This document shows, in pieces, positions 1 through 64,000 of a DNA stretch of 64,000 nt. The DNA is from Bacillota bacterium (GTDB taxonomy: Bacteria; Bacillota; Sulfobacillia; Fermentithermobacillales; Fermentithermobacillaceae). The position numbers were made by a program, and so were the translations under genes. Within the stretch, counting starts at the first letter, position 1, and each line of letters starts with the position of its first letter. The DNA is taken from positions 267,671 through 331,670 of the forward strand of contig JBMNKK010000004.1 in assembly GCA_050952125.1 (NCBI GenBank), read 5' to 3'. The notes beneath the pieces were generated by a model. That model did not search any database. It worked only from the letters and a program-made list of their open reading frames with translations, and was not told the DNA's origin.

Positions 1-179
1 CCTTCTTTGTACTCGACTTCTTCCTCTTCAGGCACAACCACCTGGAAGATCTTGTCCTTCATGTTCATGTTGTCCACACGCTTCTCGAGGTTTGCCCTTA
101 CCTTGTTCTCATACCCCGAGTAAGTGTGGACCACGAACCATTCGGGTTTTCCTGTTGTCGAGTCTAGTTTTGTGCTCAT
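1..179 (-). CDS. nusG: Transcription termination/antitermination factor NusG, N-terminal part (gene continues beyond window start)
   Basis: Reverse-strand translation from ATG at ~177-179 gives MSTKLDSTTGKPEWFVVHTYSGYENKVRANLEKRV..., the NusG NGN-domain signature. A GGAGGG RBS lies upstream and the gene order rpmG-tRNA-secE-nusG is canonical. Confidence 0.85.
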   Translation of the reverse strand, partial: MSTKLDSTTGKPEWFVVHTYSGYENKVRANLEKRVDNMNMKDKIFQVVVPEEEEVEYKE

Positions 180-223
180 AAAATAAGGACCCTCCAAACT
201 AATACGGGTCCGGTCTCTCTCCT

Positions 224-430
224 CTACCTCTTAAGTATTGCGCTGAGCCCGAAAGCGACCACGGCATCCGTTCCCCAGAGTATCGCTCCCAAGCCGATCA
301 TCACGAAAAGCACGATAAGGGTGTAGACCCTCACCTGTCCCCAGGAGGGCCAAACAACTTTCCTTAGTTCAGCACGGGTTTCTCTTAGGAAGTTAGCGAG
401 CGACCCGAAAAACCTGGTTACCTTGTTCAT
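224..430 (-). CDS. secE: Preprotein translocase subunit SecE
   Basis: Track ORF 224..493. It is trimmed to the internal start MNKVTRFFGSLANFLRETRAELRKVVWPSW because the longer form would overlap tRNA-Trp. It is a single-TM SecE-like sequence immediately upstream of nusG. Confidence 0.8.
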   Translation of the reverse strand: MNKVTRFFGSLANFLRETRAELRKVVWPSWGQVRVYTLIVLFVMIGLGAILWGTDAVVAFGLSAILKR

Positions 431-463
431 ATTTCTCTTCCACCCAATCGACGGTGAGAATTC

Positions 464-540
464 TGGCAGGCCCGGAGGGATTTGAACCCCCAACCATCGG
501 ATTTGGAGTCCGCCGCTCTACCTATTGGAGCTACGGGCCT
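464..540 (-). tRNA. trnW: tRNA-Trp (anticodon CCA), CCA 3' end encoded
   Basis: Cloverleaf read by eye: AGGCCCGUAGCUCCAAUAGGUAGAGCGGCGGACUCCAAAUCCGAUGGUUGGGGGUUCAAAUCCCUCCGGGCCUGCCA. The anticodon loop is CU-CCA-AA, and the position between rpmG and secE is classic. Confidence 0.85.
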
Positions 541-549
541 GTACACAGT

Positions 550-711
550 CTACCTGGTTTCCCGGTGGGCCGTGTGAGTACGGCAGAACCGGCAATACTT
601 CCGAAGTTCAAGTCGCCCGGAATGAGACTTCTTGTTCTTCATTGTCGTGTAATTGCGCTGCTTGCATTCCTGGCAAGCCAGGGTCACGACCTCTGTAGTT
701 CCTTTAGCCAC
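550..711 (-). CDS. rpmG: 50S ribosomal protein L33
   Basis: Track ORF 550..747. The likely true start is the GTG preceded by a GGGAGGGG RBS, giving [28 protein letters not shown]...[14 protein letters not shown], the L33 zinc-ribbon CxxC...CxxC motif. Confidence 0.8.
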
Positions 712-830
712 GTGCTTCCCCTCCCATCCCGGAAAAAACACCTGCAAACGAGTCTAGCACAGGCTCTCGTGCAGTGTCAATTCAGCATATTCGCCTCCGG
801 GACCGCCGAAACTCTTGTCACAGATCAAAA

Positions 831-906
831 TGGAGCTCGCAACCAGAATCGAACTGGTGACCTCATCCTTACCAAGGATGCGCTCTGCCGACTGAGCTAT
901 GCGAGC
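831..906 (-). tRNA. trnT: tRNA-Thr (anticodon GGU)
   Basis: GCUCGCAUAGCUCAGUCGGCAGAGCGCAUCCUUGGUAAGGAUGAGGUCACCAGUUCGAUUCUGGUUGCGAGCUCCA read from the reverse strand. Anticodon loop CU-GGU-AA. Confidence 0.85.
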
Positions 907-921
907 ACCACAAAGATGGCG

Positions 922-999
<78 letters not shown>

Positions 1000-1030
1000 A
1001 CGATACACTGTTCAAGCTGTCAAATTTGGT

Positions 1031-1116
1031 TGGTGGAGAGGGCAGGATTTGAACCTGCGAAGGCGTCTGCCAGCAGATTTACAGTCTGTCCCCTTTGGCC
1101 ACTTGGGTACCTCTCC
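1031..1116 (-). tRNA. trnY: tRNA-Tyr (anticodon GUA), long variable arm
   Basis: GGAGAGGUACCCAAGUGGCCAAAGGGGACAGACUGUAAAUCUGCUGGCAGACGCCUUCGCAGGUUCAAAUCCUGCCCUCUCCACCA. Class II tRNA with anticodon GUA. Confidence 0.85.
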
Positions 1117-1132
1117 ACAAGACACAGTTGTT

Positions 1133-1161
1133 ATCTTACTATCATTAGGCGCCGGCTGCAA
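1133..1161 (-). promoter_or_regulatory. Candidate sigma-A promoter for the tRNA-Tyr/fMet/Thr cluster (TTGCAG-17-TAAGAT)
   Basis: The minus strand reads TTGCAGccggcgcctaatgatagTAAGAT about 15 nt upstream of the tRNA-Tyr 5' end, with an A-rich tract upstream. Confidence 0.4.
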
Positions 1162-1295
1162 CCCGTTTTTGCTGACAGGTAAGGTTGTCTATGCCAATCC
1201 GGTAATCATCGATACCGGTAGCGCCGTTCGGCCACAGTGCTTATTATACCTGCATATCCTACTTCACGCAACACCAACGCCTGCCGCGACCTCGC

Positions 1296-3083
1296 CTAGG
1301 CCTTATGATCGGTCATCGCGAGAAACTCGGGCAAGTCCGACAAGACCAAGTCGATCGCGCTCTGCCAGAAGTCCTTGCGGGTCAGATCGGCCCCGATGTG
1401 CTTTTTGGCAAGGTCCTCAACTCGCATGCGGCCGGTATCCTGCAAGAGTCCGATATACCTGTCCTCAAACATCCTGCCTGCTTCCTTTGCCCACGAGTAC
1501 ACGCCCGCGCTGAACAGGAAACCAAAAGTGTACGGGAAGTTGTAGAAGGGCACTCTGGTGTTGTAGAAGTGCAGTTTGGATGCCCAGAAATGCGGATGAT
1601 AAGTATCGAGCGCCCCGGCGAAAGCCTCTTTCTGCGCTTCGGTCATGAGCTCATTTAGCGCCTGTACGCTGACCATACCCTTCTTCCTTGCCTCGTAAAA
1701 CCGCGTCTCGAAGAGGAATCTGGATTGGATATTCATAAGCAGCGACACGGCCCTTTGCAGTTTGTCGTCCACCAGGAGGAGGCGTTCATCATCGTTCTTT
1801 GCCGCCTTCACCGCGGCGTCCGCCACCACCATCTCTGAGAATGTGGAAGCCGTCTCAGCAACGTTCATGGCATACTGCTGAGATATGGGCGGAAGATCAT
1901 TCATCACTGACTGGTGGAAAGCGTGTCCCAGTTCATGAGCTACCGTCGCCACGTTACCCAAAGTTCCCGAGAAGGTGACGAAGATACGCGATTCCCTGGA
2001 TAGGGGGAAGCTCGTGCAGAACCCTCCCATCCTCTTACCCGGACGATCCTCAGACTCAATCCAGCGGTTTTCAAACGCTCGTGTCGCGAGGCCGGCCATC
2101 TTTGGGCTCACACGGCTAAACTGCTCTACTATGAACGCGGCGGCATCGTCGTAGCTCATCTTGCTGTCAGACTTGCCGACAGGCGCATCGAGGTCTTGCC
2201 AACCCAGTTTGTCGAGGCGGAGCAGCTTCTTCTTTCTCTGCATGTAAGTCACTAGCCGGTCTTTGTTGCTGTCGATGGTGTCCCACATCGCATCCAGAGT
2301 GTCTCGTGTCATGCGATTGTTTTCGAGAGGTTCCTTCAGTACCGAGTCCCAACCCCTCCTGCGGTACAGCGACAGCCTGTACCCGGCTAGACGGTTGAGG
2401 GCCAAGGCGCACAGATCGGCTTCTTTAGCCCACGCTTCCTCCCAGCGCTCCATAATGTGAGCTCTCACGGCAGGGTCGGGCCCGGACATTCTGTTGGCCG
2501 CCTGTCCGGGAGACAGAGTGACTTCCTTGCCGTTCTCGGTCACCGTTATCGACATCCGTCCGGTAACGAGATCGTACAAGTCCGACCATCCCTGGTAGCC
2601 GTCAATGGAAAGCTCGTTGACCAAGATCTCCTGCTCGGTGGGAAGCATATCCTTGGTCCGCGTTCTACGCTCGTTCAAGTTGAATGCAAGGGGGGCGAGC
2701 TCCTTAGTGGACATCAGGGACCGCCACTCATCCTCGGAAACGGCCAAGATCTGCTGGTCCAGCACGGTCATAGCCGAGGCGAATCCGGCCTGAATCTCCC
2801 TAACTCTGCCGCCTACCACCCGGCTCTGCCGGTCACCGACATCTTGTGCATTCAGGCAGGAGATGAAAGCCCCGCTCTGTCTCAACCTCTTGGTGAGGTC
2901 CTGAAGGAGAGTTATCCTATCGACCCATCCTGAAAGGTCCTGCGGAACTCCACCCGACACATCGTCTCGGAATGCTCGTACGTCCGCCTCAAGGCAGTCC
3001 AGAAAAGCTGCGAACTCTCTAGAATGGCTACCACCAGGAAAGAAAACATCCAGGTCCCAGGTTTCAGGTAAGTTCTTGAACAC
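1296..3083 (-). CDS. pepF: Oligoendopeptidase F (M3B family zinc metallopeptidase)
   Basis: 595 aa with the HELGHAFH zinc-binding motif. The N-terminal and C-terminal regions are typical of PepF. Confidence 0.85.
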   Translation of the reverse strand: MFKNLPETWDLDVFFPGGSHSREFAAFLDCLEADVRAFRDDVSGGVPQDLSGWVDRITLLQDLTKRLRQSGAFISCLNAQDVGDRQSRVVGGRVREIQAGFASAMTVLDQQILAVSEDEWRSLMSTKELAPLAFNLNERRTRTKDMLPTEQEILVNELSIDGYQGWSDLYDLVTGRMSITVTENGKEVTLSPGQAANRMSGPDPAVRAHIMERWEEAWAKEADLCALALNRLAGYRLSLYRRRGWDSVLKEPLENNRMTRDTLDAMWDTIDSNKDRLVTYMQRKKKLLRLDKLGWQDLDAPVGKSDSKMSYDDAAAFIVEQFSRVSPKMAGLATRAFENRWIESEDRPGKRMGGFCTSFPLSRESRIFVTFSGTLGNVATVAHELGHAFHQSVMNDLPPISQQYAMNVAETASTFSEMVVADAAVKAAKNDDERLLLVDDKLQRAVSLLMNIQSRFLFETRFYEARKKGMVSVQALNELMTEAQKEAFAGALDTYHPHFWASKLHFYNTRVPFYNFPYTFGFLFSAGVYSWAKEAGRMFEDRYIGLLQDTGRMRVEDLAKKHIGADLTRKDFWQSAIDLVLSDLPEFLAMTDHKA

Positions 3084-3171
3084 GAGAGGCCCACCTTTCC
3101 CTTTTTCTTACAGGCCATTTGGCTCACAGATACCCGAGACTCCAAGCGGTTCGCTCATCCGCACGCCTACT

Positions 3172-3897
3172 CTATTTCTTGTTGTCAGTCATCTCAAACA
3201 GACCGCGAGTGTAAATGATCGGTTCCACGTACAAGATCCCTTTGTTAGGCTCATCCAGCTGGAGTCCCTCGCTCAAAGCATCCACCACTTTGCCAACTAA
3301 GTCGTTCGGCATGAGGATGATAACGAGTTCCTTTTCCGGTTCGATCTTCACTCCAAACAGGCTTGTGGCTATCTCAGCGCCTGCACCGCGCCCATGCAGA
3401 ATGGTGCCCCCTCGCACGCCGGCTTTACGCGCAATATCCATCACGTCACTCGCCAAACCGCGATCGACTATCACCGTCAGTTTCTTGAACATGCTCTCTT
3501 CCTCCAGACATTCGCCTGTATCCATGACGCCTTGCTCATGAGCTGTGCCCTGTCCTTCGAGTCCAACTGCACCGATGACCGGTGTAGTGTAGGCAATGCC
3601 GTGTTGACCGGGCTTTGAAAGCTGGAGCGCTTCGTCGAGATAGTCCATGGTCTCTTTCGCCTTTTCCTTCTTCAACAGGAGTTGCACGATATCTTTCCTT
3701 TGATCCTTGATCCCGAACAACTGCAGAACGGTGCTGCTCACCGTGCCTTTTCCCATGATGACTATGCCGCCTCGGATCCCTCGCTCTTCAACGAGGCGGA
3801 CACACCTATGGCTCTGGTTCTCGCTGAGGATCAACGTAAGAACCTGCAGAGCCCCAACATTCGGAACGTGGTTTTGATTATCCATGGTTACCTCCAA
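3172..3897 (-). CDS. Tandem P-II (GlnB-like) domain signal-transduction protein
   Basis: 241 aa with two repeated ~110-aa modules (..LQVLTLILSENQSHRCVRLVEERGIRGGIVIMGKG.. and ..KKLTVIVDRGLASDVMDIARKAGVRGGTILHGRG..) resembling P-II folds. It overlaps and is co-directional with the upstream membrane protein. Confidence 0.6.
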   Translation of the reverse strand: MEVTMDNQNHVPNVGALQVLTLILSENQSHRCVRLVEERGIRGGIVIMGKGTVSSTVLQLFGIKDQRKDIVQLLLKKEKAKETMDYLDEALQLSKPGQHGIAYTTPVIGAVGLEGQGTAHEQGVMDTGECLEEESMFKKLTVIVDRGLASDVMDIARKAGVRGGTILHGRGAGAEIATSLFGVKIEPEKELVIILMPNDLVGKVVDALSEGLQLDEPNKGILYVEPIIYTRGLFEMTDNKK

Positions 3898-5395
3898 TTG
3901 TTCCCGCTTGGAGACTCTTAGTCTTTGCCGCCTTGCGTGTTCTCACCTGATAGAGTGCGCCTAATAGCTCAAGTGCAATAATGGGCATCATGGCAACGAT
4001 CGCGATCATGCCGAACCCGTCTGCCACCAGGTCCGCCGAAGGGACTTGAGCTGCTATGCCCTGAACAAAAGCCAAGGAGAAGGTGGCCGTCATGGGTCCG
4101 GAAGCAACGCCGCCTGCATCAAAGGCCATCCCGACGAACAACTCGGGCACAAAGTAGGCGAAGACTACAGCAAGCCCAAATCCGGGCAGCAAATACATCC
4201 ATAGCTTAAGACCGGGCACGAAGATCCGCAAGGCGGACATGAAAATGGACAGCCCCACTGCAACAGACAGGAATAGGAAAACCATCGACCTCTTGACGAA
4301 CCCGCCTGTAACGCTTTCGACCTGGTGGGTCAAGACGTGAACGGCAGGCTCGGCCAGCACGGTCGCCAGGCCGAGAAAAAGTGCCGTGACAAGGGTCGGT
4401 ACTTTCGACTCCATCGAAGCGAGCTGTATCCCGATCCGGGTGCCGACTTCCATAAAACCGCCGTTCACACCCAACAGAAACACTACGAGGCCAAAAAAGG
4501 TTAGGGCCAAGCCTCGCGCGATGTCGAATACACGGCTCCTTCTTTGCTTGAAAGCGAACACTTGAAACAGGATATAGACAACGACGATGGGCAAAAGTGA
4601 AACCATCGATTCCTTAGCAAGCGGCAGGAGCTTAGAGCCGTATATCTCCAGCAAGTTCGCGCTTGTGATGGTCTCCTCAGGCAGTACGCCGTTCAGCTTG
4701 TCTATCCCGAAGATCAAACCTGTAACCAGAACCCCGAGGATCGCTCCGGTAGATGAAATGCCGACCAGGCCAAAGCTGTCCGCCTCGCTGGATTTGTCAG
4801 ACTTCATGGCTGAAATGCCTGCCGCTAAAGCTAACATAAAAGGGACAGTCACCGCGCCTGTAGTCGCCCCTGAAGCATCGAATGCAATAGCGATGAAATC
4901 GGATGATGAGAAAAGCGACAGAAGGAGAATAAGGCCATAGGCAGCCGCAAACACATGCTTGAGGCGTACACCCTTCAGTATGCGCAGCATTCCCAAAGTC
5001 ATCATAACCGCGAGTCCAATCGAGACAACAACAACCATCAAAATGCGACCAAACTGCCCCGCAGTCACGCTTTCCACCTGGCCGGCCAGGATATGGAGGT
5101 CGGGCTCGGCGTATGAAATGAAAAAACCGAGAACCAAACAGATGGTGATAACGACGGCAAAGCTCCTGGAGTGAACCAGAGTGTTACCGATACCTCGCCC
5201 GATAGGTTCCAAGCCCTGGTCTATACCGAACAGAAACGTCGTCAAACCGATAATGATAAGTACTGAACCCAAGAGGAAAGCCTGCAGCATCGAGCTATCC
5301 AGAGGACTTACGGTGAAGTGAAGGATCAATACGATCAATGTAATAGGTAGAACAGAGCTCAGTACTTCTTTTAGTTTATCTATTAGGGCATCCAA
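3878..5395 (-). CDS. Polytopic membrane protein, duplicated DUF1538-like permease (function unknown)
   Basis: 505 aa, highly hydrophobic with an internal duplication. Recollection that DUF1538 proteins are characteristically encoded next to P-II-like genes; family assignment from memory, needs an HMM check. Confidence 0.5.
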   Translation of the reverse strand: MDALIDKLKEVLSSVLPITLIVLILHFTVSPLDSSMLQAFLLGSVLIIIGLTTFLFGIDQGLEPIGRGIGNTLVHSRSFAVVITICLVLGFFISYAEPDLHILAGQVESVTAGQFGRILMVVVVSIGLAVMMTLGMLRILKGVRLKHVFAAAYGLILLLSLFSSSDFIAIAFDASGATTGAVTVPFMLALAAGISAMKSDKSSEADSFGLVGISSTGAILGVLVTGLIFGIDKLNGVLPEETITSANLLEIYGSKLLPLAKESMVSLLPIVVVYILFQVFAFKQRRSRVFDIARGLALTFFGLVVFLLGVNGGFMEVGTRIGIQLASMESKVPTLVTALFLGLATVLAEPAVHVLTHQVESVTGGFVKRSMVFLFLSVAVGLSIFMSALRIFVPGLKLWMYLLPGFGLAVVFAYFVPELFVGMAFDAGGVASGPMTATFSLAFVQGIAAQVPSADLVADGFGMIAIVAMMPIIALELLGALYQVRTRKAAKTKSLQAGTIGGNHG

Positions 5396-5637
5396 GCCAA
5401 CACCTCATTCTCACGGTAATTAACGTAGATAATTAGGCATACGATTGTTTTCTTTTGATTAACCCAAATGCTCATTCATCAGCAAGACTAATGCAATATC
5501 CATTTAATTGTGACCGTCCCATGTTTGATTGTCAATCAAGGGCCGACCAGGCAGATCAGGAGTTGAGGCAGTATGAATTGGGCCTCCGGCAGGAGTCACA
5601 AGAGCCGGAGCGAACCCTGAGTTTGAGGTGATGATAG

Positions 5638-6957
5638 TTGGTAAGGAAGTGCAAGGATCGGTTCGACCTGGCAGTCACCGGAGACTCGTTTCTGGCCACG
5701 CGGATATCGTGTTATGACGATCCGGACTTCTTGGCGGTCTTCGATATCATACGAAAGCATACGGCGGGTTTCACAAATCTTGAGGTCCTGCTGAACGACT
5801 GGAAAGGGATACCTGCTGCCGACAGCGGCGGCACTTACGCCGGCGCGTCCAGCTCTCTTGTAGACGAGTTCAAGTGGGCAGGATTTCACATGGTCTCGCG
5901 GGCAAACAACCACTCTCTGGACTACTCCTATGAAGGGCTCCGCAGGACGACAGAAGTCCTGGACAAAGCCGGCATCTGCCATGCGGGAGTCGGCGAAAAT
6001 CTCGCTGCCGCGCGCGAGCCCGCGTACCTTGAAACGCCTAAGGGTCGAGCGGCCCTGCTCTCTGCCAGTTCCACTTTCGCTCCGTGGGGCCGAGCGGGAC
6101 ATCAGAGGCCCGACTTCCAGGGACGTCCGGGGTTGTCGCCTGTCAGGTACTCAACGTATTACTCGGTGACTAGGGAAGAGTTCGATTTCCTCAAGAAAAT
6201 GGAAGAGTCGATGGGCATCTCGGAGCTGAAAGCCCAAGCCAAGAAAGCCGGCTACCTCAAAGAGAGAGACAATGAACTGGTCTTCTCAGGGCTCCGGTTT
6301 GTGCTGGGAGACAAGAGCGGGATACACACAGTGCCAAACAGCTACGACGTGGCCGAGATCACAAAGTGGATCAAGGACGCCAAACGCCAGGCCGACTGGG
6401 TCTTCTACACCCTACACGCCCACGAAGCGCACCTTAAGAGAGAGGTTCCGGCCGAGTTCATAGAGACGTTCGCCAGGGCGTGCATAGACGCCGGCGCAGA
6501 CGCGTTCATCGGACACGGGCCTCACGTCCTCCGGGGAATTGAGATCTACCGGGGCAAACCGATCTTCTACAGCCTCGGCAACTTCATCTTCCAGAACGAC
6601 TTGATCCGCAAACACCCGCAGGACATCTACGACAAGGTCGGGCAGGGGCTCACGATGGGATCGACCCCGGCCGACATGTACGACGCCCGCAGCAGAAACG
6701 ATACCAGAGGTTTCCCTTCAGACGTCGCATACTGGGAGAGCGTTCTGGGATCCTTGGAGTTCGCCGGAGGCGAGTTCCGCCGGGCTACTCTATACCCGTT
6801 GTACCTGGGATGGGACAATCCGCGCTCCCAGAGAGGCAGGCCCACTCTGGCGCGCGAGGAAATCGCGAAGAGAATCCTTGAGAGGCTTCAGACTCTTTCG
6901 GAACCTTACGGCACCAATCTCCGGATCGAGGGAGAAGTAGGGATAATCGAAGTCTAG
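5638..6957 (+). CDS. capA: CapA/PgsA-family metallophosphoesterase (poly-gamma-glutamate capsule biosynthesis-like)
   Basis: 439 aa with ..LAVTGDSFLATR.. and ..SRANNHSLDYSYEGL.. motifs typical of the CapA PGA_cap domain. TTG start with a GAGGTG RBS 8 nt upstream. Confidence 0.7.
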   Translation: MVRKCKDRFDLAVTGDSFLATRISCYDDPDFLAVFDIIRKHTAGFTNLEVLLNDWKGIPAADSGGTYAGASSSLVDEFKWAGFHMVSRANNHSLDYSYEGLRRTTEVLDKAGICHAGVGENLAAAREPAYLETPKGRAALLSASSTFAPWGRAGHQRPDFQGRPGLSPVRYSTYYSVTREEFDFLKKMEESMGISELKAQAKKAGYLKERDNELVFSGLRFVLGDKSGIHTVPNSYDVAEITKWIKDAKRQADWVFYTLHAHEAHLKREVPAEFIETFARACIDAGADAFIGHGPHVLRGIEIYRGKPIFYSLGNFIFQNDLIRKHPQDIYDKVGQGLTMGSTPADMYDARSRNDTRGFPSDVAYWESVLGSLEFAGGEFRRATLYPLYLGWDNPRSQRGRPTLAREEIAKRILERLQTLSEPYGTNLRIEGEVGIIEV

Positions 6958-7231
6958 CCTGAGGAGGTCGCGAAACAAGAGGACAGCGGAAGAGTGGTCA
7001 AAGGCGCTTGGACTAAACATCACTGCCGATGACTGCATCTGCGACGGGTGTCTGGGTGAGCGGCTTGGCGGGTACTGCCGCGAGTGCCCAATCCGCGCCT
7101 GCAATATCGAGCGGCGGTTTGACCACTGCGGCATGTGCCCCGACTACATATGCGACAACCTATCAAGGTTCTTCGGCGGCTCGACGAAGGCCAAAGACCG
7201 GCTGGAGGAACTGCGTAAAGCCCGCAGTTGA
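6947..7231 (+). pseudogene. Cys-rich DUF3795-like ORF lacking any ATG/GTG/TTG start (probable gene remnant)
   Basis: An open frame from the TAA at ~6944 to the TGA at ~7229 encodes ..ITADDCICDGCLGERLGGYCRECPIRACNIERRFDHCGMCPDYICDNLSRFFGG... The CxC/CxxC-rich pattern resembles the C-terminal half of DUF3795 proteins (recollection). There is no in-frame start codon before the Cys cluster. Confidence 0.4.
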
Positions 7232-7271
7232 CCGGCGGGCCGGGTCGTTCGCCGATGTAGCGGCTGTCCCG

Positions 7272-8669
7272 CTATTTGCGGGGGCTTCCGGCATACCTGA
7301 TGTTGGCGAACTCAGCTATGTCTTTGTCTATTGTTACTAGGTCTCCGCGGTTGAGTTCGCTGGCGGCCTTCTTGCCGACAGCCTGGATGGCAAGCTTCAT
7401 CTCTTCCTTGCACGACTTAAGGAAGTTGGCCAGACTGGCCGCCGCCTTGTCGACGTCGAGCTTATCGGCATACCTGCCGGTATACAAGGCAATCTGAGCC
7501 GGTGCTGCTTTAGGCACCACCTCCCTGGCCTGGGTGTGAATAGCAGCCAACACCGCGATAGACCCGATATACACGGCGTCGGCTCCTAGAGCCAGCGCTT
7601 TTAGGAACTCGCCGGGAGTCTTCAGTCCGCCTGCGGCGATAACGCTGAAGCGCTGGCGAATACCCTTTGCCTTAAGCCAATCCACAGTCCGGACCAGGCC
7701 GTAAAATGTCGGAAGACCGACATCATCCTCCAATGTGGGAGGAGCCACCGCCGTTCCTCCCTCAGCCCCGTCTACGACGATGAAGTCGGCCCCGGTCTTG
7801 GCGATAACCTCGAGTTCAAGCTCGATGAAATCTGTGGCCGCGATCTTCACACCCACGGGCACGTCGTAGGTGGCCTTCAGGTCATTCACAAGCTTGATGA
7901 TCGCTTCCGGTGTGTCCTTACCTTGGTGCCGCGAATAGATGACGCCATCCTCACCTTCTTTTAGACCCAGTGTTTGTCGCAGGTGATCGCCGATGGTCGC
8001 CGAAGCGATGGTAGACTCGACACCTCCGCCAAAAGCCCCCTGGCCAAACTGCACTTCTATGGCATCGAGTTGGCCGAGATCCTCTGGCCCGCTGAGGAAG
8101 TGGCCGCGATTGTACTGGCCCACCATATACAGGGCGAGTTCGCGCGTTTCCTTCGCCAGGCCCGACTCGCCCGTGTTGGTGGACGTGCCGGCCGCGGCCG
8201 CACCTTTTGCCAGAGCCATCTTAAGCTTCAGGCTTAGAGAACCGCCGTAGGACATTGCCGTGATCATTATGGGAATGCGAAGCCGTAACGGCCTTCCGGC
8301 ATTGGGTCCGATAACCGTTGTCATGTCGATATCTTTCAGGTCGGCTGTGGGAAGGTGGTGAAGCTGTCGGGGGTTCAAGAGGATCTTGTGCCAGGGAGAC
8401 AGGACGATAGGGCTTCCGAACGGCCTTTGGAGCGGCATGCCCAGTTGAGCCCTCATACCCGCCTCCACAATGGCTCGCGGTGTGAGCTTTTCAGCCACGG
8501 TAACCAACTCAAAGGGGTTATTCGGGTAATCCTCAGTGAGGAGTACTTTCAGAACTTCATCAACTAAGGGATCCGCAAGCATCTCTGCTAACCGGCTGGT
8601 CACGATAACCGCCTCCAATACGGGACTTCTCAAGGAAGTATTCCCACGCGGGGCGGAAAGAGTCGGCAC
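7272..8669 (-). CDS. FMN-binding glutamate synthase-family protein (GltB domain-2-like, stand-alone)
   Basis: 465 aa with ..IPIMITAMSYGGSLS.. and ..GADFIVVDGAEGGTAVAP.. motifs typical of the TIM-barrel FMN/FeS domain of glutamate synthase large subunits. Confidence 0.65.
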   Translation of the reverse strand: MPTLSAPRGNTSLRSPVLEAVIVTSRLAEMLADPLVDEVLKVLLTEDYPNNPFELVTVAEKLTPRAIVEAGMRAQLGMPLQRPFGSPIVLSPWHKILLNPRQLHHLPTADLKDIDMTTVIGPNAGRPLRLRIPIMITAMSYGGSLSLKLKMALAKGAAAAGTSTNTGESGLAKETRELALYMVGQYNRGHFLSGPEDLGQLDAIEVQFGQGAFGGGVESTIASATIGDHLRQTLGLKEGEDGVIYSRHQGKDTPEAIIKLVNDLKATYDVPVGVKIAATDFIELELEVIAKTGADFIVVDGAEGGTAVAPPTLEDDVGLPTFYGLVRTVDWLKAKGIRQRFSVIAAGGLKTPGEFLKALALGADAVYIGSIAVLAAIHTQAREVVPKAAPAQIALYTGRYADKLDVDKAAASLANFLKSCKEEMKLAIQAVGKKAASELNRGDLVTIDKDIAEFANIRYAGSPRK

Positions 8670-8705
8670 ATTGGCATCAAGAGAGAACTCTAAAGGGGTT
8701 TCATT

Positions 8706-8781
8706 GGAGCCAGCGAAGGGGATCGAACCCTTAACCTATTGATTACAAATCAATTGCTCTACCATTGAGCTACGCTGGCTC
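8706..8781 (-). tRNA. trnT: tRNA-Thr (anticodon UGU), 3' CCA not encoded
   Basis: GAGCCAGCGUAGCUCAAUGGUAGAGCAAUUGAUUUGUAAUCAAUAGGUUAAGGGUUCGAUCCCCUUCGCUGGCUCC. The anticodon loop is UU-UGU-AA and the sequence is followed by AAU rather than CCA. Confidence 0.75.
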
Positions 8782-8877
8782 GCGATAAGACAAAGTCGCA
8801 GCAAAGACCATGCTACAGCCTCTTCGCGGGGGTGTCAATACGCCCGGCAAGAGGCCCATCTTTAGGTCCAACAGGAA

Positions 8878-8904
8878 CGCCCGGCACAGATGGAAGGCCG
8901 GGCG
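8878..8904 (-). terminator. Candidate terminator hairpin downstream of sigH (CGCCCGGC-11-GCCGGGCG)
   Basis: A perfect 8-bp GC-rich inverted repeat is followed on the minus strand by TTCCTGTTGG. It lies between sigH and tRNA-Thr, and the motif ACGCCCGGCA occurs twice within 40 nt. Confidence 0.35.
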
Positions 8905-8944
8905 CCGCTTACGGAGCATCGATAAGGATTTCGACAGCCGCCTC

Positions 8945-9622
8945 TTATCGCATCAACACGTTCTCTGCCGCCGTCCGAGACCCGTTCTTCGAGTCAAGGT
9001 ATCTCTCAAGCTTCCGCTTGACACGCTGCAGCGCGTTGTCGATGGATTTGACGTGCCTCTGGAGATCGTCCGCGATCTCCAAGTACGACTTTCCATCCAG
9101 GTACGAGTTTAAAACTTGCCACTCTAGATCGCTGAGAATCTCGGTGATTTTGGTTTCCATCGAACCAATTTCCTCGGTGTTGATCACCAGCTCCTCAGGG
9201 TCGAGAACCTGTGTTCCAGGCATGATGTCCAAAAGGGTCCGGTCTGAGTCCTCATCGTAAATCGGCCTATTCAAGGAAACGTAGGAGTTCAGCGGTATGT
9301 GCTTCTGCCTGGTGGCTGTCTTGATAGCCGTGATGATCTGCCTGGTGATGCAGAGCTCGGCAAACGCCTTGAATGAAGCCAGTTTGTCGCTCCGAAAATC
9401 CCTTATCGCCTTATAAAGCCCAATCATGCCTTCCTGTATGATGTCTTCCCTGTCTGCCCCAATTAGGAAGTAGGATCTCGCCTTCGCCCTTACAAAACTC
9501 TTGTACTTATTTATGAGGTATTCCTGAGCAACAACCGACCCTGCTCTCGCTATCTCGACAACTTCCTCGTCCTGAAGAATCTCAAATGCAGAATACAGAT
9601 CACTCTGCGGGCCGATAGCCAA
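8945..9622 (-). CDS. sigH: RNA polymerase sporulation sigma factor SigH
   Basis: 225 aa. Regions 2 and 4 of a sigma-70-family factor are present (..DIIQEGMIGLYKAIRDF.. and ..LEIADDLQRHVKSIDNALQRVKRKL..). The position upstream of rpmG-secE-nusG matches Bacillus spo0H synteny. Confidence 0.85.
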   Translation of the reverse strand: MAIGPQSDLYSAFEILQDEEVVEIARAGSVVAQEYLINKYKSFVRAKARSYFLIGADREDIIQEGMIGLYKAIRDFRSDKLASFKAFAELCITRQIITAIKTATRQKHIPLNSYVSLNRPIYDEDSDRTLLDIMPGTQVLDPEELVINTEEIGSMETKITEILSDLEWQVLNSYLDGKSYLEIADDLQRHVKSIDNALQRVKRKLERYLDSKNGSRTAAENVLMR

Positions 9623-9712
9623 AAAGCACCCCTCCCCCGGTCCCTGGAGCTTTCTCTAACTACCCGCGAAAAAACCCAACACACCTATTGCCAAGGTAAT
9701 TGGGACAAACCC

Positions 9713-9742
9713 ATTATACTTTTGTCAACTAGACTAAATCAA
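9713..9742 (-). promoter_or_regulatory. Candidate sigma-A promoter for sigH (TTGATT-18-TATAAT) with embedded TTGACA
   Basis: The minus strand reads TTGATTtagtctagTTGACAaaagTATAATggg about 90 nt upstream of the sigH start. The long leader ends in a GGGGGAGGGGTG RBS. Confidence 0.4.
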
Positions 9743-9752
9743 TAGAAGCCCA

Positions 9753-10541
9753 TTACGGCTTTTGGCTGGTCTTTTCTCGTCTCTGCCTCTGGCACTCGCA
9801 TATGGCCATTGCACAGGCTACGCTGGCGTTAAGGCTGCCTATCCTTCCTGTCATGGGTATCTTCACAAGAAAATCGCATTTTTCTCGTGTCAGGCGAGAT
9901 AGTCCCCTATCCTCTCCGCCGACTATCAGGGCAACCGGGCCGGATAGGTCGGTGGTCCATATGTCTGAAGGGGCATCTGCATCGAGTCCGTACACCCACA
10001 GTCCCTCGCGCTTGGCCCATTCAATAAAGTAGTGGATATTCGGAACCTGGCAGATGGGCTGTACAAAGATGGCTCCGGCCGAGGACTTGGCGGCGCCTTC
10101 TCCTATGCCTGCGCTGCGGTGTCGTGGGACAACAACCCCATCCACACCCATAGCCAGGGATGTTCTGGCGATCGCGCCCAGGTTGTGCGGGTCTTCAATA
10201 CCATCTAGGGCGACGAAGAAAGGAGCCTGTCCGGGAGGGATGTCCCTCTTCACGTCGTCAAGACTCTTCATCTGCACCTCTCTGACTATTGCCGTTACGC
10301 CCTGGCTTTGGCGTGGATAACTGCGGTCGAACGCGTGAGGTTCCATAGTGGACGACCTTACGCCAAGAGATGCCGCCTTCGCGGCTATCGCTTGCAGGAA
10401 GGCATCTTTCGGTCCCTGTCTGAACACAACTTCGCGGACCGGCCAGCCGTTTGACAGAGCCTCGTTTACCGGCTGCCTGCCGTAGATCTGGATATAACCG
10501 GTAGCTCGCGATCGTCTCACTCTCGCTGACACCCGCTTCAC
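9753..10541 (-). CDS. rlmB: 23S rRNA (guanosine-2'-O)-methyltransferase RlmB (TrmH/SpoU family, YacO-like)
   Basis: 262 aa with SpoU_methylase motifs (..LDGIEDPHNLGAIARTS.., ..IPMTGRIGSLNASVACAMAI..). The position next to sigH is conserved. Confidence 0.8.
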   Translation of the reverse strand: MKRVSARVRRSRATGYIQIYGRQPVNEALSNGWPVREVVFRQGPKDAFLQAIAAKAASLGVRSSTMEPHAFDRSYPRQSQGVTAIVREVQMKSLDDVKRDIPPGQAPFFVALDGIEDPHNLGAIARTSLAMGVDGVVVPRHRSAGIGEGAAKSSAGAIFVQPICQVPNIHYFIEWAKREGLWVYGLDADAPSDIWTTDLSGPVALIVGGEDRGLSRLTREKCDFLVKIPMTGRIGSLNASVACAMAICECQRQRREKTSQKP

Positions 10542-10590
10542 TTCAGGATGAGGGAACCGGCTCGCGCCTGCGAAATACGCCGGAGGCCGG

Positions 10591-11433
10591 TCACTTCGGC
10601 TGCTTCTTCTTTTCTTCGTACGCCTCTTTCAATGCCTCCAACGTTGGCGCCCTGCCACAGCTCATCTTGCCCTCGGGACAGTACCCCAAATCCTCACATG
10701 AAGCTCCTGCACGATAGAAGATATTTGGAGCTATCCGCTTGTATTCATCAAGTAGTTCCGTAAACATCTTCCGGATCTCCCATTGCGCCCTTTGGCAGCA
10801 CCGGAGGTTAAACATGTGCCTGAGTTGCCTGGCGTTTGTGGTGATGACAAACCTGGTCTCAGTAGCGTTAGTTAGGGCAAACCTGACGTCCTCCGCGGGA
10901 AGCCCCAGTTCAAGCCCTTCCCTCTGAATGCCCATGACCTCATCTTGAAGCCTTTGAAACCTCTCGGCAAACTCGGGGTGCCGGGCAAAACTGGGAGGCA
11001 TAACATATCTGAAGTTGTCTTCTTTGACATAACGCTGAGATTGCTGCAACTGCGACGTGTCGGGCGACCCCTGCTCCGGAGCGTTTATGTAGATCACTCC
11101 GGCGTCCTTGAACATCTTCATCAGCCTGTGGCGGTCATTCTGTTGGCTCGAAATTCGCGAGTAACCCTCAACTGCGAAGGTGGTGTACCAGTGTTCCAAG
11201 GCGCCCATGTGTCCCATCTCGATTAGGTTCCGTACGAACTCGCCGGCTTTTCCGTCTGAGGGCTTATTACCTGTCAGGAGATCCCCCATTCTGCCGATCC
11301 CCATTGGCGAGTAGCATAGTCTAGCGAGGAGCAGCAGTCGTTCGGTGTTGATCTCGGTTCCCATGAACGGATAGTACAAGACCTTCACTTTGAGGCCGAC
11401 CTGTTGTGGAGTGCTTCTCTCTTGCTCTGCCAT
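10591..11433 (-). CDS. thyX: FAD-dependent thymidylate synthase ThyX, with N-terminal extension and Cys-rich C-terminal tail
   Basis: ..HMGALEHWYTTFAVEG..RHR.. and ..FVITTNARQLRHMFNLRCCQRAQWEIRKMF.. align in memory with T. maritima ThyX (HETPFEHIVFTF..RHR and [25 protein letters not shown]). The C-terminus ..CEDLGYCPEGKMSCG is unusual. Confidence 0.7.
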   Translation of the reverse strand: MAEQERSTPQQVGLKVKVLYYPFMGTEINTERLLLLARLCYSPMGIGRMGDLLTGNKPSDGKAGEFVRNLIEMGHMGALEHWYTTFAVEGYSRISSQQNDRHRLMKMFKDAGVIYINAPEQGSPDTSQLQQSQRYVKEDNFRYVMPPSFARHPEFAERFQRLQDEVMGIQREGLELGLPAEDVRFALTNATETRFVITTNARQLRHMFNLRCCQRAQWEIRKMFTELLDEYKRIAPNIFYRAGASCEDLGYCPEGKMSCGRAPTLEALKEAYEEKKKQPK

Positions 11434-11485
11434 GCTTGTCCCTCCAAATCATTGTGTCCGGCTCGTGCGGCGGTTGTTTACTGCG

Positions 11486-12682
11486 CTATCCCGCGGTTGT
11501 TTCTCTCTTTAGGGTAGCGGTACAGAAAGCAGCAATGCCCTCTCCCCTGCCGGTGAACCCCATTTTCTCGCTGGTGGTGGCCTTAATCGACACACAGTCA
11601 ACCGAAATCCCGAGCGCGGAAGCGATATTTGCCCTCATCAGGGCGGCAAAGGGGGCGATCTTCGGTGCTTCCGCGACAATCACCGAATCCAAATGGACCA
11701 CTTCGGCTTTGGCCGAGAGTTGCAGCCACAGATCCTTTAGCAGGGCAAGGCTGCATGCGTTCCTGTACTTGGGATCGCCGGGCGGGAACCACTGGCCGAT
11801 GTCTCCTACCGTAAGGCCGCCGAGTATGGCGTCCATCGCCGCGTGAACAAGAACGTCGGCGTCGGAGTGACCCTCGAGCCCTTTGTCAAAGGGGATGGTC
11901 ACGCCTCCTATCACACACGGCCTTCCTTCTGCAAACGGATGGACATCAAAACCAATCCCGGTAACCGTCACCCGCTCGCTCGCCTCACGTCCATCCTTCA
12001 CCTTTCGAAAATCCTCGGGGTAGGTCAACTTGATGTTGTCTCGCTCGCCCGGTACCACCGCGACCGGAATACCCAGGCGTTCTATCAGCTGGCTATCGTC
12101 GGTGGCTTCAAATCCGTCCTCAAAGGCCCGCATATACGCCTCGACAAGTGTTTCCCTGTCAAACACTTGCGGCGTCTGTACCATAAGCAGGCTCTTCCTA
12201 TCGAGAGTCTCCGCCACTCGCATCTCGCCCGGCACAAGCCTTTTCACCGTATCAGCGGGGCTGATTCCGGGAACTGCCGCGCCGTGCTCCATGCAGGCCT
12301 CGAAAACCCTACGGAACAGTCCGGGTGAAAAGAAGGGGCGCACCGCATCGTGAACCGCGACCCACTTGGCCCCTTGGGGCAAGAGAGACAGAGCGTTCAT
12401 GACCGATTCCTGCCGCGTCTTGCCTCCGGAAACGGTGAGCACAGGCGTTACCTTAGTGCCCAATGCCTCTACTCTGAGTGCGGCAGAGGTGCCGCGCCCG
12501 TAAGCGCCTGACGGCGGCAGGGCGACAATCACGCCTGCCACCTCAGGCATTTTCAGGAATCGATTTACGGTGGTTTCGAGCACGGTAGAATCGCCTAAGA
12601 GCGTGAACTGCTTAGGTACATCCGTGGAGGCCCGAACCCCTTGTCCGGCAGCGGGGATTATGACCCATACCGACCGGTCCAA
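11486..12682 (-). CDS. ispDF: Bifunctional 2-C-methyl-D-erythritol 4-phosphate cytidylyltransferase / 2-C-methyl-D-erythritol 2,4-cyclodiphosphate synthase
   Basis: 398 aa. The N-terminal IspD part (..VIIPAAGQGVR..) is fused to a C-terminal IspF part (..GIGFDVHPF..HSDADVLVHAAMDAILG..). Confidence 0.9.
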   Translation of the reverse strand: MDRSVWVIIPAAGQGVRASTDVPKQFTLLGDSTVLETTVNRFLKMPEVAGVIVALPPSGAYGRGTSAALRVEALGTKVTPVLTVSGGKTRQESVMNALSLLPQGAKWVAVHDAVRPFFSPGLFRRVFEACMEHGAAVPGISPADTVKRLVPGEMRVAETLDRKSLLMVQTPQVFDRETLVEAYMRAFEDGFEATDDSQLIERLGIPVAVVPGERDNIKLTYPEDFRKVKDGREASERVTVTGIGFDVHPFAEGRPCVIGGVTIPFDKGLEGHSDADVLVHAAMDAILGGLTVGDIGQWFPPGDPKYRNACSLALLKDLWLQLSAKAEVVHLDSVIVAEAPKIAPFAALMRANIASALGISVDCVSIKATTSEKMGFTGRGEGIAAFCTATLKRETTAG

Positions 12683-12685
12683 CTC

Positions 12686-13813
12686 TTATTCCGCCTTATC
12701 CAGGTATTTCGGGCGCGCAAACACCATGCGCCCTGCGGGCGACGTGTGGACGTTCGTGACCACAACGGGTATCTCCTCGTTGAGGTGTCTCTTGGCCTGC
12801 TCCACCACGACCATAGTGCCGTCGTCCAAGTACCCGATCCCCTGGCCGGGTTGCTTTCCTTCCCTGTGGATCTCAACAGACAACTCTTCTCCGGGCGCAA
12901 CCATGAGCTTCAGCGCATTCGCCAGCTGGTTGACGTTAAGAACCCCAACCTGCTGAAGTTCGGCTATCTTGGCCAGATTGTAGTCCGTAGTTATGACGTC
13001 CGCTCCCGTTGCCTTTCCCATCTTGAGAAGCAAAGCATCAACGTCTTCGCTCTGGTCCGTTGGCCAGTCCCACGTGAGCACCTCCAGCGGGATATCGCGC
13101 TGCAGAGTGTTCAGGGTATCCAGGCCTCTCCGGCCCTTATTCCTTTTGAGATTGTCGGCTGAATCGGCAATGCGCCGCAGCTCGTCCAGAACGAAGTTAG
13201 GGATGATGATCTTGCCCTCAATGAAGCCCGAGCGGCAGATATCGACTATCCTGCCGTCAATAATGGTGCTCGTGTCGAGGAGTTTGGGGGCAGCCTGGCC
13301 AAACGGAAGCTCTCCCTTCCGCTCCATTTGGCGTTGGGTACGTCCACCCCTCATTGCCTGCCTCAATCTGGCAGGGCTTAGCGACACCAGATCCTCCTTC
13401 TTGCTTCTCGCCACGGCAATCCCGATGTAACCGAGGATAACCATGGCGATCGCCGGCAGGAACACGCCCACGATAGGAATCCTGGCGAGAGACGGGGCTA
13501 ACAAATTAGCAATTATAAGACCAACTATAAGCCCCCCGGCTCCAACCACGATATCCTGCAGCGATGCACCTACCACAGACTTGGCCAGCCAATCCACTCC
13601 ACCAACGATCGCCCTTGAAACCGGTGCTCCAATGAAGAAAAAAGCCACCGCGAGAACTGCTGCGGCAAACACAATGACACCTGCGGACACATAGACTGTG
13701 AACTCCTGCTTCAGCAGGTTCTCCAAAGGGGCGATCAGGTAAAACGCGCCCACACCGCCCAGAAGAGCTCCGGCCATCGCGAAGTAGCGACGGACCTTAT
13801 CCAAAAACAGCAC
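12686..13813 (-). CDS. yacL: PIN/TRAM domain membrane-associated protein YacL
   Basis: 375 aa with N-terminal TM helices, a central PIN-like domain and a C-terminal TRAM-like beta domain. It lies between ispDF and the stress operon as in Bacillus. Confidence 0.7.
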   Translation of the reverse strand: MLFLDKVRRYFAMAGALLGGVGAFYLIAPLENLLKQEFTVYVSAGVIVFAAAVLAVAFFFIGAPVSRAIVGGVDWLAKSVVGASLQDIVVGAGGLIVGLIIANLLAPSLARIPIVGVFLPAIAMVILGYIGIAVARSKKEDLVSLSPARLRQAMRGGRTQRQMERKGELPFGQAAPKLLDTSTIIDGRIVDICRSGFIEGKIIIPNFVLDELRRIADSADNLKRNKGRRGLDTLNTLQRDIPLEVLTWDWPTDQSEDVDALLLKMGKATGADVITTDYNLAKIAELQQVGVLNVNQLANALKLMVAPGEELSVEIHREGKQPGQGIGYLDDGTMVVVEQAKRHLNEEIPVVVTNVHTSPAGRMVFARPKYLDKAE

Positions 13814-13931
13814 CTCCTTGCATAAAGACTAACTGACTTATTATAGTCGAGGCTACGAGTCTCCTCCAAGCACTACGTAACAGCGAATCGCTTAGTTCCC
13901 GCCCCTCCCAGGAGTTGGCTCCCCCCGCGGT

Positions 13932-13961
13932 TTGACGTAAAACACCAGTTAATGGTACAAT
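13932..13961 (+). promoter_or_regulatory. Candidate sigma-A promoter for carD (TTGACG-18-TACAAT)
   Basis: TTGACGtaaaacaccagttaatggTACAAT lies about 25 nt upstream of the AGGAGGT RBS and the ATG of carD. Confidence 0.5.
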
Positions 13962-13987
13962 AGAACACGTAATGTTTAGTAGGAGGT

Positions 13988-14485
13988 ATGCCGATGTTTA
14001 AGGTCGGTGACCGCGTCGTCTATCCGATGCACGGCGCCGGAACTATAGAAGGTGTGGAAGAGAAGGAAATCCTCGGAAAAAACCATAAGTACTACGTCCT
14101 TAGACTTCCCATCGGAGACATGAAGGTCATGATCCCGGTCGACAACACCGAGGGCATTGGCCTTAGAGACGTGATCTCCTCCGAAGAAGTCGACAAGGTC
14201 ATGGGCGTCCTGAAACAAGAATGTACTGCCATGTCCACCAACTGGAACCGGCGCTACAGATCGAACCTGGAGAAGATCAAGAGCGGCGACATCTACGAGG
14301 TGGCAGATGTGGTTCGCAACCTGGCTGCCAGAGAACGAGAGAAGGGCCTGTCAACCGGTGAGCGTAAAATGCTCGATAGCGCAAAAGAGATACTCATATC
14401 CGAGCTTATCCTCGCCAAAAATTGGGATCGGGAAGAAACCATTACAATCCTCGACAATGTGCTGGCGCAAGAGGCGCAGAACTAA
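13988..14485 (+). CDS. carD: CarD/CdnL-family RNA polymerase-binding transcription regulator
   Basis: 165 aa starting MPMFKVGDRVVYPMHGAGTIEGVEEKEILGKNHKYYVL... The N-terminal Tudor-like RNAP-interacting domain is typical of CarD_CdnL_TRCF. Confidence 0.8.
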   Translation: MPMFKVGDRVVYPMHGAGTIEGVEEKEILGKNHKYYVLRLPIGDMKVMIPVDNTEGIGLRDVISSEEVDKVMGVLKQECTAMSTNWNRRYRSNLEKIKSGDIYEVADVVRNLAAREREKGLSTGERKMLDSAKEILISELILAKNWDREETITILDNVLAQEAQN

Positions 14486-14561
14486 TTGACGCACTTCAAA
14501 CGCCTTTCTTGACTCCCAGTTACCGCTACAGTACAATGGATTTTGCGTTCAAGCACGGGAT

Positions 14562-14637
14562 GGGCGTGTGGCTCAGTTGGGAGAGCACTCGGTTCGCATC
14601 CGAGAGGTCGGGGGTTCGAATCCCCCCACGTCCACCA
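14562..14637 (+). tRNA. trnA: tRNA-Ala (anticodon CGC) with G3:U70 identity pair, CCA encoded
   Basis: GGGCGUGUGGCUCAGUUGGGAGAGCACUCGGUUCGCAUCCGAGAGGUCGGGGGUUCGAAUCCCCCCACGUCCACCA. The acceptor stem GGGCGUG pairs with CACGUCC, giving G3:U70, and the anticodon loop is UU-CGC-AU. Confidence 0.85.
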
Positions 14638-14674
14638 GGCTTTCTTCATCGTCCTTCTGCGAGGTGAAACAATA

Positions 14675-15073
14675 GTGAAAGATGTTCTCTGTGACGGCTT
14701 TCAAGAGACTGTAGAGAGCTACCTCATGAGGCACAGAAGCATCCTCGATGTAATGACCAAACTCACCGAATCCACGGGAAGAGTCAATCGCGCAGTTGCC
14801 AAAGCGGTGACCAACTGCGGCTGCATTGAAGTAGATGCCGTGAAGCAGAAGATTCCGCCCGATCTAGAGTCCCTCGAGAGCTTGAAAGAGTACATGAGCA
14901 CTCACGTTAAGGGAAAACTCTGTGAACACTGTACGGAAGTTTTGGAGGACGAGATAGGCCGCAACCTGTTTTACGTTGCCGCCCTATGCAGCATCCTAAA
15001 CCTGAACCTGCACGATATCCTGGTGAAGGAAAAGGAACGAGTGGCCTGCCTGGGCATGTACAATTTTTCCTGA
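14675..15073 (+). CDS. Hypothetical Cys-containing protein (CxC ... CxxC), function unknown
   Basis: The track ORF 14543..15073 overlaps the tRNA, so the start is re-assigned to the in-frame GTG at ~14675, preceded by a GAGGTG RBS. This gives MKDVLCDGFQETVESYLMRHRSILDVMTKL..TNCGCIEV..KLCEHCTEV..., with no family recognised by eye. Confidence 0.45.
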   Translation: MKDVLCDGFQETVESYLMRHRSILDVMTKLTESTGRVNRAVAKAVTNCGCIEVDAVKQKIPPDLESLESLKEYMSTHVKGKLCEHCTEVLEDEIGRNLFYVAALCSILNLNLHDILVKEKERVACLGMYNFS

Positions 15074-15091
15074 ATAACCGCCAAGAAGGAT

Positions 15092-16453
15092 TCATGACTT
15101 AGCACCTTTCAGGGCGTTCTGCACGGCCTCCTTGACCGTCGAAACGCCCTTAACGTTTGCTGCGCCTCTGTGCCGCTTAAGGTAAGCCTTAGGCACGAGT
15201 ATCTCTGCAAACCCCACTCTTTGGGCTTCCCTCACCCTGTCGTCCATTCGCGGAACCATGCGGACCTCACCGGACAGACCTATCTCTCCGAAACAAGCCA
15301 AGTTGGGCCTGACGGGCACCTCATAGAACGAAGACATTATCGCGATCCCTGCTGCAAGGTCTATTCCCGGCTCGTCGATCCTGATGCCGCCTGCCACCTT
15401 TACATATGCATCTTTGTTCTCCAACTGGCTTGCCAGCTTCTTGGCAAGTACAGCTAAGATCAGCGACGCCCGCTGATGATCGATCTCGCTGGTCACTCTC
15501 CGGGGCGCGCCGTATACACATGGCGCTACGAGCGCCTGCACTTCGAGGCACATTGCTTGGTTTCCCTTGAGACACACGCCGACGCACGAACCCACGTTCT
15601 CCGCGTTTCTTTCCGATAGGAATATCTCCGACGGGTTCGGAATCTCGACTATGCCCCGGTCCTCCATCTGAAACACGGCCACCTCGTTTGTAGGGCCGAA
15701 CCTGTTCTTCTGCGCCCTTACGATCCGGTAGAGGTGGTTCGAGTCGCCCTCGAAGTAAAGGACCGTGTCAACGAGGTGCTCGAGCAGCCTCGGCCCTGCT
15801 ATGCCGCCGGCCTTCACTGTGTGTCCCACCATTACAACGGTTACGTTGTTCTCTTTGGCGTACTGCTGCACTTTGGTGGCGCAAGACCTGACCTGCGTGG
15901 GGCCGCCCGGAAGGGATGTCACGCTTTCATCTTGACAGGTCTGTATGGAGTCGATCACCAATACTTCGGGCTTGATATCGCTGCACATGTCAAGGATTGA
16001 GTCGACATCCTGCTCGGCTGAGAAATAGAGGTTCTCCGACAGAACTCCGAGCCTGTCTGCACGCATCCTAACCTGGCTTTGCGATTCTTCGCCGGATGTG
16101 TACAGCACTCGCCCGTGAGACTTGGCGACAGTATCGGATACCGTGAGCAGCAGTGTGGACTTGCCGATGCCCGGTTCCCCCGCCAGCAGTATGACCGAAC
16201 CCGGCACAAACCCTCCGCCCAATACCCGGTCAAACTCAGGCATGCCGCTCAAAAAACGGGTTACGTCCTGGACGGGAACCTTGGACAAGATAACCGGCGA
16301 GGATTTGGCCCTCCCCTCTCTGGACTTTATGAGGGGCCGCTCAACTTCCTCTGTGAAGGTATTCCACTCTCCGCATTGGGGACATTTCCCGTACCACCGC
16401 GGGGTCTCATACCCACAGGATGAGCAGACGAATCTGGAAGAGGCGCGCGGCAT
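15092..16453 (-). CDS. radA: DNA repair protein RadA/Sms
   Basis: 453 aa with an N-terminal C4 zinc finger (CSSCGYETPRWYGKCPQCGEWNTF), a RecA-like Walker A (GEPGIGKSTLLL), the KNRFG motif and a Lon-protease-like C-terminal domain. Confidence 0.9.
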   Translation of the reverse strand: MPRASSRFVCSSCGYETPRWYGKCPQCGEWNTFTEEVERPLIKSREGRAKSSPVILSKVPVQDVTRFLSGMPEFDRVLGGGFVPGSVILLAGEPGIGKSTLLLTVSDTVAKSHGRVLYTSGEESQSQVRMRADRLGVLSENLYFSAEQDVDSILDMCSDIKPEVLVIDSIQTCQDESVTSLPGGPTQVRSCATKVQQYAKENNVTVVMVGHTVKAGGIAGPRLLEHLVDTVLYFEGDSNHLYRIVRAQKNRFGPTNEVAVFQMEDRGIVEIPNPSEIFLSERNAENVGSCVGVCLKGNQAMCLEVQALVAPCVYGAPRRVTSEIDHQRASLILAVLAKKLASQLENKDAYVKVAGGIRIDEPGIDLAAGIAIMSSFYEVPVRPNLACFGEIGLSGEVRMVPRMDDRVREAQRVGFAEILVPKAYLKRHRGAANVKGVSTVKEAVQNALKGAKS

Positions 16454-16525
16454 GTAACCATTCCTTTCTGTAGCTTTGCATCATTCTACCGCCGCCTCCG
16501 GCATTCCTTTACGGCGTAAAATGTC

Positions 16526-16550
16526 GAAGGCCCGGGTATGCCGGGCCTTC
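16526..16550 (-). promoter_or_regulatory. Perfect hairpin GAAGGCCCGG-gtat-CCGGGCCTTC between clpC and radA (candidate internal attenuator/partial terminator)
   Basis: A 10-bp perfect inverted repeat sits in the 129-nt clpC-radA spacer. A second small palindrome TTTACGgCGTAAA lies ~20 nt away. No strong U-tract follows on either strand. Confidence 0.35.
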
Positions 16551-16582
16551 CTATGCGTTTCCGCAACCTTGCGTCTGTTGAC

Positions 16583-19081
16583 CTAGCCTTGCGCTCCCGC
16601 CACTGCTGCTCCGAATTTGATCTTTCCGTCATCGTCAACGTCAACCACGACTCTGTCGCCTTCCTTGAACTCGCCTCTCAGAACCAGGTCCGAAAGCGGA
16701 TCTTCTACCAGGCGCTGAATCGCTCTCCTGAGAGGCCTTGCTCCGTAGTCCGGATCGGTGCCTTCGCTGACAAGCTTCTCCTTAGCCTTGTCGGTTATCT
16801 CGATCGAGATGTTGGCAGCATCCTCCAGCCGTTTCGCTACCTGGTTCAGCTGCAGGAGGACTATCTGCTTTAAGTCTTCCGCCGTAAGTGCCTGGAAGAC
16901 GATGATCTCGTCAACCCGGTTTATGAACTCAGGCCTGAACACCCGCCTAACGGCATCCATGACCCGGTCTTTCATCTCCTCGTGAGCCTTGTCGGTGTCA
17001 CGTTCGGTAGTGAACCCTAAGACTGCCCTACCGTGAATCGCCTCAGCGCCTGCGTTTGACGTCATGATTATTATGCTGTTGCGGAAGTCCACCGTGCGCC
17101 CCTGCGCCTCTGTCAATCGCCCGTCCTCAAGCACCTGAAGCAGGATGTTGAAGACGTCAGGATGAGCCTTCTCGATCTCGTCGAGCAGAATCACTGAGTA
17201 GGGCTTGCGCCTAACTGCCTCGGTGAGTTGGCCGCCTTCATCATAGCCGACGTAACCGGGAGGCGCTCCAACCAACCTCGATACCGTATGCCGCTCCTGG
17301 TACTCGGACATGTCCAGCCGTATCATGGCATCCTCGTCACCAAAAAGGGCTTCTGCCAGCGTACGAGCCAACTCAGTCTTCCCTACCCCGGTAGGTCCGA
17401 GGAAGATGAAAGAGCCGATAGGCCGCTTGGGGTCTTTCAGCCCTGCTCTCGACCGCCGGATGGCGCGAGCAACCGCGTCCACTGCCTCGTCTTGGCGAAC
17501 CACTCTCTTGTGAAGCTCCTCCTCAAGGTTGAGGAGCCGTTCCGTCTCAGCCGCAGCCAACCGCTGGACCGGGATCCCCGTCCAATCGGACACGATTGAG
17601 GCGATCTCATCCTCAGTCACAGTGCACTTGTTGGGAACATCCTGTGTCTGCCAGTTCTTCTTTCTGTCTTCGAGCTCTTTGCGCAGCTGCTGCTCCTTAT
17701 CTCGGAACTTTGCGGCTTTCTCGAACTCTTGGTCTGAAACTGCGGCTTCCTTCTGCTGCGCGAGTTCTTCTATCCTGCGCTCTAGGTCCCGTACATCGTC
17801 AGGCGCCTCAAACGCGCGCATGCGTACTTTTGAACCGGCCTCGTCGATGAGGTCGATCGCCTTATCGGGTAGGAACCTGTCGGACACAAAGCGATCGGAA
17901 AGCCTTACCGCAGCCTCAAGCGCCTCGTCGGTGTACTTCACCTTGTGATGCTCCTCGTAACGGTCCTTCAGCCCTTTGAGGATCTGGATGGTCTCCTCAA
18001 CTGAAGGCTCCGATACCATCACCGGCTGGAAGCGCCGCTCAAGAGCTGCGTCTTTCTCTACATGCTTCCGGTACTCATCCAGGGTCGTCGCTCCAATGCA
18101 CTGCAGTTCGCCTCTGGCCAGAAGCGGCTTCAGAATGCTGGAGGCGTCAATGGCTCCTTCGGCTGCTCCGGCACCTATGATGTTGTGCATCTCATCTATG
18201 AACAAGATGATGTTGCCGGAGCGCCGGACTTCGTCAACAACCTTCTTGAGCCGTTCTTCGAATTCACCGCGGTACTTCGTGCCCGCGACAAGCGAGCCAA
18301 GATCCAAGGTGACAACCCGCTTGCCCTTGAGCATCTCGGGTACCTTGGAGTCGCTAATCGCCTGGGCCAGCCCCTCGGCTACCGCGGTCTTCCCTACTCC
18401 GGGTTCTCCAATCAGCACCGGGTTGTTCTTCGTCCTTCGCGATAGGATCTGAATGACCCGCTCAATCTCCTTCTCACGACCTATTACCGGGTCGAGTTTG
18501 CCCTGAGCGGCAAGCTCGGTGAGGTCTCGACCGTAGTTCTCCAGAGTAGGGGTACGCTTCTTGTCGCTGCGCTTAGCGTGCATGCCGGGTACCGAGAACC
18601 CGGTTGTACCCGGCATCGCGGGATTCTGGCCCGCTGCACCTGCCTGGGCTCCCCCAAGCAGGTTCACAATCTGTTCCTTGACGGCGTCGAATTGAACTCC
18701 CGCCTTATTCAGTATCTCGGCCGCCAAACCTTCATCCTCTTGCAGCAGCGCAAGCAGGATGTGCTCAGTTCCGACCCATGTGTGGCCAAGTTCCATAGCC
18801 ACTTTTTGGGCGTTCTGTATCACCCTCTTGGCGGCAGGAGTGGCGCTGTCTACGTTTCCCGGAGTCCGCTTCTGAACAACGTTTCCTATCTCCGCCTGGA
18901 TGTCTCGAATCTCCACTCCAATCGCAGTCAGCACTCTGCGGGCCAGTCCTCCTTCGGCCCTCAAGAGACCCATGAGAATATGCTCTGTATCCATCGCTTC
19001 AGCCCCGTATTGCTTGGCGTACTCCTCAGCCCAAGCCAAGACGCGGGAAGCGTTATCTGTGTATCTAGGCCTTCCGTTCAT
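16583..19081 (-). CDS. clpC: ATP-dependent Clp protease ATP-binding subunit ClpC
   Basis: Clp_N repeats, two AAA+ modules (GEPGVGKTA.. and GPTGVGKTE..) and a UVR motif are present. The track start (TTG inside the RBS) is re-assigned to the ATG giving [15 protein letters not shown]..., which is preceded by an AAAGGAGG RBS. Confidence 0.9.
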
Positions 19082-19105
19082 GCTAAAGCCTCCTTTCAAA
19101 AACCA

Positions 19106-20191
19106 CTATGACTTGGCCGCAGCCAGATGGCGGCGGACCAGCTCGGCTCGCGTATAATCTCTCTCCTCGGGCGACATCGAGCGGCCCGAAACACGCATCA
19201 CGAAGTTGGGTTGGGCAATGACGAGGATCTCGTTCACCCGTTTCACGTCGAGACCCTGTATGAATCCGAATTCCACGCCGAGTCTCACATCGGACCAAAG
19301 CCGCACGGCTTCGCCTGAACTCATTGTGCGGGCATTAGAGAGTATGCCCCACGCCCTGAAGATACGGTCTTCTACTGCTGACCGCTTCGTCTTCATAAGT
19401 GTCTCGCGGTAGCGCTTTTCCTCGGCGACAACTTGATTGGCAACCAGAGAGATGTTCTCAAGGATCTCCTTCTCCGTTTGGCCCAATGTTATCTGGTTGG
19501 ATATCTGGTACACGTTTCCGTGACCTTCGGTGCCTTCGCCGTAGAAGCCCCGGACCACCAAACCCAGTTTGTTGACTGCCGACAGCACTCTGGACGCCTC
19601 GTCACCTATAGCCAGAGCAGGCAGGTGAACCATGATGGATGCCCTCAGTCCGGTACCCACGTTGGTCGGACACGCCGTCAAGAACCCGCTTTTCTCGTCG
19701 TAAGCAAAGTCCAGGCGCTCGTCGAGAAGGTCGTCCATGCCGCTGGCCGTTATCCAGGCCTCGTCGAGCTCCAGACCGGAGTACAGGCATTGAAGCCTCA
19801 GATGGTCTTCCTCGTTGACCATTATCGACACTCTCTCATCGGGCCGCGTAATGAGGCCCCTGCCGGAACCTTGTTGAGCGTGCTGGGGGCTCATGAGATG
19901 CTTCTCAACCAGCACTTGTCTGTCAAGCGGGCTTACGTCCTCAAGGGCGATGCAAGTCAGCTCGGGCACTGACTTCTTGGCGTTAATCTGGGCCACCGCT
20001 TTGAAGACAAGCTCCCTTGCCGCTTTCGCGGACTTATCATCCAATAGGTGAGGGAACTGGGTATCGCGGAGATTTCGAGCCAACCTTACACGTGAAGATA
20101 TGACGACATCGGCGAGATTGCCTGAGCCGTCCATCCAAGGCGACGAGGAGCTCCTCACAATCGCTTCCAAGAGTCCTTCTTTCGATCTCAT
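19106..20191 (-). CDS. mcsB: Protein arginine kinase McsB (ATP:guanido phosphotransferase family)
   Basis: 361 aa with phosphagen-kinase-like motifs. The 4-nt stop/start overlap with mcsA and the position between mcsA and clpC are characteristic. Confidence 0.85.
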   Translation of the reverse strand: MRSKEGLLEAIVRSSSSPWMDGSGNLADVVISSRVRLARNLRDTQFPHLLDDKSAKAARELVFKAVAQINAKKSVPELTCIALEDVSPLDRQVLVEKHLMSPQHAQQGSGRGLITRPDERVSIMVNEEDHLRLQCLYSGLELDEAWITASGMDDLLDERLDFAYDEKSGFLTACPTNVGTGLRASIMVHLPALAIGDEASRVLSAVNKLGLVVRGFYGEGTEGHGNVYQISNQITLGQTEKEILENISLVANQVVAEEKRYRETLMKTKRSAVEDRIFRAWGILSNARTMSSGEAVRLWSDVRLGVEFGFIQGLDVKRVNEILVIAQPNFVMRVSGRSMSPEERDYTRAELVRRHLAAAKS

Positions 20192-20721
20192 TCCTCGTCC
20201 CTCCTAAGCGCGGCTTCGATTTCTCTGATCCTGTCTCTCAGTTCCGCGGCCTTCTCGTAAGCTTCCTTTGAGACCGCGGCCGCTAACTGCCTCTTCAGAT
20301 CCTCAAGCTCTCTCCGCACCTTCGCGGCTCCGCCCGCTTTGGCAGGCGCTTTGCCAATGTGCCTGTCCGAGCCGTGAATCCTTCGGAGAAGCGGATCGAG
20401 CTTGTCTTCAAACGTCTCATAACACCGTGAACAGCCTAACCGTCCGGCTCGGGCGAAGTCTCTGTAGCTCATACCGCATACTCTGCATCTGACTTCTTCC
20501 TCACCTGCCAGGGGCGCCGGAAGGGTCTTGACCTGAGATCCGAGAAGCGCAGAAAGCAAGCTGTTGATAGAGAAGGTCGGTTGGAAGAAGACGCTGAATA
20601 CGCCTCTTTTCTGGGCGCAATCGCTGCAGAGATTCATGACAGTCTTCTTGCCGTTCACCACCTGCTCAAAGCGAACCGTAGCAGGGTTCTGACCGCACTC
20701 CTCGCACATCATGTCACTCAC
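20188..20721 (-). CDS. mcsA: McsA (UvrB/UvrC-motif zinc-finger activator of McsB)
   Basis: 177 aa with N-terminal CxxC pairs (CEECG..CSDCA; CRVCG..CSRCY) and a C-terminal UVR-like coiled coil (AVSKEAYEKAAELRDRIREIEAAL). Confidence 0.8.
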   Translation of the reverse strand: MSDMMCEECGQNPATVRFEQVVNGKKTVMNLCSDCAQKRGVFSVFFQPTFSINSLLSALLGSQVKTLPAPLAGEEEVRCRVCGMSYRDFARAGRLGCSRCYETFEDKLDPLLRRIHGSDRHIGKAPAKAGGAAKVRRELEDLKRQLAAAVSKEAYEKAAELRDRIREIEAALRRDEE

Positions 20722-21185
20722 TCTCCCTTTTCGTTCACCGAGAAATACGCATTCAACATGGCTTTAAGAAGGTTCGCTCTCAAGAGATCTCTCTCCGGCA
20801 ATCTTATGGTAAGGGCGTTTCTGGACAAAGCCGCTCGCATAACCGCGTAGGTCCGGTCGTCCAGATAACCCTCTTCGCGCAGCCTGTCGAGGTAACCGTA
20901 CGATTCATCCTGGCTCAGGTAACTGCCTATGTCGCTTACGACGTCCCGTATCTCCTCATCGTCCAGCGTAACCCGAGTGAGCCGGATGAAACCTCCGCCT
21001 CCCCGCCTGGACTCGATAATGTAGCCCCGCTCTGGGGAGAACCGTGAGGCGATAACGTAGGAAACCTGAGAAGGCGCACACCGGAAGAGCTCTGCTACCA
21101 GCGCCCTCTGAATCTCAGCCATGCCCTTGCCCTCTTCAATGAGGGACTCAATGTATTCCTCAATGAGATCCGCAAGACTGGCCAT
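20718..21185 (-). CDS. ctsR: Class III stress-gene transcriptional repressor CtsR
   Basis: ..FRCAPSQVSYVIASRFSPERGYIIESRRGGGGFIRLTRV.. is the CtsR winged-HTH/glycine-rich signature. The track start (GTG within the RBS) is re-assigned to the ATG MASLADLIEEY..., which has an AGGTGGTG RBS. Confidence 0.85.
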   Translation of the reverse strand: MASLADLIEEYIESLIEEGKGMAEIQRALVAELFRCAPSQVSYVIASRFSPERGYIIESRRGGGGFIRLTRVTLDDEEIRDVVSDIGSYLSQDESYGYLDRLREEGYLDDRTYAVMRAALSRNALTIRLPERDLLRANLLKAMLNAYFSVNEKGE

Positions 21186-21216
21186 GGGCGCTTTCACCAC
21201 CTGTTGTTCATTTTAC

Positions 21217-21233
21217 TTTGACTTTCTTTGACC
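21217..21233 (-). promoter_or_regulatory. CtsR operator (tandem heptad GGTCAAA-GAA-AGTCAAA)
   Basis: The minus strand reads GGTCAAAGAAAGTCAAA, matching the published CtsR box consensus A/GGTCAAANANA/GGTCAAA. It lies immediately downstream of the -10 element. Confidence 0.85.
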
Positions 21234-21235
21234 TT

Positions 21236-21264
21236 ATTATAATCAAGTCGTTTTCCACTTTCAA
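21236..21264 (-). promoter_or_regulatory. Sigma-A promoter of the ctsR-mcsA-mcsB-clpC operon (TTGAAA-17-TATAAT)
   Basis: The minus strand reads TTGAAAgtggaaaacgacttgatTATAAT, with the CtsR box overlapping the transcription start region. Confidence 0.7.
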
Positions 21265-21272
21265 GTATGGTC

Positions 21273-22517
21273 CTAACATCTCTTTAGGACTTGGCAGACG
21301 CGAAACTTCAGGTACTCGGTTTCGGGAACTCCCGCGAGGACAGGATGATCGGCCCTCTGACCTCTTCTCTCGATCACCCTTAGAGTCACCTTAGCGTCAG
21401 ACGCGGCTTCATCCAACATGGCGTCGAACTCCTGAGCGGTTACGTGTTGCGAACAGGACGAAGTGCACAATATCCCCCCGTCCTCAACGACTTTCATAGC
21501 GCGGAGGTTTACTTCCTTATAGCCGGCAAGAGCGCTCTCGACCATCTTCCTCGAGCGGGCAAAAGCCGGGGGATCAAGAAATACGGCACCGAACCGTACG
21601 CCGTCTCGCTCAAACTCGCGCAGCGCGTCGAACACATTGGCCGCGCGGAAAAACACTTCTCCTCCGAAGTGATTTCGGCCGGCCCCGGCCCTGCAAAGGT
21701 CCAGTGCGGCTTCAGATACATCCATGAACGTTACGCTCTTCGCACCGCCTGCGGCCGCCGAAAGTCCGAACCCACCCGAGTAAGAGAAAGCGTCCAAGAC
21801 GGATCTGCCCTTCACGAACTTCCGCGCGATCAGCCGGTTCTCGGTCTGGTCCAGGAAGTAGCCCGTCTTCTGTCCCCTCTGAATGTCCACCATGACCTTC
21901 ACGCCGTTCTCGTCCATCTCTATAAGGGGGTCAAAGGGTTCGCCCACATACCCTGATCTCAGGTTCAGGCCTTCCAACCGCCTGACAGGCGCGTCGTTCC
22001 TTTCGTAGATGCCTTTAGGCTCAACGAACTCCCGTAAGGCATCAAGGAGTGTCTCCTTCCAGCGATCGATGCCGTAGGTCAGAGTCTGAAACGATACATA
22101 GCCGGCGAAAATGTCCACTATCAACCCCGGAAGGAAGTCTCCTTCCGAATAGACGAGCCTGAAACCTCTCTCATCCTCGCCAAAGGCTCCGTCTATGCCA
22201 AAGAGAGAGCTGCGGTACTCCACGGCCTGCCGTAATCTGTCGCGGAAGAACTCCTCATCTATCTCGCGATCTTCCCGGGTCAAGACGCGGACGGTAATGG
22301 TCGATTCGGGGTTCAGATACCCGAGGCAGACAAATCTGCCCCGGGGATCGCGAACTTCCACTATGTCACCCTGGCTGTAAGTGCCGTCGATAGTCCCGAT
22401 CTCGCTCGAGAAAATCCAGGGGTGGCCGTAGAACACTCTATGCTTGACTTTGGGCAGAAGGCGGACGACGGGCCTCATGGCTTGGCGCTTTCCAGGAGAT
22501 ATTTCTCCGCCGACCAT
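21273..22517 (-). CDS. rlmI: Class I SAM-dependent rRNA (cytosine-C5) methyltransferase, RlmI/YwbD-like with N-terminal PUA domain
   Basis: 414 aa with an N-terminal PUA-like region, a Rossmann SAM-binding fold (..VLDAFSYSGGFGLSAA..) and catalytic-cysteine-region motifs. Confidence 0.7.
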   Translation of the reverse strand: MVGGEISPGKRQAMRPVVRLLPKVKHRVFYGHPWIFSSEIGTIDGTYSQGDIVEVRDPRGRFVCLGYLNPESTITVRVLTREDREIDEEFFRDRLRQAVEYRSSLFGIDGAFGEDERGFRLVYSEGDFLPGLIVDIFAGYVSFQTLTYGIDRWKETLLDALREFVEPKGIYERNDAPVRRLEGLNLRSGYVGEPFDPLIEMDENGVKVMVDIQRGQKTGYFLDQTENRLIARKFVKGRSVLDAFSYSGGFGLSAAAGGAKSVTFMDVSEAALDLCRAGAGRNHFGGEVFFRAANVFDALREFERDGVRFGAVFLDPPAFARSRKMVESALAGYKEVNLRAMKVVEDGGILCTSSCSQHVTAQEFDAMLDEAASDAKVTLRVIERRGQRADHPVLAGVPETEYLKFRVCQVLKRC

Positions 22518-23434
22518 GCCGCGGACGCCCCATCGGCTACTGCGGTGGTAATCTGGCGGAGCGGCTTCTTCCGGACGTCCCCTGCAACGAAAAGGCCCGG
22601 GGTCTTGGTGGACATGTCATCCTCAGTTAGGACATATCCGTAGGAATCGGTGTCGACCAGGTGCTGAACCGGTTGCACGTTGGGCATCCATCCAACGTAT
22701 AAGAAAAGCCCGTCTACGGCGATTTCCGTAGTGGTCCCGGTCTTCAGGTCTCTAACCGTAATGCTCTCCAGCTTGTCTCCGCCGCTAACACCTTCAATAA
22801 CAGATGAGAGAATCATCCTCACCTTAGGATTCGCCCGCACCCTGTTGACGGTGGCAAGTCCCGCCCTGAACTCGTCCCGGCGGTGTATCAGGATTACCTC
22901 CTTGGCGAACCTTGTAAGGAACTCGGCCTCGGTCAGTGCCGAGTCACCCCCACCCACTACAGCGACGGTCTTGTTTCTGAACAGGGCGCCGTCACAGGTG
23001 GCGCAGAAGCTGATGCCCTTGGCCAGGTATTTATCCTCTCCGGGTACGCCTAGTTTCCTAGGCAGCGTTCCGGCAGCATAGATGAGAGCGCGCGCCGTGT
23101 GAGAGCCGGACTCGGTCGTGACGACAAAGCCGGCCTCGCCACCGTCATTTGAGGGGCGTACTTCGGTTACCTCGTCAAACAGAATCTCGGCGCCGAAGCC
23201 CCGTGCCTGTTCAGCCATGAGTTCCATGAGCTCGGGGCCGGTAATCCCCTGAGGAAACCCGGGGTAGTTGTAGACCATGTCGGTGGTGCCGGCCTGGCCG
23301 CCTCCGCCCATCGGGTCCATGAGCACGGTTTTCCACCCTGCCCTGCCGGCGTATATGGCAGCAGTCATGCCCGCAGGTCCGCCGCCCGCGATGAGGATAT
23401 CGTAGTCCATTTCATTCACCTCTGCGTAGTACAT
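22475..23434 (-). CDS. trxB: Thioredoxin-disulfide reductase
   Basis: FAD-binding GGGPAG, the redox-active CATCDG motif and NADPH-binding GGGDSA are present. The true start is probably the internal MDYDILIAGGGPAG, which removes the 43-nt overlap with the upstream gene. Confidence 0.85.
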   Translation of the reverse strand: MYYAEVNEMDYDILIAGGGPAGMTAAIYAGRAGWKTVLMDPMGGGGQAGTTDMVYNYPGFPQGITGPELMELMAEQARGFGAEILFDEVTEVRPSNDGGEAGFVVTTESGSHTARALIYAAGTLPRKLGVPGEDKYLAKGISFCATCDGALFRNKTVAVVGGGDSALTEAEFLTRFAKEVILIHRRDEFRAGLATVNRVRANPKVRMILSSVIEGVSGGDKLESITVRDLKTGTTTEIAVDGLFLYVGWMPNVQPVQHLVDTDSYGYVLTEDDMSTKTPGLFVAGDVRKKPLRQITTAVADGASAAWSAEKYLLESAKP

Positions 23435-23450
23435 CCTTTATTCTTCCAAA

Positions 23451-24488
23451 ATGCTAACATGGCAAATCCCGACAGCCAAGACAACCGCCGTGTTTTACAC
23501 ACTCAGGCGTGGGAAATCTAGATCAGTGGAGGCGATAAGCATGTCACATGAGTCGCGCTGGCGCGGCAGGTTCAAGAGCGACAAGTGGCTCTGGATTCCC
23601 GGCATCATCCTGGCAATCGTTCTCACTGTGATCGTGAGGGGGATGCGGACCGCTCCGAAAGCCAACCTCCCTACCGATGAACCCACCATCTCCGTCTACA
23701 TGCACGAAAGCGGCGAAGTACAGAATATGCCGCTGGAGACCTATCTTGAGGGAGTCGTCGCAGCCGAAATGGACCCTACGTGGCCGCTTGAGGCGCTGAG
23801 AGCTCAGGCCATAGTAGCTCGAACGTTCACCCTCAAGAAAATGGAGGAGGGCGTACCCAAACGGAACACCCAGGCCAGCACGGACCCTAACGAGTTCCAG
23901 GCATACAACGCGTCAAGAGTCAACGATCGGGTGAAGCAGGCCGTAAAGGACACCAGGGGGCAGATCGTGCTGTACCGCGGTCAACCCATTAACGCGTGGT
24001 TCCATGCCAGTTCCGGCGGCATCACGGCCAGCGCCGCAGAGGGACTCGGGTACAAGAAAGAAGCCACTCCGTATGTGGCCCCAAAGAACGATTTGCAGGC
24101 CGAACCGACCCAAACTTGGTTCAGGACTTTCTCCAACGATCAGGTGTCAAGAGCCGCCGCCGCGGTAGGAGTTGAGGTGGGCTACGTGACATCGATCAAG
24201 ATCGGCCGGAAGGGCCCGTCGGGCAGGACGGAAACCCTCATCATCAACGAGAAAGAGGTGCCTGCGCCTTCGTTCCGCGTCGCGTTGGGAGCAACTGAAA
24301 TGAAGTCTACTCTGCTGGACTCGGTCTCCATGTCCGGTGATTCCGTAGTCATGAAAGGGCGAGGCTATGGGCACGGGGTAGGGATGTCCCAGTGGGGGGC
24401 ATGGCTCATGTCTCAACGGGGCAAGTCCGCGGAGGAGATCGTCAAGTACTACTACAGCAACGTCGAAATCGAAAAGCAGTGGGACTGA
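23451..24488 (+). CDS. spoIID: SpoIID/LytB-domain protein (stage II sporulation protein D-like lytic transglycosylase)
   Basis: 345 aa with a TM anchor followed by a SpoIID amidase-enhancer domain (..LEALRAQAIVARTFTLKK.., ..NAWFHASSGG..). The true start may be the internal MSHESRW. Confidence 0.7.
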   Translation: MLTWQIPTAKTTAVFYTLRRGKSRSVEAISMSHESRWRGRFKSDKWLWIPGIILAIVLTVIVRGMRTAPKANLPTDEPTISVYMHESGEVQNMPLETYLEGVVAAEMDPTWPLEALRAQAIVARTFTLKKMEEGVPKRNTQASTDPNEFQAYNASRVNDRVKQAVKDTRGQIVLYRGQPINAWFHASSGGITASAAEGLGYKKEATPYVAPKNDLQAEPTQTWFRTFSNDQVSRAAAAVGVEVGYVTSIKIGRKGPSGRTETLIINEKEVPAPSFRVALGATEMKSTLLDSVSMSGDSVVMKGRGYGHGVGMSQWGAWLMSQRGKSAEEIVKYYYSNVEIEKQWD

Positions 24489-24567
24489 TCCGGTAGTCTC
24501 TCCCGGTTTCTCCATGCAGGATTGCTCAAGCGAGAGCCTGCGCAGGAGACATTGAGCCTAAGAAAAA

Positions 24568-24596
24568 GTCCCGGCTGTCGCCGGGACTTTCACTCT
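24568..24596. terminator. Bidirectional rho-independent terminator (GTCCCGGC-tgtc-GCCGGGAC) shared by spoIID and the EF-G paralogue
   Basis: A perfect 8-bp stem is flanked by AGAAAAA upstream and TTTCACTCT downstream on the plus strand, and therefore by a T-run on the minus strand as well. Confidence 0.7.
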
Positions 24597-24627
24597 GCAA
24601 CTAAACATCGCCCAAAGCGCTGTACCT

Positions 24628-26715
24628 CTACTTTTCTTCTTCCTTGCGCTTCTTGGCTTCCTCTATGACGTCTTCTGCAATGTTGCCGGGAACCTCTTCA
24701 TAGTGGTCAAATTCCATGGTGAAGAGGCCGCGACCCTGGGTCATCGACCGGAGGTCGATGGCGTATTTCTGCAGTTCAGCCAACGGGGCGGTAGCTTTGA
24801 TGACCTGGAAGCGGCCCCTTGCCTCCATACCCTGGATCCTACCGCGCTTCTTGTTCAAGTCACCCATGATGTCGCCCATGAACTGGTCGGGAACGGTGAC
24901 CTCCAACCTCATTATAGGCTCCAGCAAGATCGGGTTGGCCTCTGCGCATCCCTTCTTAAACGCAAGGGAAGCGGCAATCTTGAACGCCATTTCGGATGAG
25001 TCAACCGGGTGATACGAGCCGTCATACAGAATGGCCCTGAGTCCGGTGACAGGATACCCGGCCAGGACTCCTTCTGTGATTGCCTCACGAAGCCCCTTCT
25101 CAACTGCCGGAATGTATTGCCGGGGCACTGCCCCACCGAAAATCTTGTCGACAAACTCAAAGTCGGTATCGGGCGCGGCCTCAAACTCAATCCATACGTG
25201 GCCGAACTGCCCTCGCCCGCCGGTCTGCTTCTTATGCCGGCCTTCGGCTTTGGCCGAACCCTTGATGGTCTCGCGGAAAGGGATAATCGGGGTGGTAAGG
25301 TCGACGTCGACTCCGAACTTCCTCTTGAGCTTCCCGGTTGTCACGTCTACGTGAACCTCGCCCAGACCGGACAGGATGGTTTCGGCTGTCTCGGCATTCC
25401 TCTCTACGGTGATCGTCGGGTCTTCTTCCGTAAGCCTGGTTAGGCCCGTGGAGATCTTGTCTTCGTCGCCCTTGGTCCTGGGATGGACGGCAACCGAGTA
25501 GATGGGCGCAGGGAACTTAATGGGGCTGAAGACCACAGGGTCTTCCTGGCTGCACAAGGTGTCTCCCGTCAGCGTATCCTGAAGCTTTGCTACGGCCCCG
25601 ATATCGCCCGCGTTAACCGCCGCCGCAGGTTCCTGCGTCTTTCCCTTTATCGTATACAGCTGGCCGACTCTCTCGACCTTGTTGCGAGTCGAGTTGAGAG
25701 CCGTGCTGTTGGAAGCAAATCTGCCCGAGTACACCCTGAACAAAGTCAGCTTGCCGACATAGGGGTCGGCCATGGTCTTGAACACGAGAGCCGAAAGCGG
25801 AGCTCCTTGCGAAGGCTCGCGCTCAACTTCGGTCTCGCTTCCGGGAACGGTACCCTTGACCGCAGGTACATCGCTGGGAGAAGGCAGGTACTCGATTATA
25901 GCGTCCATGAGCTGGATAACGCCGAGCATCTTCGCTGCCGCTAGCGGGACCACCAGCGAAATCCGGCCGGCCACTGATGCCAGGTGAAGGCCACGAAGGA
26001 TCTCTTCGTTCGTCAGGTCGCCTTCCTCAAGGTACTTCTCCATGAGTTGGTCATCGCCGTCGCACGCAGCTTCTTTGAGCTGCTCCTTTACTTCGGCTAC
26101 GGCGTCTGCCATATCGTCCGGAACGGGCGCTTCGGTGCATTTGCCGTCGGGCTTGGGAGTCAGCATGACACCGCGAATGACATCGACAAGCCCCTTCAAG
26201 CCGGCCTGCTTACCTACAGGCAGGTAAAGAGGAGTGGCGTGCCCGCCCAGGGCATCATTTATCTCTTTGACCGTCGACAGGAAGTCGGTGTTCTCTCTGT
26301 CGAGTTTTGACACTGCAACAAGGCGCGGAACCCCGTACTCGTTGGCATATTGCCAGACGAGCTCGGTCCCTACCTCGACCCCTCCTGTTGCATCGACTAC
26401 AACTACAGCCCCGTCACACACGCGGAGTGCCGAACGCACTTCGCCGACAAAGTCGAAGTACCCGGGAGTGTCCAACACGTTCAGTTTCTTGCCCTTCCAC
26501 TCGACGGGGGCAATGGAAGTGGAAATCGTAGTCTTCCTTCTTTGCTCCTCGGGGTCGTAATCGAGAACGGAAGTAGCATCATCGGTGCGTCCGAACCGGT
26601 CGCTTCCTCCAGAAGCGAACAACATCGCGTCTCCCAAAGTGGTCTTGCCCGCGCCACTGTGGGAGATGAGAGCAACGTTGCGGATGCTTCCCGTGGAATA
26701 TTCTTTCAAAGCCAT
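24628..26715 (-). CDS. Elongation factor G-family translational GTPase (EF-G paralogue)
   Basis: 695 aa with G1 AHSGAGKTT, G3 DTPGYFDF and G4 SKLD, plus EF-G domains II-V. It lies outside the str operon, so is likely a second fusA-like copy. Confidence 0.8.
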   Translation of the reverse strand: MALKEYSTGSIRNVALISHSGAGKTTLGDAMLFASGGSDRFGRTDDATSVLDYDPEEQRRKTTISTSIAPVEWKGKKLNVLDTPGYFDFVGEVRSALRVCDGAVVVVDATGGVEVGTELVWQYANEYGVPRLVAVSKLDRENTDFLSTVKEINDALGGHATPLYLPVGKQAGLKGLVDVIRGVMLTPKPDGKCTEAPVPDDMADAVAEVKEQLKEAACDGDDQLMEKYLEEGDLTNEEILRGLHLASVAGRISLVVPLAAAKMLGVIQLMDAIIEYLPSPSDVPAVKGTVPGSETEVEREPSQGAPLSALVFKTMADPYVGKLTLFRVYSGRFASNSTALNSTRNKVERVGQLYTIKGKTQEPAAAVNAGDIGAVAKLQDTLTGDTLCSQEDPVVFSPIKFPAPIYSVAVHPRTKGDEDKISTGLTRLTEEDPTITVERNAETAETILSGLGEVHVDVTTGKLKRKFGVDVDLTTPIIPFRETIKGSAKAEGRHKKQTGGRGQFGHVWIEFEAAPDTDFEFVDKIFGGAVPRQYIPAVEKGLREAITEGVLAGYPVTGLRAILYDGSYHPVDSSEMAFKIAASLAFKKGCAEANPILLEPIMRLEVTVPDQFMGDIMGDLNKKRGRIQGMEARGRFQVIKATAPLAELQKYAIDLRSMTQGRGLFTMEFDHYEEVPGNIAEDVIEEAKKRKEEEK

Positions 26716-26838
26716 CTCCTCCTACGCTATAAAAAGCAAGAAAAGCTCCTCGGGCATATTATCAATTTGCGCACAGTAGGCGCAAGAGCAAGCTTCCCCA
26801 AACAGCGGTCTTACTTGGGGTTTTGACGACGAAGAGAA

Positions 26839-26868
26839 GGGCCCCCTTGGCTCGGGGGCCTTTCTCTA
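26839..26868. terminator. Terminator hairpin GGGCCCCC-ttggctc-GGGGGCC downstream of the secreted-protein gene
   Basis: The GC-rich stem is followed by TTTCTCT on the plus strand and by CTTCTCTTCG on the minus strand. Confidence 0.55.
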
Positions 26869-26905
26869 TAATGAGCAGGGATCTATAGGCAGTGCCTTCT
26901 TCGGT

Positions 26906-27772
26906 CTACCTGGTGTAAAACCAAGTCTGAGCCACTATCCTGTAGTAGCCTGACCCTACGTTTGAGCGTACATCTACTTGATACTGCCCGGGCTCGAGCC
27001 CGTTAAGCGGCACGAAGATGTACCTCGAGGCTCCGGTTTCAATAGTACCGATTGACTGGCCGATACCTACGTCGCCCCGGTAATCCGTATCTCCGGGCTT
27101 CTTCACGAGTACCTGGTACCCGTACTGGTAAGGAAGGGTAATGTCCTTGTCCGAGGTGTTCTTAATGGTCACTCTGAGCCTCGGGCTAGAGTTGAACCAG
27201 CTGGGACCCATGTATTCAACCTTGTACTCGAGAGGATCGTGGGCTGCTCTCGCCTTCAGAGTGACATAGGTCGACGCGACTGACTGCCACTTGGTTTCAC
27301 CTATGAAATACGCCTGAGCCATGTAAGTGCCTTGACGCAGGCTGTTGGGCAGAGTCTCTTTGTAGAGCTTTCCTTGTCCGGGGCGGAAAGTCTCCTTCAC
27401 CTGAGCCTGGGTAAAGGACTTGCCGTAATTCGCTCTGTACGCGACTGAACCGTCCTTCCAAAGGACGAAGTCGGTCGTCATACCGTTGGGCGTACTCACA
27501 GTGATAGGCTTCTTGGTCGGGTTGTACACCAACAGCACCAGTTCGTTAGTCTCGGATGAGTAATCAAGCTTGTACTGCAGACCGGTACCTCTTGCGGGAG
27601 CCTGTCCCCAGCCGGGCCATACCGGAAACGGCTGCCACCTGGCCTGCCAAGGGGCGCGGTTCCAGTTGATCACAGGCTGAGCTGAAGGAGCAGGGGCTGC
27701 CAGCACCGACGGAGCCATTATCATTACGGCCATGAGTGCTGCCATCGCTGCTACGGCAATGCGTTTCAACAC
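26906..27772 (-). CDS. Secreted protein with signal peptide and two repeated beta-sandwich-like modules (possibly BsuPI-like inhibitor domains)
   Basis: GTG start and a signal peptide MLKRIAVAAMAALMAVMIMAPSVLAAPAPSA. Two ~100-aa repeats (..ELVLLVYNPTKKPITVSTPNG.. and ..LRVTIKNTSDKDITLPYQYG..). Family assignment uncertain. Confidence 0.5.
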   Translation of the reverse strand: MLKRIAVAAMAALMAVMIMAPSVLAAPAPSAQPVINWNRAPWQARWQPFPVWPGWGQAPARGTGLQYKLDYSSETNELVLLVYNPTKKPITVSTPNGMTTDFVLWKDGSVAYRANYGKSFTQAQVKETFRPGQGKLYKETLPNSLRQGTYMAQAYFIGETKWQSVASTYVTLKARAAHDPLEYKVEYMGPSWFNSSPRLRVTIKNTSDKDITLPYQYGYQVLVKKPGDTDYRGDVGIGQSIGTIETGASRYIFVPLNGLEPGQYQVDVRSNVGSGYYRIVAQTWFYTR

Positions 27773-28041
27773 GTGTCATCTCTCCTCTTTTTCCCGGCGC
27801 GCGGCTTGGGCGCCCGGTAGAGTCTTTCGCCTGCATAGCCTGTCTGTTTTCATCTCAGACGACAGTTAACATAATAACACCGCAGGGACCTTCGATGAAC
27901 AGAAATCTCTGCCAGAATAGGGTGTTATACAGGCATTTACCTTATCTCGCACTCGTATGACACGCGCCAACCGCATTATGTTCCCTATGTTCCCTGGGAT
28001 CGGTTGGAAGAAAGCTTGTACCCAAAGAACAGGCGCTAGAG

Positions 28042-28050
28042 TGCTATAAT
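28042..28050 (+). promoter_or_regulatory. Extended -10 element TGcTATAAT upstream of mscL
   Basis: TGCTATAAT lies ~35 nt upstream of the mscL GTG start. No good -35 hexamer is present, consistent with an extended -10 promoter. Confidence 0.45.
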
Positions 28051-28084
28051 GTGGCGAGTGCCTATTGGGAGGGAGACGTGGACA

Positions 28085-28381
28085 GTGAAGGATTTCGTTG
28101 AGTTCATAAGAAAGCAAGGCGTAGTCGGTCTCGCGATCGGTTTCATCTTGGGCGGATCTGTGTCTAAGGTCGTGGCCGCGCTGGTAGAGGATATCATCAG
28201 CCCTCTCATCGGAATCGCCATGGGAAGCATGGCAGATCTCGCTGAAGCCTCATTCACGATTGGGACAGCCACAATCATGTGGGGTCACTTCATCAGCACT
28301 TTCGTGGATTTCGTTTTGGTGGCTGCCGTGGTGTACTTTGTGTTCAAGAAACTCGGGCTAGAGAAGCTGGATAAGAAGTAG
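28085..28381 (+). CDS. mscL: Large-conductance mechanosensitive channel MscL
   Basis: The start is re-assigned to the GTG (GGGAGGGAG RBS) giving MKDFVEFIRKQGVVGLAIGFILGGSVSKVVAALVEDIISPLIG..., which matches the MscL N-terminal helix/TM1 consensus. It has two TMs and a charged C-terminal helix. Confidence 0.85.
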   Translation: MKDFVEFIRKQGVVGLAIGFILGGSVSKVVAALVEDIISPLIGIAMGSMADLAEASFTIGTATIMWGHFISTFVDFVLVAAVVYFVFKKLGLEKLDKK

Positions 28382-28527
28382 AGCTGTTCTAGAAAAGGTC
28401 GCAGACATACACGTCTCCATGCCCACACCTCGCCTCAATCCTCCATTCCTCCCTGTTATTCACAGAAGATGGGACTTATCCCCAGAGTTGTCAACAGCAT
28501 TCTACAGCGTCAGTCAGAAAAGGAAAG

Positions 28528-28557
28528 CCCCGCTTTTTTACGAGCGGGGCCTTCAAT
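28528..28557 (-). terminator. rrn operon terminator (CCCCGCT-loop-AGCGGGG followed by U-rich tract)
   Basis: The minus strand reads CCCCGCTcgtaaaaaAGCGGGGCTTTCCTTTTCT, immediately after the 5S rRNA 3' end. Confidence 0.7.
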
Positions 28558-28562
28558 ATTAG

Positions 28563-28676
<114 letters not shown>

Positions 28677-28739
28677 TTTTGTCCTTTCCACCCTCTTTGG
28701 GCGGACAACTTAAGAGAATTTGCGGAACTAACTTAAGCG

Positions 28740-31730
<2,991 letters not shown>

Positions 31731-31877
31731 AGGATTCTTCTTGAATCCTAAACTCGCGCTTGTTACTTCTCGCGACTTCTCTTAAGTTGTCAAGGACCAG
31801 TGATGGAGTCCTCTCCATCGTAGGACGTCAGTCCTCGAAGACCGAACAGCGTATTAGAGAACCTCAAGAGGTCTCCA

Positions 31878-33408
<1,531 letters not shown>

Positions 33409-33544
33409 CGTTACACCTTTTCCTCAAGGTCCGTAGAGTCGCTCGCGGTAACCGCGAGCCTTCTGGACTCAAAGGTTCTCTTACGCTGTTCAGTTTTCAA
33501 GGACCGACTTCCTTGGGCGCCCCCTCTCGCGGGGCGCAAGGGTT

Positions 33545-33574
33545 ACTATAACACCGGAATAAGCTAAGATCAAC
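33545..33574 (-). promoter_or_regulatory. Candidate rRNA promoter (TTGATC-17-TATAGT) with upstream A/T-rich UP-like element
   Basis: The minus strand reads aaaactataaaaaaagttgcggcggggtgTTGATCttagcttattccggtgtTATAGTaaccc about 140 nt upstream of the mature 16S 5' end. A GC-rich leader hairpin GCGCCCC..GGGGCGC follows. Confidence 0.45.
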
Positions 33575-33628
33575 ACCCCGCCGCAACTTTTTTTATAGTT
33601 TTAGCAGGAGTGACTCTAACTAACACTC

Positions 33629-35125
33629 CTAGGTCTTAGGTCTCATCATGGGGAACAGGATGACGTCGCGGATTGACGGAGAATCGGTCAAAAACATGAC
33701 AAGCCTCTCGATTCCTATGCCCAAACCTCCCGCCGGCGGCATGCCGTACTCCAGCGCGGTGATGAAGTCTTCGTCGTAGGGATGAGCTTCGTCATTCCCC
33801 GCGGCCTTCTCTCTCGCCTGCTGAATAAAGCGGTTTTTCTGGTCAATGGGGTCGTTAAGCTCCGAAAACGCGTTCCCTAGTTCCCGGCCAAGTGCAAAAG
33901 CCTCAAACCTATAAGTGAGGTTGGGGTTGTCTTCCCTTCTCTTCGCGAGCGGCGATATCTCTACAGGATAATCTATCAGGAAATGGGGCTGAACAAGCTT
34001 AGGCTCGACGTACTCGCCCATGATTTCCTCAATTACGCTGCCCTTCGTCTTTGCTTTGTTCATATCCAGGCCGAGCCTTTCGGCAATAGCTACCGCGTCC
34101 TCGTCGGTCCGGATATCTTCCGGCTTGATCCCTGTCGCCTGCGTTATTCCATCCCAAACCCGGAGCCTTGGCCACGGAGGCGTAACGTCGATCTCGTAGC
34201 CGCCGGAAGTGAATCTCATAGACCCCAGAACCTCTTCCGCGCATCCCGACACCAGGTCCTCAACAAGTTTCATCATATCGTTGTAATCGGCGTAGGCTTG
34301 GTAGACCTCCATCATGTAGAACTCCGGATTGTGCCTGGTGTCGATGCCTTCGTTTCGAAAATCGGGACCTATCTCGTATACCCTCTCAAGGCCGCCGACA
34401 AGCAGGCGTTTGAGATACAGCTCGGTTGCGATCCTGAGATAGACATCAATATCCAAAGCATTGTGGTGAGTGATGAAAGGGCGGGCGTGAGCCCCGCCTG
34501 CTATCGTCTGCAGGACGGGCGTCTGGACCTCGATAAATCCCCTCTCATCTAGAAAGCGCCTTATATAGGAAATGATCTTGCTTCTCTTGATGAATGTGTC
34601 CTGCACTTCCGGATTCACTATCAGATCGAGGTACCGCTGCCGGTAGCGGAGATCTACATCGGTAAGGCCGTGCCACTTCTCAGGAAGCGGCCTGAGCGCC
34701 TTAGCGAGCATCGTCCAGTTGTGCACTTCGACCGTGGGCTCGCCTCTCTTGGTGCGGAAGACTGAGCCCTGAACTCCAACGAAATCTCCTAGATCGACCA
34801 AATCCTCAAACGACTTGTACTCTTCTTCTCCGAGGACGTCGATGCGCACGTGTAACTGAATGCGCCCGCTGCGGTCGCGGAGATCGCAGAAACAAGCTTT
34901 GCCGTGACCGCGTATGGCTGTGATCCTTCCGGCAATTCTGACTTCATACCCTGCCATCTCGTCACACTTTTCGGCGATAAGCGAAGCGTGTGAATCAACC
35001 TCATAGCGACCGCCAAACGGAGCGATGCCTTTCGCTTCTGCTTTGGCGATCTTGGCCCGCCTTCTCTCGAACTCCTCGTCGAGTCTTGAAACGGGCACGT
35101 CCCTCTCGCTCATATCGCCGGACAA
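33629..35125 (-). CDS. lysS: Lysine--tRNA ligase (class II)
   Basis: 498 aa with an N-terminal OB anticodon-binding domain and class II motifs (..FRNEG.., ..GGLGIGIERLVM..). TTG start with an AGGAGGT RBS 8 nt upstream. Confidence 0.9.
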   Translation of the reverse strand: MSGDMSERDVPVSRLDEEFERRRAKIAKAEAKGIAPFGGRYEVDSHASLIAEKCDEMAGYEVRIAGRITAIRGHGKACFCDLRDRSGRIQLHVRIDVLGEEEYKSFEDLVDLGDFVGVQGSVFRTKRGEPTVEVHNWTMLAKALRPLPEKWHGLTDVDLRYRQRYLDLIVNPEVQDTFIKRSKIISYIRRFLDERGFIEVQTPVLQTIAGGAHARPFITHHNALDIDVYLRIATELYLKRLLVGGLERVYEIGPDFRNEGIDTRHNPEFYMMEVYQAYADYNDMMKLVEDLVSGCAEEVLGSMRFTSGGYEIDVTPPWPRLRVWDGITQATGIKPEDIRTDEDAVAIAERLGLDMNKAKTKGSVIEEIMGEYVEPKLVQPHFLIDYPVEISPLAKRREDNPNLTYRFEAFALGRELGNAFSELNDPIDQKNRFIQQAREKAAGNDEAHPYDEDFITALEYGMPPAGGLGIGIERLVMFLTDSPSIRDVILFPMMRPKT

Positions 35126-35181
35126 TGTGACTACCTCCTGGCATACGTATACTAGAGAGCGTAGTGTCCCAAGAAAGACGC

Positions 35182-35657
35182 CTACGCTGTGATAGACACC
35201 ACTTCGTACTGGAAGGTGCCCGCCGGAACCATCACCGAGATTACCGCACCCGGCTTCTGCCCCATAAGGGCTCTTCCCACCGGAGACTCCATGGATATCC
35301 GCTTCCTTGAGGGATCTGCCTCATGGGCTCCCACAATGGTGTACTCGCTCACCTGGTCTCTGGTGAGGTCTTTCACAGTGACCGTACAGCCAATCGAGAC
35401 AACCTTGGGGTTCTTCTGGCCTTCCTGAGCTACCTTAGCATGGCGGAGTATCTTCTCAAGGCTGAGGATACGTCCCTCGACGAAGGCTTGTTCGTTCTTA
35501 GCGTCTTCGTACTCGGCATTCTCAGAGAGGTCTCCGAATTCACGGGCTGCTTTGATTCTCTCGGCCACTTCTTTCCTTCTTACCAGCTTCAGATGTGCAA
35601 GTTCTTCCTCCAGGTTCTTCTTGCCCTCTGGAGAAAGCAGGATCTCGCGTTCTGCCA
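35182..35657 (-). CDS. greA: Transcription elongation factor GreA
   Basis: Track ORF 35182..35733. The start is re-assigned to the ATG with a GGGAGG RBS, giving MAEREILLSPEGKKNLEEELAHLKLVRRKEVAERIKAAREFGDLSENAEYEDAK..., the GreA coiled-coil plus FKBP-like domain (158 aa). Confidence 0.85.
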
Positions 35658-35695
35658 TCCTCCCGTTATCTCTGCCTTTCCTGGGGAATTTACGA

Positions 35696-35721
35696 GGGTG
35701 CCGCGGCGTCGCGCTGCACCC
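35696..35721 (-). promoter_or_regulatory. Hairpin in the greA 5' leader (GGGTGC-14 nt-GCACCC)
   Basis: A 6-bp GC stem with a CG-rich loop lies ~40 nt upstream of the greA start. It has no U-tract, so it could be a leader structure analogous to the E. coli greA leader attenuator region. Confidence 0.3.
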
Positions 35722-36015
35722 AGATAAACGCATATCAGTGTATGTCTAGCTTAGTCCTGTCTATACCGAGCCCTTAAGATAGACAAAGACCGCTGCAAGG
35801 TCAGCTCCGCTGCAGTGGTCGTACCCGCCTCACGGCGACAGCATTATAATGCGGGGTGCAACTCCCAGTCAATACTACTTTGGCCAAGTCCGCGCCGCCG
35901 CGCAGGTCTATATTGCCCGCCCCGACCTCAAGTGATGTCCGAAGGCCGTCAGACACCACGTCCAGCAGGCAAAATCTGGCGCAACTCGCCCGGCAATGAT
36001 CAGCCAGAGAGCCCA

Positions 36016-37098
36016 CTAGGCGCTCCGCGCTCTACGCTTCCGGGCGTTCTCTTTGATCCTCTCTATCTCCGCTTCAGTGACCGGCCTTTCGAAACTCCGG
36101 AATCCCGCCACCTCGAAGCCGTGCTTTTTGGCGAGCTTGGCAATGCCTTTGATCCGGGATACGGGCATCTCACGCCCGAGACTCCAATCTGTGTAGTTCT
36201 CCTCAAGAGCAAGGATCATGGTCTCAGCCATACACGCGTAACTCGTTTTCTCCGGGAAGCCGAAATTGAAGTGGAAATCGACGTCTCCGGGAACCTTTAC
36301 TACTCCGCCTTCGATTATGAGCACATCATCGCGCTTCTTCTTCACTTCAACCGACACGTTTCTGGGACGCGAGACGTCGCACACCAGAGCGCCCGGCTTC
36401 AGGTCCTCGGGCTCAATGACCGCATCGATGGCAGAACTGACACATACAACCACGTCCGCCTCTTTGACGGCGCCGCGGAGATCCCTGGTTACCTTGGGCA
36501 CCATTCCAGTCTGCTCCACGATAACGTCGGCAACCTTCTCCAGGCGACCCATGTCTCTCGCACACAGGGTTAGATGCCGTCCCTCGTCAGCCATGATAAG
36601 GGAGACGGCTCTTCCGATAGCGCCGGATGCTCCGAGGACCAGGACGTTTGCTTTATCCATATCTATCTCCATCAGAGTCGCGGCCTTCTCTGTTGCTTCC
36701 ATCGCGGTGGCTACGGTATAGCTGTTCCCGGTAGTCACAGCGATGTCAACATTCTTGCGAATGGTTACGCCGGCATCGCCCACAACCGAAGTGAAGGCTC
36801 CCAGACCGACGACTCTTGCTCCGAGGTCGGCTGCCTTATTACACGCGTCGACTATCTTCGCGGTCACTTTCTCCAAAGGCAGTCCCAGCATGAGCCTGGG
36901 AACCAGCGGTACCGACACGAAATATCCGTTTGCTTCGGCGTATCTCGATTGAACGCCGGTAATGTGAGAGACCTTTATCGGAGGCATGAACGACATGACC
37001 GTCTCTACAAACCTGTCCGGCAAGTGCCTGGCTATGGGAAACTTCCTCGCCACGTCGCTTACGTCGATCGGATGGATGATGAAGCCAAAGGTACCCAA
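36016..37098 (-). CDS. NAD(P)-binding Rossmann-fold oxidoreductase related to the shikimate/quinate dehydrogenase superfamily (specific function unknown)
   Basis: 360 aa starting MGTFGFIIHPIDVSDV.. with a substrate-binding alpha/beta N-domain (..GLGAFTSVVGDAGV.., ..TTGNSYTVATAMEA..) and a dinucleotide motif VLVLGASGAIGRAV. Family assignment by eye only. Confidence 0.45.
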   Translation of the reverse strand: MGTFGFIIHPIDVSDVARKFPIARHLPDRFVETVMSFMPPIKVSHITGVQSRYAEANGYFVSVPLVPRLMLGLPLEKVTAKIVDACNKAADLGARVVGLGAFTSVVGDAGVTIRKNVDIAVTTGNSYTVATAMEATEKAATLMEIDMDKANVLVLGASGAIGRAVSLIMADEGRHLTLCARDMGRLEKVADVIVEQTGMVPKVTRDLRGAVKEADVVVCVSSAIDAVIEPEDLKPGALVCDVSRPRNVSVEVKKKRDDVLIIEGGVVKVPGDVDFHFNFGFPEKTSYACMAETMILALEENYTDWSLGREMPVSRIKGIAKLAKKHGFEVAGFRSFERPVTEAEIERIKENARKRRARSA

Positions 37099-37163
37099 CA
37101 GCGTCCCCTCCAGAAGGATGCATATGAAGCGTCAGTGCGGTTTAAGGATGAAGATATTCGGAT

Positions 37164-38093
37164 CTATGCCGGCACTAAGGGCGGCGGGTTCAACACCTCT
37201 ATCCTTGGCTTGAAGTTCAAGCGGTCGAGCATATCGTTGATCTCATCATCGGTGACGTCTTCAGGCTTCTTCCCGAGAAGACACACAATGAGACCTTCCA
37301 TAACGTTGGTGCCGAAAGACCGCCCCTCCATCTCGGGTGTTGTCGTGATGAGGGTGCTCACGCCGCGGGCCTTGAAATCTCTTATGTCGTCTTCTGTCAC
37401 GGTGTTCGTGATTATTGATTTGCCGGTCATGTCGTCAGGCATGTTCTTCGCTACATAGTGGAAATCGCCCGCTATGATGTCAGCTTCGTGATAGTAGCGA
37501 GCATACTTGGGATTTGCTTTCCGGTTTTCCTGCTTCTTGCCGGTAGGGTACAGCATTGTGAACGGAAGCCGTACCACGATAGGCGCTATCGTCCGGGCCA
37601 CTTTATCAAGGGCATCCAGAGAGCGAAGGGGAATGGGCAAGCCCAACGCGAAAATGAGGTCTCCCAATATGAGTTCGCAACCGGTCTCTCGCAGCGCTTC
37701 GGCCATGCCAAAACGGTCAGCCCCGCTAACCACAAGCACTTTCAGATCCTTGAACGGTACCTTGGCAGTATCATTGAGATACTTTATGACGCGACGCTCG
37801 AGAGTTCCCTTGAGCCTGCTTCCGTCGACGATGGGGGTCTTCTTTGCTGCCCTGGCTATCGGGAGCGCGTCCTTCAGCATGTACTTGGACCTGCCGCACG
37901 CAATCCAAAGGTCAATACCGCCCATGCCGAAAGCGTCTACCTTCCCGTCCAACTCGCGAATAAGCTCGATGGCTCGCGGAATGGACCCGTCGGTGCCGAT
38001 CCTCTCGACCAGTACTTGCTCGCCGAGGAACTCGCTTTCCGTCTTCTTGTTTCGTTTGGACGAACCAAGGCTCACACTGACTACGTGCTTCAT
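37164..38093 (-). CDS. Conserved hypothetical alpha/beta protein (MKHVVSVSLGSSKRNKK.. family), function unknown
   Basis: 309 aa with no TM segments. Motifs ..ERIGTDGS.., ..DGKVDAFGMGGIDLW.. and ..KKTPIVDGSRLK.. suggest a small-molecule-binding or isomerase-like fold. It is co-directional with, and 60 nt downstream of, the oxidoreductase gene. Confidence 0.4.
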   Translation of the reverse strand: MKHVVSVSLGSSKRNKKTESEFLGEQVLVERIGTDGSIPRAIELIRELDGKVDAFGMGGIDLWIACGRSKYMLKDALPIARAAKKTPIVDGSRLKGTLERRVIKYLNDTAKVPFKDLKVLVVSGADRFGMAEALRETGCELILGDLIFALGLPIPLRSLDALDKVARTIAPIVVRLPFTMLYPTGKKQENRKANPKYARYYHEADIIAGDFHYVAKNMPDDMTGKSIITNTVTEDDIRDFKARGVSTLITTTPEMEGRSFGTNVMEGLIVCLLGKKPEDVTDDEINDMLDRLNFKPRIEVLNPPPLVPA

Positions 38094-38105
38094 ATGTAAG
38101 ACCTC

Positions 38106-38636
38106 CTAGCCCTTCACGCTCTTAATTACTTTTCGAAGCGATTCAGGGTTCAGATAGACATCGCCTGACATCGGCGAACGCCCGATAACAATGGTGGCTA
38201 CGTCGGTATTTCTGTCAACCAAGTTCTTCAGGATGTCCAGCCGCTTGTCGGACCCTACAAAAATGACCTTGTCAAACCTCCGGATTTGAGCCATCAGACT
38301 CATGAGGTCATTGAGAACGTCGATTCCGCTCCGGTCGCGGACGAACGCCCAGCGTTCCTCGTCGGTCATGACCAAAGTGAAGTCAACGCCTTCCGCCTGA
38401 GCTACCTCTCTCACTTCATCGCAGTTTGAAATAGGGAAGCCGACCAGGGCTATTGAACCGCCCTTCCGCAGTTCTCCCAGGGTCTCGAGTCTCGAGATGA
38501 AGGTCCTGTCCAAGCCCATTTCCTGAGCGACGTCGGCTTGGGACTGGCCTTTGGCACGGCGGGCAAGTATGGCGTCAACCGCTTCGTCTATCTTCTGGCG
38601 ACTTATGACTTTGTCCCCGATCCTCACGAATTCCAC
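38106..38636 (-). CDS. Putative HTH transcriptional regulator with C-terminal DRTGG-like domain
   Basis: 176 aa with a predicted HTH (GQSQADVAQEMGLDRTFISRLE). The C-terminal ~110 aa (..VIFVGSDKRLDILKNLVDRNTDVATIVIGRSP..) resembles a DRTGG-type domain. It is the first gene of the three-gene operon. Confidence 0.4.
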   Translation of the reverse strand: MEFVRIGDKVISRQKIDEAVDAILARRAKGQSQADVAQEMGLDRTFISRLETLGELRKGGSIALVGFPISNCDEVREVAQAEGVDFTLVMTDEERWAFVRDRSGIDVLNDLMSLMAQIRRFDKVIFVGSDKRLDILKNLVDRNTDVATIVIGRSPMSGDVYLNPESLRKVIKSVKG

Positions 38637-38722
38637 GGGGCCACCACCTTGTGCACAACTCTGTGTACATCATAGCAAGGCGGTTCTTTGCGCGCAAGAG
38701 AAACCGGACAGGTGAGGTGGAC

Positions 38723-39691
38723 TTAAGCGAAAGGAGACAGAGGGAAACGCCTGAGCACGGATCGAAGCTTATCGTTGTCGGGCACCGAGTCATCGTGCAT
38801 CATGCCCTTCTTCAGCCCCTGCAAAGTGCGAGCGCCGCGCCTTGTGGTGAGCTCAAGGTCACGGGTGACTCTGGATAGCGCCGAAAGCCTGGCATCTTCT
38901 AGCGATTGGGTGAAACTCGCCCCCTTGGCAAGGTTCCTCCGGAGGCCATCAGCCAAGTAGAAGTGTGCCAGCCCGGTAAGAGGGTTGCCGCAAGCGCCCG
39001 TCGCGGTGACTCCGAATACCTCCGGCATCTTCAGCCGGTAGCCGATCTCCAAAGACGCTTTGAGGTCTTCCGTCTCATCTCTCACGCACTCTCGAAGAGT
39101 CTTGGGAGTGACCATGGCGTACTGAGACAGCGACCGGATAATCGCGTGCTCAATCGTGTGCGCCTCCTCCGCGTCGACCAGATCGCCCAGATTGCCCGAC
39201 AGCACAACCTCCTCGCCGCCGTGAGAAATGCCGTAGATGCTGACGCGTATGTCATGGCGCCCGCGAGCCTCGGTACTGCCTTGTAGAGCTCGCCACCCCG
39301 CCCCGTCGATTACCGGATAGGTGCTCCGGAGCTCGGCTAAGTCGATTACCTCCGGATTGGCCGCGAACAGGATCCCGTCCGCCGAGTGAAAGCCCCCTGC
39401 CTTCACCGTCGCTTTGCCGGTTACGCGCGCGAACAGCGCCTCGATGACTTTGAGTGACGGCGCCGCGATAACCTGTTGGGCCCACGACTCCTCAATGGCA
39501 ACCGCCGTCCCGACCGGGTAGAGTCCGGTGCTGCCCGAGAAAGGCAGAAGGAGCACCGGCGAACCGCGCCTTGCCCGGAACACGCGCTTCGTCCAGCTGT
39601 CGAGAAAGACGCCGGTTATCTCGCCGCCAACCCTCGGCATGGCGCCGTTCGCGACGGGAAGAACCGGGATGCTCATTCGATCTGCCGCCAC
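38723..39691 (-). CDS. Hypothetical protein (322 aa), possible Lon-N-like substrate-binding fold
   Basis: No TM segments and no recognisable catalytic motifs. The N-terminus ..IPVLPVANGAMPRVGGEITGVFLDSWTKRV.. loosely resembles Lon N-terminal domains. It overlaps the dusB start by 19 nt, so is co-transcribed with it. Confidence 0.35.
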   Translation of the reverse strand: MAADRMSIPVLPVANGAMPRVGGEITGVFLDSWTKRVFRARRGSPVLLLPFSGSTGLYPVGTAVAIEESWAQQVIAAPSLKVIEALFARVTGKATVKAGGFHSADGILFAANPEVIDLAELRSTYPVIDGAGWRALQGSTEARGRHDIRVSIYGISHGGEEVVLSGNLGDLVDAEEAHTIEHAIIRSLSQYAMVTPKTLRECVRDETEDLKASLEIGYRLKMPEVFGVTATGACGNPLTGLAHFYLADGLRRNLAKGASFTQSLEDARLSALSRVTRDLELTTRRGARTLQGLKKGMMHDDSVPDNDKLRSVLRRFPLSPFA

Positions 39692-40653
39692 CCTTCCTCA
39701 AGAAGCTCGATGACCTTCTCAATTGACTTCTCATTCACAACCATTTCTCTTAGCCTGGTTGCCCCTCTCAGCCCGCGAAAGTAGAACACCAACTGCTTCC
39801 GCATCTCCAGGAGTCCCTTCCTCTCCCCGTATCTTTGGATGGAACGCCAGAAATGCTCCCTTGCCAGAGCCATCTTCATCTCGGCGGTGTGAACGCCAAC
39901 TTCTTTGCCGTTCAGGAGAGCCGAGAGGTTGTCGAAGAAGAGGGGGTTGCCGAGAAGGGCCCGGCCCACCATAACCCCGGACACGCGCCCGGCCTCAAGC
40001 CTCATGACTGCTTCAGAAGCCGTGAGGATGTCGCCGTTACCAACAACCGGTACGCCAACGTCAGCCGCTACAGCCTCGATGACGCCCCAATCGGCCTTTC
40101 CGGAATACCCCTGGGACACGGTGCGTCCGTGCACAACCAACATATCGATCCCCGCGTCGACAAGAGCCCTCGCAAACTCTAGGGCTCCACTCGAGTCCGA
40201 CCAACCTGTGCGGATCTTGGCGGTAACGGGAAGGCGAGAGACGCTTTTGACGGCTTGGACGATGTCTCGGGCCAAAGATACGTTATTCAGAAGCGCTCCG
40301 CCGCTTCCTTGCGAGGTGATCTTTCTGGCAGGGCATCCCATGTTAATGTCTATAGCCTCAAATTTATGGCAAAGGCTCTGAACCAGTTCAGCAGCCTTTG
40401 CCATCGATTCGGCCTCGTAACCGAAAAGCTGGATCGCGAGCGGGCGGTCGTGCATCTCGTGATACAGGATCTCCTCTGAGTTGTCGCCGCCGTGCAAGAG
40501 CCCTTTCGCGCTCACCATCTCGGTCACGCAGTAAGGGCACCCGTGTTCGCGGAGTATCTCACGGTAGACATCCCCGGTGTATCCCGCCATAGGAGCGCTC
40601 ATGACAGGAGGCCATATTGAGAGACTGCCGATCTTAAGCGGAGATATCGTCAT
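39673..40653 (-). CDS. dusB: tRNA-dihydrouridine synthase DusB
   Basis: 326 aa FMN TIM-barrel protein with the catalytic Cys motif ..DINMGCPARKI.. and ..VTAKIRTGW... It is upstream of the greA-lysS region as in Bacillus. Confidence 0.85.
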   Translation of the reverse strand: MTISPLKIGSLSIWPPVMSAPMAGYTGDVYREILREHGCPYCVTEMVSAKGLLHGGDNSEEILYHEMHDRPLAIQLFGYEAESMAKAAELVQSLCHKFEAIDINMGCPARKITSQGSGGALLNNVSLARDIVQAVKSVSRLPVTAKIRTGWSDSSGALEFARALVDAGIDMLVVHGRTVSQGYSGKADWGVIEAVAADVGVPVVGNGDILTASEAVMRLEAGRVSGVMVGRALLGNPLFFDNLSALLNGKEVGVHTAEMKMALAREHFWRSIQRYGERKGLLEMRKQLVFYFRGLRGATRLREMVVNEKSIEKVIELLEEGWRQIE

Positions 40654-40670
40654 GTGCGGGATCCTACCAC

Positions 40671-41087
40671 CTATTGCACCTCAGTGTCTCTGGCGGGAAT
40701 CCCCGCCTCGACCATTACGCTGTCAGCCACATAGATGGGGGCTGACGCCCTGAGAGCCACCGCTATGGCATCTGATGGGCGGCAGTCGAGCTCAATCTGC
40801 TTGCCCCCTTGTTCGAGAACAAGCGAGGCATAGAACACCTCATCCTTAAGCTCGGTGAGTATTGTCATGACAACACTGGCGTTCAGTTTTTCCACACAGG
40901 ATACCAGAAGATCGGCCGTCACCGGACGCGGCGGCGTCAGGTCCTGGAGCGGAAAGGCGATGACTGAGGCCTCATGAGTCCTCACCCATATCGGGAGAAT
41001 TGTGGACTTGGGGAGGTCTGCCAGGAGCAAGACCGCGTGGTCGCTTTCATTGTCCAGTCCGACGCGCTCCACGGTGACTTGAATCAA
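40671..41087 (-). CDS. Bifunctional nuclease-family protein (BFN/DUF151 domain)
   Basis: 138 aa. ..HAVLLLADLPKSTILPIWVRTHEASVIAF..PPRPVTADLL.. matches the DUF151 consensus (VVLLKE..LPIWIG..EA.AI...PRPLTHDL) from memory. Confidence 0.6.
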   Translation of the reverse strand: MIQVTVERVGLDNESDHAVLLLADLPKSTILPIWVRTHEASVIAFPLQDLTPPRPVTADLLVSCVEKLNASVVMTILTELKDEVFYASLVLEQGGKQIELDCRPSDAIAVALRASAPIYVADSVMVEAGIPARDTEVQ

Positions 41088-41099
41088 CGCGATCCCTCC

Positions 41100-42479
41100 T
41101 CAATCCCATTCTATGGCTCCGACCACTGAGTAACTACCCAATACATTCTCAATCGCCCGCTTAATGCTCTTCAATCCTTCGTCAGTACGCGATTCCGCCC
41201 GTAGCACCAATGCGGGTTGAGTGTTTGACGCCCGGAGGAGTCCCCATCCGTCCGGAAACAGAACTCTGGCGCCGTCGACCGTGATGACCTCATTGGTGCC
41301 TTGAAACACCTTCGTAAACTCCTCAACAATCCTGAACTTCTCCTCGTCCGGACAGTGAACCCTGATCTCGGGAGTCGACTTGTAGGCGGGAGCGTCTTCC
41401 AACATACGCGCCAGATCGTCATCCGAGTTTGTCAGTATGCGAAGGAGCCTGGCAGCAGCGTAAAGCGCGTCATCATAGCCATAGTGCTCGTCTCTGAAAA
41501 ACATGTGGCCGGACATCTCGCCGGTAAAGAGAGCCCCGGTCTCCTTCATCCGCGCCTTTATGAGAGAATGTCCGGTCCTGGTGAACTCCGGCTTTCCTCC
41601 CATGGCGCGCACGGCGTCCACAAGACTCTGTGAGCATTTCACCTCGATGAGTGCCAGAGCACCGGGATTCCTTTTCAGTATCTCCTGCCAAAACACGATC
41701 TGGAGCCGGTCGCCCCAGACCGGATTTCCATCTTTGCCGACAACGCCAATCCGGTCGGCATCTCCGTCGAAAGCTATGCCGACATCGGCGTCAGTTTCCT
41801 TCATCTTAGCTGCTAAAGCCCGTATGTTGTCCTTCTGCGTCGGATCGGGGTGGTGATTCGGAAAAGTGCCGTCAGGCTCGAAAAACATTTCTATGAAATC
41901 GGCACCGAGCCTTTGGAGCACCCTGCGGGCTACGGGCCCGGCAGCTCCGTTTCCGGCATCAACAACGGCGCGTATTTTGCGAGGGCCGAGCTTGATCCTC
42001 TTCGCGAAGTCATCTACGTAAGCATCAACGGGGTCGTCTACGGTGACCTTGCCGCTTCCCCATACGAACTCACCCGACTCAGCTATGCGGCGTATCTCTT
42101 GAATCCCTTCTCCGTACAGAGTGTCAGGCCCGTAGGCCAGTTTGAAACCGTTGAACTCAGGAGGATTATGGCTGCCGGTAACCATGACTCCGCCCTCAAC
42201 AGCGTAGTGGATGCGCGAAAAATACAGGACCGGCGTGGTGACCATTCCTACATCGACTACGTCGACTCCCGTCTCGAGGAGGGCGTCGATGAAAGCCTGG
42301 GAGTAAGCGTACGAGGACAGACGGCAATCGCGCCCCACAACGGCCCTGCTCAAGTTGTTTCTCTTAAGAAAAGTACCGTAGGCAAGTCCAAGAGTCCTAA
42401 CGGTGCCGAGAGTTAGGTCCTCGCCTACAAGGCCGCGCACGTCGTACTCACGGAATATCCTGGGGTTTATGTTGGCCAC
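41100..42479 (-). CDS. Phosphomannomutase/phosphoglucomutase (alpha-D-phosphohexomutase family)
   Basis: 459 aa with the active-site Ser loop TGSHNPPEFNG, the metal-binding DGDADR motif and a sugar-binding loop. The TGSHNP form favours PMM/PGM rather than GlmM. Confidence 0.8.
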   Translation of the reverse strand: MANINPRIFREYDVRGLVGEDLTLGTVRTLGLAYGTFLKRNNLSRAVVGRDCRLSSYAYSQAFIDALLETGVDVVDVGMVTTPVLYFSRIHYAVEGGVMVTGSHNPPEFNGFKLAYGPDTLYGEGIQEIRRIAESGEFVWGSGKVTVDDPVDAYVDDFAKRIKLGPRKIRAVVDAGNGAAGPVARRVLQRLGADFIEMFFEPDGTFPNHHPDPTQKDNIRALAAKMKETDADVGIAFDGDADRIGVVGKDGNPVWGDRLQIVFWQEILKRNPGALALIEVKCSQSLVDAVRAMGGKPEFTRTGHSLIKARMKETGALFTGEMSGHMFFRDEHYGYDDALYAAARLLRILTNSDDDLARMLEDAPAYKSTPEIRVHCPDEEKFRIVEEFTKVFQGTNEVITVDGARVLFPDGWGLLRASNTQPALVLRAESRTDEGLKSIKRAIENVLGSYSVVGAIEWD

Positions 42480-42595
42480 CGTCTCATCCCTCCCTGCAAC
42501 CTTACATTCTACCCAGGGAGATCATTTCCTTTACGAGACTACCGTTCCTACAGCATGGGCACAATTATGGGCGGAACGCAAAGGGGGTGAGGCGC

Positions 42596-42853
42596 ATGAC
42601 TGACGTCAAGTGCAAAGTGCAATCCTGCCACTACTGGGGACACGGGGACGTATGTGAGGCCAACAGCATCATGGTCGACAACAACAAGAGGCTATCTTCG
42701 TTCGGAAAGATGGAGACGGGCTCCCTGGATATTACCGACAACACCGGAAGATCATCGTCAAACTCAGGCGAAACCGGGGGGAACCATGCTCACCGGTCAG
42801 AAGAGACCCTGTGCAAGACCTTCCGCCCCAAAGATACGAAGACCGGCGGCTAA
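42596..42853 (+). CDS. DUF1540-like small Cys-rich protein
   Basis: The start is re-assigned to the ATG with an AGGGGGTGAGG RBS, giving MTDVKCKVQSCHYWGHGDVCEANSIMVDNNKRLSSFGKMETGS... The VKCxVxxCxYW..C.A..I pattern is recalled as the DUF1540 signature, followed by a low-complexity S/G/T-rich tail. Confidence 0.5.
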   Translation: MTDVKCKVQSCHYWGHGDVCEANSIMVDNNKRLSSFGKMETGSLDITDNTGRSSSNSGETGGNHAHRSEETLCKTFRPKDTKTGG

Positions 42854-43047
42854 ACGTGTCTGGGAACAAGATCGCTGATTGAGGGGCGTTTTGGAGCGCC
42901 CCTCTTCCCTCTTTGATGCCGTGAGCTGACCGTGCACCCCGAGGAACCGGATAACCCCATATTGTGCTGAGCAGCCCTACTCCTCACGCTCGCCCCAGTG
43001 TGTATATGTTTTCTGACAACGGTATATATAAGCAGGATTCCGGCTCT

Positions 43048-43851
43048 ATGCAGCGAATTCAATATCTTCGAAAGGGGGTGAAAGCATTGTTTACAGACGG
43101 ACGAGCGTTTGATTTTCTCACTCTCCTCGTTGCAACGGGCCTCATGGGAATCTTCATGTACTTGGCCAGGACGGGCCTGAAAGTCAAAATCCGGCCCATA
43201 GCCGGGTTCGCAGCCATCGACGAAGCGGTAGGGCGAGCAGCTGAAATGGGCAAGCCAGTCCACTTCACGCCCGGTTTCGGCGGGTTGGTCGCGGCAACCT
43301 TCGCAGGACTCGAGGTATTGGGCTACGTCGCGAGACTGGCGGCCCAATATGATGTCCGGTTGGTCGTCACGGTATCCCAGGCAGAGACTTTCGCAGTCAC
43401 CGAGCAGGTAATGAGGCAGGCCTACCTTGAGGCGGGTAAACCCGACTCGTTCAAACCCGAGGATTGCCGCTTCATCTCCACCGACCAGTGGGCCTACGCC
43501 AGCGGCGTCATCGGCGTGCTCTACAGGGAGAAGGTAGCCTCCAACATCATGATCGGGCAGTTCGCGGCCGAAGCCCTCATCCTCGCTGAGGCGGGCAACA
43601 CCGTCGGCGCCATTCAGATCGCCGGTACCACCAACGCCTATCAGATCCCGTTCTTCGTTGTAGCCTGCGACTACGTCATCCTCGGAGACGAGATGTTCGC
43701 TGCAGGAGCCCACTTCACCAACAACAAGACACACTTGGGCAGCCTCCGCGGAGAAGACCTGGTCAAGGCCATCTGCCTCGCCATCATGGTCATCGGGGCA
43801 CTTGTTACAACGGCAGGTTCTGACGCGTTCAAAACTCTGATGAGCAAGTAA
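43048..43851 (+). CDS. Bitopic membrane protein with ~200-aa extracytoplasmic domain (module A1), function unknown
   Basis: Track ORF 42964..43851; the likely start is the ATG at 43048 (MQRIQYLRKG..) or the downstream TTG. It has an N-terminal TM (FLTLLVATGLMGIFMYLA), a soluble middle region and a C-terminal TM (LVKAICLAIMVIGALVTTAG). The stop is coupled (5 nt) to the next gene. Confidence 0.55.
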   Translation: MQRIQYLRKGVKALFTDGRAFDFLTLLVATGLMGIFMYLARTGLKVKIRPIAGFAAIDEAVGRAAEMGKPVHFTPGFGGLVAATFAGLEVLGYVARLAAQYDVRLVVTVSQAETFAVTEQVMRQAYLEAGKPDSFKPEDCRFISTDQWAYASGVIGVLYREKVASNIMIGQFAAEALILAEAGNTVGAIQIAGTTNAYQIPFFVVACDYVILGDEMFAAGAHFTNNKTHLGSLRGEDLVKAICLAIMVIGALVTTAGSDAFKTLMSK

Positions 43852-43855
43852 GGAG

Positions 43856-44485
43856 GTGAAGAGCATGTTCTTGAAAAGGACAGCCCCCGCTATCATCGCG
43901 TGCGTATGCGGCGTATCCGTCGTTATCGCATATTTCTTCAAGATCGCTCCGGTGCAGACATTTGCAACACATGTCCTTAAGTGGCAGTCGGTCATCGCAG
44001 TTTTTGCACTGGGGCTCGGCGGAGTCAACATTGTGAGACTCCACGGCAAGAACGTCCAGAGGGATCCCTCGAACTTCTACAGCATAGCGCTGCTTCTTAC
44101 CTTCGGCATAACGATCATCGTCGGACTGGCCTTAGGTCAGACCTCCGGTGCATACACATTCATATTCGACTACATTAACGTACCCACGGGCAGCGCGATT
44201 TTCTCGCTTCTGGCGTTCTACATCGGAACTGCAGCCTACAGGGCGTTCAGGGCTAAGAACGCCGAAGCAGCCATCCTGCTGCTCACAGGCTGCATCGTTA
44301 TGCTTGGGCGAGTGCCGATAGGCGCCAAGATATTGCCCTTCACCGCGCCGGCCACGGACTGGATCATGTCAGTCCTTAACGTGGGCGGACAGAGAGGAGT
44401 CATGATTGCCGGCGCAATCGGCTTCATCGCAGTGTCACTCAGGATCATAGTAGGACTCGAGCGCCGCGCCTACGGCGGCGAATAA
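43856..44485 (+). CDS. Polytopic membrane protein (~5-6 TM, module A2), function unknown
   Basis: 209 aa with hydrophobic segments throughout and no recognised transporter motifs. It is translationally coupled to its neighbours. Confidence 0.6.
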   Translation: MKSMFLKRTAPAIIACVCGVSVVIAYFFKIAPVQTFATHVLKWQSVIAVFALGLGGVNIVRLHGKNVQRDPSNFYSIALLLTFGITIIVGLALGQTSGAYTFIFDYINVPTGSAIFSLLAFYIGTAAYRAFRAKNAEAAILLLTGCIVMLGRVPIGAKILPFTAPATDWIMSVLNVGGQRGVMIAGAIGFIAVSLRIIVGLERRAYGGE

Positions 44486-44497
44486 GGGGGGAGATAG

Positions 44498-45343
44498 ATG
44501 AACGTTTTTGAGACTCTGCAGAACATCGACAAACGTGTGTTCTATCTCCTCATGGCTCTAGCCATCGCGGTCCCCACGATAAGCCCGATTGGACTCGCGG
44601 TAGATGTTACTCCCGCCGTACAGAAGGCCTTCGACTTCGTCGCGAGCCTTCCCAACGGGTCACGTGCGGTTATCGGGTTCGACTACGAGCCGGGCGACGA
44701 GATAGACCTGAACCCTCAGGCCAAGGCAATTCTCCATCAATTGGCCTCGAAGAATGTAAAGGTTGTGGCGATAGCATCCTTCCCTGCAGGCGCGATGTTC
44801 GCCGAGCAGTGCTTGGAGATCCTCGCCGAGTACGGCTATGAATACGGCAAGGACTACGTGAACTTGGGTCACTATGCAGGAGCCGAGGCGACGCTGGCTG
44901 CTTTCGCCAACAGCCCGAGCGCCATCTACTCCAAGGACTGGAGGGGCAACGACCTCAGCTCTCTGCCTCTCATGCAAGAGGTCAAGAGTATGAAGGACTT
45001 TTCCATGGCCATGACGCTGAACGACGGTCCTACCGGGGGGACGGGCACACACGCGTGGGTTAACCAGGCAGTAATGGCTCACGGTGTACCGCTGATTATG
45101 GGTGTAACCGGAGTCTTGGCGGCCTCAAACGAAACCTACGTGCAGTCCGGCCAGTGCAAAGGGATCCTGGCGGGACTTCGGGCCGCAGCCGAATACGAGA
45201 AACTCGTGGACAAGAAGGGTGATGGAACCGTCGGTATGGACGCACAGTCCATGGCCCACCTTCTTATCGTCATCTTCGTGGTTATGGGAAACGCGGCCAT
45301 GTTCCTCGCCAAGAACACCTCCAAGGGGGGTGCAGCTAGATGA
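44498..45343 (+). CDS. Bitopic membrane protein with ~200-aa extracytoplasmic domain (module B1; same architecture as 43048..43851)
   Basis: 281 aa with an N-terminal TM (VFYLLMALAIAVPTISPIGLAV), a soluble domain and a C-terminal TM (MAHLLIVIFVVMGNAAMFLA). The architecture duplicates module A1. Confidence 0.6.
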   Translation: MNVFETLQNIDKRVFYLLMALAIAVPTISPIGLAVDVTPAVQKAFDFVASLPNGSRAVIGFDYEPGDEIDLNPQAKAILHQLASKNVKVVAIASFPAGAMFAEQCLEILAEYGYEYGKDYVNLGHYAGAEATLAAFANSPSAIYSKDWRGNDLSSLPLMQEVKSMKDFSMAMTLNDGPTGGTGTHAWVNQAVMAHGVPLIMGVTGVLAASNETYVQSGQCKGILAGLRAAAEYEKLVDKKGDGTVGMDAQSMAHLLIVIFVVMGNAAMFLAKNTSKGGAAR

Positions 45344-45936
45344 AGATCTCCGGAGATATCGGGGTCTGGGTTGGAGCCATTGCCGCGCTGGCGATCTACT
45401 CCGTGCTGGTAAAGGACAACCCCTTCTACCGCCTGGTGGAGCACATCTTTGTCGGGGCCTCGGCAGGTATAGCGATAGTGACAGGGGTCCAGACATTCAA
45501 GAGCACCGCATGGGCTCCGATGGTTGAGGGCCAGGCCATTCTGATTGTCCCCATGCTCCTCGGCCTGCTCCTGTACGCGAGATATATACCTTCGATATCG
45601 CACTTGAACCGCATCCCGCTGTCGCTACTGATGGGGGCTGGCGCAGGCGTCGCCATGCGCGGAGCAGTCGAGAGCCAGATAGTAGGACAGCTACAGGCTA
45701 CGATGATCAAGCTCAACTCGTTTGACGCGCTGGTCATTTTCCTAGGTTCGCTCTTTTCACTGAGCTACTTCTTCCTAACGTACAAGCTTGACGGCGCTGC
45801 AGGATGGGCACCCAAACTGGGACGCTACTTCATGATGGCGGCGTTCGGCGCTGCTTTCGGAAACACTGTTATGGGAAGGGTATCGGCCGCCATCGGCCGC
45901 TTCCAGTTCATATTCCTGGAGTGGCTGGGCCTATAG
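45340..45936 (+). CDS. Polytopic membrane protein (~5-6 TM, module B2; same architecture as 43856..44485)
   Basis: 198 aa with an ATGA start/stop overlap with the preceding gene. Its size and TM layout are similar to module A2. Confidence 0.6.
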   Translation: MKISGDIGVWVGAIAALAIYSVLVKDNPFYRLVEHIFVGASAGIAIVTGVQTFKSTAWAPMVEGQAILIVPMLLGLLLYARYIPSISHLNRIPLSLLMGAGAGVAMRGAVESQIVGQLQATMIKLNSFDALVIFLGSLFSLSYFFLTYKLDGAAGWAPKLGRYFMMAAFGAAFGNTVMGRVSAAIGRFQFIFLEWLGL

Positions 45937-45997
45937 CCAACCTGTAAGCCAAGGCGAGACATGAAAGGGACCCTAACCGGGTCCCTTTCGATTCTCG

Positions 45998-46762
45998 CTA
46001 GACGTTCATTTCGTATATTATCCGCAACCCGTCGAGGACCAGGAAAGGATCGACCGTGTCGATGGTCTCGGACTCAGCCGCTATCATCTTCGCCAGATCT
46101 CCGGTAGCGATCACGTGGGGCTTCCCCCCGATTTCTTTGGCGGCGCGGCGTACGAGGCTGTCGACCATTCCCGCGAACCCGTAAACCATCCCCGATTGCA
46201 TGCTCTGGATGCTTGACCTGCCGATCGTCCTGCGGGGTTTGGAAAGCTCGATCCGGGGCAACTTCGCCGCCTTCATGAAGAGAGCGTCAAGTGAAGTGAG
46301 AATACCCGGCGCGACTATCCCGCCCAGGTACTCGCCTTTATTCGAAATGGCGTCGAGGGTGGTGGCGGTGCCGAAGTCAATGACCACGGCAGGAGTCCCG
46401 TACTTGTGAATAGCCGCCACAGAGTGGGCGATGTGGTCAGGGCCGACCTCTTTCGGGTTCTCATAGTTTATGTTGACTCCGGTCTTGGTACCGGGGCCCA
46501 CCACAAGGGGCTTTGTCTTGAGATGCTTTGACACCGTCTTCTCGAGTATGGGCGTGAGAGGCGGCACAACAGACGCGATAACGGCCCCGTTTACGTCTTC
46601 AGGATTCATCCCCGAATTGCGGATAAGCGATAAGAACGCCATGCCGTACTCATCTTCGGTTCGGCCGCTGCCGGTCGATATTCGCCAGTGTTCGAGCATT
46701 CTCTCTTTTTCGTAGATGCCCGCAGCAATGTGCGTATTTCCTGCGTCGATGGCAAGAAGCAT
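45998..46762 (-). CDS. coaX: Type III pantothenate kinase
   Basis: 254 aa starting MLLAIDAGNTHIAAGIY.. with ..VIDFGTATTLDAIS... It is an ASKHA-fold Bvg-accessory-factor family protein. Confidence 0.9.
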   Translation of the reverse strand: MLLAIDAGNTHIAAGIYEKERMLEHWRISTGSGRTEDEYGMAFLSLIRNSGMNPEDVNGAVIASVVPPLTPILEKTVSKHLKTKPLVVGPGTKTGVNINYENPKEVGPDHIAHSVAAIHKYGTPAVVIDFGTATTLDAISNKGEYLGGIVAPGILTSLDALFMKAAKLPRIELSKPRRTIGRSSIQSMQSGMVYGFAGMVDSLVRRAAKEIGGKPHVIATGDLAKMIAAESETIDTVDPFLVLDGLRIIYEMNV

Positions 46763-46790
46763 GCGTCCACCTCCTCACCGCGTCGTGTGA

Positions 46791-47534
46791 CTAGTCGATA
46801 TGCCTGCTAACCGCCCGGTACACGAGACCTGTAAGGATCATGGCCATTACCGCTTCGGGGATGCCATTCACCACAGCTATACCCCAGGCCACCTCTGCCG
46901 GTAGAAAACCGAAAGCCGCGATAAGCCCCAAAACAAGCACTGTGTTGGTTAGGCTTCCGGCCGCCGCGGCCAACGCAGGCCCATGCCCGGAGCGCTTCTG
47001 GATGACGTATATGAGAGCGGCTGCGAGGCCTCCGGCTGCTATCGCCAGAGCATAGCGCAGGAGTGGGGCCAGGCTTTCAAGGAAAGTAAACCCGGTGACC
47101 CCGAGAAGGAGCCCGGAAGCCGCCACCAATGCCACTTGCCCGGATCTCCCCCGGACTAGGCGGAAGACGTAGTAGGCAACAACACCTACCAAGATTCGAG
47201 GAACGACCGCTATCAATGGATTGGAGAAAATGAGCTTATCCATTGGGTTCACCGACGTCTGTGCCTGCCACATGCTGAATGCACCGAACATGGCTCCCAC
47301 CGCCCCGCCTATGACCGGCCCTTGCAGAACACCTGCGATTATCGTGGGGATGTGCATAATGGTGATGGATACCGGGGGGATCTGGATGAACCCGATAGGT
47401 GTGGAACCGAGGACAATCGTGATGGCTCCGAGAACTCCCGCAAAAGCGATCTGACGCGCTGAAAACCTAGTGTTTTGGCGCAAAGTCGCGCACCTCCGTT
47501 CCGGCTCCTCTCTCAAGGATGCCGTTCGTGTCAC
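46791..47534 (-). CDS. ECF-type transporter S component (substrate-specific), possibly pantothenate (PanT-like) given coaX adjacency
   Basis: About 6 TM segments with the small Gly/Ala-rich helices typical of ECF S-components. The real start is probably downstream of the track start, because the N-terminal 35 aa are non-hydrophobic and Arg-rich. It lies 29 nt upstream of, and co-directional with, coaX. Confidence 0.5.
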   Translation of the reverse strand: MTRTASLREEPERRCATLRQNTRFSARQIAFAGVLGAITIVLGSTPIGFIQIPPVSITIMHIPTIIAGVLQGPVIGGAVGAMFGAFSMWQAQTSVNPMDKLIFSNPLIAVVPRILVGVVAYYVFRLVRGRSGQVALVAASGLLLGVTGFTFLESLAPLLRYALAIAAGGLAAALIYVIQKRSGHGPALAAAAGSLTNTVLVLGLIAAFGFLPAEVAWGIAVVNGIPEAVMAMILTGLVYRAVSRHID

Positions 47535-47716
47535 GCTCCGGATCGGCGCCTCATCTCGCGGCAGTTCTCTCTACCTAGGTCTGGCGGACTCTGTTAGTCC
47601 TGCCAGCCCGGGACACGAGCAAACGCGAAGCCAATGAGGCACCTTACTCCAACATGGTATACCGCAGAAGGCGAGATGTGATCAAGATTCGGCGACATGA
47701 TACGCGCGAAAGAAAT

Positions 47717-47745
47717 CGCCGGAGAGGATTGCTGCCTCTCCGGCG
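47717..47745 (-). terminator. Terminator of fhs (CGCCGGAGAGG-attgctg-CCTCTCCGGCG)
   Basis: An 11-bp perfect stem lies 35 nt after the fhs stop and is followed on the minus strand by ATTTCTTTCG. Confidence 0.65.
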
Positions 47746-47778
47746 GCGATTCACAATCTCACCTTACAGGAAAGATTC

Positions 47779-49479
47779 CTAGAACAGCCCGATGACTTTG
47801 CCGGTCTCGTCCAGATCCATGTGGGCTCCTGCCGGATCGGTGGGAAGGCCTGGCATCGTCCTCATCTCACCAAGCAGCGGGTACAAGAACCCGGCGCCCA
47901 TAGACGCCCTCACTTCGCGGACATTGACCGTAAACCCGCGCGGCCTGCCCTTAAGGTTGGGATCGGCAGACAGCGACAGGTGGGTCTTCGCCATGCAGAT
48001 AGGCAGTTTGTCAAAGCCGAGCTTGGTGTAGCGCCTTATCTGCCTGTTGGCAAGCGGAGTGTAGGTCACGCCGTCGGCTCCGTAGATCTTGGTGGCAATG
48101 GTCTCGATCTTCTCCTTGATGGGAGTATCGAGCGAGTACAGGTAATGGAAGTTGGAGGGCTCTTTCTCGCAGACCTCGATTAGCGCCTTGGCGAGATCGA
48201 TACCGCCGGCTCCGCCTTCAGCCCAAACCTTGGACGTGACCGCGGCGGACGCGCCTGCCTTCATAGCCCTATCGAGCACATACTGGACTTCCCTGTCGGT
48301 GTCGGTCGGGAAGTGGTTCAGCGCGACGATGACGGGCACGCCGTGCATCGCCACGTTCTCGATCTGCTTGTCGAGGTTCTCGCAGCCCTTGTCGAGGGCT
48401 TCCATGTTCTCCCTAGACAGAAGCTCTTTGTCGAGCGGCTTACCGGGGACAACGCGGAGAGCGCCGCCGTGCATCTTCAGTGCGCGAACCGTCGCTACCA
48501 AAACAGCCGCGTCGGGTTTGAGGCCGCTGTAGCGGGTCTTGATGTTGAGGAACTTCTCTGCACCGATGTCAGCGCCGAATCCGGCCTCGGTAAGGGTGTA
48601 CTCCGCCAATCTCGTAGCCATCATATCGGCCAAGACCGAGGAGTTGCCGTGCGCGATATTGGCGAACGGGCCGGCGTGGACGAACACAGGAGTGTTCTCC
48701 AAGGTCTGAATGATGTTCGGCTTAATAGCATCTTTCAAGAGCACAGTCATGGCTCCGGCGCACTTCAGGTCGCCGGCAGTGACAGCCTTGCCGTCGTAGG
48801 TGTATCCCACGACGATACGCTCGAGCCTCTCGCGGAGATCTTTCAGGCCGGTCGTGAGCGCCAAGACAGCCATAACCTCGGAAGCAACCGCGATATCGAA
48901 TCCGGTCTCACGAGGGATACCGTTCTCAGACCCTCCGAGGCCGATGACTACCCTGCGGAGAGCGCGGTCTGAAACGTCCACGACTCTCGGCCAGGTTATC
49001 GTAAGCGGGTCAATGTTCAAGGGGTTATTGTGAAGCAGGCTGGCGTCCAGGAAAGCTGCAAGAAGGTTGTGAGCAAGAGCCACCGCGTGGGTATCGCCCG
49101 TAAAGTGGAGGTTAAAGTCCTCCATGGGTATGCACTGTGCGTACCCGCCTCCTGCCGCGCCACCCTTGATTCCGAAGACCGGACCCAAAGAAGGCTGCCT
49201 GATGGTGTTGATCACGCTCTTACCCAACCTGCCCATGGCCTGTCCCAGGCCGATGCAGGTCGTAGTCTTTCCCTCGCCCAAGGGGGTGGGGGTAATGGCG
49301 GTCACTACGACATACTTGCCTTGCGGGCGGTCCTTTATGTAGTCCAGAAGGTCCAGCGAAATCTTTGCTTTGTACTTGCCGTAGTTCTCAACCATATCAG
49401 CCGGGATGCCGAGCTTGTCAGTAATCTGGTTGATTGGAAGCATCGTCGCTTCCTGCGCGATTTCGATATCGGACTTCAA
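47779..49479 (-). CDS. fhs: Formate--tetrahydrofolate ligase
   Basis: 566 aa starting MKSDIEIAQEATMLPINQI.. with the ATP-binding loop PTPLGEGKTTT. The full FTHFS fold is present. Confidence 0.9.
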   Translation of the reverse strand: MKSDIEIAQEATMLPINQITDKLGIPADMVENYGKYKAKISLDLLDYIKDRPQGKYVVVTAITPTPLGEGKTTTCIGLGQAMGRLGKSVINTIRQPSLGPVFGIKGGAAGGGYAQCIPMEDFNLHFTGDTHAVALAHNLLAAFLDASLLHNNPLNIDPLTITWPRVVDVSDRALRRVVIGLGGSENGIPRETGFDIAVASEVMAVLALTTGLKDLRERLERIVVGYTYDGKAVTAGDLKCAGAMTVLLKDAIKPNIIQTLENTPVFVHAGPFANIAHGNSSVLADMMATRLAEYTLTEAGFGADIGAEKFLNIKTRYSGLKPDAAVLVATVRALKMHGGALRVVPGKPLDKELLSRENMEALDKGCENLDKQIENVAMHGVPVIVALNHFPTDTDREVQYVLDRAMKAGASAAVTSKVWAEGGAGGIDLAKALIEVCEKEPSNFHYLYSLDTPIKEKIETIATKIYGADGVTYTPLANRQIRRYTKLGFDKLPICMAKTHLSLSADPNLKGRPRGFTVNVREVRASMGAGFLYPLLGEMRTMPGLPTDPAGAHMDLDETGKVIGLF

Positions 49480-49567
49480 CAGAGACTCCCCTTTCGCTGA
49501 AAATTACTAACGGTAGGGCACACATGAGAAGGATACCACAATTGTGTGCTATTTCACGAGTCTCCCA

Positions 49568-49813
49568 TTAACCTGCCTTGCAGGACTGCCAAATAAGTCC
49601 GGCAAGAATGCCGACAACGATGAAAATGATATCCATCTTGCCAAAAGGCTTCTTTTTCTCGACCTTCTTCTCCGGCTCAGCCGCTACGGGCTCCGCGCTC
49701 ATCTGAGCGCTGCGCCACTCCTCGTATTCCTTGAACGAAGGCTGAAAGGCCTTCTCAAGATCGGCTTCCCTAGGACGCCGCACACTTCTCTGGCTCACGA
49801 TTTCATCACCCAC
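49568..49813 (-). CDS. Small C-terminally membrane-anchored protein (81 aa), last gene of the hut-peptidase operon
   Basis: A charged N-terminal part precedes a single C-terminal TM (MDIIFIVVGILAGLIW). It overlaps the hutI stop by 19 nt. Confidence 0.4.
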   Translation of the reverse strand: MGDEIVSQRSVRRPREADLEKAFQPSFKEYEEWRSAQMSAEPVAAEPEKKVEKKKPFGKMDIIFIVVGILAGLIWQSCKAG

Positions 49814-51081
49814 CTTAAGTCTTCCTCATGACGTTCAATGCTCCAAACCTCAGTGCCTCTCCTGAAAACGGAACGCACCAGATTCCAGCCAAGCCTGTAC
49901 GGCACCTCTCGGTAGTCGGAAGCGTCGAAGACCACCATATCGGCAGCATACCCGGGAGACAGGCTCCCGACTTTCCCTCCTAACCCTATGGACCATGCTG
50001 CATTCCACGTTGCCGCCACAAAAGCCTCCTCCGGGCTCATATGAAGGGTAGAGCAGGCCAGGGTCAGGCAGAGGGGCATAGAGACAGCGGTGCACGTGCC
50101 GGGATTGAAGTCGGTACCGAGCGCGACCGCGGCTCCCCGGTCTATGAGCTCACGGGCGGGAGCGCCCGTCTTTCCAAGGAATACGGACGTAGCGGGAAGC
50201 AGCACGGCGATGGGCGGGACCTCAACCCCTGCCAACATTCTGATCCCTTCGTCTGACACCTTGAGCAGGTGCTCGCACGAAACAGCGCCGAGTTCGCAGG
50301 CCAGTTCTGCGGCGCCCGTCCACTCGAGTTCGTCCGCGTGCACTTTGAGCCCGAAACCGAGGGCTTTTGCCGCCTCAAGAATCCGGCGTGTCTCGTCGAT
50401 CGTGAAGGCACCTCTGTCGCAGAACACATCCACGAACCGGGCCAGGTCCAATTTCCGCACCTCATCGAGCATATCGATGACGAGCCGTACGTAGGCTTCC
50501 CGGTCTTCGCTGTGTTCAGGCGGAACGGCGTGAGCTCCAAGGAACGTCGGAATGAGATCGATCGGATGCTTCCTTCCGCATTCTCGGATTACCCTTAGCT
50601 GCTTCAGTTCTGTCTCCAAGTCAAGCCCGTAGCCGCTTTTCGCCTCGGCTGTTGTAGTGCCGTTAGCCAGCATCCGGTCTAGGAACCGCATCGAGCGTTT
50701 CAGAAGCTCATCCTCTGAAGCCGCTCGAGTCTTTGCTACAGTCGACACAATGCCGCCGCCCGCTTGGGCTATTTCCAGGTAGGACTTGCCCGCGCTCCTC
50801 ATCGCGTACTCCTCATGGCGCCAGCCGCCGAAGACCAGGTGAGTGTGAGCGTCAACGAAACCGGGAGTGACCAGCCGCCCTCCTACGTCAACTACAGTCT
50901 CAGGGTCTACCGACGCGGCAACGTCTCGCTTTGGCCCGGCAGCCACAACCGTGCCGTTCGCGACTGCAAGGCAAGCATCGTCGACTACATCCAGGTATCT
51001 CATTTCATTCCCATACTTAGGGCCTGAGCCGGATATACGGACCAGCTGACCAATCCCGGTAACCAAGAGATCCGCCTTCAT
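49795..51081 (-). CDS. hutI: Imidazolonepropionase
   Basis: 428 aa amidohydrolase with ..VDAHTHLVFGGWR.. metal-binding His, plus ..KVHADE.. and ..ALGTDFNPG.. motifs typical of HutI. Confidence 0.8.
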   Translation of the reverse strand: MKADLLVTGIGQLVRISGSGPKYGNEMRYLDVVDDACLAVANGTVVAAGPKRDVAASVDPETVVDVGGRLVTPGFVDAHTHLVFGGWRHEEYAMRSAGKSYLEIAQAGGGIVSTVAKTRAASEDELLKRSMRFLDRMLANGTTTAEAKSGYGLDLETELKQLRVIRECGRKHPIDLIPTFLGAHAVPPEHSEDREAYVRLVIDMLDEVRKLDLARFVDVFCDRGAFTIDETRRILEAAKALGFGLKVHADELEWTGAAELACELGAVSCEHLLKVSDEGIRMLAGVEVPPIAVLLPATSVFLGKTGAPARELIDRGAAVALGTDFNPGTCTAVSMPLCLTLACSTLHMSPEEAFVAATWNAAWSIGLGGKVGSLSPGYAADMVVFDASDYREVPYRLGWNLVRSVFRRGTEVWSIERHEEDLRWVMKS

Positions 51082-52595
51082 CCTAAATCCCCCGTCACCT
51101 GTGATACCGCGTCGGCCAGGCGGCCCGAGATGATGAGTTCCCTGGCCGCGTCGACATCCCGCATCATTTCGCGATCATGTGTAACCTGAGGCACGCGCAT
51201 CCTGAACAAGTCATAAGCTGCCCTGCCGGCCGGCGACAGACGCTCGCGATCCCTGAAGTCAATCGCCTGACAGGCAGCCATGTACTCAATCGCCAGTACT
51301 GTCGCCACGTTCCCGGCAATGTCCCTGGCCTTTCTGGCTGCTATGGTGCACATGCTGACATGGTCTTCCTGGCCTGCCGAGGTTGGTATGGTGTCGACCG
51401 AAGCGGGGTGCGCCAAGGCTTTGCACTCGGAAGAGAGAGATGCTGCCGTATACTGGAGCATCATCAGCCCTGAGTTTAGGCCCCCTTCACGCGTGAGAAA
51501 CATCGGCAAGCCGCTCATTACGGGATCAAACAGGCGGAACACTCGCCTTTCCGAGATATTCGCGAGGGAGCATAAGGAAAGGCCGAGATAGTCCGCGGCA
51601 ACTCCCAGAGGCTGGCCGTGGAAGTTGCCTCCGGAAACTACGCGACCGTCGTCCATTACCAGAGGGTTATCGGTGGCTGAGCCGAATTCGACTTCAACAA
51701 CTGCCCGCACATGTCCGAGACACTGCCGTACTGCCCCGTGGACTTGAGGTATACACCTCAACGTATAGGCGTCTTGAACCCTTACCTCGCCGGGACGGGT
51801 GGCCAGTCGCGAGCCCGTGAGAAGCTTCCTCAGGTTTGAAGCAACCTCTCGAGCACCCGCATGCGGCCTTAGGTTTATGATCTCGTCGCCGTAAGCGTCG
51901 GGTATGACCGAAAGGGCTTGTCCGGATATCGAGGCAATGATGTCACCGGCTTTCGCTAGCCTGTATCCCAGATCAACTGTGAGACCCAAAACTGCAGCGG
52001 TCATCTGGACGCCGTTCGTCAGAGCCAGACCCTCTTTGGCCTCCAACTGCAGCGGCTCTATGCCTGCTCTCGCCAGGGCTTCGGCCGCGGGCAAAAGCTC
52101 TCCACGATAGCGAGCCATCCCCTTTCCCATAAGCGACAGGGCTATATGGGCAAGCGGTGCGAGGTCGCCGCTGGCACCCACAGAACCTTTCTGGGGCACG
52201 ACGGGACACACGCCTTTGTTCAGCAACTCCGCCAGCGCTTCTACGACCGATAGGCGCACACCCGAGTTCCCTTTGGCCAAGGCGTTGGCGCGAAGGTAAG
52301 CGGCCGCCCTCACCTCCGGTTCGCTGAACTCCTCACCGGTTCCGACCGCGTGGCTGACCACCAGATTCTCCTGAAGAGTCCGTAGGTCATCCAGGGAAAT
52401 GGCGACGTCCGCGAATTTGCCGAATCCCGTAGTAACTCCGTAGATACGCTTTCCCTCGCGGACGATATCCTCTACGGCTTCGCGAGACTTTCCGATCCGG
52501 CTGCGAGCGGCCTCGGAGATGATGACTTCCTCTCCGAGAGACACCCTGACGACCTCTTCGACCCTCTTGAACTCTCCGTCAATCACCACGGCCAT
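51078..52595 (-). CDS. hutH: Histidine ammonia-lyase
   Basis: 505 aa with the MIO-forming tripeptide in ..SVGASGDLAPLAHIAL.. and overall HAL architecture. It has a 4-nt overlap with hutI. Confidence 0.85.
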   Translation of the reverse strand: MAVVIDGEFKRVEEVVRVSLGEEVIISEAARSRIGKSREAVEDIVREGKRIYGVTTGFGKFADVAISLDDLRTLQENLVVSHAVGTGEEFSEPEVRAAAYLRANALAKGNSGVRLSVVEALAELLNKGVCPVVPQKGSVGASGDLAPLAHIALSLMGKGMARYRGELLPAAEALARAGIEPLQLEAKEGLALTNGVQMTAAVLGLTVDLGYRLAKAGDIIASISGQALSVIPDAYGDEIINLRPHAGAREVASNLRKLLTGSRLATRPGEVRVQDAYTLRCIPQVHGAVRQCLGHVRAVVEVEFGSATDNPLVMDDGRVVSGGNFHGQPLGVAADYLGLSLCSLANISERRVFRLFDPVMSGLPMFLTREGGLNSGLMMLQYTAASLSSECKALAHPASVDTIPTSAGQEDHVSMCTIAARKARDIAGNVATVLAIEYMAACQAIDFRDRERLSPAGRAAYDLFRMRVPQVTHDREMMRDVDAARELIISGRLADAVSQVTGDLG

Positions 52596-53943
52596 TGGAA
52601 TTCCCCCTTTGGCCCAACTTCTTGTCTCTAACTATGACACTCACTGCCCTCTCACGCTGGAAGGCACCTATCCTATCCTGAACATCGGAAACCGAAACTG
52701 CGCGAAGCATGCGCCCGTAAGTGAATATGTCCAGCCCAATATCATGTAGGTGCGCCTGCATTTCTCCTGCCGTGTCGAACGAATCGAACACTGTCACATA
52801 GCGGCCTATCGAGGCTCTCTTGACGCGTGCGAAGTCGTCCTCGCTCACCCCTTCATGCCGGGCGCGTTCAATCTCCCCGTAGATGCGGTCTATAAGTTTC
52901 TCAGGCGAGACGCTCTGAGCCGCTACTGCCGAGTACGAGTAGTCCGGCCACGACTCGTGGGAAGCGGACACCTCATCCAGAAGCCCCTCTTCATAAGCCT
53001 CGGTAAAGAAGGAGGAGCTCCTCCCAAAGAGGATATCCAAGAGCAAGTTGGTGGCAATCTCGCTTTTCAAGAGGCGAGCCCCGTTCTCGCCGGGAGCATC
53101 ACCCTTCCACGCTACCTCCACTAGCGGAACGGGCACCGGCAGGTTCACTTCGGAGTTTGCCCCCACATCGGGGGGCTCATCGGGGCGAATCCGCCGGATG
53201 CAACCGCCGTCCGATGGTACGCTGTAAAGAGCCAAGTACCTATCTGCGAGATCGTAGACCTCACCAGGCACAACGTCGCCGGCGACAAACAGCGCCATAT
53301 TGGACGGCCGGTAGAAAGCACTGTGACAGAGATAGAGCAGATCCTTGTCGATGAGTCTGATTGAATGCTCGGTACCGGCAATATCTATGCGCACAGGGTG
53401 CTCCCGATAGAGAGCCTCGAGCACCTCTCTCGACAGGCGAGAGCCCGGTTCGTCGTTGTACATCCGGATTTCCTGCCCGATTATGTCCTGCTCCTTGGCA
53501 ACCGATTCAGCGGTGAAATAGGGTTCCAGGGCAACTCTGAACACCATTCTGAGGGCCTCGGCAAAGTTGTCGAGAGTCCAGAATAGATATGAAGTGTAAT
53601 TGTTTGCCGTGTAGGCATTGGCCGAAGCCCCCAACTTCGCGAACTCCTGAAAGGCCTCCCCCCAGCTCTTCTCGAACATTTTGTGCTCCAAGAAATGAGC
53701 TATCCCCGGAGGTACTTCGACCGTCTTGCCGCCAGGGAGCGCGAAGGCGTTGTCGTTGGAGCCGTAGTGAACCAGTATCTCGGCGTACTTGCGCTTGAAT
53801 CCCCGCTTGGGTAGGACAAAGACATTCATACCACCTACCACGGAGTGGTGGATCTCTTCGCATAGCGCTTCATCTCTCAGTACTGCCACTCCACCGGCTT
53901 CACTCATCTCTTCCATCACCCTTTGCCCTGAGAGCATACACAA
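52579..53943 (-). CDS. M16-family zinc peptidase (active subunit, HxxEH motif)
   Basis: 454 aa with the inverted zinc-binding motif ..GIAHFLEHKMF.. and a downstream Glu-containing region. It is paired with the upstream M16 gene. Confidence 0.8.
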   Translation of the reverse strand: MCMLSGQRVMEEMSEAGGVAVLRDEALCEEIHHSVVGGMNVFVLPKRGFKRKYAEILVHYGSNDNAFALPGGKTVEVPPGIAHFLEHKMFEKSWGEAFQEFAKLGASANAYTANNYTSYLFWTLDNFAEALRMVFRVALEPYFTAESVAKEQDIIGQEIRMYNDEPGSRLSREVLEALYREHPVRIDIAGTEHSIRLIDKDLLYLCHSAFYRPSNMALFVAGDVVPGEVYDLADRYLALYSVPSDGGCIRRIRPDEPPDVGANSEVNLPVPVPLVEVAWKGDAPGENGARLLKSEIATNLLLDILFGRSSSFFTEAYEEGLLDEVSASHESWPDYSYSAVAAQSVSPEKLIDRIYGEIERARHEGVSEDDFARVKRASIGRYVTVFDSFDTAGEMQAHLHDIGLDIFTYGRMLRAVSVSDVQDRIGAFQRERAVSVIVRDKKLGQRGNSNGRGD

Positions 53944-55243
53944 CCTTGAACTCGGCCTTGTCGGCTACGGCAACAACATCGTCCTTCGAGACCTTGAGGA
54001 CGCGTGAGACCAGCTCTTCTAAAGACGCCGTACCTCCCATGATTTCGCGGCTAACCTGCCGTCTTACGAGCGCCGATTGAGAGTCACTCTCGGAACGAAG
54101 GCGCCTCACCAATCCGGCCTTGGTGTTCTCCAGCTCCTCAGTCGATATATCCCCATCCTTCATCGCCTTGACTTGCTCGACCACTAAGTCCCGCACGCGA
54201 TGGCGCGTGCCGTCTCCGACCCCTGCCACAGTCAAGACCATACCTCTCCAAGAGTTGAGAGAACTGTGCGCGAAGTAGGCGAGGCTGTTTCTCTCTCGAA
54301 TGTTCATGAAGAGCTTGGAGTGAGGAAAGCCGCCTAAGATACCGTCGAAAACAATCGCGGCCGGAAACATCGGGTGGCTCTCGGTGATCCCCGTAAAGAA
54401 GGCTTGGCACAACAGCGTTTGCTCTCCGGGCAGAAAGTCCTCAACTTCCAGAAGCGATTCGGGCGGCGGGGGAGGAGGGGAAGTCTCAGGCTCCTCAACC
54501 TCCACTCTCCGCGACTTGGGGAAACGCAGGCGAACCCTCTCCAGGATCTCTCCCAGTTCCTCCGCGCCTTCGCCTATGGCATATATGCTGACTGGAACTG
54601 ACGACATGACGTCAGTCCATGTCTCCCATGTCTTGCCAGGATCTATGTGGGGCAGGTCCTCCAGTACTCCCCACGAGGGAAGGCCGCTCGGATTGCCTTT
54701 CGACAACTCTTCAACCATCCTCACAGTTGCGTAACGAGGGCGGTCGTTCACCATGCTGAGGATATCGCGGCGGTGCTCTTCACTCTCCATGTCGAAGCGT
54801 TCCTTGGGAAACGCGCCGTTTTCAAGGTAAGGGTCGGTCGCCACTTCCCAGATGAACGCCATCGCTTTGCCCAGGTTGATACCTTCGAGGCTGTCTCCAT
54901 CGCCCTCGGCTCCTCCAAAGTGAAGAAACCGCGGCGAGGGTATATCGATCCCGAACCGCACAACCTGCATAGGCCCCATCTTGGTCGCGTCAGCGCCCAT
55001 CCCGGCACCGTACATGTTCTCAAGGTGACGGGAAAGGTGCCGCAGAGTCGGATAGTTGACCGTCCCTCGCCTCAAGAGGCGCGGGATGACGGCTACTTGC
55101 GTCACTATCTCCCTCTTAAGCGGGACTCTGAAGAAGACATCTATTGAAAGAACCTTCCACTTACACTCGGAAAGGTAGCGGAACCTTATCCCGCTGCCCA
55201 GTTCGACTGTCTTAAAGTGATCTCCGGCATGAGATGCGGACAA
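53900..55243 (-). CDS. M16-family peptidase-like protein (partner subunit, no HxxEH seen)
   Basis: 447 aa with the insulinase-like fold and a YmfF/YmfH-type pairing. It overlaps the downstream M16 gene by 44 nt. Confidence 0.65.
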   Translation of the reverse strand: MSASHAGDHFKTVELGSGIRFRYLSECKWKVLSIDVFFRVPLKREIVTQVAVIPRLLRRGTVNYPTLRHLSRHLENMYGAGMGADATKMGPMQVVRFGIDIPSPRFLHFGGAEGDGDSLEGINLGKAMAFIWEVATDPYLENGAFPKERFDMESEEHRRDILSMVNDRPRYATVRMVEELSKGNPSGLPSWGVLEDLPHIDPGKTWETWTDVMSSVPVSIYAIGEGAEELGEILERVRLRFPKSRRVEVEEPETSPPPPPPESLLEVEDFLPGEQTLLCQAFFTGITESHPMFPAAIVFDGILGGFPHSKLFMNIRERNSLAYFAHSSLNSWRGMVLTVAGVGDGTRHRVRDLVVEQVKAMKDGDISTEELENTKAGLVRRLRSESDSQSALVRRQVSREIMGGTASLEELVSRVLKVSKDDVVAVADKAEFKVVYALRAKGDGRDE

Positions 55244-55248
55244 GTAAG

Positions 55249-56394
55249 CTACACCACCAGTTTACGGTCATCTGTCAAAAGGTTCCTCGGGTAAGAGGTC
55301 AGGCTCCTGAATCCGTTCTCCGTCATCACCACGTCGTCCTCAATCCTCACCCCGCCCTTCCCCGGGATATAGATTCCGGGTTCGATAGTGACGGTCGTTC
55401 CTATTGGAAGCGGGGTCCGGTTTGACGCAACGATATAGGGATCTTCGTGCACCTCCAGTCCCAGCCCGTGCCCGGTCCTGTGGATGAAGTAGTCTCCATA
55501 GCCGTACGAATCAATGACATCGCGAGCGAGGGCATCCACCTCGGCCCCGGTCATGCCCGGACGTGCCTGAAGCCTGGCGGCCTCGTTGGCCTTCAGCACA
55601 ATCTCATACACCCTCTTCATCTCGTCGCTGATCTCGCCGATCGCATAGGACCTCGTGATGTCACCCCAATACCCGTCGACGCAAACGGTCAAATCGAGCC
55701 AGGCGACATTTCCCTCCGAAACCGGGTTCGCTGAAGTACGTGAATGAGGGATGGCAGTGTCCGTGCCCGTGGCGAGAGCCATCCCTACCGCTTGGGCTCC
55801 TTTGGACTTCAGCTGCCTTTCGATCTCCCTCGCCACCTCGACTCCCCGGGCTCCGGGCACCAGAAGCCGCTTGGCTATATCGGCGCCAAGGTCGGTCAGT
55901 TCACAGGCCTTCTGCATGGCAGAAAGCTCGGTCTCGTCCTTTATCATGCGCAGCTTCTTCATGATTTCCCCGGCGTCTTCATACTCAATTCCGCCCACTG
56001 CCGCGCTAATGAGGGAGAACTCAAGAAGCCTCATGGACCTGTATTCAAGAGCCCACGTACCGGCGGCGCCTGCGAACACCTTTCCGAAAGCCGCGGCCGG
56101 ACCGTCTTCGTCCGAAAAAGGTACGACCTCAAAGGCCAGTTCAACGCCCTCATCGGCGAGGCGCGCCACCACCGCGTCACCTTTTTGCGCCTCAAGTTCA
56201 GGCATAAGGAAGGTGGCCTTTCCATCTCGTGTAGCCACGCACAGCGTGGGCCTTTCCGACAGACCCATCCGCAGTCCGGTCATATAGAAGAGGTTAGGTC
56301 CGGGCATCAAGGCGATGCCTGAAGCACCGGATTCACCAATCTCCGCCAAGAGGCGGTCCCATCTCTCTTTGTACACGTCAATACCTCCCGTCAA
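55249..56394 (-). CDS. M24-family Xaa-Pro aminopeptidase/dipeptidase
   Basis: 381 aa with a creatinase-like N-domain and pita-bread metal ligands (..DGYWGDITR.., ..HRTGHGLGLEVHE.., ..EPGIY..). Confidence 0.85.
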   Translation of the reverse strand: MTGGIDVYKERWDRLLAEIGESGASGIALMPGPNLFYMTGLRMGLSERPTLCVATRDGKATFLMPELEAQKGDAVVARLADEGVELAFEVVPFSDEDGPAAAFGKVFAGAAGTWALEYRSMRLLEFSLISAAVGGIEYEDAGEIMKKLRMIKDETELSAMQKACELTDLGADIAKRLLVPGARGVEVAREIERQLKSKGAQAVGMALATGTDTAIPHSRTSANPVSEGNVAWLDLTVCVDGYWGDITRSYAIGEISDEMKRVYEIVLKANEAARLQARPGMTGAEVDALARDVIDSYGYGDYFIHRTGHGLGLEVHEDPYIVASNRTPLPIGTTVTIEPGIYIPGKGGVRIEDDVVMTENGFRSLTSYPRNLLTDDRKLVV

Positions 56395-57146
56395 TCTTTC
56401 CTCGAGACGAAGTAGGCCCGGGACGTTGAAGATGTGGCGGGCCGGAAGCTGCAGGAATCGTACACCGCGAGCACGTTTAGCCCGGCGTCCTCAAGCCATT
56501 CGGCGACGCTTTCGAGAGGAAACGCGCGTTCGCGGTGAGTTTCGTCAAATCGCCTCCAGGTGCCGGCGTCCTTGATGAATCCTGTCAGCTGCACCCGCCA
56601 CCACTTCCGCGACCTGTCGTAGACGTCTCTCCAGACCAAGTAGTAATCTGAACCTTCCATGATGTGGACTTCGTTGGGGATGATAGCCAACCGCTCCGGG
56701 GTGTTGACATCGAACACGAACATGCCGCCGGGCCTTAGCGCCTTCTCGACTTGGCGGAACGCTTTTTGGACATCACCCGGCTCAAGCAGATAGTTGAGGC
56801 TGTCGAATACACAGACCGCAGCATCAACAGGCTCACTCAGGGTAAAATCGCGCATGTCGCCGTATAGGAATTCGGCAAGAAGGCCATGAGACTTCAGCTT
56901 GCGGCGTGCAACCTGCAGCATCTTCAACGATGAGTCAACGCCTACCACTCTGTAGCCCCTAAGGGCAAGCTGCAAAGACATACTGCCGGTACCGCAAGCG
57001 AGGTCCAAGACCGAAGTAGGGCTGAACCCGTAGAACGACCATACGCTCATTATGTAATCGAGCCACTGGCGGTAAGGAACATCAGCCATCACTTGATCGT
57101 AGATATCGGAAAAATGGACATAGGACTTTCTAGACCCGCGAGCCAA
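56391..57146 (-). CDS. Class I SAM-dependent methyltransferase
   Basis: 251 aa with motif I VLDLACGTGSMSLQLA. It has a 4-nt overlap with the M24 gene and is the first gene of the long operon. Confidence 0.75.
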   Translation of the reverse strand: MARGSRKSYVHFSDIYDQVMADVPYRQWLDYIMSVWSFYGFSPTSVLDLACGTGSMSLQLALRGYRVVGVDSSLKMLQVARRKLKSHGLLAEFLYGDMRDFTLSEPVDAAVCVFDSLNYLLEPGDVQKAFRQVEKALRPGGMFVFDVNTPERLAIIPNEVHIMEGSDYYLVWRDVYDRSRKWWRVQLTGFIKDAGTWRRFDETHRERAFPLESVAEWLEDAGLNVLAVYDSCSFRPATSSTSRAYFVSRKD

Positions 57147-57220
57147 CGCCTCACCCCGCGACTGCTAGTATTCTCCAGCGGGGAGAAGCACTCCTGTCGG
57201 CGAACGGCCAAGGACGAAGG

Positions 57221-58330
57221 TTAGCCCTCGGGTAGGCTGGATTCTTGAGTCTCCACACTAGCCTCGCGCAGAGAGCGCATCAGCAGGTCCAGAAGAAAGT
57301 GGCGGGCGTACTGGTTTTCTCTTAACTTATTGATATACATACGTTTTTCAGCAATCTTGATGAGATCATCGATCGTGACTCGAGAATGGGTTCGGGTGGC
57401 GCAGCCGAGAGAAATGCTTACCCCGGAAGATTCACCGGAACTCTGACAACGCTCCCTGATCTCCGCACACACTCCGGCAGCCATCTGCGAATCCGCATCC
57501 GGCAAAACGATTATGAACTCGTCTCCGCCCCACCTTATGATTGTGTCGGTCTCTCTGCACGAGGCTTTCAGTATGGCCGCCGCGGCAACTAGCAGGCGAT
57601 CTCCTTCATAGTGCCCCATTGTGTCGTTCACCAGCTTCAGGCCATTTAGATCGCCCATGATGACGCTTAGAGTGTCTACTCCCGCGATCTTGCCGAGAAG
57701 CTTGGCCTCGAAGTAGGTCCTATTATGAACGCGAGTGAGGGAATCATGGTAAGTTAGGTACTCGATACGCGCCTCGGTGTCCACCCGGCGATAGTACGCT
57801 GAAATCATGCCTGAGATGGTGACTAGCAGCCCAACTTCATCTGCCACCCACTCCCTGGCCCGGCTGTCTCCTACACAGAGCAGACCAACCGTATTTTGAT
57901 TAGCCATTATGGGAACTGCAACTAAAGATCTGATGCGCGCCTCATCCATCAGCCGCCGTTCATCCGGCTTCAGGTTTGTCTCGGTCAGTAGGTCTCGGAC
58001 TAGCACGTACCTGCCGCACCTTAGCTCAGCGTACCAAGACTCAAAACAGGCTGCGTCCAGGCCTTCAGAGAGAACGCTCCCTGACGGTGGAAGAGGCTGA
58101 ACGCTCCAGTCTTGAACATCGGCAACGATTCTTCCGGAGTCTATTCGGCTAGCCGAACACCACGTTGCCTTGAGAACAAGAGCAACAGCCTTCAAGACGT
58201 CTCTCAGATCGCGTGATTCCTTTAGGATCAGGTTTTTGGCAACCTCGGCCACAGCACGGTCAAACGCCGCAGCCCTCCCGAGCGCGGACTCTGTGCAAAT
58301 ATGCCGGGACATATCCGTCATGAGAGTCAC
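57221..58330 (-). CDS. GAF-domain diguanylate cyclase (GGDEF)
   Basis: 369 aa with an N-terminal GAF-like region, a C-terminal GGDEF domain (RWGGDEFIIVLPD) and an I-site-like RxxD upstream. Confidence 0.8.
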   Translation of the reverse strand: MTLMTDMSRHICTESALGRAAAFDRAVAEVAKNLILKESRDLRDVLKAVALVLKATWCSASRIDSGRIVADVQDWSVQPLPPSGSVLSEGLDAACFESWYAELRCGRYVLVRDLLTETNLKPDERRLMDEARIRSLVAVPIMANQNTVGLLCVGDSRAREWVADEVGLLVTISGMISAYYRRVDTEARIEYLTYHDSLTRVHNRTYFEAKLLGKIAGVDTLSVIMGDLNGLKLVNDTMGHYEGDRLLVAAAAILKASCRETDTIIRWGGDEFIIVLPDADSQMAAGVCAEIRERCQSSGESSGVSISLGCATRTHSRVTIDDLIKIAEKRMYINKLRENQYARHFLLDLLMRSLREASVETQESSLPEG

Positions 58331-58568
58331 CCCCTTTCCTTAACACATTTGCTCCCGATAGATAGGGCCTTCTCGAGGACTGTCATGATGTGACCAGTCT
58401 ACGAAAGTGCTCCAGGTGTCCACTAGCCTAACTGAATAGTGTGTGCATTTGCAAGCACTAGCTGTTAAAGTATTCTTTAAGAAGAAGGTACCTCTTAACC
58501 ACATCTTTGCCGTAGCAGGAACTTTTCTGATACATGTCAAATATGCAGGCATGGAGGAGTGTTGAAAT

Positions 58569-59279
58569 TTGTCAGGAGAAAGGGTTCTGATCGTAGACGA
58601 CGAAGCCGAAATCAGCGAACTCCTAGGCCTTTACCTGACCAAGGAAGGTTACGAGGTAATCACTGCCCTTGATGGGCGCCAAGCCCTGGAACTGACCGGC
58701 AAGCAAAAGGTCGACCTAATCATCCTCGATGTGCTGCTTCCGGGATTGGACGGTATTGAGGTCTGTACCGAGCTCCGCAAAGTTACCGATGTTCCCATAC
58801 TGTTCCTCAGCTGTCGGAGTGACGATATCGATAAGGTAATGGGGTTGGTGGCGGGCGGCGACGACTATATTACGAAACCGTTTAGCCCCCGCGAAATTGT
58901 AGCCAGAGTGAAAGCCCACTTACGCAGGTACAGGATGGCGGCCGAAGCCAATACCCACGGCGGCCCGGAAGTTCTCAAATACCGGGACCTGGAGATAGAC
59001 CTGCAGGGTTGCACCGTGAAGGTTCGAGGCGAGAAAGTGTACCTGTCTCGCAAAGAGTATGAGGTACTCGTCCTCTTGGCACAAAACCCCGATAGAGTCT
59101 TCAGCGCGGATGAGCTGTTCGAGAGGCTTTGGCAGGCACAGAGCCTGGGAGATATCCGCACCGTGATGGTGCATATATCGAACATCCGTAAGAAGATCGA
59201 GAAAAACCCTGCGGCACCCGAGTTTATAGTCACGGTGCGAGGAGCCGGATACAAGTTTGACAGCGGTGCTGCAGACTAG
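58569..59279 (+). CDS. OmpR/PhoB-family two-component response regulator
   Basis: 236 aa. The receiver domain (..LIVDDEAE..DLIILDVLLPGLDG..) is followed by a winged-helix DNA-binding domain (..GAGYKF). TTG start with a GGAGGAG RBS. Confidence 0.9.
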   Translation: MSGERVLIVDDEAEISELLGLYLTKEGYEVITALDGRQALELTGKQKVDLIILDVLLPGLDGIEVCTELRKVTDVPILFLSCRSDDIDKVMGLVAGGDDYITKPFSPREIVARVKAHLRRYRMAAEANTHGGPEVLKYRDLEIDLQGCTVKVRGEKVYLSRKEYEVLVLLAQNPDRVFSADELFERLWQAQSLGDIRTVMVHISNIRKKIEKNPAAPEFIVTVRGAGYKFDSGAAD

Positions 59280-59290
59280 ACAGGAACACT

Positions 59291-61456
59291 ATGCACAAAC
59301 ACGGCTGGGTCGTCGCCATATGGCTCCTATGCGGCTTGCTGCTCCTGGCAGGCGGAATTGCCGTTGCCTCCAGGTCGGGCGAAGTGCCGCCGGTCGCGAT
59401 CCAGGGTGTGCTGGATCTTACGGAGTGGGATCCGAGCGATGATCCAATCGTACTCCTTAGAGGCGAGTGGGAGTTCTATTGGAAAGAGCTCCTAGAACCA
59501 TCTGATCTGCCGGCTCAATCAAGAATGACGGGCTTCATTGACCTCCCAAGCTCGTGGAACGGCTACATAGTCGACGGGAAGAAGGTCGGCGCCGAAGGTT
59601 ACGCCACGTATGTGCTGACGCTAAAGACGCGGGGCACAGGCGAACGCTTGGCTATCAGCACGCACGGCATCGCAACAGCATACAAGATTTGGGTTGATGG
59701 CGAGCTCAAAGCGTCCGTAGGTACGGTGGGGACCTCCGCCAGTACAATGACCGCGGGAGATGCGCGAAACCACCTAGAGTTCGACGCGGACCGGCCGGAA
59801 ACAACGATAGTCATTCAAGCGTCAAACTTCCTTCATCGCAGGGGCGGCGTGTGGTCCGATCTGGAATTGGGAACCGCATCGACAATCAGCCGCCAGGATG
59901 ACTGGCGCGTTCTGCTTGATGCAGGAAGCTTTGGCGCCCTAAGCATCATGGGAAATTACCACCTGTGCCTTTTCTCGCAAAGGAGGCGCGACCACACTAA
60001 TCTCTACTTCGGGTGGCTCTGCATCGCGTTCTCTATAAGGGCTCTTCTCGTAGGGCAGATACTCGTGACCAGAGTCTTCCCGGAGTTTCCCTGGACGGTG
60101 GCGATCACCCTTGAATACGTCACCACATGGGCTCTTCTGCCATTGGGCGTGGCGTATGTGGAAAGCAGCTTCCCCCAAGACGTGCGGATGCGCGCGACTC
60201 GGTTCGTCACGGCAATATGCTTGGCCTTCTCGAGCCTCGCTGTCACTCTGGGCCCAAAGGTCTCCACACGAGCAGTGATCGTTTACCAGATCTTCGATAT
60301 TGTTGTCATCGCCGCAGTCATTGCCCGGATTCTCATCTTGGCCATTGCGCGAAAGCGACTCGGGTCCATAGCGATGGCACTTGGAGCCTGTGTTTTCGTA
60401 ATTACTTCTCTAATCGACGCGCTCTACTTCCACGAATTCTTGCGTATCGGCAACTTGTCGCAGTTGGGCCTCGTATTCCTCTGCTTCATGCAGTCCTACT
60501 CTTCGTCTCTGCGGTTCTCGAAAACCGTCAAAGAGGTAGAACAGCTTTCCGAGCAGATTGCCGTCGTGAACACAGAGCTTATCGACCTCAACCGAAACCT
60601 TGAAAGCCGGGTCGAAGAGCGGACGGCTGAGCTTGTCGAATCCAACCGTAAACTGGAGACCATCAACCGGGAGATAGCCCGCATCGAGGCAGCGCGGAAA
60701 CATCTATTGGCGAACATCGCTCACGACCTTAGGACTCCGGTAACTCTGATTAGAGGATACGCAGAGGCTATTTTGGACGGGGTTGTTGAGGGCGCAGATG
60801 CAAAAGCCAGGTATCTCGACCTGATTCGTACTAAAGTGGACGGGTTGGCGGTACTCATAGACGACCTGTTCGAGCTTACGCAGTTGGAAGCAAGGCGGAC
60901 CAAATACAGCCCCGAGATTCTCGATGTTGTCAGCATGGTGCGCATGATGTACGAGAAGCACGAACAAGACATTCGGGGAGCAGATCTGGAACCGCGGCTT
61001 AAGCTTCCCGAACCAGACGATTCACAGCCGCCCGTTTGCATCAATGCAGATGCAGACCACTTGGCCAGAGTTGTAGCAAATCTGGTATACAATGCTGTGA
61101 AGTTCACGCCTAAGGGCGGTTGGATAGAGATAGGATGCTCGTTTGAGTACGGATTGGGCAGCGAAGCGGACTTGCTGGCCGCCGGAGCGCCCGCGATATA
61201 CCCTTCTGAGGCTGTTATCAAGGTGAGAGACAGCGGGCCGGGAATCGATGAACGCGACGTGCCGTTCGTATTTGACAGGTTCTACAAGGCGCCTAAGTCG
61301 CGCACTTCAGCCGCCGGCAGCGGCCTCGGCCTTGCGATAGCTAAAGAGATTGTGGAACTCCACGGCGGCAGGATCTGGGTTGAGAGCAAGCTGGGCCACG
61401 GCAGTTCTTTCTGTTTCAGCCTACCCACAGTGAGAGCCGAGAGCGAATCCTTCTAG
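59291..61456 (+). CDS. Sensor histidine kinase with N-terminal extracellular domain and 7-TM module (7TMR-DISM-like)
   Basis: 721 aa. A signal/TM anchor and ~185-aa extracytoplasmic domain are followed by seven predicted TM helices, a coiled coil, HisKA (..HDLRTP..) and HATPase_c (..DSGPGI..GSGLGLAI..). Confidence 0.8.
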   Translation: MHKHGWVVAIWLLCGLLLLAGGIAVASRSGEVPPVAIQGVLDLTEWDPSDDPIVLLRGEWEFYWKELLEPSDLPAQSRMTGFIDLPSSWNGYIVDGKKVGAEGYATYVLTLKTRGTGERLAISTHGIATAYKIWVDGELKASVGTVGTSASTMTAGDARNHLEFDADRPETTIVIQASNFLHRRGGVWSDLELGTASTISRQDDWRVLLDAGSFGALSIMGNYHLCLFSQRRRDHTNLYFGWLCIAFSIRALLVGQILVTRVFPEFPWTVAITLEYVTTWALLPLGVAYVESSFPQDVRMRATRFVTAICLAFSSLAVTLGPKVSTRAVIVYQIFDIVVIAAVIARILILAIARKRLGSIAMALGACVFVITSLIDALYFHEFLRIGNLSQLGLVFLCFMQSYSSSLRFSKTVKEVEQLSEQIAVVNTELIDLNRNLESRVEERTAELVESNRKLETINREIARIEAARKHLLANIAHDLRTPVTLIRGYAEAILDGVVEGADAKARYLDLIRTKVDGLAVLIDDLFELTQLEARRTKYSPEILDVVSMVRMMYEKHEQDIRGADLEPRLKLPEPDDSQPPVCINADADHLARVVANLVYNAVKFTPKGGWIEIGCSFEYGLGSEADLLAAGAPAIYPSEAVIKVRDSGPGIDERDVPFVFDRFYKAPKSRTSAAGSGLGLAIAKEIVELHGGRIWVESKLGHGSSFCFSLPTVRAESESF

Positions 61457-61540
61457 ATACCGTATTCGGACTAAAGCGTGCAAGTAGGGAAAACCGCCGG
61501 GCACGTGCGCGCCCGGCGGCTCGTTCTCCATGGTCTAATC

Positions 61541-63439
61541 CTAGTCGCTCTCCGGCACCGGAGCCACTCTCTTTGGATCCGGTGTGATCTTGGGCTTATC
61601 TTCAACCCTGTCAACCACAGGCGTGTCAGACGACTTTACCGGAGGCAACGGGTTGCCGGCCAAGAGAATATCCAGTTCGGCTCCCTTCAGGGTCTCGCGC
61701 TCCAAGAGCGTTTCCGCAACCAAGATAAGAGTGTCTTTCCTCTCCTCGAGCAAGGCCTTGGCCTTCTCGAAACACTCGTTGATGATGGCGCGCCCCTCTT
61801 GGTCAATAGCGGCGGCAACTTCTTCGGAGTAATCCCGTTCTCTGCCTAGATCCCTGCCCAGGAACACCTGTCCCTCTTTGCGCCCGAAGGTCAGGGGCCC
61901 GAGCTTATCCGACATGCCGAACTCCATGATCATCCGGCGGACCAGGTGGGTGGCAAGTTCCAGGTCGTTGGCGGCCCCGCTGTAGACATCATCAAACATG
62001 AGCTCTTCTGCCGCGCGGCCGGCCAGTGCCGAGGTAACCCTATCCAGAATCTGCGATTTCGTTACGAGGTACCTGTCTTCTTCGGGCACGGTAGACACGT
62101 GACCCAAGGACGCACCTCGCGACACAATGGTCACTTCGCGTACCGGGTCCGTGTTCGGCAGGATCTTGGCTGCCAACGCGTGGCCTGCTTCGTGGAAAGC
62201 GATTACCCGCTTCTCCTTCTCGCTGATAATCCTCGACTTCTTCCTGGGACCGGCGAGAACTCTCTGGGTAGCTTCCTCAAGTTCCTCCATACCGATGCGC
62301 CTCTTCCGCCGTCTGGCGGCCAACAAGGCGGCCTCGTTTACGAGGTTCTCCAGGTCGGCGGGAGTAAACCCTGCGGTGCTCTTGGCCAGGGCGCTCATGT
62401 CAACATCCTTGGAAATCGGCTTGCCCCTGCTGTGCACCTTCAGTATCTCTTCTCTGGCCTTCAGGTCAGGCTTGTCGAGGATGACCTGGCGGTCAAAGCG
62501 TCCGGGCCTGAGGAGTGCAGAGTCCAAAATGTCCGGCCTGTTTGTGGCGGCCATCACAATGATGCCCTGGTTAGTGCTAAAGCCGTCCATCTCGACGAGC
62601 AATTGGTTGAGGGTCTGTTCGCGCTCGTCATGCCCGCCGCCCATGCCGGCACCTCTCATACGCCCGACAGCGTCGATCTCATCGATGAAGACGATAGCGG
62701 GAGCCCTTTTCTTGGCCTGCTCAAACAGGTCACGTACTCGGGCAGCGCCAACGCCTACGAACATTTCGACAAAGTCGGACCCGCTGATAGACAGGAAAGG
62801 TACGCCGGCCTCTCCCGCTACGGCTCGGGCAATATAGGTCTTTCCCGTTCCCGGAGGTCCAAACAGGAGCACCCCCTTGGGGATCCTCGCGCCCATCTCC
62901 ACATACTTCTTCGAGTGCTTCAGGAAATCGACAATCTCCTGCAGTTCCTCCTTTGCCTCTTCACAACCTGCGACGTCGGCAAAGGTCACTTTTTCGTGAA
63001 TGTCAGACTGCATCCGTGCCCTAGAGCGGCCAAACTGCATGACTTGCTTTCCGCCGCCCTGGCTCTGCTGAAGCATGTAGAAAAAGAGAGCCACCATGAT
63101 CAGGACGGGGATCATGTTTGAAAGAAGCGAGATCCACCACGACGGCTCAGGAGGCATCTCGAACTTAACTGTCGCTCCGGATTCGACCAGCTTCGTATAG
63201 AGATCCGGGTCTGCCGGGACAATTGTGGTGAAGTTGGTGCCGTCTTTAAGGGTGCCGGTTACACCTTGCCCGTCGACAATGGTGACCGATACGATCTTTC
63301 CTGACTCCATCTGAGCGAGAAAGCGGTTATAGTCCAGTTCTGCATACTGGTCTCTGGGCGTAAAGAAATCAGCCAGAGATATTGCTATGAATATTAGAAG
63401 CGCGTAGACCGCGAGACTTCGCCATATCCTGTTGTTCAA
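61541..63439 (-). CDS. ftsH: ATP-dependent zinc metalloprotease FtsH
   Basis: 632 aa with two N-terminal TMs, an AAA+ module (GPPGTGKT.., SRF) and the HEAGHA zinc motif. Confidence 0.95.
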
Positions 63440-63493
63440 CCTAACGCCCCCTCTCTAGTAGCAATAAACCCGACCAAAGGTCGGGCGAGACCT

Positions 63494-64000
63494 TCAAATC
63501 GTAGCACAATTCCTGCTAGACCGCAACTCACGCCTGACCTCAATACGCAGCACCTTCGTTACGTTTTCTTTAACTTTAAACCTTTCGTCCAACCTAAACC
63601 CCGCTACCCACACTATCTTGTCCCCTGAAGCGACGATAGGCACAAAATCCCTGTAAAATCTCGGCACATGTTTCTGTATAAAGAAATCCTGGAGCTTCTG
63701 CCGCCGCCCTTCCATCCCCAAGGGCAGAAATCTGTCGCCTTGGGATCTTTTCCTCACTACGAGCGACTCCGTGCACCTACTGTAGTCTACGAACGCAACA
63801 TCTTCCTTTTCAAGCCATAGGCCCGAATTTGCAGAGGAAGACACCGCAGAACTCATGACGGATGCTCTTACATCCGGTTCCTCCACAAAGGAAGTGATCA
63901 CGGTGACGCCAAGCTCCGGAATCGGAGTCTCGCCCGGTACTGCCAGGGGAACCGGCTCCAATTTGGGGGCTTCAGGATAGAATACGAGAAAATCGCGCTC
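63494..64000 (-). CDS. tilS: tRNA(Ile)-lysidine synthetase TilS, C-terminal part (gene continues beyond window end)
   Basis: The frame is open to the window edge. The C-terminal substrate-binding domain is typical of TilS, and it sits immediately upstream of ftsH. The N-terminal PP-loop is outside the window. Confidence 0.6.
   Translation of the reverse strand, partial: ERDFLVFYPEAPKLEPVPLAVPGETPIPELGVTVITSFVEEPDVRASVMSSAVSSSANSGLWLEKEDVAFVDYSRCTESLVVRKRSQGDRFLPLGMEGRRQKLQDFFIQKHVPRFYRDFVPIVASGDKIVWVAGFRLDERFKVKENVTKVLRIEVRRELRSSRNCATI

Follow-up and report, generated by a model that had tools for sequence, protein, structure and literature searches.

Few signal processors are as widespread as the P-II proteins, which commonly have several targets. 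To our knowledge, dedicated P-II partners are known for only a few transporter classes, namely AmtB, SbtA and possibly the Dab-type pumps. In the AmtB-GlnK system, the P-II protein GlnK plugs or releases the ammonium channel AmtB according to the effectors it has bound. SbtA-SbtB combines a Na+/bicarbonate symporter with a P-II-like sensor of adenine nucleotides, cAMP and c-di-AMP, and SbtB is active also away from SbtA. Both GlnK and SbtB act as ligand switches. CPII of Thiomonas (PDB 5d4l-5drk) is a carboxysome-associated, single-domain protein that binds ADP/AMP and bicarbonate and is encoded beside a membrane ion/carbon pump. NifI1 and NifI2 are two distinct P-II paralogues that act as one hetero-oligomer and regulate nitrogenase, and PstA/DarA are c-di-AMP-binding P-II-like proteins of Firmicutes, with the loop lengths reversed in PstA.

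The DUF1538 family of membrane proteins has barely been studied. Its only characterised member is UmpAB of Halomonas zhaodongensis, a two-component Na+(Li+,K+)/H+ antiporter that forms a heterodimer, for which the evidence is complementation of E. coli KNabc and assays in everted vesicles (PMC5484666). UmpAB was active in E. coli from a clone that did not include a P-II gene, so a P-II protein is not needed for basal transport, and the report is silent on P-II (PMC5484666). DUF1538 is also listed with Mrp, Kdp and Trk among the genome features that predict growth pH (PMC13255231). Literature searches turned up no paper that connects DUF1538 with P-II. A literature match to BB0017 of Borrelia was set aside, as that protein belongs to another family of membrane-bound P-II-like proteins, YitT/DUF2179.

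The locus analysed here lies in a 64,000 nucleotide stretch of DNA from a Bacillota bacterium (the window) and consists of a DUF1538 gene followed by a gene for a tandem P-II-like protein, both on the reverse strand. We favour, with moderate confidence, the reading that this is a two-gene operon for a P-II-gated DUF1538 transporter, probably of the monovalent cation/H+ type, and its dedicated tandem P-II protein.

The DUF1538 gene and its product

The transporter gene (3878..5395, reverse strand) has a TTG start and encodes 505 aa. A Shine-Dalgarno-like GAGGTG (5401..5406, reverse strand), read from the sequence, is located 5 nt before the TTG. A consensus scan found a sigma-70-like promoter candidate, TTGACA-17-CACAAT (5507..5535, reverse strand; 10/12 matches, a pattern match only), approximately 110 nt 5' of the start. 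The original prediction of an internally duplicated, DUF1538-like membrane protein was borne out. The protein matches Pfam DUF1538 (PF07556) over two full-length stretches (E 5.6e-124, 411.8 bits, cut-off 22.6), its halves are 30% identical to each other (E 5e-27), and it is identical to JGI protein P0121.

The two DUF1538 units are paired in one chain. Repeat A (aa 1-229; 4709..5395, reverse strand) aligns with UmpA-like proteins and repeat B (aa 253-480; 3956..4639, reverse strand) with UmpB-like proteins, and sub-threshold NCBIfam matches cover residues 2-228 (UmpA) and 259-480 (UmpB). The scores against the UmpA and UmpB equivalog models (NF041627/NF041628) are 167.8/141.5 bits, compared with cut-offs of 490/500. 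On these sequence scores, the protein is assigned to the UmpA/UmpB superfamily and, by the NCBI criterion, falls outside the functional subfamily. As the scores are far below the cut-offs and UmpAB is a distant member, the substrate here could differ. The earlier statement that the substrate of DUF1538 permeases is not established no longer holds fully, since Na+(Li+,K+)/H+ antiport has been reported for UmpAB; the present protein, however, is not an UmpAB equivalog. The family as a whole is without a known regulator, which leaves the original prediction standing.

The AF2 model of the transporter is all-helical (pLDDT 83.1, pTM 0.83). It remains confident despite the little diversity added by a homology search with a Vescimonas protein, run to deepen the alignment, in which all the sequences recovered shared 90% identity or more with one another. 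From the internal repeat and the AF2 helix boundaries, repeat A is predicted to have seven TM segments with the N-terminus inside. The K/R bias of homologous loops is opposite in the two repeats (repeat A vs repeat B: loop 1-2, 0.12 vs 3.95; loop 4-5, 2.55 vs 0.22; loop 6-7, 2.80 vs 0.05), and the same opposition was seen across 119 fused and 26 split pairs. This opposite bias indicates an inverted 7+7 TM arrangement, with 14 helices, repeat B inverted relative to repeat A, and both termini cytoplasmic. The inter-repeat linker (aa 230-252; 4640..4708, reverse strand), modelled by AF2 as coil with little helix, is net acidic (mean charge -2.2 in 60 homologues) and predicted to be extracellular. 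The basic C-terminal tail (aa 481-505; 3881..3955, reverse strand; mean of 5.25 K+R) is predicted to be cytoplasmic.

Invariant residues of repeat A are E97-P98 (AEP motif), R138 and D173 (FDAxG motif), with E349-P350, R390 and D426 as their counterparts in repeat B. The pairs E97/E349, R138/R390 and D173/D426 are invariant in every repeat, distant split forms included. In the model, the invariant Glu and Asp of each repeat are predicted to sit at helix breaks within the membrane. A PDB sequence search with the transporter gave no match, and Foldseek found no solved structural relative.

The tandem P-II protein and its putative binding pocket

The original prediction gave the downstream protein 241 aa and an overlap of 20 nt with the transporter gene. 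This is true of the longest ORF (3172..3897, reverse strand), which has a TTG start. However, the likely start is the ATG at 3885..3883, giving a gene at 3172..3885 (reverse strand), a product of 237 aa and an overlap of 8 nt (ATGGATAA) that takes in the transporter stop codon. A Shine-Dalgarno sequence read from the DNA, GGAGG (3891..3895, reverse strand), is contained in the last part of the transporter gene, and 5 nt (3890..3886) separate it from the ATG. The same start was chosen in the independent JGI gene call P0001 (237 aa, 100% identical) and matches the N-termini of 38 homologues. Judging from the 8-nt overlap and a Shine-Dalgarno sequence within the upstream gene, the transporter and P-II genes appear to be translationally coupled.

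Two P-II domains had been proposed for this chain, and both halves were found to have the P-II fold. The C-terminal domain (aa 130-231; 3193..3498, reverse strand) is highly conserved, with the motifs GVRGGTILHGRG, LFGVEIEPEKE and EPGKGILFVEP. The C-terminal half passes the Pfam P-II model (PF00543; 38.8 bits, cut-off 25) and the domain profile matched 31 P-II chains in the PDB (best E 3.9e-8). The N-terminal half is below the Pfam P-II cut-off. Its P-II-like domain (aa 12-105; 3571..3852, reverse strand) was recognised by hhalign, a PDB profile and residue frequencies. The two halves are 29% identical (E 2e-15; hhalign probability 99.6%), and the PDB profile search with the N-terminal half matched 9p1x_H, at an E of only 5.8e-4. 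This chain, a 105 aa 'P-II family nitrogen regulatory protein' that we take to be NifI1-like, is the best PDB sequence match for both halves. A faint PCC-domain match on the N-terminal half scored 22.5 bits, short of the cut-off of 25, and was dismissed as cross-matching of one small alpha/beta domain with another. The inter-domain linker (aa 106-129; 3499..3570, reverse strand) corresponds to variable, gapped alignment columns and has a pLDDT of <50. The AF2 model, which is only moderately confident (pLDDT 66.7), has two beta-alpha-beta-beta-alpha-beta units, in keeping with the double beta-alpha-beta, ferredoxin-like fold of the P-II family. The T-loop segments of the model are of low confidence, and the T-loop region is predicted as helix instead of a free loop. 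The top PDB matches of this model in Foldseek were CPII, SbtB, GlnK and GlnB.

The original prediction also directed attention to nucleotide-binding residues in the T- and B-loops of both repeats, and these are retained only in part. The equivalents of GGT (G27-T29), G35/G37, K58 and G87/G89 are kept in 76-100% of single-domain and C-terminal domains, and the K58 equivalent, K185, is 89-97% conserved. However, the equivalents of R38 and Q39 are Ala170 and Glu171, and Ala/Glu was found in every P-II class examined, leaving K58 as the only one of the canonical ATP/2-oxoglutarate residues R38, Q39 and K58 to be kept. The K90 position is I, L or V in all 284 domains examined. The canonical GlnB/GlnK B-loop signature in PROSITE, [ST]-x3-G-[DY]-G-[KR]-[IV]-[FW]-[LIVM], includes K90, and the sequence here departs from it, reading G/N-K-G-I-L-F/Y-V. 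Only the C-terminal domains of tandem proteins have a C-terminal Arg. The T-loop segment GAGAEIATSLFGVKIEPEK contains no Tyr, its Ser/Thr positions vary among homologues, and it has neither the Tyr51 uridylylation nor the Ser49 phosphorylation site of canonical GlnB/GlnK. With the R38, Q39 and K90 equivalents lost, a nucleotide ligand is not assured, while conservation of the glycine-rich pocket and of the K58 equivalent points to a retained binding cleft.

In the N-terminal domains, the pocket glycines and the K58 position are both degenerate; GGT has become GGI/M, and IEPEKE is replaced by IKDQRKD here (family consensus IKSQKKE). The N-terminal domain is probably a degenerate, scaffolding copy. 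P-II proteins are homotrimers with their ligand sites in the clefts between subunits. One two-domain chain cannot alone close a three-domain ring, and the protein may form a pseudo-trimer or hexamer, as originally proposed.

A P-II fold reused as a scaffold could also account for the degeneracy, and the P-II-like protein would then have a constant structural role, for example in capping the transporter on its cytoplasmic side or in its assembly, and would not switch with a ligand. Loss of the canonical phosphate/2-oxoglutarate-binding residues in all classes, the degenerate N-terminal domain, the AF2 helix in place of a free T-loop and the existence of covalent fusions to the transporter (see below) would fit such a role. 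We nevertheless consider it unlikely, because the pocket glycines and the K58 equivalent are so well conserved in the single and C-terminal domains, and GlnK and SbtB, the other characterised P-II proteins linked to transporters, switch with their ligands. In addition, UmpAB worked without a P-II protein (PMC5484666), which argues against a structural subunit.

Pairing of DUF1538 and P-II genes across genomes

The neighbourhood comparison suggested with the original prediction revealed a near-obligate pairing. When the P-II protein was the query, a fused DUF1538 gene was directly upstream in 81/81 loci. With DUF1538 queries, whose loci ranged from Alphaproteobacteria to Clostridia and included both split and fused forms, a P-II ORF was directly downstream in 79 of the 81 evaluable loci. 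Carriers of the pair include Paraclostridium bifermentans, Caproiciproducens galactitolivorans and Thermoclostridium caenicola. The queries for the metagenome scan were three UmpB-like sequences. Almost all of the split umpA/umpB-like loci examined carry a P-II gene. This adjacency is far beyond chance, and the annotated genes overlap in four of five plasmid loci annotated by PGAP.

Three Pfam-confirmed fusion proteins join the partners covalently: P0460 (709 aa; two DUF1538 and two P-II domains), P0434 (DUF1538 and two P-II domains) and L091 (UmpB-like and P-II). In all three, the P-II part is attached at the basic C-terminal tail of the transporter. The architectures thus run from split umpA/umpB-like genes with a single P-II domain up to a fused transporter with a tandem P-II protein, as found here. 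Adjacency in both search directions, gene overlaps and fusions all support a dedicated transporter/P-II pair, in line with the original prediction of a P-II-regulated transporter.

No other gene was consistently associated with the pair. When 997 flanking ORFs from 81 loci were clustered, no family besides the pair itself was present in >15 loci, and the immediate neighbours are mixed (acyltransferase, YitT, radical SAM, ABC-F, oxidoreductase and others). The PepF-like peptidase gene downstream of the pair here is shared only with locus L001, where the DUF1538 and P-II proteins are identical to those in the window; L001 is probably from the same or a near-identical organism. With Rfam, the region upstream of the pair gave no match in the window at a threshold as lenient as E<=10 and none in nine diverse loci, and a window-wide Rfam scan identified only rRNA and tRNA. 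Neither a riboswitch or leader RNA nor the heterogeneous neighbours could thus be used as a clue to the substrate.

These data bear on two further alternatives. The tandem P-II protein might signal to other cellular targets, with the DUF1538 protein mainly a membrane sensor or anchor (transceptor). P-II proteins are often multi-target, and SbtB acts away from SbtA as well, but the strict one-to-one pairing, the covalent fusions and the lack of any other conserved neighbour point to the transporter as the principal P-II partner, and we regard this alternative as very unlikely. The second, somewhat doubtful but deserving more weight, retains the architecture and the P-II gating and proposes that the physiological substrate is a small anion such as bicarbonate, or else ammonium or some small metabolite, with the antiport by UmpAB a side activity. 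It draws on the distance from the UmpA/UmpB equivalog cut-offs, on the place of the best P-II fold matches, CPII and SbtB, in inorganic-carbon systems, and on a substrate fixed by no conserved neighbour, riboswitch or solved transporter fold. However, invariant buried Glu/Asp pairs are more typical of cation/proton than of anion sites, approximately 160 loci included no linked carbon-fixation, nitrogen or other pathway genes, and the sole experimental datum for DUF1538 is cation/H+ antiport (PMC5484666). Monovalent cation (Na+/K+/Li+)/H+ exchange remains the most likely activity, given the UmpAB analogy and the buried invariant carboxylates.

Proposed function and comparison with known systems

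In the gated cation/H+ transporter that we favour, the operon would be self-contained, with its first gene encoding a single-chain version of a two-subunit, UmpA/UmpB-type secondary transporter. The tandem P-II protein, cytoplasmic and dedicated to this transporter, would dock at the cytoplasmic face beside the C-terminal tail. A small-molecule signal bound in the cleft between the P-II domains would decide whether the conserved T-loop-like segment of the C-terminal domain opens or blocks transport, with the N-terminal domain probably serving as a scaffold. The pair is a promising candidate for a new ion transporter gated by its own sensor.

The data indicate that the DUF1538/UmpAB family is almost always accompanied by its own P-II-like gene, from halophilic Proteobacteria to Clostridia of guts and digesters. 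As the P-II proteins at these loci are partnered with DUF1538, their annotation as 'P-II family nitrogen regulator' is probably misleading. A broader and more tentative view, which we think possible, is that DUF1538/UmpAB would form a widespread class of secondary transporters whose inverted 7+7 fold has no solved relative, each obligately partnered with a member of a P-II-like clade of its own. Having lost the canonical ATP/2-oxoglutarate triad, this clade would sense another signal (for example c-di-AMP, AMP/ADP or an ion), and in the Clostridia the regulator would have become a heteromeric two-domain chain that assembles into a double trimer of six domains or into some other oligomer that is not canonical. 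The pairing provides a testable hypothesis in which cation/pH homeostasis, or other DUF1538 transport, is tied to the energy or second-messenger state, and the split, tandem and covalently fused forms are a natural series suited to structural work.

Among the known systems, PstA/DarA share with the tandem protein the P-II fold in Firmicutes and a tie to cation homeostasis signalling. None of their chains was among the 31 PDB sequence matches or the top 50 fold matches, and binding of c-di-AMP by the tandem protein is only hypothetical. NifI1/NifI2 show that two diverged P-II domains can work as one unit, but they are separate polypeptides and their target is nitrogenase, not a transporter. CPII is the best per-domain structural match (E 3.4e-5, TM 0.6-0.7) and also matches weakly in sequence (E 0.09), but it has a single domain and other partner genes, and there is no carboxysome context at the DUF1538 locus.

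As in AmtB-GlnK, a dedicated P-II-family gene lies directly 3' of a membrane transporter gene. However, the transporter fold is unrelated, and the P-II protein has two domains, lacks the uridylylation Tyr, R38, Q39 and K90, and has a T-loop approximately 5 residues shorter; there are no nitrogen genes nearby. In SbtA-SbtB, a P-II-like gene likewise adjoins that of a Na+-coupled secondary transporter, and SbtB structures (6ntb, 6mmq) are among the top fold matches, whereas SbtB gave no sequence match at E<=0.01, its transporter belongs to another family and it is single-domain rather than tandem. UmpAB belongs to the same Pfam family, with the N-terminal half of the transporter here UmpA-like, the C-terminal half UmpB-like and two 7-TM units brought together in each case. 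The units are fused in the present protein, whereas in UmpAB they are two subunits.

Reading frames and surroundings of the gene pair

The DUF1538 transporter gene (3878..5395, minus strand) has a TTG start preceded by GAGGTG and encodes 505 aa. As the original prediction held, the protein is DUF1538-like and internally duplicated, with two Pfam DUF1538 matches (E 5.6e-124) and halves that are 30 % identical to each other (E 5e-27). The maximal P-II ORF (3172..3897, minus strand) follows directly, and the 241 aa product and 20 nt overlap originally predicted are true of this ORF. However, the P-II gene most likely starts at ATG 3885, 5 nt after a GGAGG (spacer 3890..3886); this start agrees with the independent JGI gene call (library protein P0001) and with the N-termini of homologues. 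The protein is then 237 aa and the overlap with the transporter gene is 8 nt (ATGGATAA). Both genes routinely receive annotations ('DUF1538 domain-containing protein' and 'P-II family nitrogen regulator'), and the sequences as such are therefore not novel.

Downstream of the P-II gene, and likewise on the minus strand, a gene for a PepF-like M3 oligoendopeptidase (1296..3083) begins 89 nt further on. No obvious terminator separates the two, and read-through transcription from the pair is therefore possible. This neighbour is not conserved in other loci, and is common only to contig L001, which carries identical copies of both proteins. A PGA_cap (capsule synthesis/CapA-like) gene (5638..6957, plus strand) is divergent from the pair, and beyond it are genes for a stand-alone glutamate-synthase-type FMN domain protein (7272..8669, minus strand) and then a sigma factor, an SpoU methylase, ThyX and a fused IspD-IspF. 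The window also includes a four-tRNA cluster (467..1116, minus strand), further tRNAs (8708..8779 and 14562..14634) and a complete rRNA operon (28563..33414, minus strand; 16S 31881..33414, 23S 28742..31706, 5S 28563..28672). No known riboswitch was found upstream of the pair in the window or in nine diverse loci. In a Paraclostridium bifermentans plasmid, a guanidine-I riboswitch (L086:11242-11344) precedes sugE; it has no connection with the pair, which is approximately 4 kb away.

Pairing and architectures across genomes

A scan with the tandem P-II alignment, using one genome per species, returned 80 loci, mostly from Clostridia MAGs. Other carriers were Thermoclostridium caenicola, Caproiciproducens galactitolivorans, Aminivibrio and a Sphaerochaetaceae MAG. 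With the addition of a JGI contig containing identical copies of both proteins, the fused DUF1538 gene was directly upstream of the P-II gene in 81/81 loci. From the transporter side, tblastn against plasmids gave nine records, of which the five inspected were classified, and UmpB-like sequences scanned against metagenomes added 80 loci. These 85 loci were classified with HMMs. In four, the sequence stops too soon to tell, and a P-II ORF is immediately downstream of DUF1538 in 79 of the remaining 81, the exceptions being L107 and L115, which have no P-II gene. L107 (202-1197) is the one clear exception, with an UmpB-like gene followed by a small ORF that by eye resembles a RelE/ParE-type toxin; its presence in place of the P-II gene suggests a local rearrangement.

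No gene other than the pair is conserved: the largest flanking cluster after it is present in only 15/81 loci, and the genes on either side are unrelated in function. YitT/DUF2179 membrane proteins, a further family, also have a soluble domain that is P-II-like; in one Anaerovoracaceae MAG such a gene (L068:4327-5202, plus strand) lies upstream of the DUF1538 gene and ends 13 nt before it, which may be coincidence.

The loci make up a graded set of architectures, from split through tandem to fused. Split umpA-like and umpB-like genes are found with one 105-130 aa P-II (e.g. Methylocystis rosea pGW6_2 and Chelativorans), with two separate P-II genes (L098, L104, L119) or with a tandem P-II (L111, L117, L137, L143). 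In L091:3956-5026, an UmpB-like protein is covalently fused to P-II (Pfam DUF1538, residues 25-234; P-II, residues 252-350). A fused transporter is accompanied either by separate N-type and C-type P-II genes (L124, L131) or by a tandem P-II, the form found in the window and the commonest in Clostridia. Searched by profile, the whole library yielded 322 clusters (50 % identity) at E<=1e-30, and most of the best 150 hits listed are 210-240 aa long. Two library proteins with Pfam-confirmed domains are putative fusions, namely P0460 (709 aa, DUF1538x2–P-IIx2 in a single chain) and P0434 (417 aa, DUF1538–P-IIx2). Two others, P0365 (357 aa) and P0394 (345 aa), contain three P-II-like domains in the order N-type, C-type, C-type and could fold as a single-chain pseudo-trimer.

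Taken together, the almost unfailing adjacency of the two genes, their translational coupling and the independent fusions provide strong genomic evidence that the DUF1538 and P-II proteins form a physical and functional pair. The DUF1538 antiporter UmpAB is active in Escherichia coli without P-II (PMC5484666), which counts against gating of the transporter by P-II. A rival and unlikely reading is that the P-II protein acts on other targets.

Domains and ligand pocket of the tandem P-II protein

The presence of two P-II domains in the downstream chain, as first proposed, was borne out. The C-terminal half is above the Pfam P-II threshold (38.8 versus 25 bits) and the N-terminal half is below it, but the halves are homologous (29 % identity, E 2e-15; profile-profile probability 99.6 %). 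In the AF2 model (pLDDT 66.7, pTM 0.62) the beta-alpha-beta-beta-alpha-beta unit occurs twice, in both cases with a T-loop-like segment of low confidence, and residues 106-129 form a disordered linker between the units. The best Foldseek matches in the PDB were CPII, SbtB, GlnK1 and GlnB, with per-domain TM scores of 0.55-0.74. A profile built from C-terminal domains and single-domain relatives matched 31 P-II chains in the PDB, led by 9p1x_H (E 3.9e-8) and including Synechococcus P-II (2e-5), with no PstA/DarA chain among the 31. For the N-domain profile, 9p1x_H was the sole match (E 5.8e-4). As single-domain partners mix motifs from both halves, the sequences indicate that a P-II ancestor associated with DUF1538 was duplicated to give the tandem protein.

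HMMER alignment to Synechococcus P-II equates G160-T161 with canonical M28-T29, G167 with G35, G169 with G37, A170 with R38, E171 with Q39, K185 with K58 and N/G214-K215-G216-I217 with G87-D88-G89-K90. The T-loop is about 5 residues shorter than in canonical P-II, and no conserved T-loop modification site was seen in the alignment of homologues. Among 42 single domains, 121 tandem C-domains and 121 tandem N-domains, the GGT motif is kept in 78-100 % of single and C-domains and its Thr is Ile or Met in N-domains. The K58 equivalent is conserved in 80-97 % across all three classes, none has a basic residue at the K90 position, and a C-terminal Arg is confined to tandem C-domains (62 % of them). 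Judged from these residues, the adenine/ribose-type glycine pocket is retained, and the basic residues that bind triphosphate and 2-oxoglutarate in canonical P-II (R38, Q39 and K90 equivalents) are lost, so the ligand cannot be read by analogy. This loss counts against gating, and a rival, less likely reading makes the P-II-like protein a purely structural subunit; the retained pocket would be consistent with a ligand-responsive one.

Transporter topology and possible function

Homologous loops of the two repeats were compared in 60 homologues using AF2 helix boundaries. The K+R loads in repeats A and B are 0.12 and 3.95 for L1-2, 2.55 and 0.22 for L4-5, and 2.80 and 0.05 for L6-7; at 5.25 K+R the C-terminal tail is strongly basic, and the linker between the repeats is acidic. 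The alternation recurs in a set of 119 fused proteins and, in weaker form, in 26 split pairs. Under the positive-inside rule, the opposite loads indicate inverted 7+7 TM repeats with both termini cytoplasmic. A cytoplasmic C-terminus fits the P-II attachment point in P0460, P0434 and L091. E97-P98 (AEP motif), R138, D173 (FDAxG motif) and several glycines are invariant in every repeat, including alphaproteobacterial split forms. The invariant Glu and Asp are at helix breaks predicted by AF2, which would be an arrangement typical of ion-coupling sites.

Among DUF1538 systems, UmpAB of Halomonas zhaodongensis alone has been characterised. Its two 7-TM proteins form a heterodimer that carries out Na+(Li+,K+)/H+ antiport in a pH-dependent manner; umpB is the last ORF of the cloned fragment, and P-II is absent from the paper's text (PMC5484666). 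In the window, the N-terminal half of the transporter is UmpA-like and the C-terminal half UmpB-like, but both are far below equivalog cut-offs. DUF1538 is one of a set of genome features that predict optimal growth pH (PMC13255231), and UmpAB has been invoked in salinity adaptation of cable bacteria (PMC12093952). The contigs of several split-type loci, L099, L106 and L119 among them, have names beginning SL_..KL_..SED, which hint at samples of soda-lake or saline sediment; such an origin would be in keeping with a part in Na+/H+ homeostasis. The substrate is assigned from one distant member, a point against cation/proton exchange, and a substrate other than a monovalent cation or proton is an alternative.

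The best-supported reading is that P-II gates the transporter of this pair, a secondary transporter that probably exchanges monovalent cations for protons. The tandem P-II protein would lie on the cytoplasmic face, where the conserved C-domain loop (HGRGAGAE…LFGVEIEPEKE) would control access to the transporter and the degenerate N-domain would be a scaffold or a second, non-equivalent contact. Of this picture, the domains and folds, the gene pairing, the fusions and the topology signal are observed; the complex, its gating, the substrate and the ligand are inferred. We found no paper joining DUF1538 and P-II proteins, and no description of their family-wide near-obligate partnership, the inverted-repeat topology, the split/tandem/fused series or the loss of the canonical effector triad in DUF1538-linked P-II. 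Cultured carriers exist and the system is ready for experiment, as a variation on the known theme of a transporter partnered by a P-II protein.

What the first reader, a model, noticed from the sequence alone, without database searches (positions are those of the whole stretch)
36016..39691. Lineage-specific operon (HTH-DRTGG-like regulator, unknown alpha/beta protein, shikimate-DH-superfamily oxidoreductase) plus a 322-aa hypothetical inserted between greA and dusB
In Bacillus-type synteny dusB lies close to lysS/greA. Here about 3.7 kb of uncharacterised genes intervene. Three genes form a tight co-directional cluster. The first encodes an HTH regulator with a C-terminal ligand-binding-like domain. 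The second is a 309-aa soluble protein with a distinctive N-terminus, MKHVVSVSLGSSKRNKK. The third is a 360-aa Rossmann oxidoreductase beginning MGTFGFIIHPIDVSDV with a GASGAIG dinucleotide motif. A fourth protein of 322 aa overlaps dusB. The combination suggests a small-molecule conversion pathway (quinate/shikimate-like or amino-acid-derived) with a dedicated regulator. I could not assign it to a known pathway.
Basis: partly seen in the sequence, partly recalled or inferred. Interest (0 to 1): 0.6.

Follow-up and report, generated by a model that had tools for sequence, protein, structure and literature searches.

The report
Conserved fatty-acid regulator and reductase operon
This is an old, widely conserved three-gene operon of anaerobic Firmicutes, not a lineage-specific shikimate-type insertion: it encodes a self-regulating DNA-binding protein whose binding site also sits on fatty-acid-synthesis promoters, an acyl-thioester reductase, and a re-tooled relative of that reductase, none of which has been studied.

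Summary
The four ORFs are real, all on the minus strand. The interpretation mostly fails.

- **Position.** The block sits between dusB and greA in Thermoanaerobacterales, Moorella, Syntrophomonadaceae, Halanaerobiales, Negativicutes, Limnochordia and Symbiobacteriaceae. It is ancestral, not inserted.
- **360-aa protein.** It is not AroE-like. It belongs to the acyl-ACP-reductase / PigE-N / TamH-TR thioester-reductase family, with GASGAIG and the catalytic Cys (C288 = AAR C294).
- **309-aa protein.** It belongs to a large family with no Pfam or NCBIfam model. Its predicted fold is closest to AAR, but it lacks the Cys and has a degenerate nucleotide loop. It is fused to the reductase in other bacteria.
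- **176-aa protein.** It is an Xre-type HTH with an unclassified C-domain; no DRTGG domain was found.
- **New: operator.** A 20-bp dyad operator (TGTACACAGAGTTGTGCACA, 38650-38669) overlaps the promoter of the 176-aa gene. It is present in 58 of 63 relatives with the HTH gene and 0 of 16 without it.
- **New: fab link.** The same operator sits just after the -10 box of fabH-fabK-fabD-fabG-acpP-fabF operons in three independent lineages.
- **317-aa gene.** It belongs with dusB, not with the trio.

Best reading: an autoregulated lipid-regulon module. The enzymes' product is unknown.

The parts
38692..38697 (-). -35 hexamer (TTGCGC) of the trio's own promoter
   Evidence: Read from the sequence. 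It lies 17 nt upstream of TATGAT, in the 86-nt gap between the unk317 stop and the HTH176 start. Relatives show the same promoter-then-operator layout.
38669..38674 (-). -10 hexamer (TATGAT) of the trio's promoter
   Evidence: Relatives have TATAAT-, TAGAAT- or TAAAAT-like boxes at the equivalent place, directly before the operator.
38650..38669 (-). 20-bp dyad operator TGTACACAGAGTTGTGCACA (two copies of the palindromic octamer TGTGCACA, 12 bp apart); predicted binding site of HTH176
   Evidence: It is the only match in the 64-kb window, even with 3 mismatches allowed. The consensus aTGtaCACAAaatTGTGCACA is found upstream of HTH176 in relatives. It is present with <=2 mismatches in 58 of 63 loci with HTH176 and 0 of 16 without. 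There is no covariation that would indicate an RNA hairpin. The same site sits on fabH promoters.
38106..38636 (-). HTH176: Xre-type helix-turn-helix protein with an unclassified alpha/beta C-terminal domain; predicted autorepressor and fab-operon repressor
   Evidence: HTH_3 is detected in 24 of 24 family members, and the C-domain has no Pfam match. The best solved relative by profile is 8hnp, an archaeal transcription regulator, at E=3e-4. Presence of the gene matches presence of the operator.
37164..38093 (-). unk309: member of a large uncharacterised family that NCBI names 'quinate 5-dehydrogenase'; AAR-like two-domain fold without the catalytic Cys and with a degenerate Gly-rich loop (SGADRFG)
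   Evidence: No Pfam, NCBIfam or PDB sequence match. At least 7995 90%-identity clusters and 1279 50%-identity clusters. 72 invariant residues in 35 sequences. AF2 pLDDT 88.6. Best Foldseek PDB hit is AAR 6jzq, TM about 0.5. Collinear but non-significant hhalign alignment to the reductase. Natural fusions to the reductase and to an aminotransferase.
36016..37098 (-). AAR/PigE-N/TamH-TR-family NAD(P)H-dependent thioester reductase (360 aa): GASGAIG at 156-162, catalytic Cys288 in YACMAETM
   Evidence: NCBIfam PigE 7.6e-60 and AcACP_reductase 1.8e-36. PDB 4ppm 7.5e-33 and 6jzq 2.1e-27, with C288 aligned to AAR C294. Both motifs are kept in about 52 of 60 syntenic homologues.
38723..39676 (-). 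unk317: Lon-N-terminal/PUA-like domain plus a helical domain with invariant H173-x-x-E176-H177 ... C229-G-N; translationally coupled to dusB; not part of the trio
   Evidence: Only 166 homologues, with no Pfam match. AF2 pLDDT 91.8. Foldseek hits the Lon N-domain 2ane at TMt 0.73. Invariant residues are listed. It is always directly after dusB and is separated from the trio in L017, L022, L028 and L030-32.
35843..35872 (-). greA's own promoter (TTGACT-18-TATAAT), marking the downstream end of the trio's transcription unit
   Evidence: An 11-of-12 consensus match, the best in the 10-kb scan. It lies in the 357-nt gap after the reductase gene.

Best explanation
HTH176-unk309-reductase is one transcription unit with its own promoter.

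**Regulator (inferred).** HTH176 is a repressor. It binds as a dimer or tetramer to a 20-bp dyad operator that overlaps the -10/start region of its own promoter. In relatives the same operator sits on the promoter of the type-II fatty-acid-synthesis operon fabH-fabK-fabD-fabG-acpP-fabF. HTH176 would then be a functional analogue, not a homologue, of FapR or FabT, and the trio would belong to the membrane-lipid regulon.

**Reductase (inferred from family).** The 360-aa enzyme takes an acyl chain from a 4'-phosphopantetheine thioester, most likely acyl-ACP, onto Cys288. It then reduces the acyl-enzyme with NAD(P)H and releases an aldehyde, as AAR, PigE-N and TamH-TR do.

**unk309 (partly shown, partly inferred).** It is a distant paralogue with the same fold that has lost the Cys and the canonical dinucleotide loop, but it keeps a dense set of invariant polar residues in the inter-domain cleft. 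It works physically with the reductase, because the two are fused in other bacteria. Its role is probably to deliver the substrate or process the aldehyde.

**Variant in some relatives (shown).** The reductase is fused to a class-III aminotransferase, so the end product there is an amine.

**Shown:** family membership and catalytic motifs, co-conservation, fusions, the operator and its distribution.
**Inferred:** who binds the operator, repression, the substrate, the role of unk309, and the physiological product.
For: **Reductase**
- NCBIfam and PDB matches, with C288 aligned to AAR C294 and GxxGxxG present.
- Both motifs are conserved in syntenic orthologues.
- The family mechanism and the use of 4'-PP-bound acyl chains are described in PMC9594044, PMC8341465 and bioRxiv 10.1101/2024.10.28.620694.

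**Pairing of unk309 with the reductase**
- They are adjacent in 55 of 76 loci.
- Single-chain unk309-reductase fusions exist: P0262, P0287, P0351 and P0374.
- Aminotransferase-reductase fusions lie directly after unk309 in L041, L069 and L073.
- P0307 is an alpha-oxoamine-synthase-type aminotransferase fused to unk309.
- AAR is the best structural match of unk309, and the motif alignment is collinear.

**Regulator and operator**
- The operator is unique in the window.
- In 808 kb of relatives' DNA it occurs only at HTH176 promoters, plus one fab promoter.
- It is present in 58 of 63 loci with HTH176 and 0 of 16 without.
- It always lies at or just after the -10 box.

**Lipid link**
- In L067 the fab operon is directly upstream of the trio and carries a second operator.
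- Two further fabH promoters, from lineages with 67-72% FabH identity to L067, carry it at the same place, as the only site in 15-21 kb each.
Against: - The fab link rests on three lineages, chosen through FabH similarity to L067. HTH176 was not shown to be present in the L214 and L216 genomes. The fab promoter of the window's own organism could not be reached.
- The reductase scores far below the NCBIfam equivalog cut-offs (126 vs 449.7 for AAR), so the substrate cannot be transferred from AAR.
- unk309 occurs without HTH176 (16 loci) or without the reductase, and divergent members sit in unrelated contexts.
- In some lineages the reductase-slot protein has lost its Cys, so aldehyde formation cannot be the universal role of the pair.
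- The unk309-reductase sequence similarity is not significant on its own (hhalign P=0.027).
- No paper on any of the three families was found.
Confidence: 0.55

Rival explanations
1. One reading: a quinate/shikimate-like or amino-acid-derived small-molecule pathway, with an AroE-type dehydrogenase and a DRTGG-type ligand-sensing regulator, acquired as a lineage-specific insertion.
For: Pfam Shikimate_DH (PF01488) hits the Rossmann domain at 9.9e-10. NCBI names the 309-aa family 'quinate 5-dehydrogenase'.
Against: - PF01488 is only the NAD(P)-binding domain, which glutamyl-tRNA reductase shares, and no Shikimate_dh_N domain is present.
- The full-length matches are to AAR and PigE-N, with the thioester-forming Cys conserved.
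- The 309-aa family matches no curated model.
- No DRTGG domain was found.
- The position is conserved across Bacillota classes, with no insertion signature.
Confidence: 0.03
2. unk309 is a housekeeping enzyme with a function of its own, unrelated to lipids (for example cofactor or RNA metabolism, like its neighbours dusB, coaX, lysS and greA). The reductase and HTH176 are later, dispensable additions. The fab operators then reflect a broader or different regulon.
For: unk309 is the only universal member. It stands alone or without partners in many loci. Divergent members lie next to tlyA/efp or yjbQ/thiL-like genes. Its sequence is extremely conserved, with 72 invariant residues. Cys-less proteins occupy the reductase slot in some lineages.
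Against: There are four independent unk309-reductase fusions and one aminotransferase-unk309 fusion. Spacers are tight (12 nt and 65 nt) or the genes overlap. The fold is closest to AAR. The operon is controlled by the same operator as the fab genes.
Confidence: 0.2
3. A HemA/HemL-like logic: the Cys/NAD(P)H enzyme reduces an aminoacyl-tRNA ester (for example Lys-tRNA, given the lysS neighbour) or another non-lipid activated acid to an amino-aldehyde, which is transaminated in the fusion variants.
For: The hemA model hits the protein at 2.8e-8 through the shared Rossmann domain. Class-III aminotransferase fusions resemble the HemA-HemL pairing. lysS lies downstream in 61 of 82 loci.
Against: The full-length similarity is to AAR, PigE-N and TamH-TR, which act on 4'-PP thioesters. 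greA, with its own promoter, separates the trio from lysS. The operator links the trio to fab genes, not to translation genes.
Confidence: 0.05
4. The conserved 20-nt element acts as an RNA hairpin in the 5' leader, or is bound by another factor that regulates both the fab genes and this operon. HTH176 would then have a different target.
For: The element can be drawn as an 8-bp stem, with 85% of cells paired. It lies between the -10 box and the Shine-Dalgarno sequence, so it is probably transcribed in part.
Against: Covariation does not exceed the shuffles (75-93 of 500), and two stem positions are unpaired in 11 and 21 of 35 sequences. The right half is an invariant perfect palindrome, as expected for a protein-binding DNA site. 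Presence of the element tracks presence of HTH176 exactly: 58 of 63 versus 0 of 16.
Confidence: 0.1

Closest known systems
Cyanobacterial acyl-ACP reductase (AAR; PDB 6jzq/6jzy)
   Same: Same two-domain fold family. GxxGxxG nucleotide loop. The catalytic Cys aligns (window C288 = AAR C294). Full-length alignment at 2.1e-27. The expected ping-pong acyl-enzyme mechanism is described.
   Different: The score is far below the equivalog cut-off (126 vs 449.7 bits). There is no aldehyde-deformylating oxygenase partner. The partner is instead a Cys-less paralogue (unk309). The host is an anaerobic Bacillota organism, and the gene sits in a housekeeping locus under an HTH repressor.
Thioester-reductase domains of PigE (prodigiosin, PDB 4ppm) and TamH (tambjamine)
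   Same: This is the best sequence match: PigE model 7.6e-60 and 4ppm 7.5e-33. Relatives in L041, L069 and L073 have the TamH architecture, a class-III aminotransferase followed by the reductase (PMC9594044).
   Different: In the window the reductase stands alone. No pigment gene cluster, ANL-ACP loader or ThDP enzyme lies nearby. It is conserved as a core-genome locus rather than a secondary-metabolite cluster.
FapR (fapR-plsX-fabD-fabG-acpA operon of Bacillus) and FabT (own knowledge; FabT also in PMC9083066)
   Same: The predicted logic is the same: an autoregulated repressor whose operator sits on fab-operon promoters, co-transcribed with an acyl-ACP-using enzyme.
   Different: There is no homology. 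HTH176 has an Xre-type HTH plus an unclassified alpha/beta domain, not DeoR plus hot-dog (FapR) or MarR (FabT). The operator is TGTGCACA-N4-TGTGCACA. The effector is unknown. unk309 shows no similarity to PlsX. Binding and repression have not been tested.
Terminal amidation domain (TAD) of the carmabin NRPS (PDB 9e4u)
   Same: It is another AAR-fold branch with an invariant Cys and bound NAD. It appears among the structural matches of unk309 and the sequence matches of the reductase (paper).
   Different: TAD is an NRPS-embedded domain. unk309 has no Cys at the equivalent position.
Lon protease N-terminal (PUA-like) domain; LuxS-type HxxEH...C metal site (for the 317-aa gene)
   Same: The N-domain fold matches Lon-N: 2ane at TMt 0.73, E=2e-6. 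The C-domain has invariant H-x-x-E-H and C-G-N residues, reminiscent of the LuxS metal ligands (the resemblance is from my own knowledge).
   Different: There is no AAA+ or protease domain. Profile comparison with E. coli LuxS was negative, and there is no Pfam match. The LuxS resemblance is therefore only a lead.

Membership tests
AAR / PigE-N / TamH-TR thioester reductases (360-aa protein) | Full-length sequence similarity to family members with solved structures | tested here: met
   4ppm at 7.5e-33 (residues 39-346) and 6jzq at 2.1e-27 (residues 12-330). NCBIfam PigE 7.6e-60 and AcACP_reductase 1.8e-36.
AAR / PigE-N / TamH-TR thioester reductases (360-aa protein) | Catalytic cysteine that forms the acyl-enzyme (AAR C294) | tested here: met
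   C288 in YACMAETM aligns with C294 in FACFAEAM. It is conserved in about 52 of 60 syntenic homologues.
AAR / PigE-N / TamH-TR thioester reductases (360-aa protein) | GxxGxxG NAD(P)H-binding loop | tested here: met
   G156-A-S-G-A-I-G162. The loop is GA[TS]G[SA]IG in orthologues.
Cyanobacterial AAR proper (equivalog TIGR04058) | Score above the curated equivalog cut-off, and an adjacent aldehyde-deformylating oxygenase | tested here: not met
   126.2 bits against a cut-off of 449.7. The neighbours are unk309 and greA, and no ADO-like gene is present.
AAR / PigE-N / TamH-TR thioester reductases (360-aa protein) | NAD(P)H-dependent reduction of an acyl-4'-phosphopantetheine thioester to an aldehyde | not testable with these tools
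   This needs an enzyme assay.
Shikimate/quinate dehydrogenase (AroE/YdiB) | N-terminal shikimate-binding domain (Shikimate_dh_N) together with the NADP domain | tested here: not met
   Only PF01488 (the NAD(P) domain) is hit in the 360-aa protein. The 309-aa protein has no Pfam or NCBIfam hit at all.
AAR-fold superfamily (309-aa protein) | Two-domain AAR-like fold | tested here: inconclusive
AAR-fold superfamily (309-aa protein) | Catalytic Cys and GxxGxxG loop | tested here: not met
   There is no invariant Cys among 35 sequences. The loop is S-G-A-D-R-F-G, with invariant D126 and R127.
Xre-type HTH transcription factors (176-aa protein) | HTH_3/HTH_31 helix-turn-helix domain | tested here: met
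   HTH_3 is found in 24 of 24 members, best E=6.5e-7. PDB profile hits are Xre-family and controller proteins.
DRTGG-domain regulators (176-aa protein) | DRTGG domain | tested here: not met
   No DRTGG hit in any of 24 members at E<=10.
Fatty-acid-synthesis repressors (functional class: FapR, FabT) | Operator on fab-operon promoters and on its own promoter | tested here: met
   Own promoter: 58 of 63 loci. fabH promoters: L067, L214/L215 and L216-L220, which is 3 of 3 lineages examined, each with a single site directly after the -10 box. This was not tested in the window's own genome.
Fatty-acid-synthesis repressors (functional class: FapR, FabT) | Direct binding of the protein to the operator, and release by a lipid-pathway effector (malonyl-CoA or acyl-ACP) | not testable with these tools
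   This needs EMSA or footprinting and effector titration.
PlsX phosphate acyltransferase (309-aa protein, by analogy with fapR-plsX) | Sequence homology to PlsX | tested here: not met
   hhalign of A1 against E. coli PlsX gave probability 0.2. There is no FA_synthesis Pfam hit.
LuxS/MPP-like metallohydrolases (317-aa protein) | HxxEH...C metal site within a LuxS-like fold | tested here: inconclusive
   The motif residues are invariant. hhalign against E. coli LuxS was negative, Pfam gave nothing, and the Foldseek list is dominated by the N-domain.

The most novel reading that the evidence does not exclude
HTH176 defines a previously unrecognised family of global membrane-lipid-synthesis repressors in anaerobic Bacillota whose fab operons lack fapR. 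Its operon partners, a canonical AAR-type reductase and a Cys-less paralogue that form one enzyme, divert acyl-ACP into fatty aldehydes, or into amines where an aminotransferase is fused. This would be a phylum-wide, so far unnoticed branch of lipid metabolism. It might supply ether-lipid or alcohol precursors, or generate the effector that the repressor senses.
Probability: 0.3. Interest if true: 0.8.

Novelty: new variant of a known kind. Interest (0 to 1): 0.66.

Why it matters
**Fatty-acid-synthesis regulation.** Control of fatty-acid synthesis is understood for Bacilli (FapR), streptococci and enterococci (FabT) and proteobacteria (FabR/FadR). I found no description of it for the many anaerobic Bacillota lineages seen here: Moorella, Thermoanaerobacter, Tepidanaerobacter, syntrophs and Negativicutes. 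A defined candidate regulator with a precise 20-bp operator makes that question directly testable.

**AAR-type enzymes outside known settings.** AAR-type aldehyde-forming reductases are regarded as cyanobacterial alkane enzymes or pigment-pathway domains. Finding one as a core-genome gene across an anaerobic phylum implies an unknown use of fatty aldehydes. It is always paired with, and sometimes fused to, an uncharacterised paralogue from a family of more than 1000 50%-identity clusters with no Pfam model. That family is also a sizeable gap in annotation, currently mislabelled 'quinate 5-dehydrogenase'. AAR-family enzymes are also of biotechnological interest for fatty aldehyde, alcohol and amine production.

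Tried and rejected
- **Shikimate/quinate assignment.** Rejected.
- **DRTGG domain in HTH176.** Not found.
- **Mobile or defence island.** No PADLOC hit, no flanking repeats and no GC shift.
- **Known RNA element in the region.** Rfam found only rRNA and tRNA in the window.
- **RNA-hairpin reading of the operator.** No covariation.
- **unk309 as a PlsX homologue.** Negative.
- **unk309 sequence relatives in the PDB.** None, with either the single sequence or the profile.
- **unk317 C-domain as LuxS.** The motif is present, but hhalign and Pfam were negative. It is kept only as a lead.
- **The 71-aa ORF (35801-36016) called by some pipelines.** It is not conserved even in 84%-identical relatives, and it contains the greA promoter, so it is spurious.
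- **Metagenome-wide scan for TGTGCACANNNNNGTGCACA.** It returned 120 loci, almost all chance matches from unrelated environments, with 2 HTH176 promoters and no fab site.
- **Literature searches.** Searches for the gene names, AAR homologues in Firmicutes and the operator sequence found nothing relevant.
- **Paralogues in the window.** No other copies of the four families were found.

Full report
**What is in the sequence.** All genes between 33.6 and 42.5 kb lie on the minus strand. In transcription order they are:

| Gene | Coordinates | Size |
|---|---|---|
| phosphoglucomutase | 41100-42479 | |
| bifunctional-nuclease-domain protein | 40671-41087 | |
| dusB | 39673-40653 | |
| unk317 | 38723-39676 | 317 aa |
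| HTH176 | 38106-38636 | 176 aa |
| unk309 | 37164-38093 | 309 aa |
| reductase | 36016-37098 | 360 aa |
| greA | 35182-35658 | |
| lysS | 33629-35125 | |
| rRNA operon | downstream of lysS | |

- The fourth ORF most likely starts at the ATG at 39676, not the GTG at 39691. Gene callers and the homologue alignment agree. Its start overlaps the dusB stop as ATGA.
- Spacers are 86 nt (unk317 to HTH176), 12 nt (HTH176 to unk309), 65 nt (unk309 to reductase) and 357 nt (reductase to greA).
- The 357-nt gap holds the best sigma-70-type promoter match of the region, which serves greA.
- A 71-aa ORF called there by some pipelines is not conserved and is spurious.

**Not a lineage-specific insertion.**
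- Among the 82 best non-self loci, greA follows in 65, dusB precedes in 49, and both flank the block in 39. Many contigs end early.
- The loci come from Candidatus Fermentithermobacillaceae (the window's closest relatives, 72-85% identity), Thermoanaerobacter, Neomoorella, Tepidanaerobacter, Thermosediminibacterales, Syntrophomonadaceae, Syntrophaceticus, Thermacetogenium, Caloramator, Alkaliphilus, Tissierellales, Halanaerobiales, Limnochordia, Symbiobacteriaceae and Thermaerobacter, plus a Negativicutes MAG.
- GC content is flat, no flanking repeats are present, and there are no defence-system hits.
- The arrangement is therefore ancestral in Bacillota, and the Bacillus-type dusB-lysS adjacency is the derived state.

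**The 360-aa protein.**
- Pfam sees only the NAD(P)-binding domain PF01488.
- NCBIfam matches the N-terminal half of PigE (7.6e-60, model positions 2-361) and cyanobacterial acyl-ACP reductase (1.8e-36).
- The best solved relatives are PigE 4ppm (7.5e-33) and AAR 6jzq (2.1e-27).
- In the residue-by-residue alignment, window C288 (YACMAETM) pairs with AAR C294. That cysteine carries the acyl-enzyme intermediate (mechanism as summarised in PMC9594044, and in the TAD preprint).
- GASGAIG (156-162) is the GxxGxxG loop.
- Both motifs are kept in about 52 of 60 homologues that occupy the same slot.
- The protein is a member of the AAR/PigE-N/TamH-TR thioester-reductase family, but not an orthologue of AAR itself (126 bits against a 449.7-bit cut-off). 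It is not an AroE-type enzyme.

**The 309-aa protein.**
- It has no Pfam, NCBIfam or PDB sequence match, even with a profile.
- The family is nonetheless large: at least 7995 90%-identity clusters and 1279 50%-identity clusters at E<=1e-3.
- It is very conserved, with 72 invariant positions among 35 sequences that go down to 59% identity.
- NCBI's name for it, 'quinate 5-dehydrogenase', has no support here.
- The AlphaFold model is confident (pLDDT 88.6).
- Its best Foldseek matches in the PDB are AAR chains (TM 0.45-0.52). The AAR-like TAD domain, amino-acid dehydrogenases, malic enzymes and periplasmic sugar-binding proteins follow.
- A profile-profile alignment with the reductase family is not significant on its own (P=0.027), but it is collinear over 243 columns. 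It pairs these motifs:

| unk309 | Reductase |
|---|---|
| KVDAFG | KIvGLG |
| PIVDGS | VTTGNS |
| VLVVSGADRFG | VlVlGASGAIG |
| FGTN-VMEGL | YACMAETM |

- I read unk309 as a distant paralogue with the same fold. It has lost the Cys and changed the dinucleotide loop (invariant D126-R127 where the second Gly would be). It still keeps a dense polar cleft: S6, S8, S11, S12, R14, T34, D35, D61, D90, K95, E99, D145, Y182, T184, Q188, D210, N230, T231, T250-252, R258, S259, T262, N263 and E266.

**The two enzymes belong together.**
- The reductase directly follows unk309 in 55 of 76 loci with room.
- Among the best 150 representatives of the unk309 family, four are single chains in which a complete unk309 domain is followed by a complete reductase domain with the Cys motif: P0262, P0287, P0351 and P0374. 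They come from quite different bacteria. One lies next to TonB/ExbBD genes and one next to phasin genes.
- In L041, L069 and L073 the gene after unk309 encodes a class-III aminotransferase fused to the reductase. This is the architecture of TamH, which turns carrier-bound fatty acyl chains into amines.
- P0307 is an alpha-oxoamine-synthase-type aminotransferase fused to unk309.
- Every fusion partner is an enzyme that consumes an acyl thioester.
- Against a strict pairing:
  - unk309 is the only universal member.
  - Some lineages go straight from unk309 to greA.
  - Some slot occupants have lost the Cys (L019, L020, L039, L052, L066, L076).
  - Divergent unk309 members sit in unrelated contexts.

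**The regulator and its operator (new).**
- HTH176 has an Xre-type HTH in all 24 members tested and a C-terminal alpha/beta domain with no family match. No DRTGG domain was found.
- The best solved relative by profile is an archaeal regulator, 8hnp, at E=3e-4.
- Reading the DNA upstream of the gene in 63 relatives revealed a strongly conserved element, aTGtaCACA-AaaT-TGTGCACA. It consists of two copies of the palindromic octamer TGTGCACA, 12 bp apart. The right copy is invariant.
- In the window it is TGTACACAGAGTTGTGCACA at 38650-38669. It starts at the last base of a TTGCGC-17-TATGAT promoter and ends 13 nt before the GTG start.
- It is the only match in 64 kb, even with three mismatches allowed.
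- In 808 kb of relatives' DNA, every match with up to two mismatches lies at an HTH176 promoter, except one.
- The element is present in 58 of 63 loci that have HTH176 and in 0 of 16 that lack it, where the best matches have 5-7 mismatches.
- An RNA-hairpin reading is not favoured. Covariation does not exceed shuffled controls, and two stem positions are unpaired in a third to over half of the sequences.
- The simplest reading is autorepression by HTH176 through promoter occlusion.

**The link to fatty-acid synthesis (new).**
- The one exceptional site, L067:237-256 (TGTGCACAAAATCGTGCACA), lies just after a TTGACA-17-TAATAAT promoter. It is directly upstream of fabH-fabK-fabD-fabG-acpP-fabF. 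In that genome the fab operon abuts HTH176-unk309-reductase.
- To test whether this was an accident, I took FabH homologues of L067 and fetched two further lineages: L214/L215 (72% identity) and L216-L220 (67% identity).
- Both have fab operons that start with fabH, with no fapR or plsX in front.
- Both carry the operator 4-5 nt after the -10 box: TTGACA-17-TATAAT-tagc-TTGTGCACGAAAATGTGCACA, and TTGACA-18-TATAGT-aaca-GTGTGCACAAAATGTGCACA.
- In each case it is the only site in 15-21 kb.
- So three of the three fab promoters examined share the operator and its position with the HTH176 promoters.
- I infer that HTH176 is a repressor of type-II fatty-acid synthesis in these bacteria. It would be analogous to FapR, whose operon likewise carries an acyl-ACP-using enzyme (plsX), but unrelated in sequence and operator.
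- Caveats:
  - The three lineages are related to one another through the way they were chosen.
  - HTH176 was not verified in the L214 and L216 genomes.
  - The window organism's own fab promoter could not be reached.
  - A blind metagenome pattern scan was uninformative.
- I found no paper that mentions the operator sequence together with fatty-acid synthesis.

**The 317-aa gene.**
- Its family is small, with 166 hits and no Pfam match.
- The AlphaFold model is confident (pLDDT 91.8).
- Its N-terminal half matches the Lon N-terminal/PUA-like domain: 2ane at TMt 0.73.
- The C-terminal helical half carries invariant H173-T-x-E176-H177, C229-G-N and H294-D-D residues. These resemble a LuxS-type metal site, but profile comparison with LuxS was negative.
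- The gene always follows dusB directly. In several relatives it is separated from the trio by unrelated genes, such as a GFO/IDH/MocA-type oxidoreductase or SbcCD-like genes.
- It should be read together with dusB, not with the trio.

**Mechanism proposed.**
- *Shown:* family membership and catalytic residues of the reductase; fusions and synteny that link it to unk309; the operator, its exclusive association with HTH176, and its presence on fab promoters.
- *Inferred:*
  - HTH176 binds the operator and represses its own operon and the fab genes.
  - The reductase transfers an acyl group from acyl-ACP to C288 and reduces it with NAD(P)H to an aldehyde.
  - unk309 docks on the reductase and hands over the substrate or takes the aldehyde.
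  - An amine is the product where an aminotransferase is fused.
- The physiological product and the effector of HTH176 are unknown.

**Verdict.** What is there is a widely conserved, uncharacterised, autoregulated operon tied to the fatty-acid-synthesis regulon. It consists of a new family of candidate FASII repressors, a core-genome AAR-type thioester reductase in anaerobes, and a large unmodelled paralogue family. Each component is of a known kind, but the combination and its regulatory link appear to be undescribed, and every step is directly testable.

Noticed in passing
L041:6979-9501, L069:6818-9553, L073:6931-9678: In three relatives, including a Symbiobacteriaceae MAG, the gene after unk309 is an 840-915-aa fusion of a class-III aminotransferase and the AAR-like reductase (TamH architecture). 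It is under the same HTH176 and operator. This implies an amine end product there.
   Followed up: partly
L019:2686-3762, L020:7149-8213, L039:7052-8113, L052:3689-4606, L076:6940-7869, L066:6921-8024: In Syntrophomonadaceae and some other lineages, the slot after unk309 holds divergent AAR-like proteins that have lost the catalytic Cys and often the Gly-rich loop. They may be pseudoenzymes retained at the locus.
   Followed up: partly
P0307 (L087:1364-3652): A 762-aa protein from a high-GC metagenome contig fuses an alpha-oxoamine-synthase-type (BioF/SPT-like) PLP enzyme to a complete unk309 domain. This is another link between unk309 and acyl-thioester chemistry.
   Followed up: partly
L090:170-3735: An unk309-reductase fusion gene is followed by two phasin / PHA-granule-associated genes in a metagenome contig.
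   Followed up: no
window 38723-39676: unk317 combines a Lon-N/PUA-like domain with a helical domain bearing invariant HxxEH, CGN and HDD motifs. It is translationally coupled to dusB in every locus where it occurs. It may be a metal-dependent partner of tRNA dihydrouridine synthase.
   Followed up: partly
window 35801-36016 (minus): A 71-aa ORF is called as a gene in public assemblies of this genome. It overlaps the reductase stop and contains the greA promoter. It has no conservation in 84%-identical relatives, so it is likely a spurious call.
   Followed up: yes
window 28563-33414 (minus): A complete 16S-23S-5S rRNA operon lies directly downstream of lysS.
   Followed up: no
window 42587-45936 (plus): A divergently oriented block encodes a DUF1540 protein, a DUF6754 membrane protein and three further proteins of 206-281 aa without Pfam matches. 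It lies between the phosphoglucomutase gene and coaX.
   Followed up: no
L038, L042, L216-L220: In Thermoanaerobacter HTH176 promoters and in the L216-type fabH promoter, the two operator octamers are separated by 3 nt instead of 4 (TGTGCACAAAATGTGCACA). This suggests some tolerance in half-site spacing.
   Followed up: no
L093:5612-9521: A divergent unk309 member overlaps a yjbQ-family gene upstream. It is followed by an AIRS/ThiL-like ATP-binding protein and a carboxyltransferase, which is a different context from the trio.
   Followed up: no

Follow-up and report, generated by a model that had tools for sequence, protein, structure and literature searches.

The window that we analyzed (the whole 64-kb stretch of DNA) contains five co-directional ORFs at positions 42596-45936 in its ORF listing, as the earlier note on this DNA had described. 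An independent gene caller reported the same five on identical metagenome contigs, with products of 85, 254, 206, 281, and 198 aa. The flanking genes were confirmed as housekeeping genes, encoding a PGM/PMM-family protein on one side and a type III pantothenate kinase (coaX) on the other. The five genes had previously been taken as one locus. We instead describe them as 1 + 4 genes, because a terminator-like hairpin (42883-42914, + strand) separates the first gene from the remaining four. This hairpin was read directly from the sequence and has a G+C-rich stem (GGGGCG-loop-CGCCCC) followed by a T-rich tail, TCTTCCCTCTTT. Its function is putative, since a consensus scan did not list it.

The first gene (42596-42853, + strand) has its own ribosome-binding site (RBS) and encodes a small, Cys-rich protein of 85 aa that belongs to DUF1540, as had been proposed from its sequence (PF07561; 51.4 bits against a gathering score of 22.1 bits, E 1.2e-13). 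The protein contains CKVQSCHYWGHGDVC and has cysteines at positions 6, 11, 20, and 74; a four-Cys signature of the family has been described (PMC7677010). DUF1540 is an endospore-associated family, and is carried by the exosporium protein CdeA of C. difficile (PMC2955703, PMC7677010). A link between this gene and the downstream module had been suggested but is not supported: the gene has a separate putative terminator, and no DUF1540 homologue was found near the cassette in any of 80 related loci. The DUF1540 gene adjoins the module without being part of it and is a spore-associated bystander.

The four-gene unit, hereafter the cassette, consists of A1 (43087-43851), A2 (43865-44485), B1 (44498-45343), and B2 (45340-45936), all on the + strand, and the genes are real. 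A1 starts at the TTG at 43087 (RBS AAAGGGGGTG), 6 nt after a Shine-Dalgarno site, AAAGGGGGTGA, at 43071-43081. The Pfam match of A1 begins at this codon and the gene caller gave the same 254 aa on an identical contig; an earlier proposed start at 42964 was not upheld. A2 starts at ATG 43865 behind GGAGGTG, and the A1/A2 gap is therefore 13 nt. The smaller gap reported previously (given as 5 nt; 4 nt on recount) had its origin in a GTG within the A2 RBS (position 43856), while the reported A2/B1 gap of 12 nt and the 4-nt overlap of B1 and B2 (ATGA) both stand. The cassette genes have Shine-Dalgarno sites (for B2, RBS AAGGGGGGTG), and the cassette is followed by a hairpin read from the sequence, AAAGGGACCC-TAACC-GGGTCCCTTT (45964-45988, no strand assigned), which lies where B2 and coaX converge, at an inverted repeat (I1) with 20-nt arms (45954-45998). 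This hairpin is probably a bidirectional terminator. A promoter scan returned no sigma-70-like site, and Rfam gave no riboswitch, and thus no ligand clue, upstream of the present cassette or of eight related cassettes.

Searches of Pfam and NCBIfam with all five proteins matched only DUF1540 and DUF6754. The latter match is A1, which is a full-length member of DUF6754 (PF20539; 277.4 bits against a gathering score of 27 bits, E 1.2e-82, profile positions 5-255 of 257). All of the 120 A1 homologues among the matches listed also carry this domain. The Pfam entry is a catalogue entry without a function, its coverage does not extend to the other three cassette proteins or to the operon, and our literature search for DUF6754 and PF20539 found no mention of either. 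A1 is the most conserved subunit (mean pairwise identity 47.6%), and many of its 24 invariant columns are charged, including the membrane-proximal D224. B1 is the least conserved (33.4%), its domain being the most variable, and its family comprises about 4,400 clusters at 50% identity; no match to it was found in Pfam, NCBIfam, or the PDB. The same three sources contained no relative of A2 (589 homologous clusters) or of B2, and Pfam scans of individual B2 members were also empty. For A2, such per-member scans gave a weak match to TMD0_ABC (PF24357) in 18 of 29 relatives, with a best E of 0.006 that does not reach the cut-off, and this possible lead is unproven. When profiles of all four families were searched against PDB sequences, no significant match emerged.

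In confident AF2 models, A1 and B1 have a common plan, in which a six-stranded Rossmann-like alpha/beta domain is placed between two transmembrane (TM) helices (residues 7-28 and 214-242 in A1; 12-28 and 242-275 in the 281-aa B1). The second TM helix of B1 carries a conserved GMDAQSxAH...GN motif, with the conserved polar residues D248, S251, H254, and N265 at its top; H254 is the only invariant His across the four proteins. A2 (206 aa) has a conserved AAYRAFRAR loop and B2 (198 aa) a conserved YKDNPxY..AEH motif, in which E34 is invariant. By hydropathy each has six hydrophobic segments, although the six-TM model of B2 includes Gly-rich, weakly hydrophobic ones. Models and hydropathy thus agree with the earlier description of two bitopic and two ~200-aa polytopic proteins, and narrow its estimate of 5-6 TM helices per polytopic protein to six hydrophobic segments each.

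The distribution of Lys and Arg (K+R) suggests that the A1/A2 and B1/B2 pairs are oppositely oriented in the membrane. Specifically, the K+R bias agreed with the assigned topology in 29/29 A2, 28/30 B2, 31/31 B1, and 23/26 A1 sequences, and across the families it was opposite in A1 vs. B1 and in A2 vs. B2, as predicted for an antiparallel pair. The second TM helix of A1 shows a reversed bias (1.8 K+R in the C-terminal tail vs. 0.5 at the inner flank). By the positive-inside rule and a few fusion proteins, A2 is predicted to be N-in and C-in, B2 N-out and C-out, the A1 domain cytoplasmic, and the B1 domain extracytoplasmic. Both ~200-aa domains had been considered external in the earlier note; this remains the prediction for B1, but for A1 charge bias and fusions point to the cytoplasm.

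It had also been proposed that the cassette is a two-gene module duplicated in tandem, which is partly supported. A1 and B1 have a common plan, and in hhalign the two were collinear over 219 columns with secondary-structure elements in the same order, the similarity being weak (P 7.5e-4 to 3e-3, probability 17-25%) and the probability not raised by adding the AF2 secondary structure. A2 and B2 (P 0.019) did no better than cross-family controls, and BLASTP found no match between A1 and B1 or between A2 and B2. If a duplication produced the two halves, it is ancient and not a simple tandem repeat, and the halves now appear to face opposite ways. Oppositely oriented paralogue pairs occur in membrane transport, e.g., paired SMR/EmrE-like genes, Fluc/CrcB pairs, and the inverted repeats of larger transporters. 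The cassette resembles these in that A1 and B1 are encoded in a single operon and have a common plan and opposite K+R bias, the last seen also in A2 and B2. It differs from them in the weak (A1/B1) or undetectable (A2/B2) homology between its halves, and in that each half consists of two polypeptides and includes a ~190-aa soluble domain. To the best of our knowledge, no antiparallel pair with such halves is known.

HMMs of the four cassette families each gave one match in the window, in order. The same order, A1-A2-B1-B2, was found in 61 of 80 related loci, the remainder having two or three cassettes (eight loci) or an incomplete pattern, in many cases at the end of a contig. Overall, 78 complete cassettes were recovered from Bacillota, Armatimonadota, Cloacimonadota, Latescibacterota, Zixibacteria, Planctomycetota, Bathyarchaeia, and others. 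Because the order is conserved in these 78 cassettes from unrelated phyla, it is not due to chance, and the paired architecture, whose loss from related loci would have counted against the earlier note, is retained. At least 582 occurrences of the cassette were counted across species-representative genomes, which span more than 12 phyla and include some archaea; it is common both in diderm phyla that do not sporulate and in archaea, and its carriers are mostly anaerobes. The recurrence of the four-gene order across many phyla indicates that it is not the lineage-specific insertion it had been thought to be. Signs of mobility were also absent (flat composition, no flanking direct repeats, no plasmid or phage match). 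Some genomes have two or three diverged tandem copies in which all four genes were duplicated together, and these copies are old (50-64% identity in A1 and 37-56% in B1). The region 43087-45936 is a single operon for four integral membrane proteins, which are inherited as a fixed set and also duplicated as one. The presence of several diverged copies in one genome is typical of transporter paralogues.

In about a quarter of the related loci (19-24 of 80), the cassette is extended by a GlmL-like actin-fold ATPase and three further uncharacterized proteins: a ~374-aa protein that combines barrel-sandwich, Rossmann, and KOW-like parts, and two small membrane proteins. In Marinimicrobia the extended cluster is a tight seven-gene operon among housekeeping genes, adjoining cdsA. 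HMMs of the four added proteins had no match in a six-frame translation of the 64-kb window. The linked ATPase matches the GlmL/MutL family of B12-dependent mutase accessories (PF13941, TIGR01319) at E 1e-127 for PF13941 and has the N-terminal DxGSTxTK motif, but it falls far under the cut-offs of the NCBIfam equivalogs (227 vs. 475 bits), has an extra ~130 aa at the C-terminus, and accompanies membrane proteins rather than mutase genes. Our literature search returned nothing for PF13941 and nothing relevant for GlmL or ASKHA. The neighborhoods of stand-alone cassettes are heterogeneous; genes for M20, S9, and MlrC peptidases and for amidohydrolases adjoin some of them.

Homologues from other lineages carry additional domains. 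A1 homologues of diderms have a signal peptide and N-terminal extensions, one with a BamB-like beta-propeller; Pfam scans of the long extensions gave this one clear BamB/PQQ propeller and otherwise sub-threshold Ig/FN3 hints. One B1 homologue has a CARDB insertion, and some B2 homologues have a soluble insert of ~165 aa in the TM2-TM3 loop, predicted to lie outside, with no clear Pfam match. The signal-peptide and CARDB fusions, together with this insert, favor the opposite orientations predicted for the two halves. The Bacillota versions have neither the extracytoplasmic decorations nor the ATPase.

We detected no homology of any cassette protein to a known transporter, channel, or pump, and Pfam and NCBIfam agreed with the earlier judgment that the set is uncharacterized and contains no ATPase, Rnf/Nqr, SpoVA, or transporter family. 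No Rnf/Nqr subunit (RnfA/D/E/G, NqrB-E) was matched in Pfam or NCBIfam, and there were no conserved Cys motifs. Metal or redox handling, also suggested before, is not supported: no conserved Cys or cofactor motif was seen in the four proteins. The ABC, ECF, and TRAP importers are alike in concept, with an external alpha/beta binding domain, polytopic subunits, several diverged copies per genome, and, as in some cassette loci, a cytoplasmic ATPase partner. Nevertheless, the operon has no ATPase and no significant match to ABC or ECF families, and the cassette lacks an ABC ATPase and shows no homology to either the permeases or the binding proteins of such importers. Its partner ATPase has the actin fold (PF13941) and not the P-loop fold of ABC ATPases, and the only ABC resemblance is the sub-threshold one in A2. 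KTN/RCK (TrkA-N) domains of K+ transporters showed no sequence similarity or Pfam match. A1 and B1 differ from them in being tied to the membrane at both ends, with B1 predicted to be external, and resemble them no better than SDRs, SIS domains, or GT-B halves. SpoVAC/AD/AE were not matched, and the cassette occurs in diderm phyla and Bathyarchaeia. A role in defense was rejected because PADLOC models found nothing meaningful (one spurious Cas10_Id hit, 14.5 bits).

Since no part matches a studied family, the cassette is probably an undescribed membrane machine, and our best guess at its type is a transporter. The four proteins may form a hetero-oligomeric transporter or translocase, a tentative reading that we favor while holding it with less than even confidence; their physical association is deduced from gene linkage. 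The two six-TM subunits (A2 and B2) would form the pathway, B1 would be a tethered external domain for binding and specificity, and A1 would provide a cytoplasmic ligand- or nucleotide-binding domain for gating or coupling. In Bacillota, this organism among them, the cassette would work alone, so that transport would be ion-gradient-driven or facilitated. In many other phyla, where the cassette is co-transcribed with the GlmL-like ATPase, the ~374-aa protein, and the two small membrane proteins, these partners could energize or regulate it. As for the substrate, the adjoining genes for peptidases and amidohydrolases are a weak hint of peptides or amino acids. A bolder version is speculative and rather unlikely to hold in full: a hitherto unrecognized, ancient class of membrane translocation machine, built from two oppositely oriented halves (each bitopic-Rossmann plus six-TM) with a pseudo-symmetric pathway and alpha/beta domains on both faces, and driven in its full eight-gene form by the actin-fold (ASKHA, GlmL-like) ATPase. 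We know of no transporter in which an actin-fold ATPase couples energy.

A surface or envelope machine would be an equally good fit to the decorations (Ig, FN3, CARDB, and beta-propeller). Such a machine might export, anchor, or remodel a surface polymer, serve adhesion or motility, or act as a scaffold for cell shape or division, with the actin-fold ATPase at work on the cytoplasmic face while the external domains, with their decorations, touch the wall or outer layers. The ASKHA/actin fold also includes the cytoskeletal MreB, FtsA, and PilM, and the Marinimicrobia operon beside cdsA, the decorations on A1, the CARDB repeats in B1, and the soluble insert of B2 are in keeping with this reading. 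It has to accommodate, however, the presence of the cassette in the very unlike envelopes of monoderms, diderms, and archaea, two or three diverged copies per genome, which would be unusual for core envelope machinery, and Bacillota versions without decorations or ATPase. The GT-B resemblance is generic Rossmann similarity. We give this reading a modest, minority share of the probability.

An ion-translocating energy-converting or redox complex, which takes up the earlier metal- or redox-handling idea and would bind NAD(P), flavin, or another cofactor in its Rossmann-like domains and move H+ or Na+ with its polytopic subunits, is improbable. In its favor are invariant membrane-proximal acidic or polar residues (E34 in B2; D248, H254, and N265 in B1; D224 in A1) and mostly anaerobic carriers. 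Against it, the four proteins lack both a conserved Cys, Fe-S, or haem motif and a canonical GxGxxG motif. Rnf, Nqr, Mrp, complex I, and decarboxylase families were not matched, and conserved redox partner genes were not found nearby; the predicted location of one Rossmann-like domain is extracellular, and nucleotides are unavailable there. We also consider it quite doubtful that the cassette is a transmembrane sensor or signaling assembly in which external B1 senses a ligand and cytoplasmic A1 relays it. Alpha/beta domains on both membrane faces, the external one variable and the internal one conserved, would suit such a role, but the neighborhood has no conserved kinase, cyclase, HTH, or receiver partner, twelve polytopic TM helices exceed a sensor's needs, and the 24 invariant columns of A1 look more like a catalytic or binding site. 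Finally, a five-gene sporulation or spore-membrane locus, such as the spore membrane assembly once proposed, is suggested by the endospore association of DUF1540 and CdeA (PMC2955703, PMC7677010) and by the adjacent, co-directional genes here, but is hardly credible given the intervening hairpin, the absence of DUF1540 from all 80 related loci, and above all a distribution rich in non-sporulating phyla and archaea, which largely refutes it.

The module is carried in thousands of protein clusters from the dominant organisms of anaerobic digesters, sediments, and the deep ocean, among them Cloacimonadota, Marinimicrobia, Latescibacterota, Zixibacteria, Armatimonadota, uncultured Bacillota, and Bathyarchaeia, and just one of its four proteins has a DUF number. 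If it is a transporter, the family is absent from every metabolic reconstruction of these lineages; true coupling to an actin-fold ATPase, or inverted two-protein halves, would be a new architecture for membrane biology. The vague label of hypothetical membrane proteins can now be replaced with testable predictions about subunits, opposite topologies, an outward domain, invariant residues, and a culturable host. Among the carriers, Symbiobacterium (S. thermophilum) is culturable and has the full cluster.

The four genes A1-A2-B1-B2 (43087-45936, plus strand) form a self-contained, strongly conserved and co-inherited cassette of integral membrane proteins, two bitopic (A1, B1) and two with six predicted TM helices (A2, B2), without a characterised relative. 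The cassette belongs to a run of five plus-strand ORFs between a PGM/PMM-family gene on the left (41100-42479, minus strand) and coaX for type III pantothenate kinase on the right (45998-46762, minus strand). Their products of 85, 254, 206, 281 and 198 aa were called identically by an independent gene caller on identical metagenome contigs. The first ORF is a DUF1540 gene (42596-42853, plus strand; PF07561, E = 1.2e-13; motif CKVQSCHYWGHGDVC...C), and 3' of it (42883-42914, plus strand) lies a hairpin that is rich in G+C and ends in a T-rich tail. A1 (43087-43851, plus strand) starts at a TTG six bases past AAAGGGGGTG, which coincides exactly with the beginning of its Pfam match. A2 (43865-44485, plus strand) starts at an ATG, with GGAGGTG directly after the A1 stop, and B1 at ATG 44498 (plus strand), preceded by GGGGGGAG. 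B2 (plus strand) starts within an ATGA overlap with B1 at 45340-45343 and stops at 45936; a 10-bp hairpin (45964-45988) lies between it and the convergent coaX. The A1/A2 gap is 13 nt and the A2/B1 gap 12 nt. The shorter first gap of the earlier note (5 nt; 4 nt on recount) arose because a GTG inside the ribosome-binding site was taken as the start. Its five-gene locus stands as five co-directional ORFs, but the real unit is the last four, with the DUF1540 gene outside. Base composition is flat over the locus region, no direct repeats flank it, and A1 had no tblastn match in plasmid and phage collections.

A1 belongs to DUF6754 (PF20539, E = 1.2e-82) and matches it over the full length. No match was obtained for A2, B1 or B2 in Pfam and NCBIfam or for any of the four proteins in PADLOC, and profiles of the four families found none of the solved structures by sequence. 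When 29-30 members per polytopic family were scanned singly, a sub-threshold TMD0_ABC resemblance appeared in 18/29 A2 sequences (best E = 0.006), and B2 gave no match. Our literature search found no mention of DUF6754 or PF20539.

Among the candidates scored, the A1 family comprises 3,927 clusters at 90% identity, and when each species was represented by a single genome, scanning confirmed the cassette at at least 582 places. Searched among 1.84 billion representatives, the B1 profile retrieved 5,500 clusters (50% identity) with E up to 1e-3, 4,391 of them with E up to 1e-10. The closest relatives among the listed matches come from Candidatus Fermentithermobacillaceae (Bacillota), with 75-79% identity in A1. 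Bacillota hosts also include Symbiobacterium, other bacterial hosts are Armatimonadota, Cloacimonadota, Latescibacterota, Zixibacteria, WOR-3, Marinimicrobia, Ignavibacteria, Planctomycetota, Coatesbacteria and Eisenbacteria, and the archaeal hosts are Bathyarchaeia. Neighbourhoods were compared in 80 loci kept from the species-representative scan. These yielded homologues of each of the four proteins, whose genes invariably share one direction and follow the order A1-A2-B1-B2. Exactly one complete cassette is present in 61 of the 80; two or three occur in L007, L040, L041, L049, L051, L072, L073 and L074, where a copy may run off the contig end (in L041 the second one is a fragment), and the rest show a partial pattern, many at a contig end. 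In none of the 80 loci does the DUF1540 gene, PGM or coaX adjoin the cassette. Because of this absence and the spread across bacterial phyla and Bathyarchaeia, the cassette is neither lineage-specific nor tied to the DUF1540 gene, as had been proposed.

AlphaFold2 modelling covered A1 (pLDDT 90.7, pTM 0.84) and B1 (pLDDT 89.1, pTM 0.83), each singly. The models are confident and alike, with an N-terminal TM helix, a six-stranded alpha/beta domain of alternating helix and strand, and a long C-terminal TM helix in identical element order. BLASTP found no similarity between the cassette halves (A1 vs B1, A2 vs B2). In profile-profile comparison, A1 vs B1 gave P = 7.5e-4 to 3e-3 (probability 17-25%), and a low-stringency alignment of 219 columns is collinear from the first to the last TM helix. 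It pairs the beta1 motifs PVHFTPG (A1) and FDYEPG (B1), as well as the segments before the last helix, GEELFAAGAY...QD..K (A1) and GAAEYEKL...GMDAQS (B1). A2 vs B2 gave P = 0.019, which is not above cross-family controls. On the profile-profile evidence A1 and B1 probably arose by a very old gene duplication, and the likeness of A2 and B2 is limited to size and TM count; the suggested duplication of a two-gene module would have to be ancient.

Membrane topology was called from family-wide Lys+Arg counts adjoining the membrane. A2 is predicted to be N-in (29/29 sequences agree) and B2 N-out (28/30), B1 to have both tails inside and its domain outside (31/31), and A1 to have its domain inside (23/26), with the caveat that the charge bias of the second A1 TM helix is opposite to the predicted orientation. 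The A1 homologues of diderm phyla begin with a cleavable-looking signal peptide, and 110-750 aa of N-terminal extension precede their first TM helix. These extensions share a recurring motif, D.PND.GGS..(L/V)TW; one (L028) contains a BamB/PQQ beta-propeller (E = 1.7e-24), and others show weak Ig/FN3 matches. In one B1 homologue the alpha/beta domain is interrupted by CARDB repeats (PF07705, 29.2 bits vs a cut-off of 22.7), and another has an RRDDRRRH cluster followed by an extra TM helix. Some B2 homologues (L026:10479-11567, L029:10424-11674, L034:10397-11635) bear a ~165-aa soluble insert between TM2 and TM3, in a loop predicted to lie outside. Given the Lys+Arg bias and these agreeing independent fusions, the two halves appear to be mutually inverted in the membrane, and we infer a cytoplasmic A1 domain and an external B1 domain. 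Of the external domains earlier assigned to both bitopic proteins, that of B1 is retained, whereas bias and fusions point to the inside for A1.

Several variants were also recorded. Cloacimonadota A1 homologues of 950-1011 aa (L039:5835-8759, L044, L045, L056, L057, L072, L074) have a signal peptide and a ~700-aa N-terminal region with no significant Pfam match and weak fn3/Big_8 hints. Among the B1 variants P0449 (838 aa), P0366 (630 aa), P0465 and P0450, one has a CARDB insert, one a whole-domain tandem duplication, and two a helical insert of 100-260 aa at the same position. By eye, the B2 insert is beta-sandwich- or carbohydrate-binding-like; its sole Pfam hint is Lyase_N (E = 0.007).

Across 78 complete cassettes, mean pairwise identity is highest in A1 (47.6%), lowest in B1 (33.4%), and ~37% in A2 and B2. 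In A1, 24 alignment columns are invariant, many with a charged residue (E46, R50, E53, N153, E162, E168, D195, E202, D224). Invariant B1 residues are concentrated where the last TM helix begins, in GMDAQSxAH...GN; the YKDNPxY..AEH motif of B2 contains an invariant Glu, and A2 has AAYRAFRAR in a predicted cytoplasmic loop. Tandem cassettes of one genome share 50-64% identity in A1 and 37-56% in B1, with all four genes duplicated together, and by these sequence distances are old duplicates. Among uncultured Bacillota, single genomes contain two or three copies at dispersed sites.

Four further families recur beside the cassette among the 80 loci: a GlmL/MutL-like ASKHA ATPase of ~600 aa (19-20 loci; PF13941, E = 1e-127), which scores far below the NCBIfam GlmL cut-offs; N374 (~374 aa, 22-24 loci), without a Pfam family, with barrel-sandwich-like N-terminal parts, a GG-rich centre and a KOW-like C-terminus (weak Spt5/NusG match); and two small membrane-associated proteins, N132 (~130 aa, 29 loci) and N157 (~157 aa, 22 loci; hydrophobic hairpin). 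All are without described function in the cassette setting. The order N157-N132-ATPase-N374-A1-A2-B1-B2 is typical of Latescibacterota, Planctomycetota and Eisenbacteria; Symbiobacterium has N157-A1-A2-B1-B2-ATPase-N374-N132, and Marinimicrobia one tight seven-gene operon amid housekeeping genes. The cluster extended by these families, present in many phyla, is seen in L011, L017, L021, L025, L050, L054, L070, L075-L077, L079 and L092 (for example L092:5055-11695). Bathyarchaeia MAGs with the cassette (L066, L062, L078, L006) may reflect inter-domain transfer or mis-binning; in L066 it is accompanied by the GlmL-like ATPase and by N374, in a bacterial-like order (A1 identity 41-50%). None of the four families is encoded within the 64-kb window, and the complete genome of Ca. 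Fermentithermobacillus carboniphilus has two cassettes, both stand-alone. Neighbours of stand-alone cassettes vary, with peptidases and amidohydrolases recurring (M20, S9, MlrC). No riboswitch lies upstream of any cassette examined. On a Fermentithermobacillus-like contig, a tandem glycine riboswitch (L081:16346-16572) upstream of gcvT-gcvH-gcvP, a few kb from a second DUF6754 cassette, controls the glycine-cleavage genes and not the cassette.

We infer that the four proteins assemble together, and a transporter or translocase is, tentatively, our best guess. The pathway would be formed by A2 and B2, with B1 as a tethered, fast-evolving external specificity domain and A1 as a conserved cytoplasmic domain for binding, gating or coupling; in other phyla the optional actin-fold ATPase module may energise or regulate the complex. 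Diverged copies per genome, the variable-outside/conserved-inside pattern and the peptidase neighbours fit such a role. An envelope or surface machine is unlikely but kept as a serious rival because the cassette proteins have no homology to known transporters and their decorations resemble those of surface proteins. Less likely than either are a redox or ion-pumping complex, which we regard as improbable, and a sensor, more improbable still. DUF1540 is an endospore-associated family, present in the C. difficile exosporium protein CdeA (PMC2955703, PMC7677010), but a five-gene sporulation locus including this gene is essentially excluded.

Elsewhere in the window, the gene immediately upstream of coaX encodes an ECF-transporter S component (46791-47534, minus strand; PF12822 on the identical contig L084), which suggests a pantothenate-salvage pair. 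Three consecutive genes (37164-39691, minus strand; 309, 176 and ~317-322 aa) are flanked by a shikimate-dehydrogenase-like gene and dus; on the identical contig none of them is assigned a Pfam family. The window also holds a complete rRNA operon (5S, 23S, 16S; 28563-33414, minus strand) and four clustered tRNA genes (Trp, Thr, Met, Tyr; 464-1116, minus strand). At ~49.5-53 kb, by correspondence with L084:15704-18731, amidohydrolase and aromatic/histidine ammonia-lyase genes lie downstream of a formate-tetrahydrofolate ligase gene and resemble a set for histidine degradation that would feed one-carbon metabolism.
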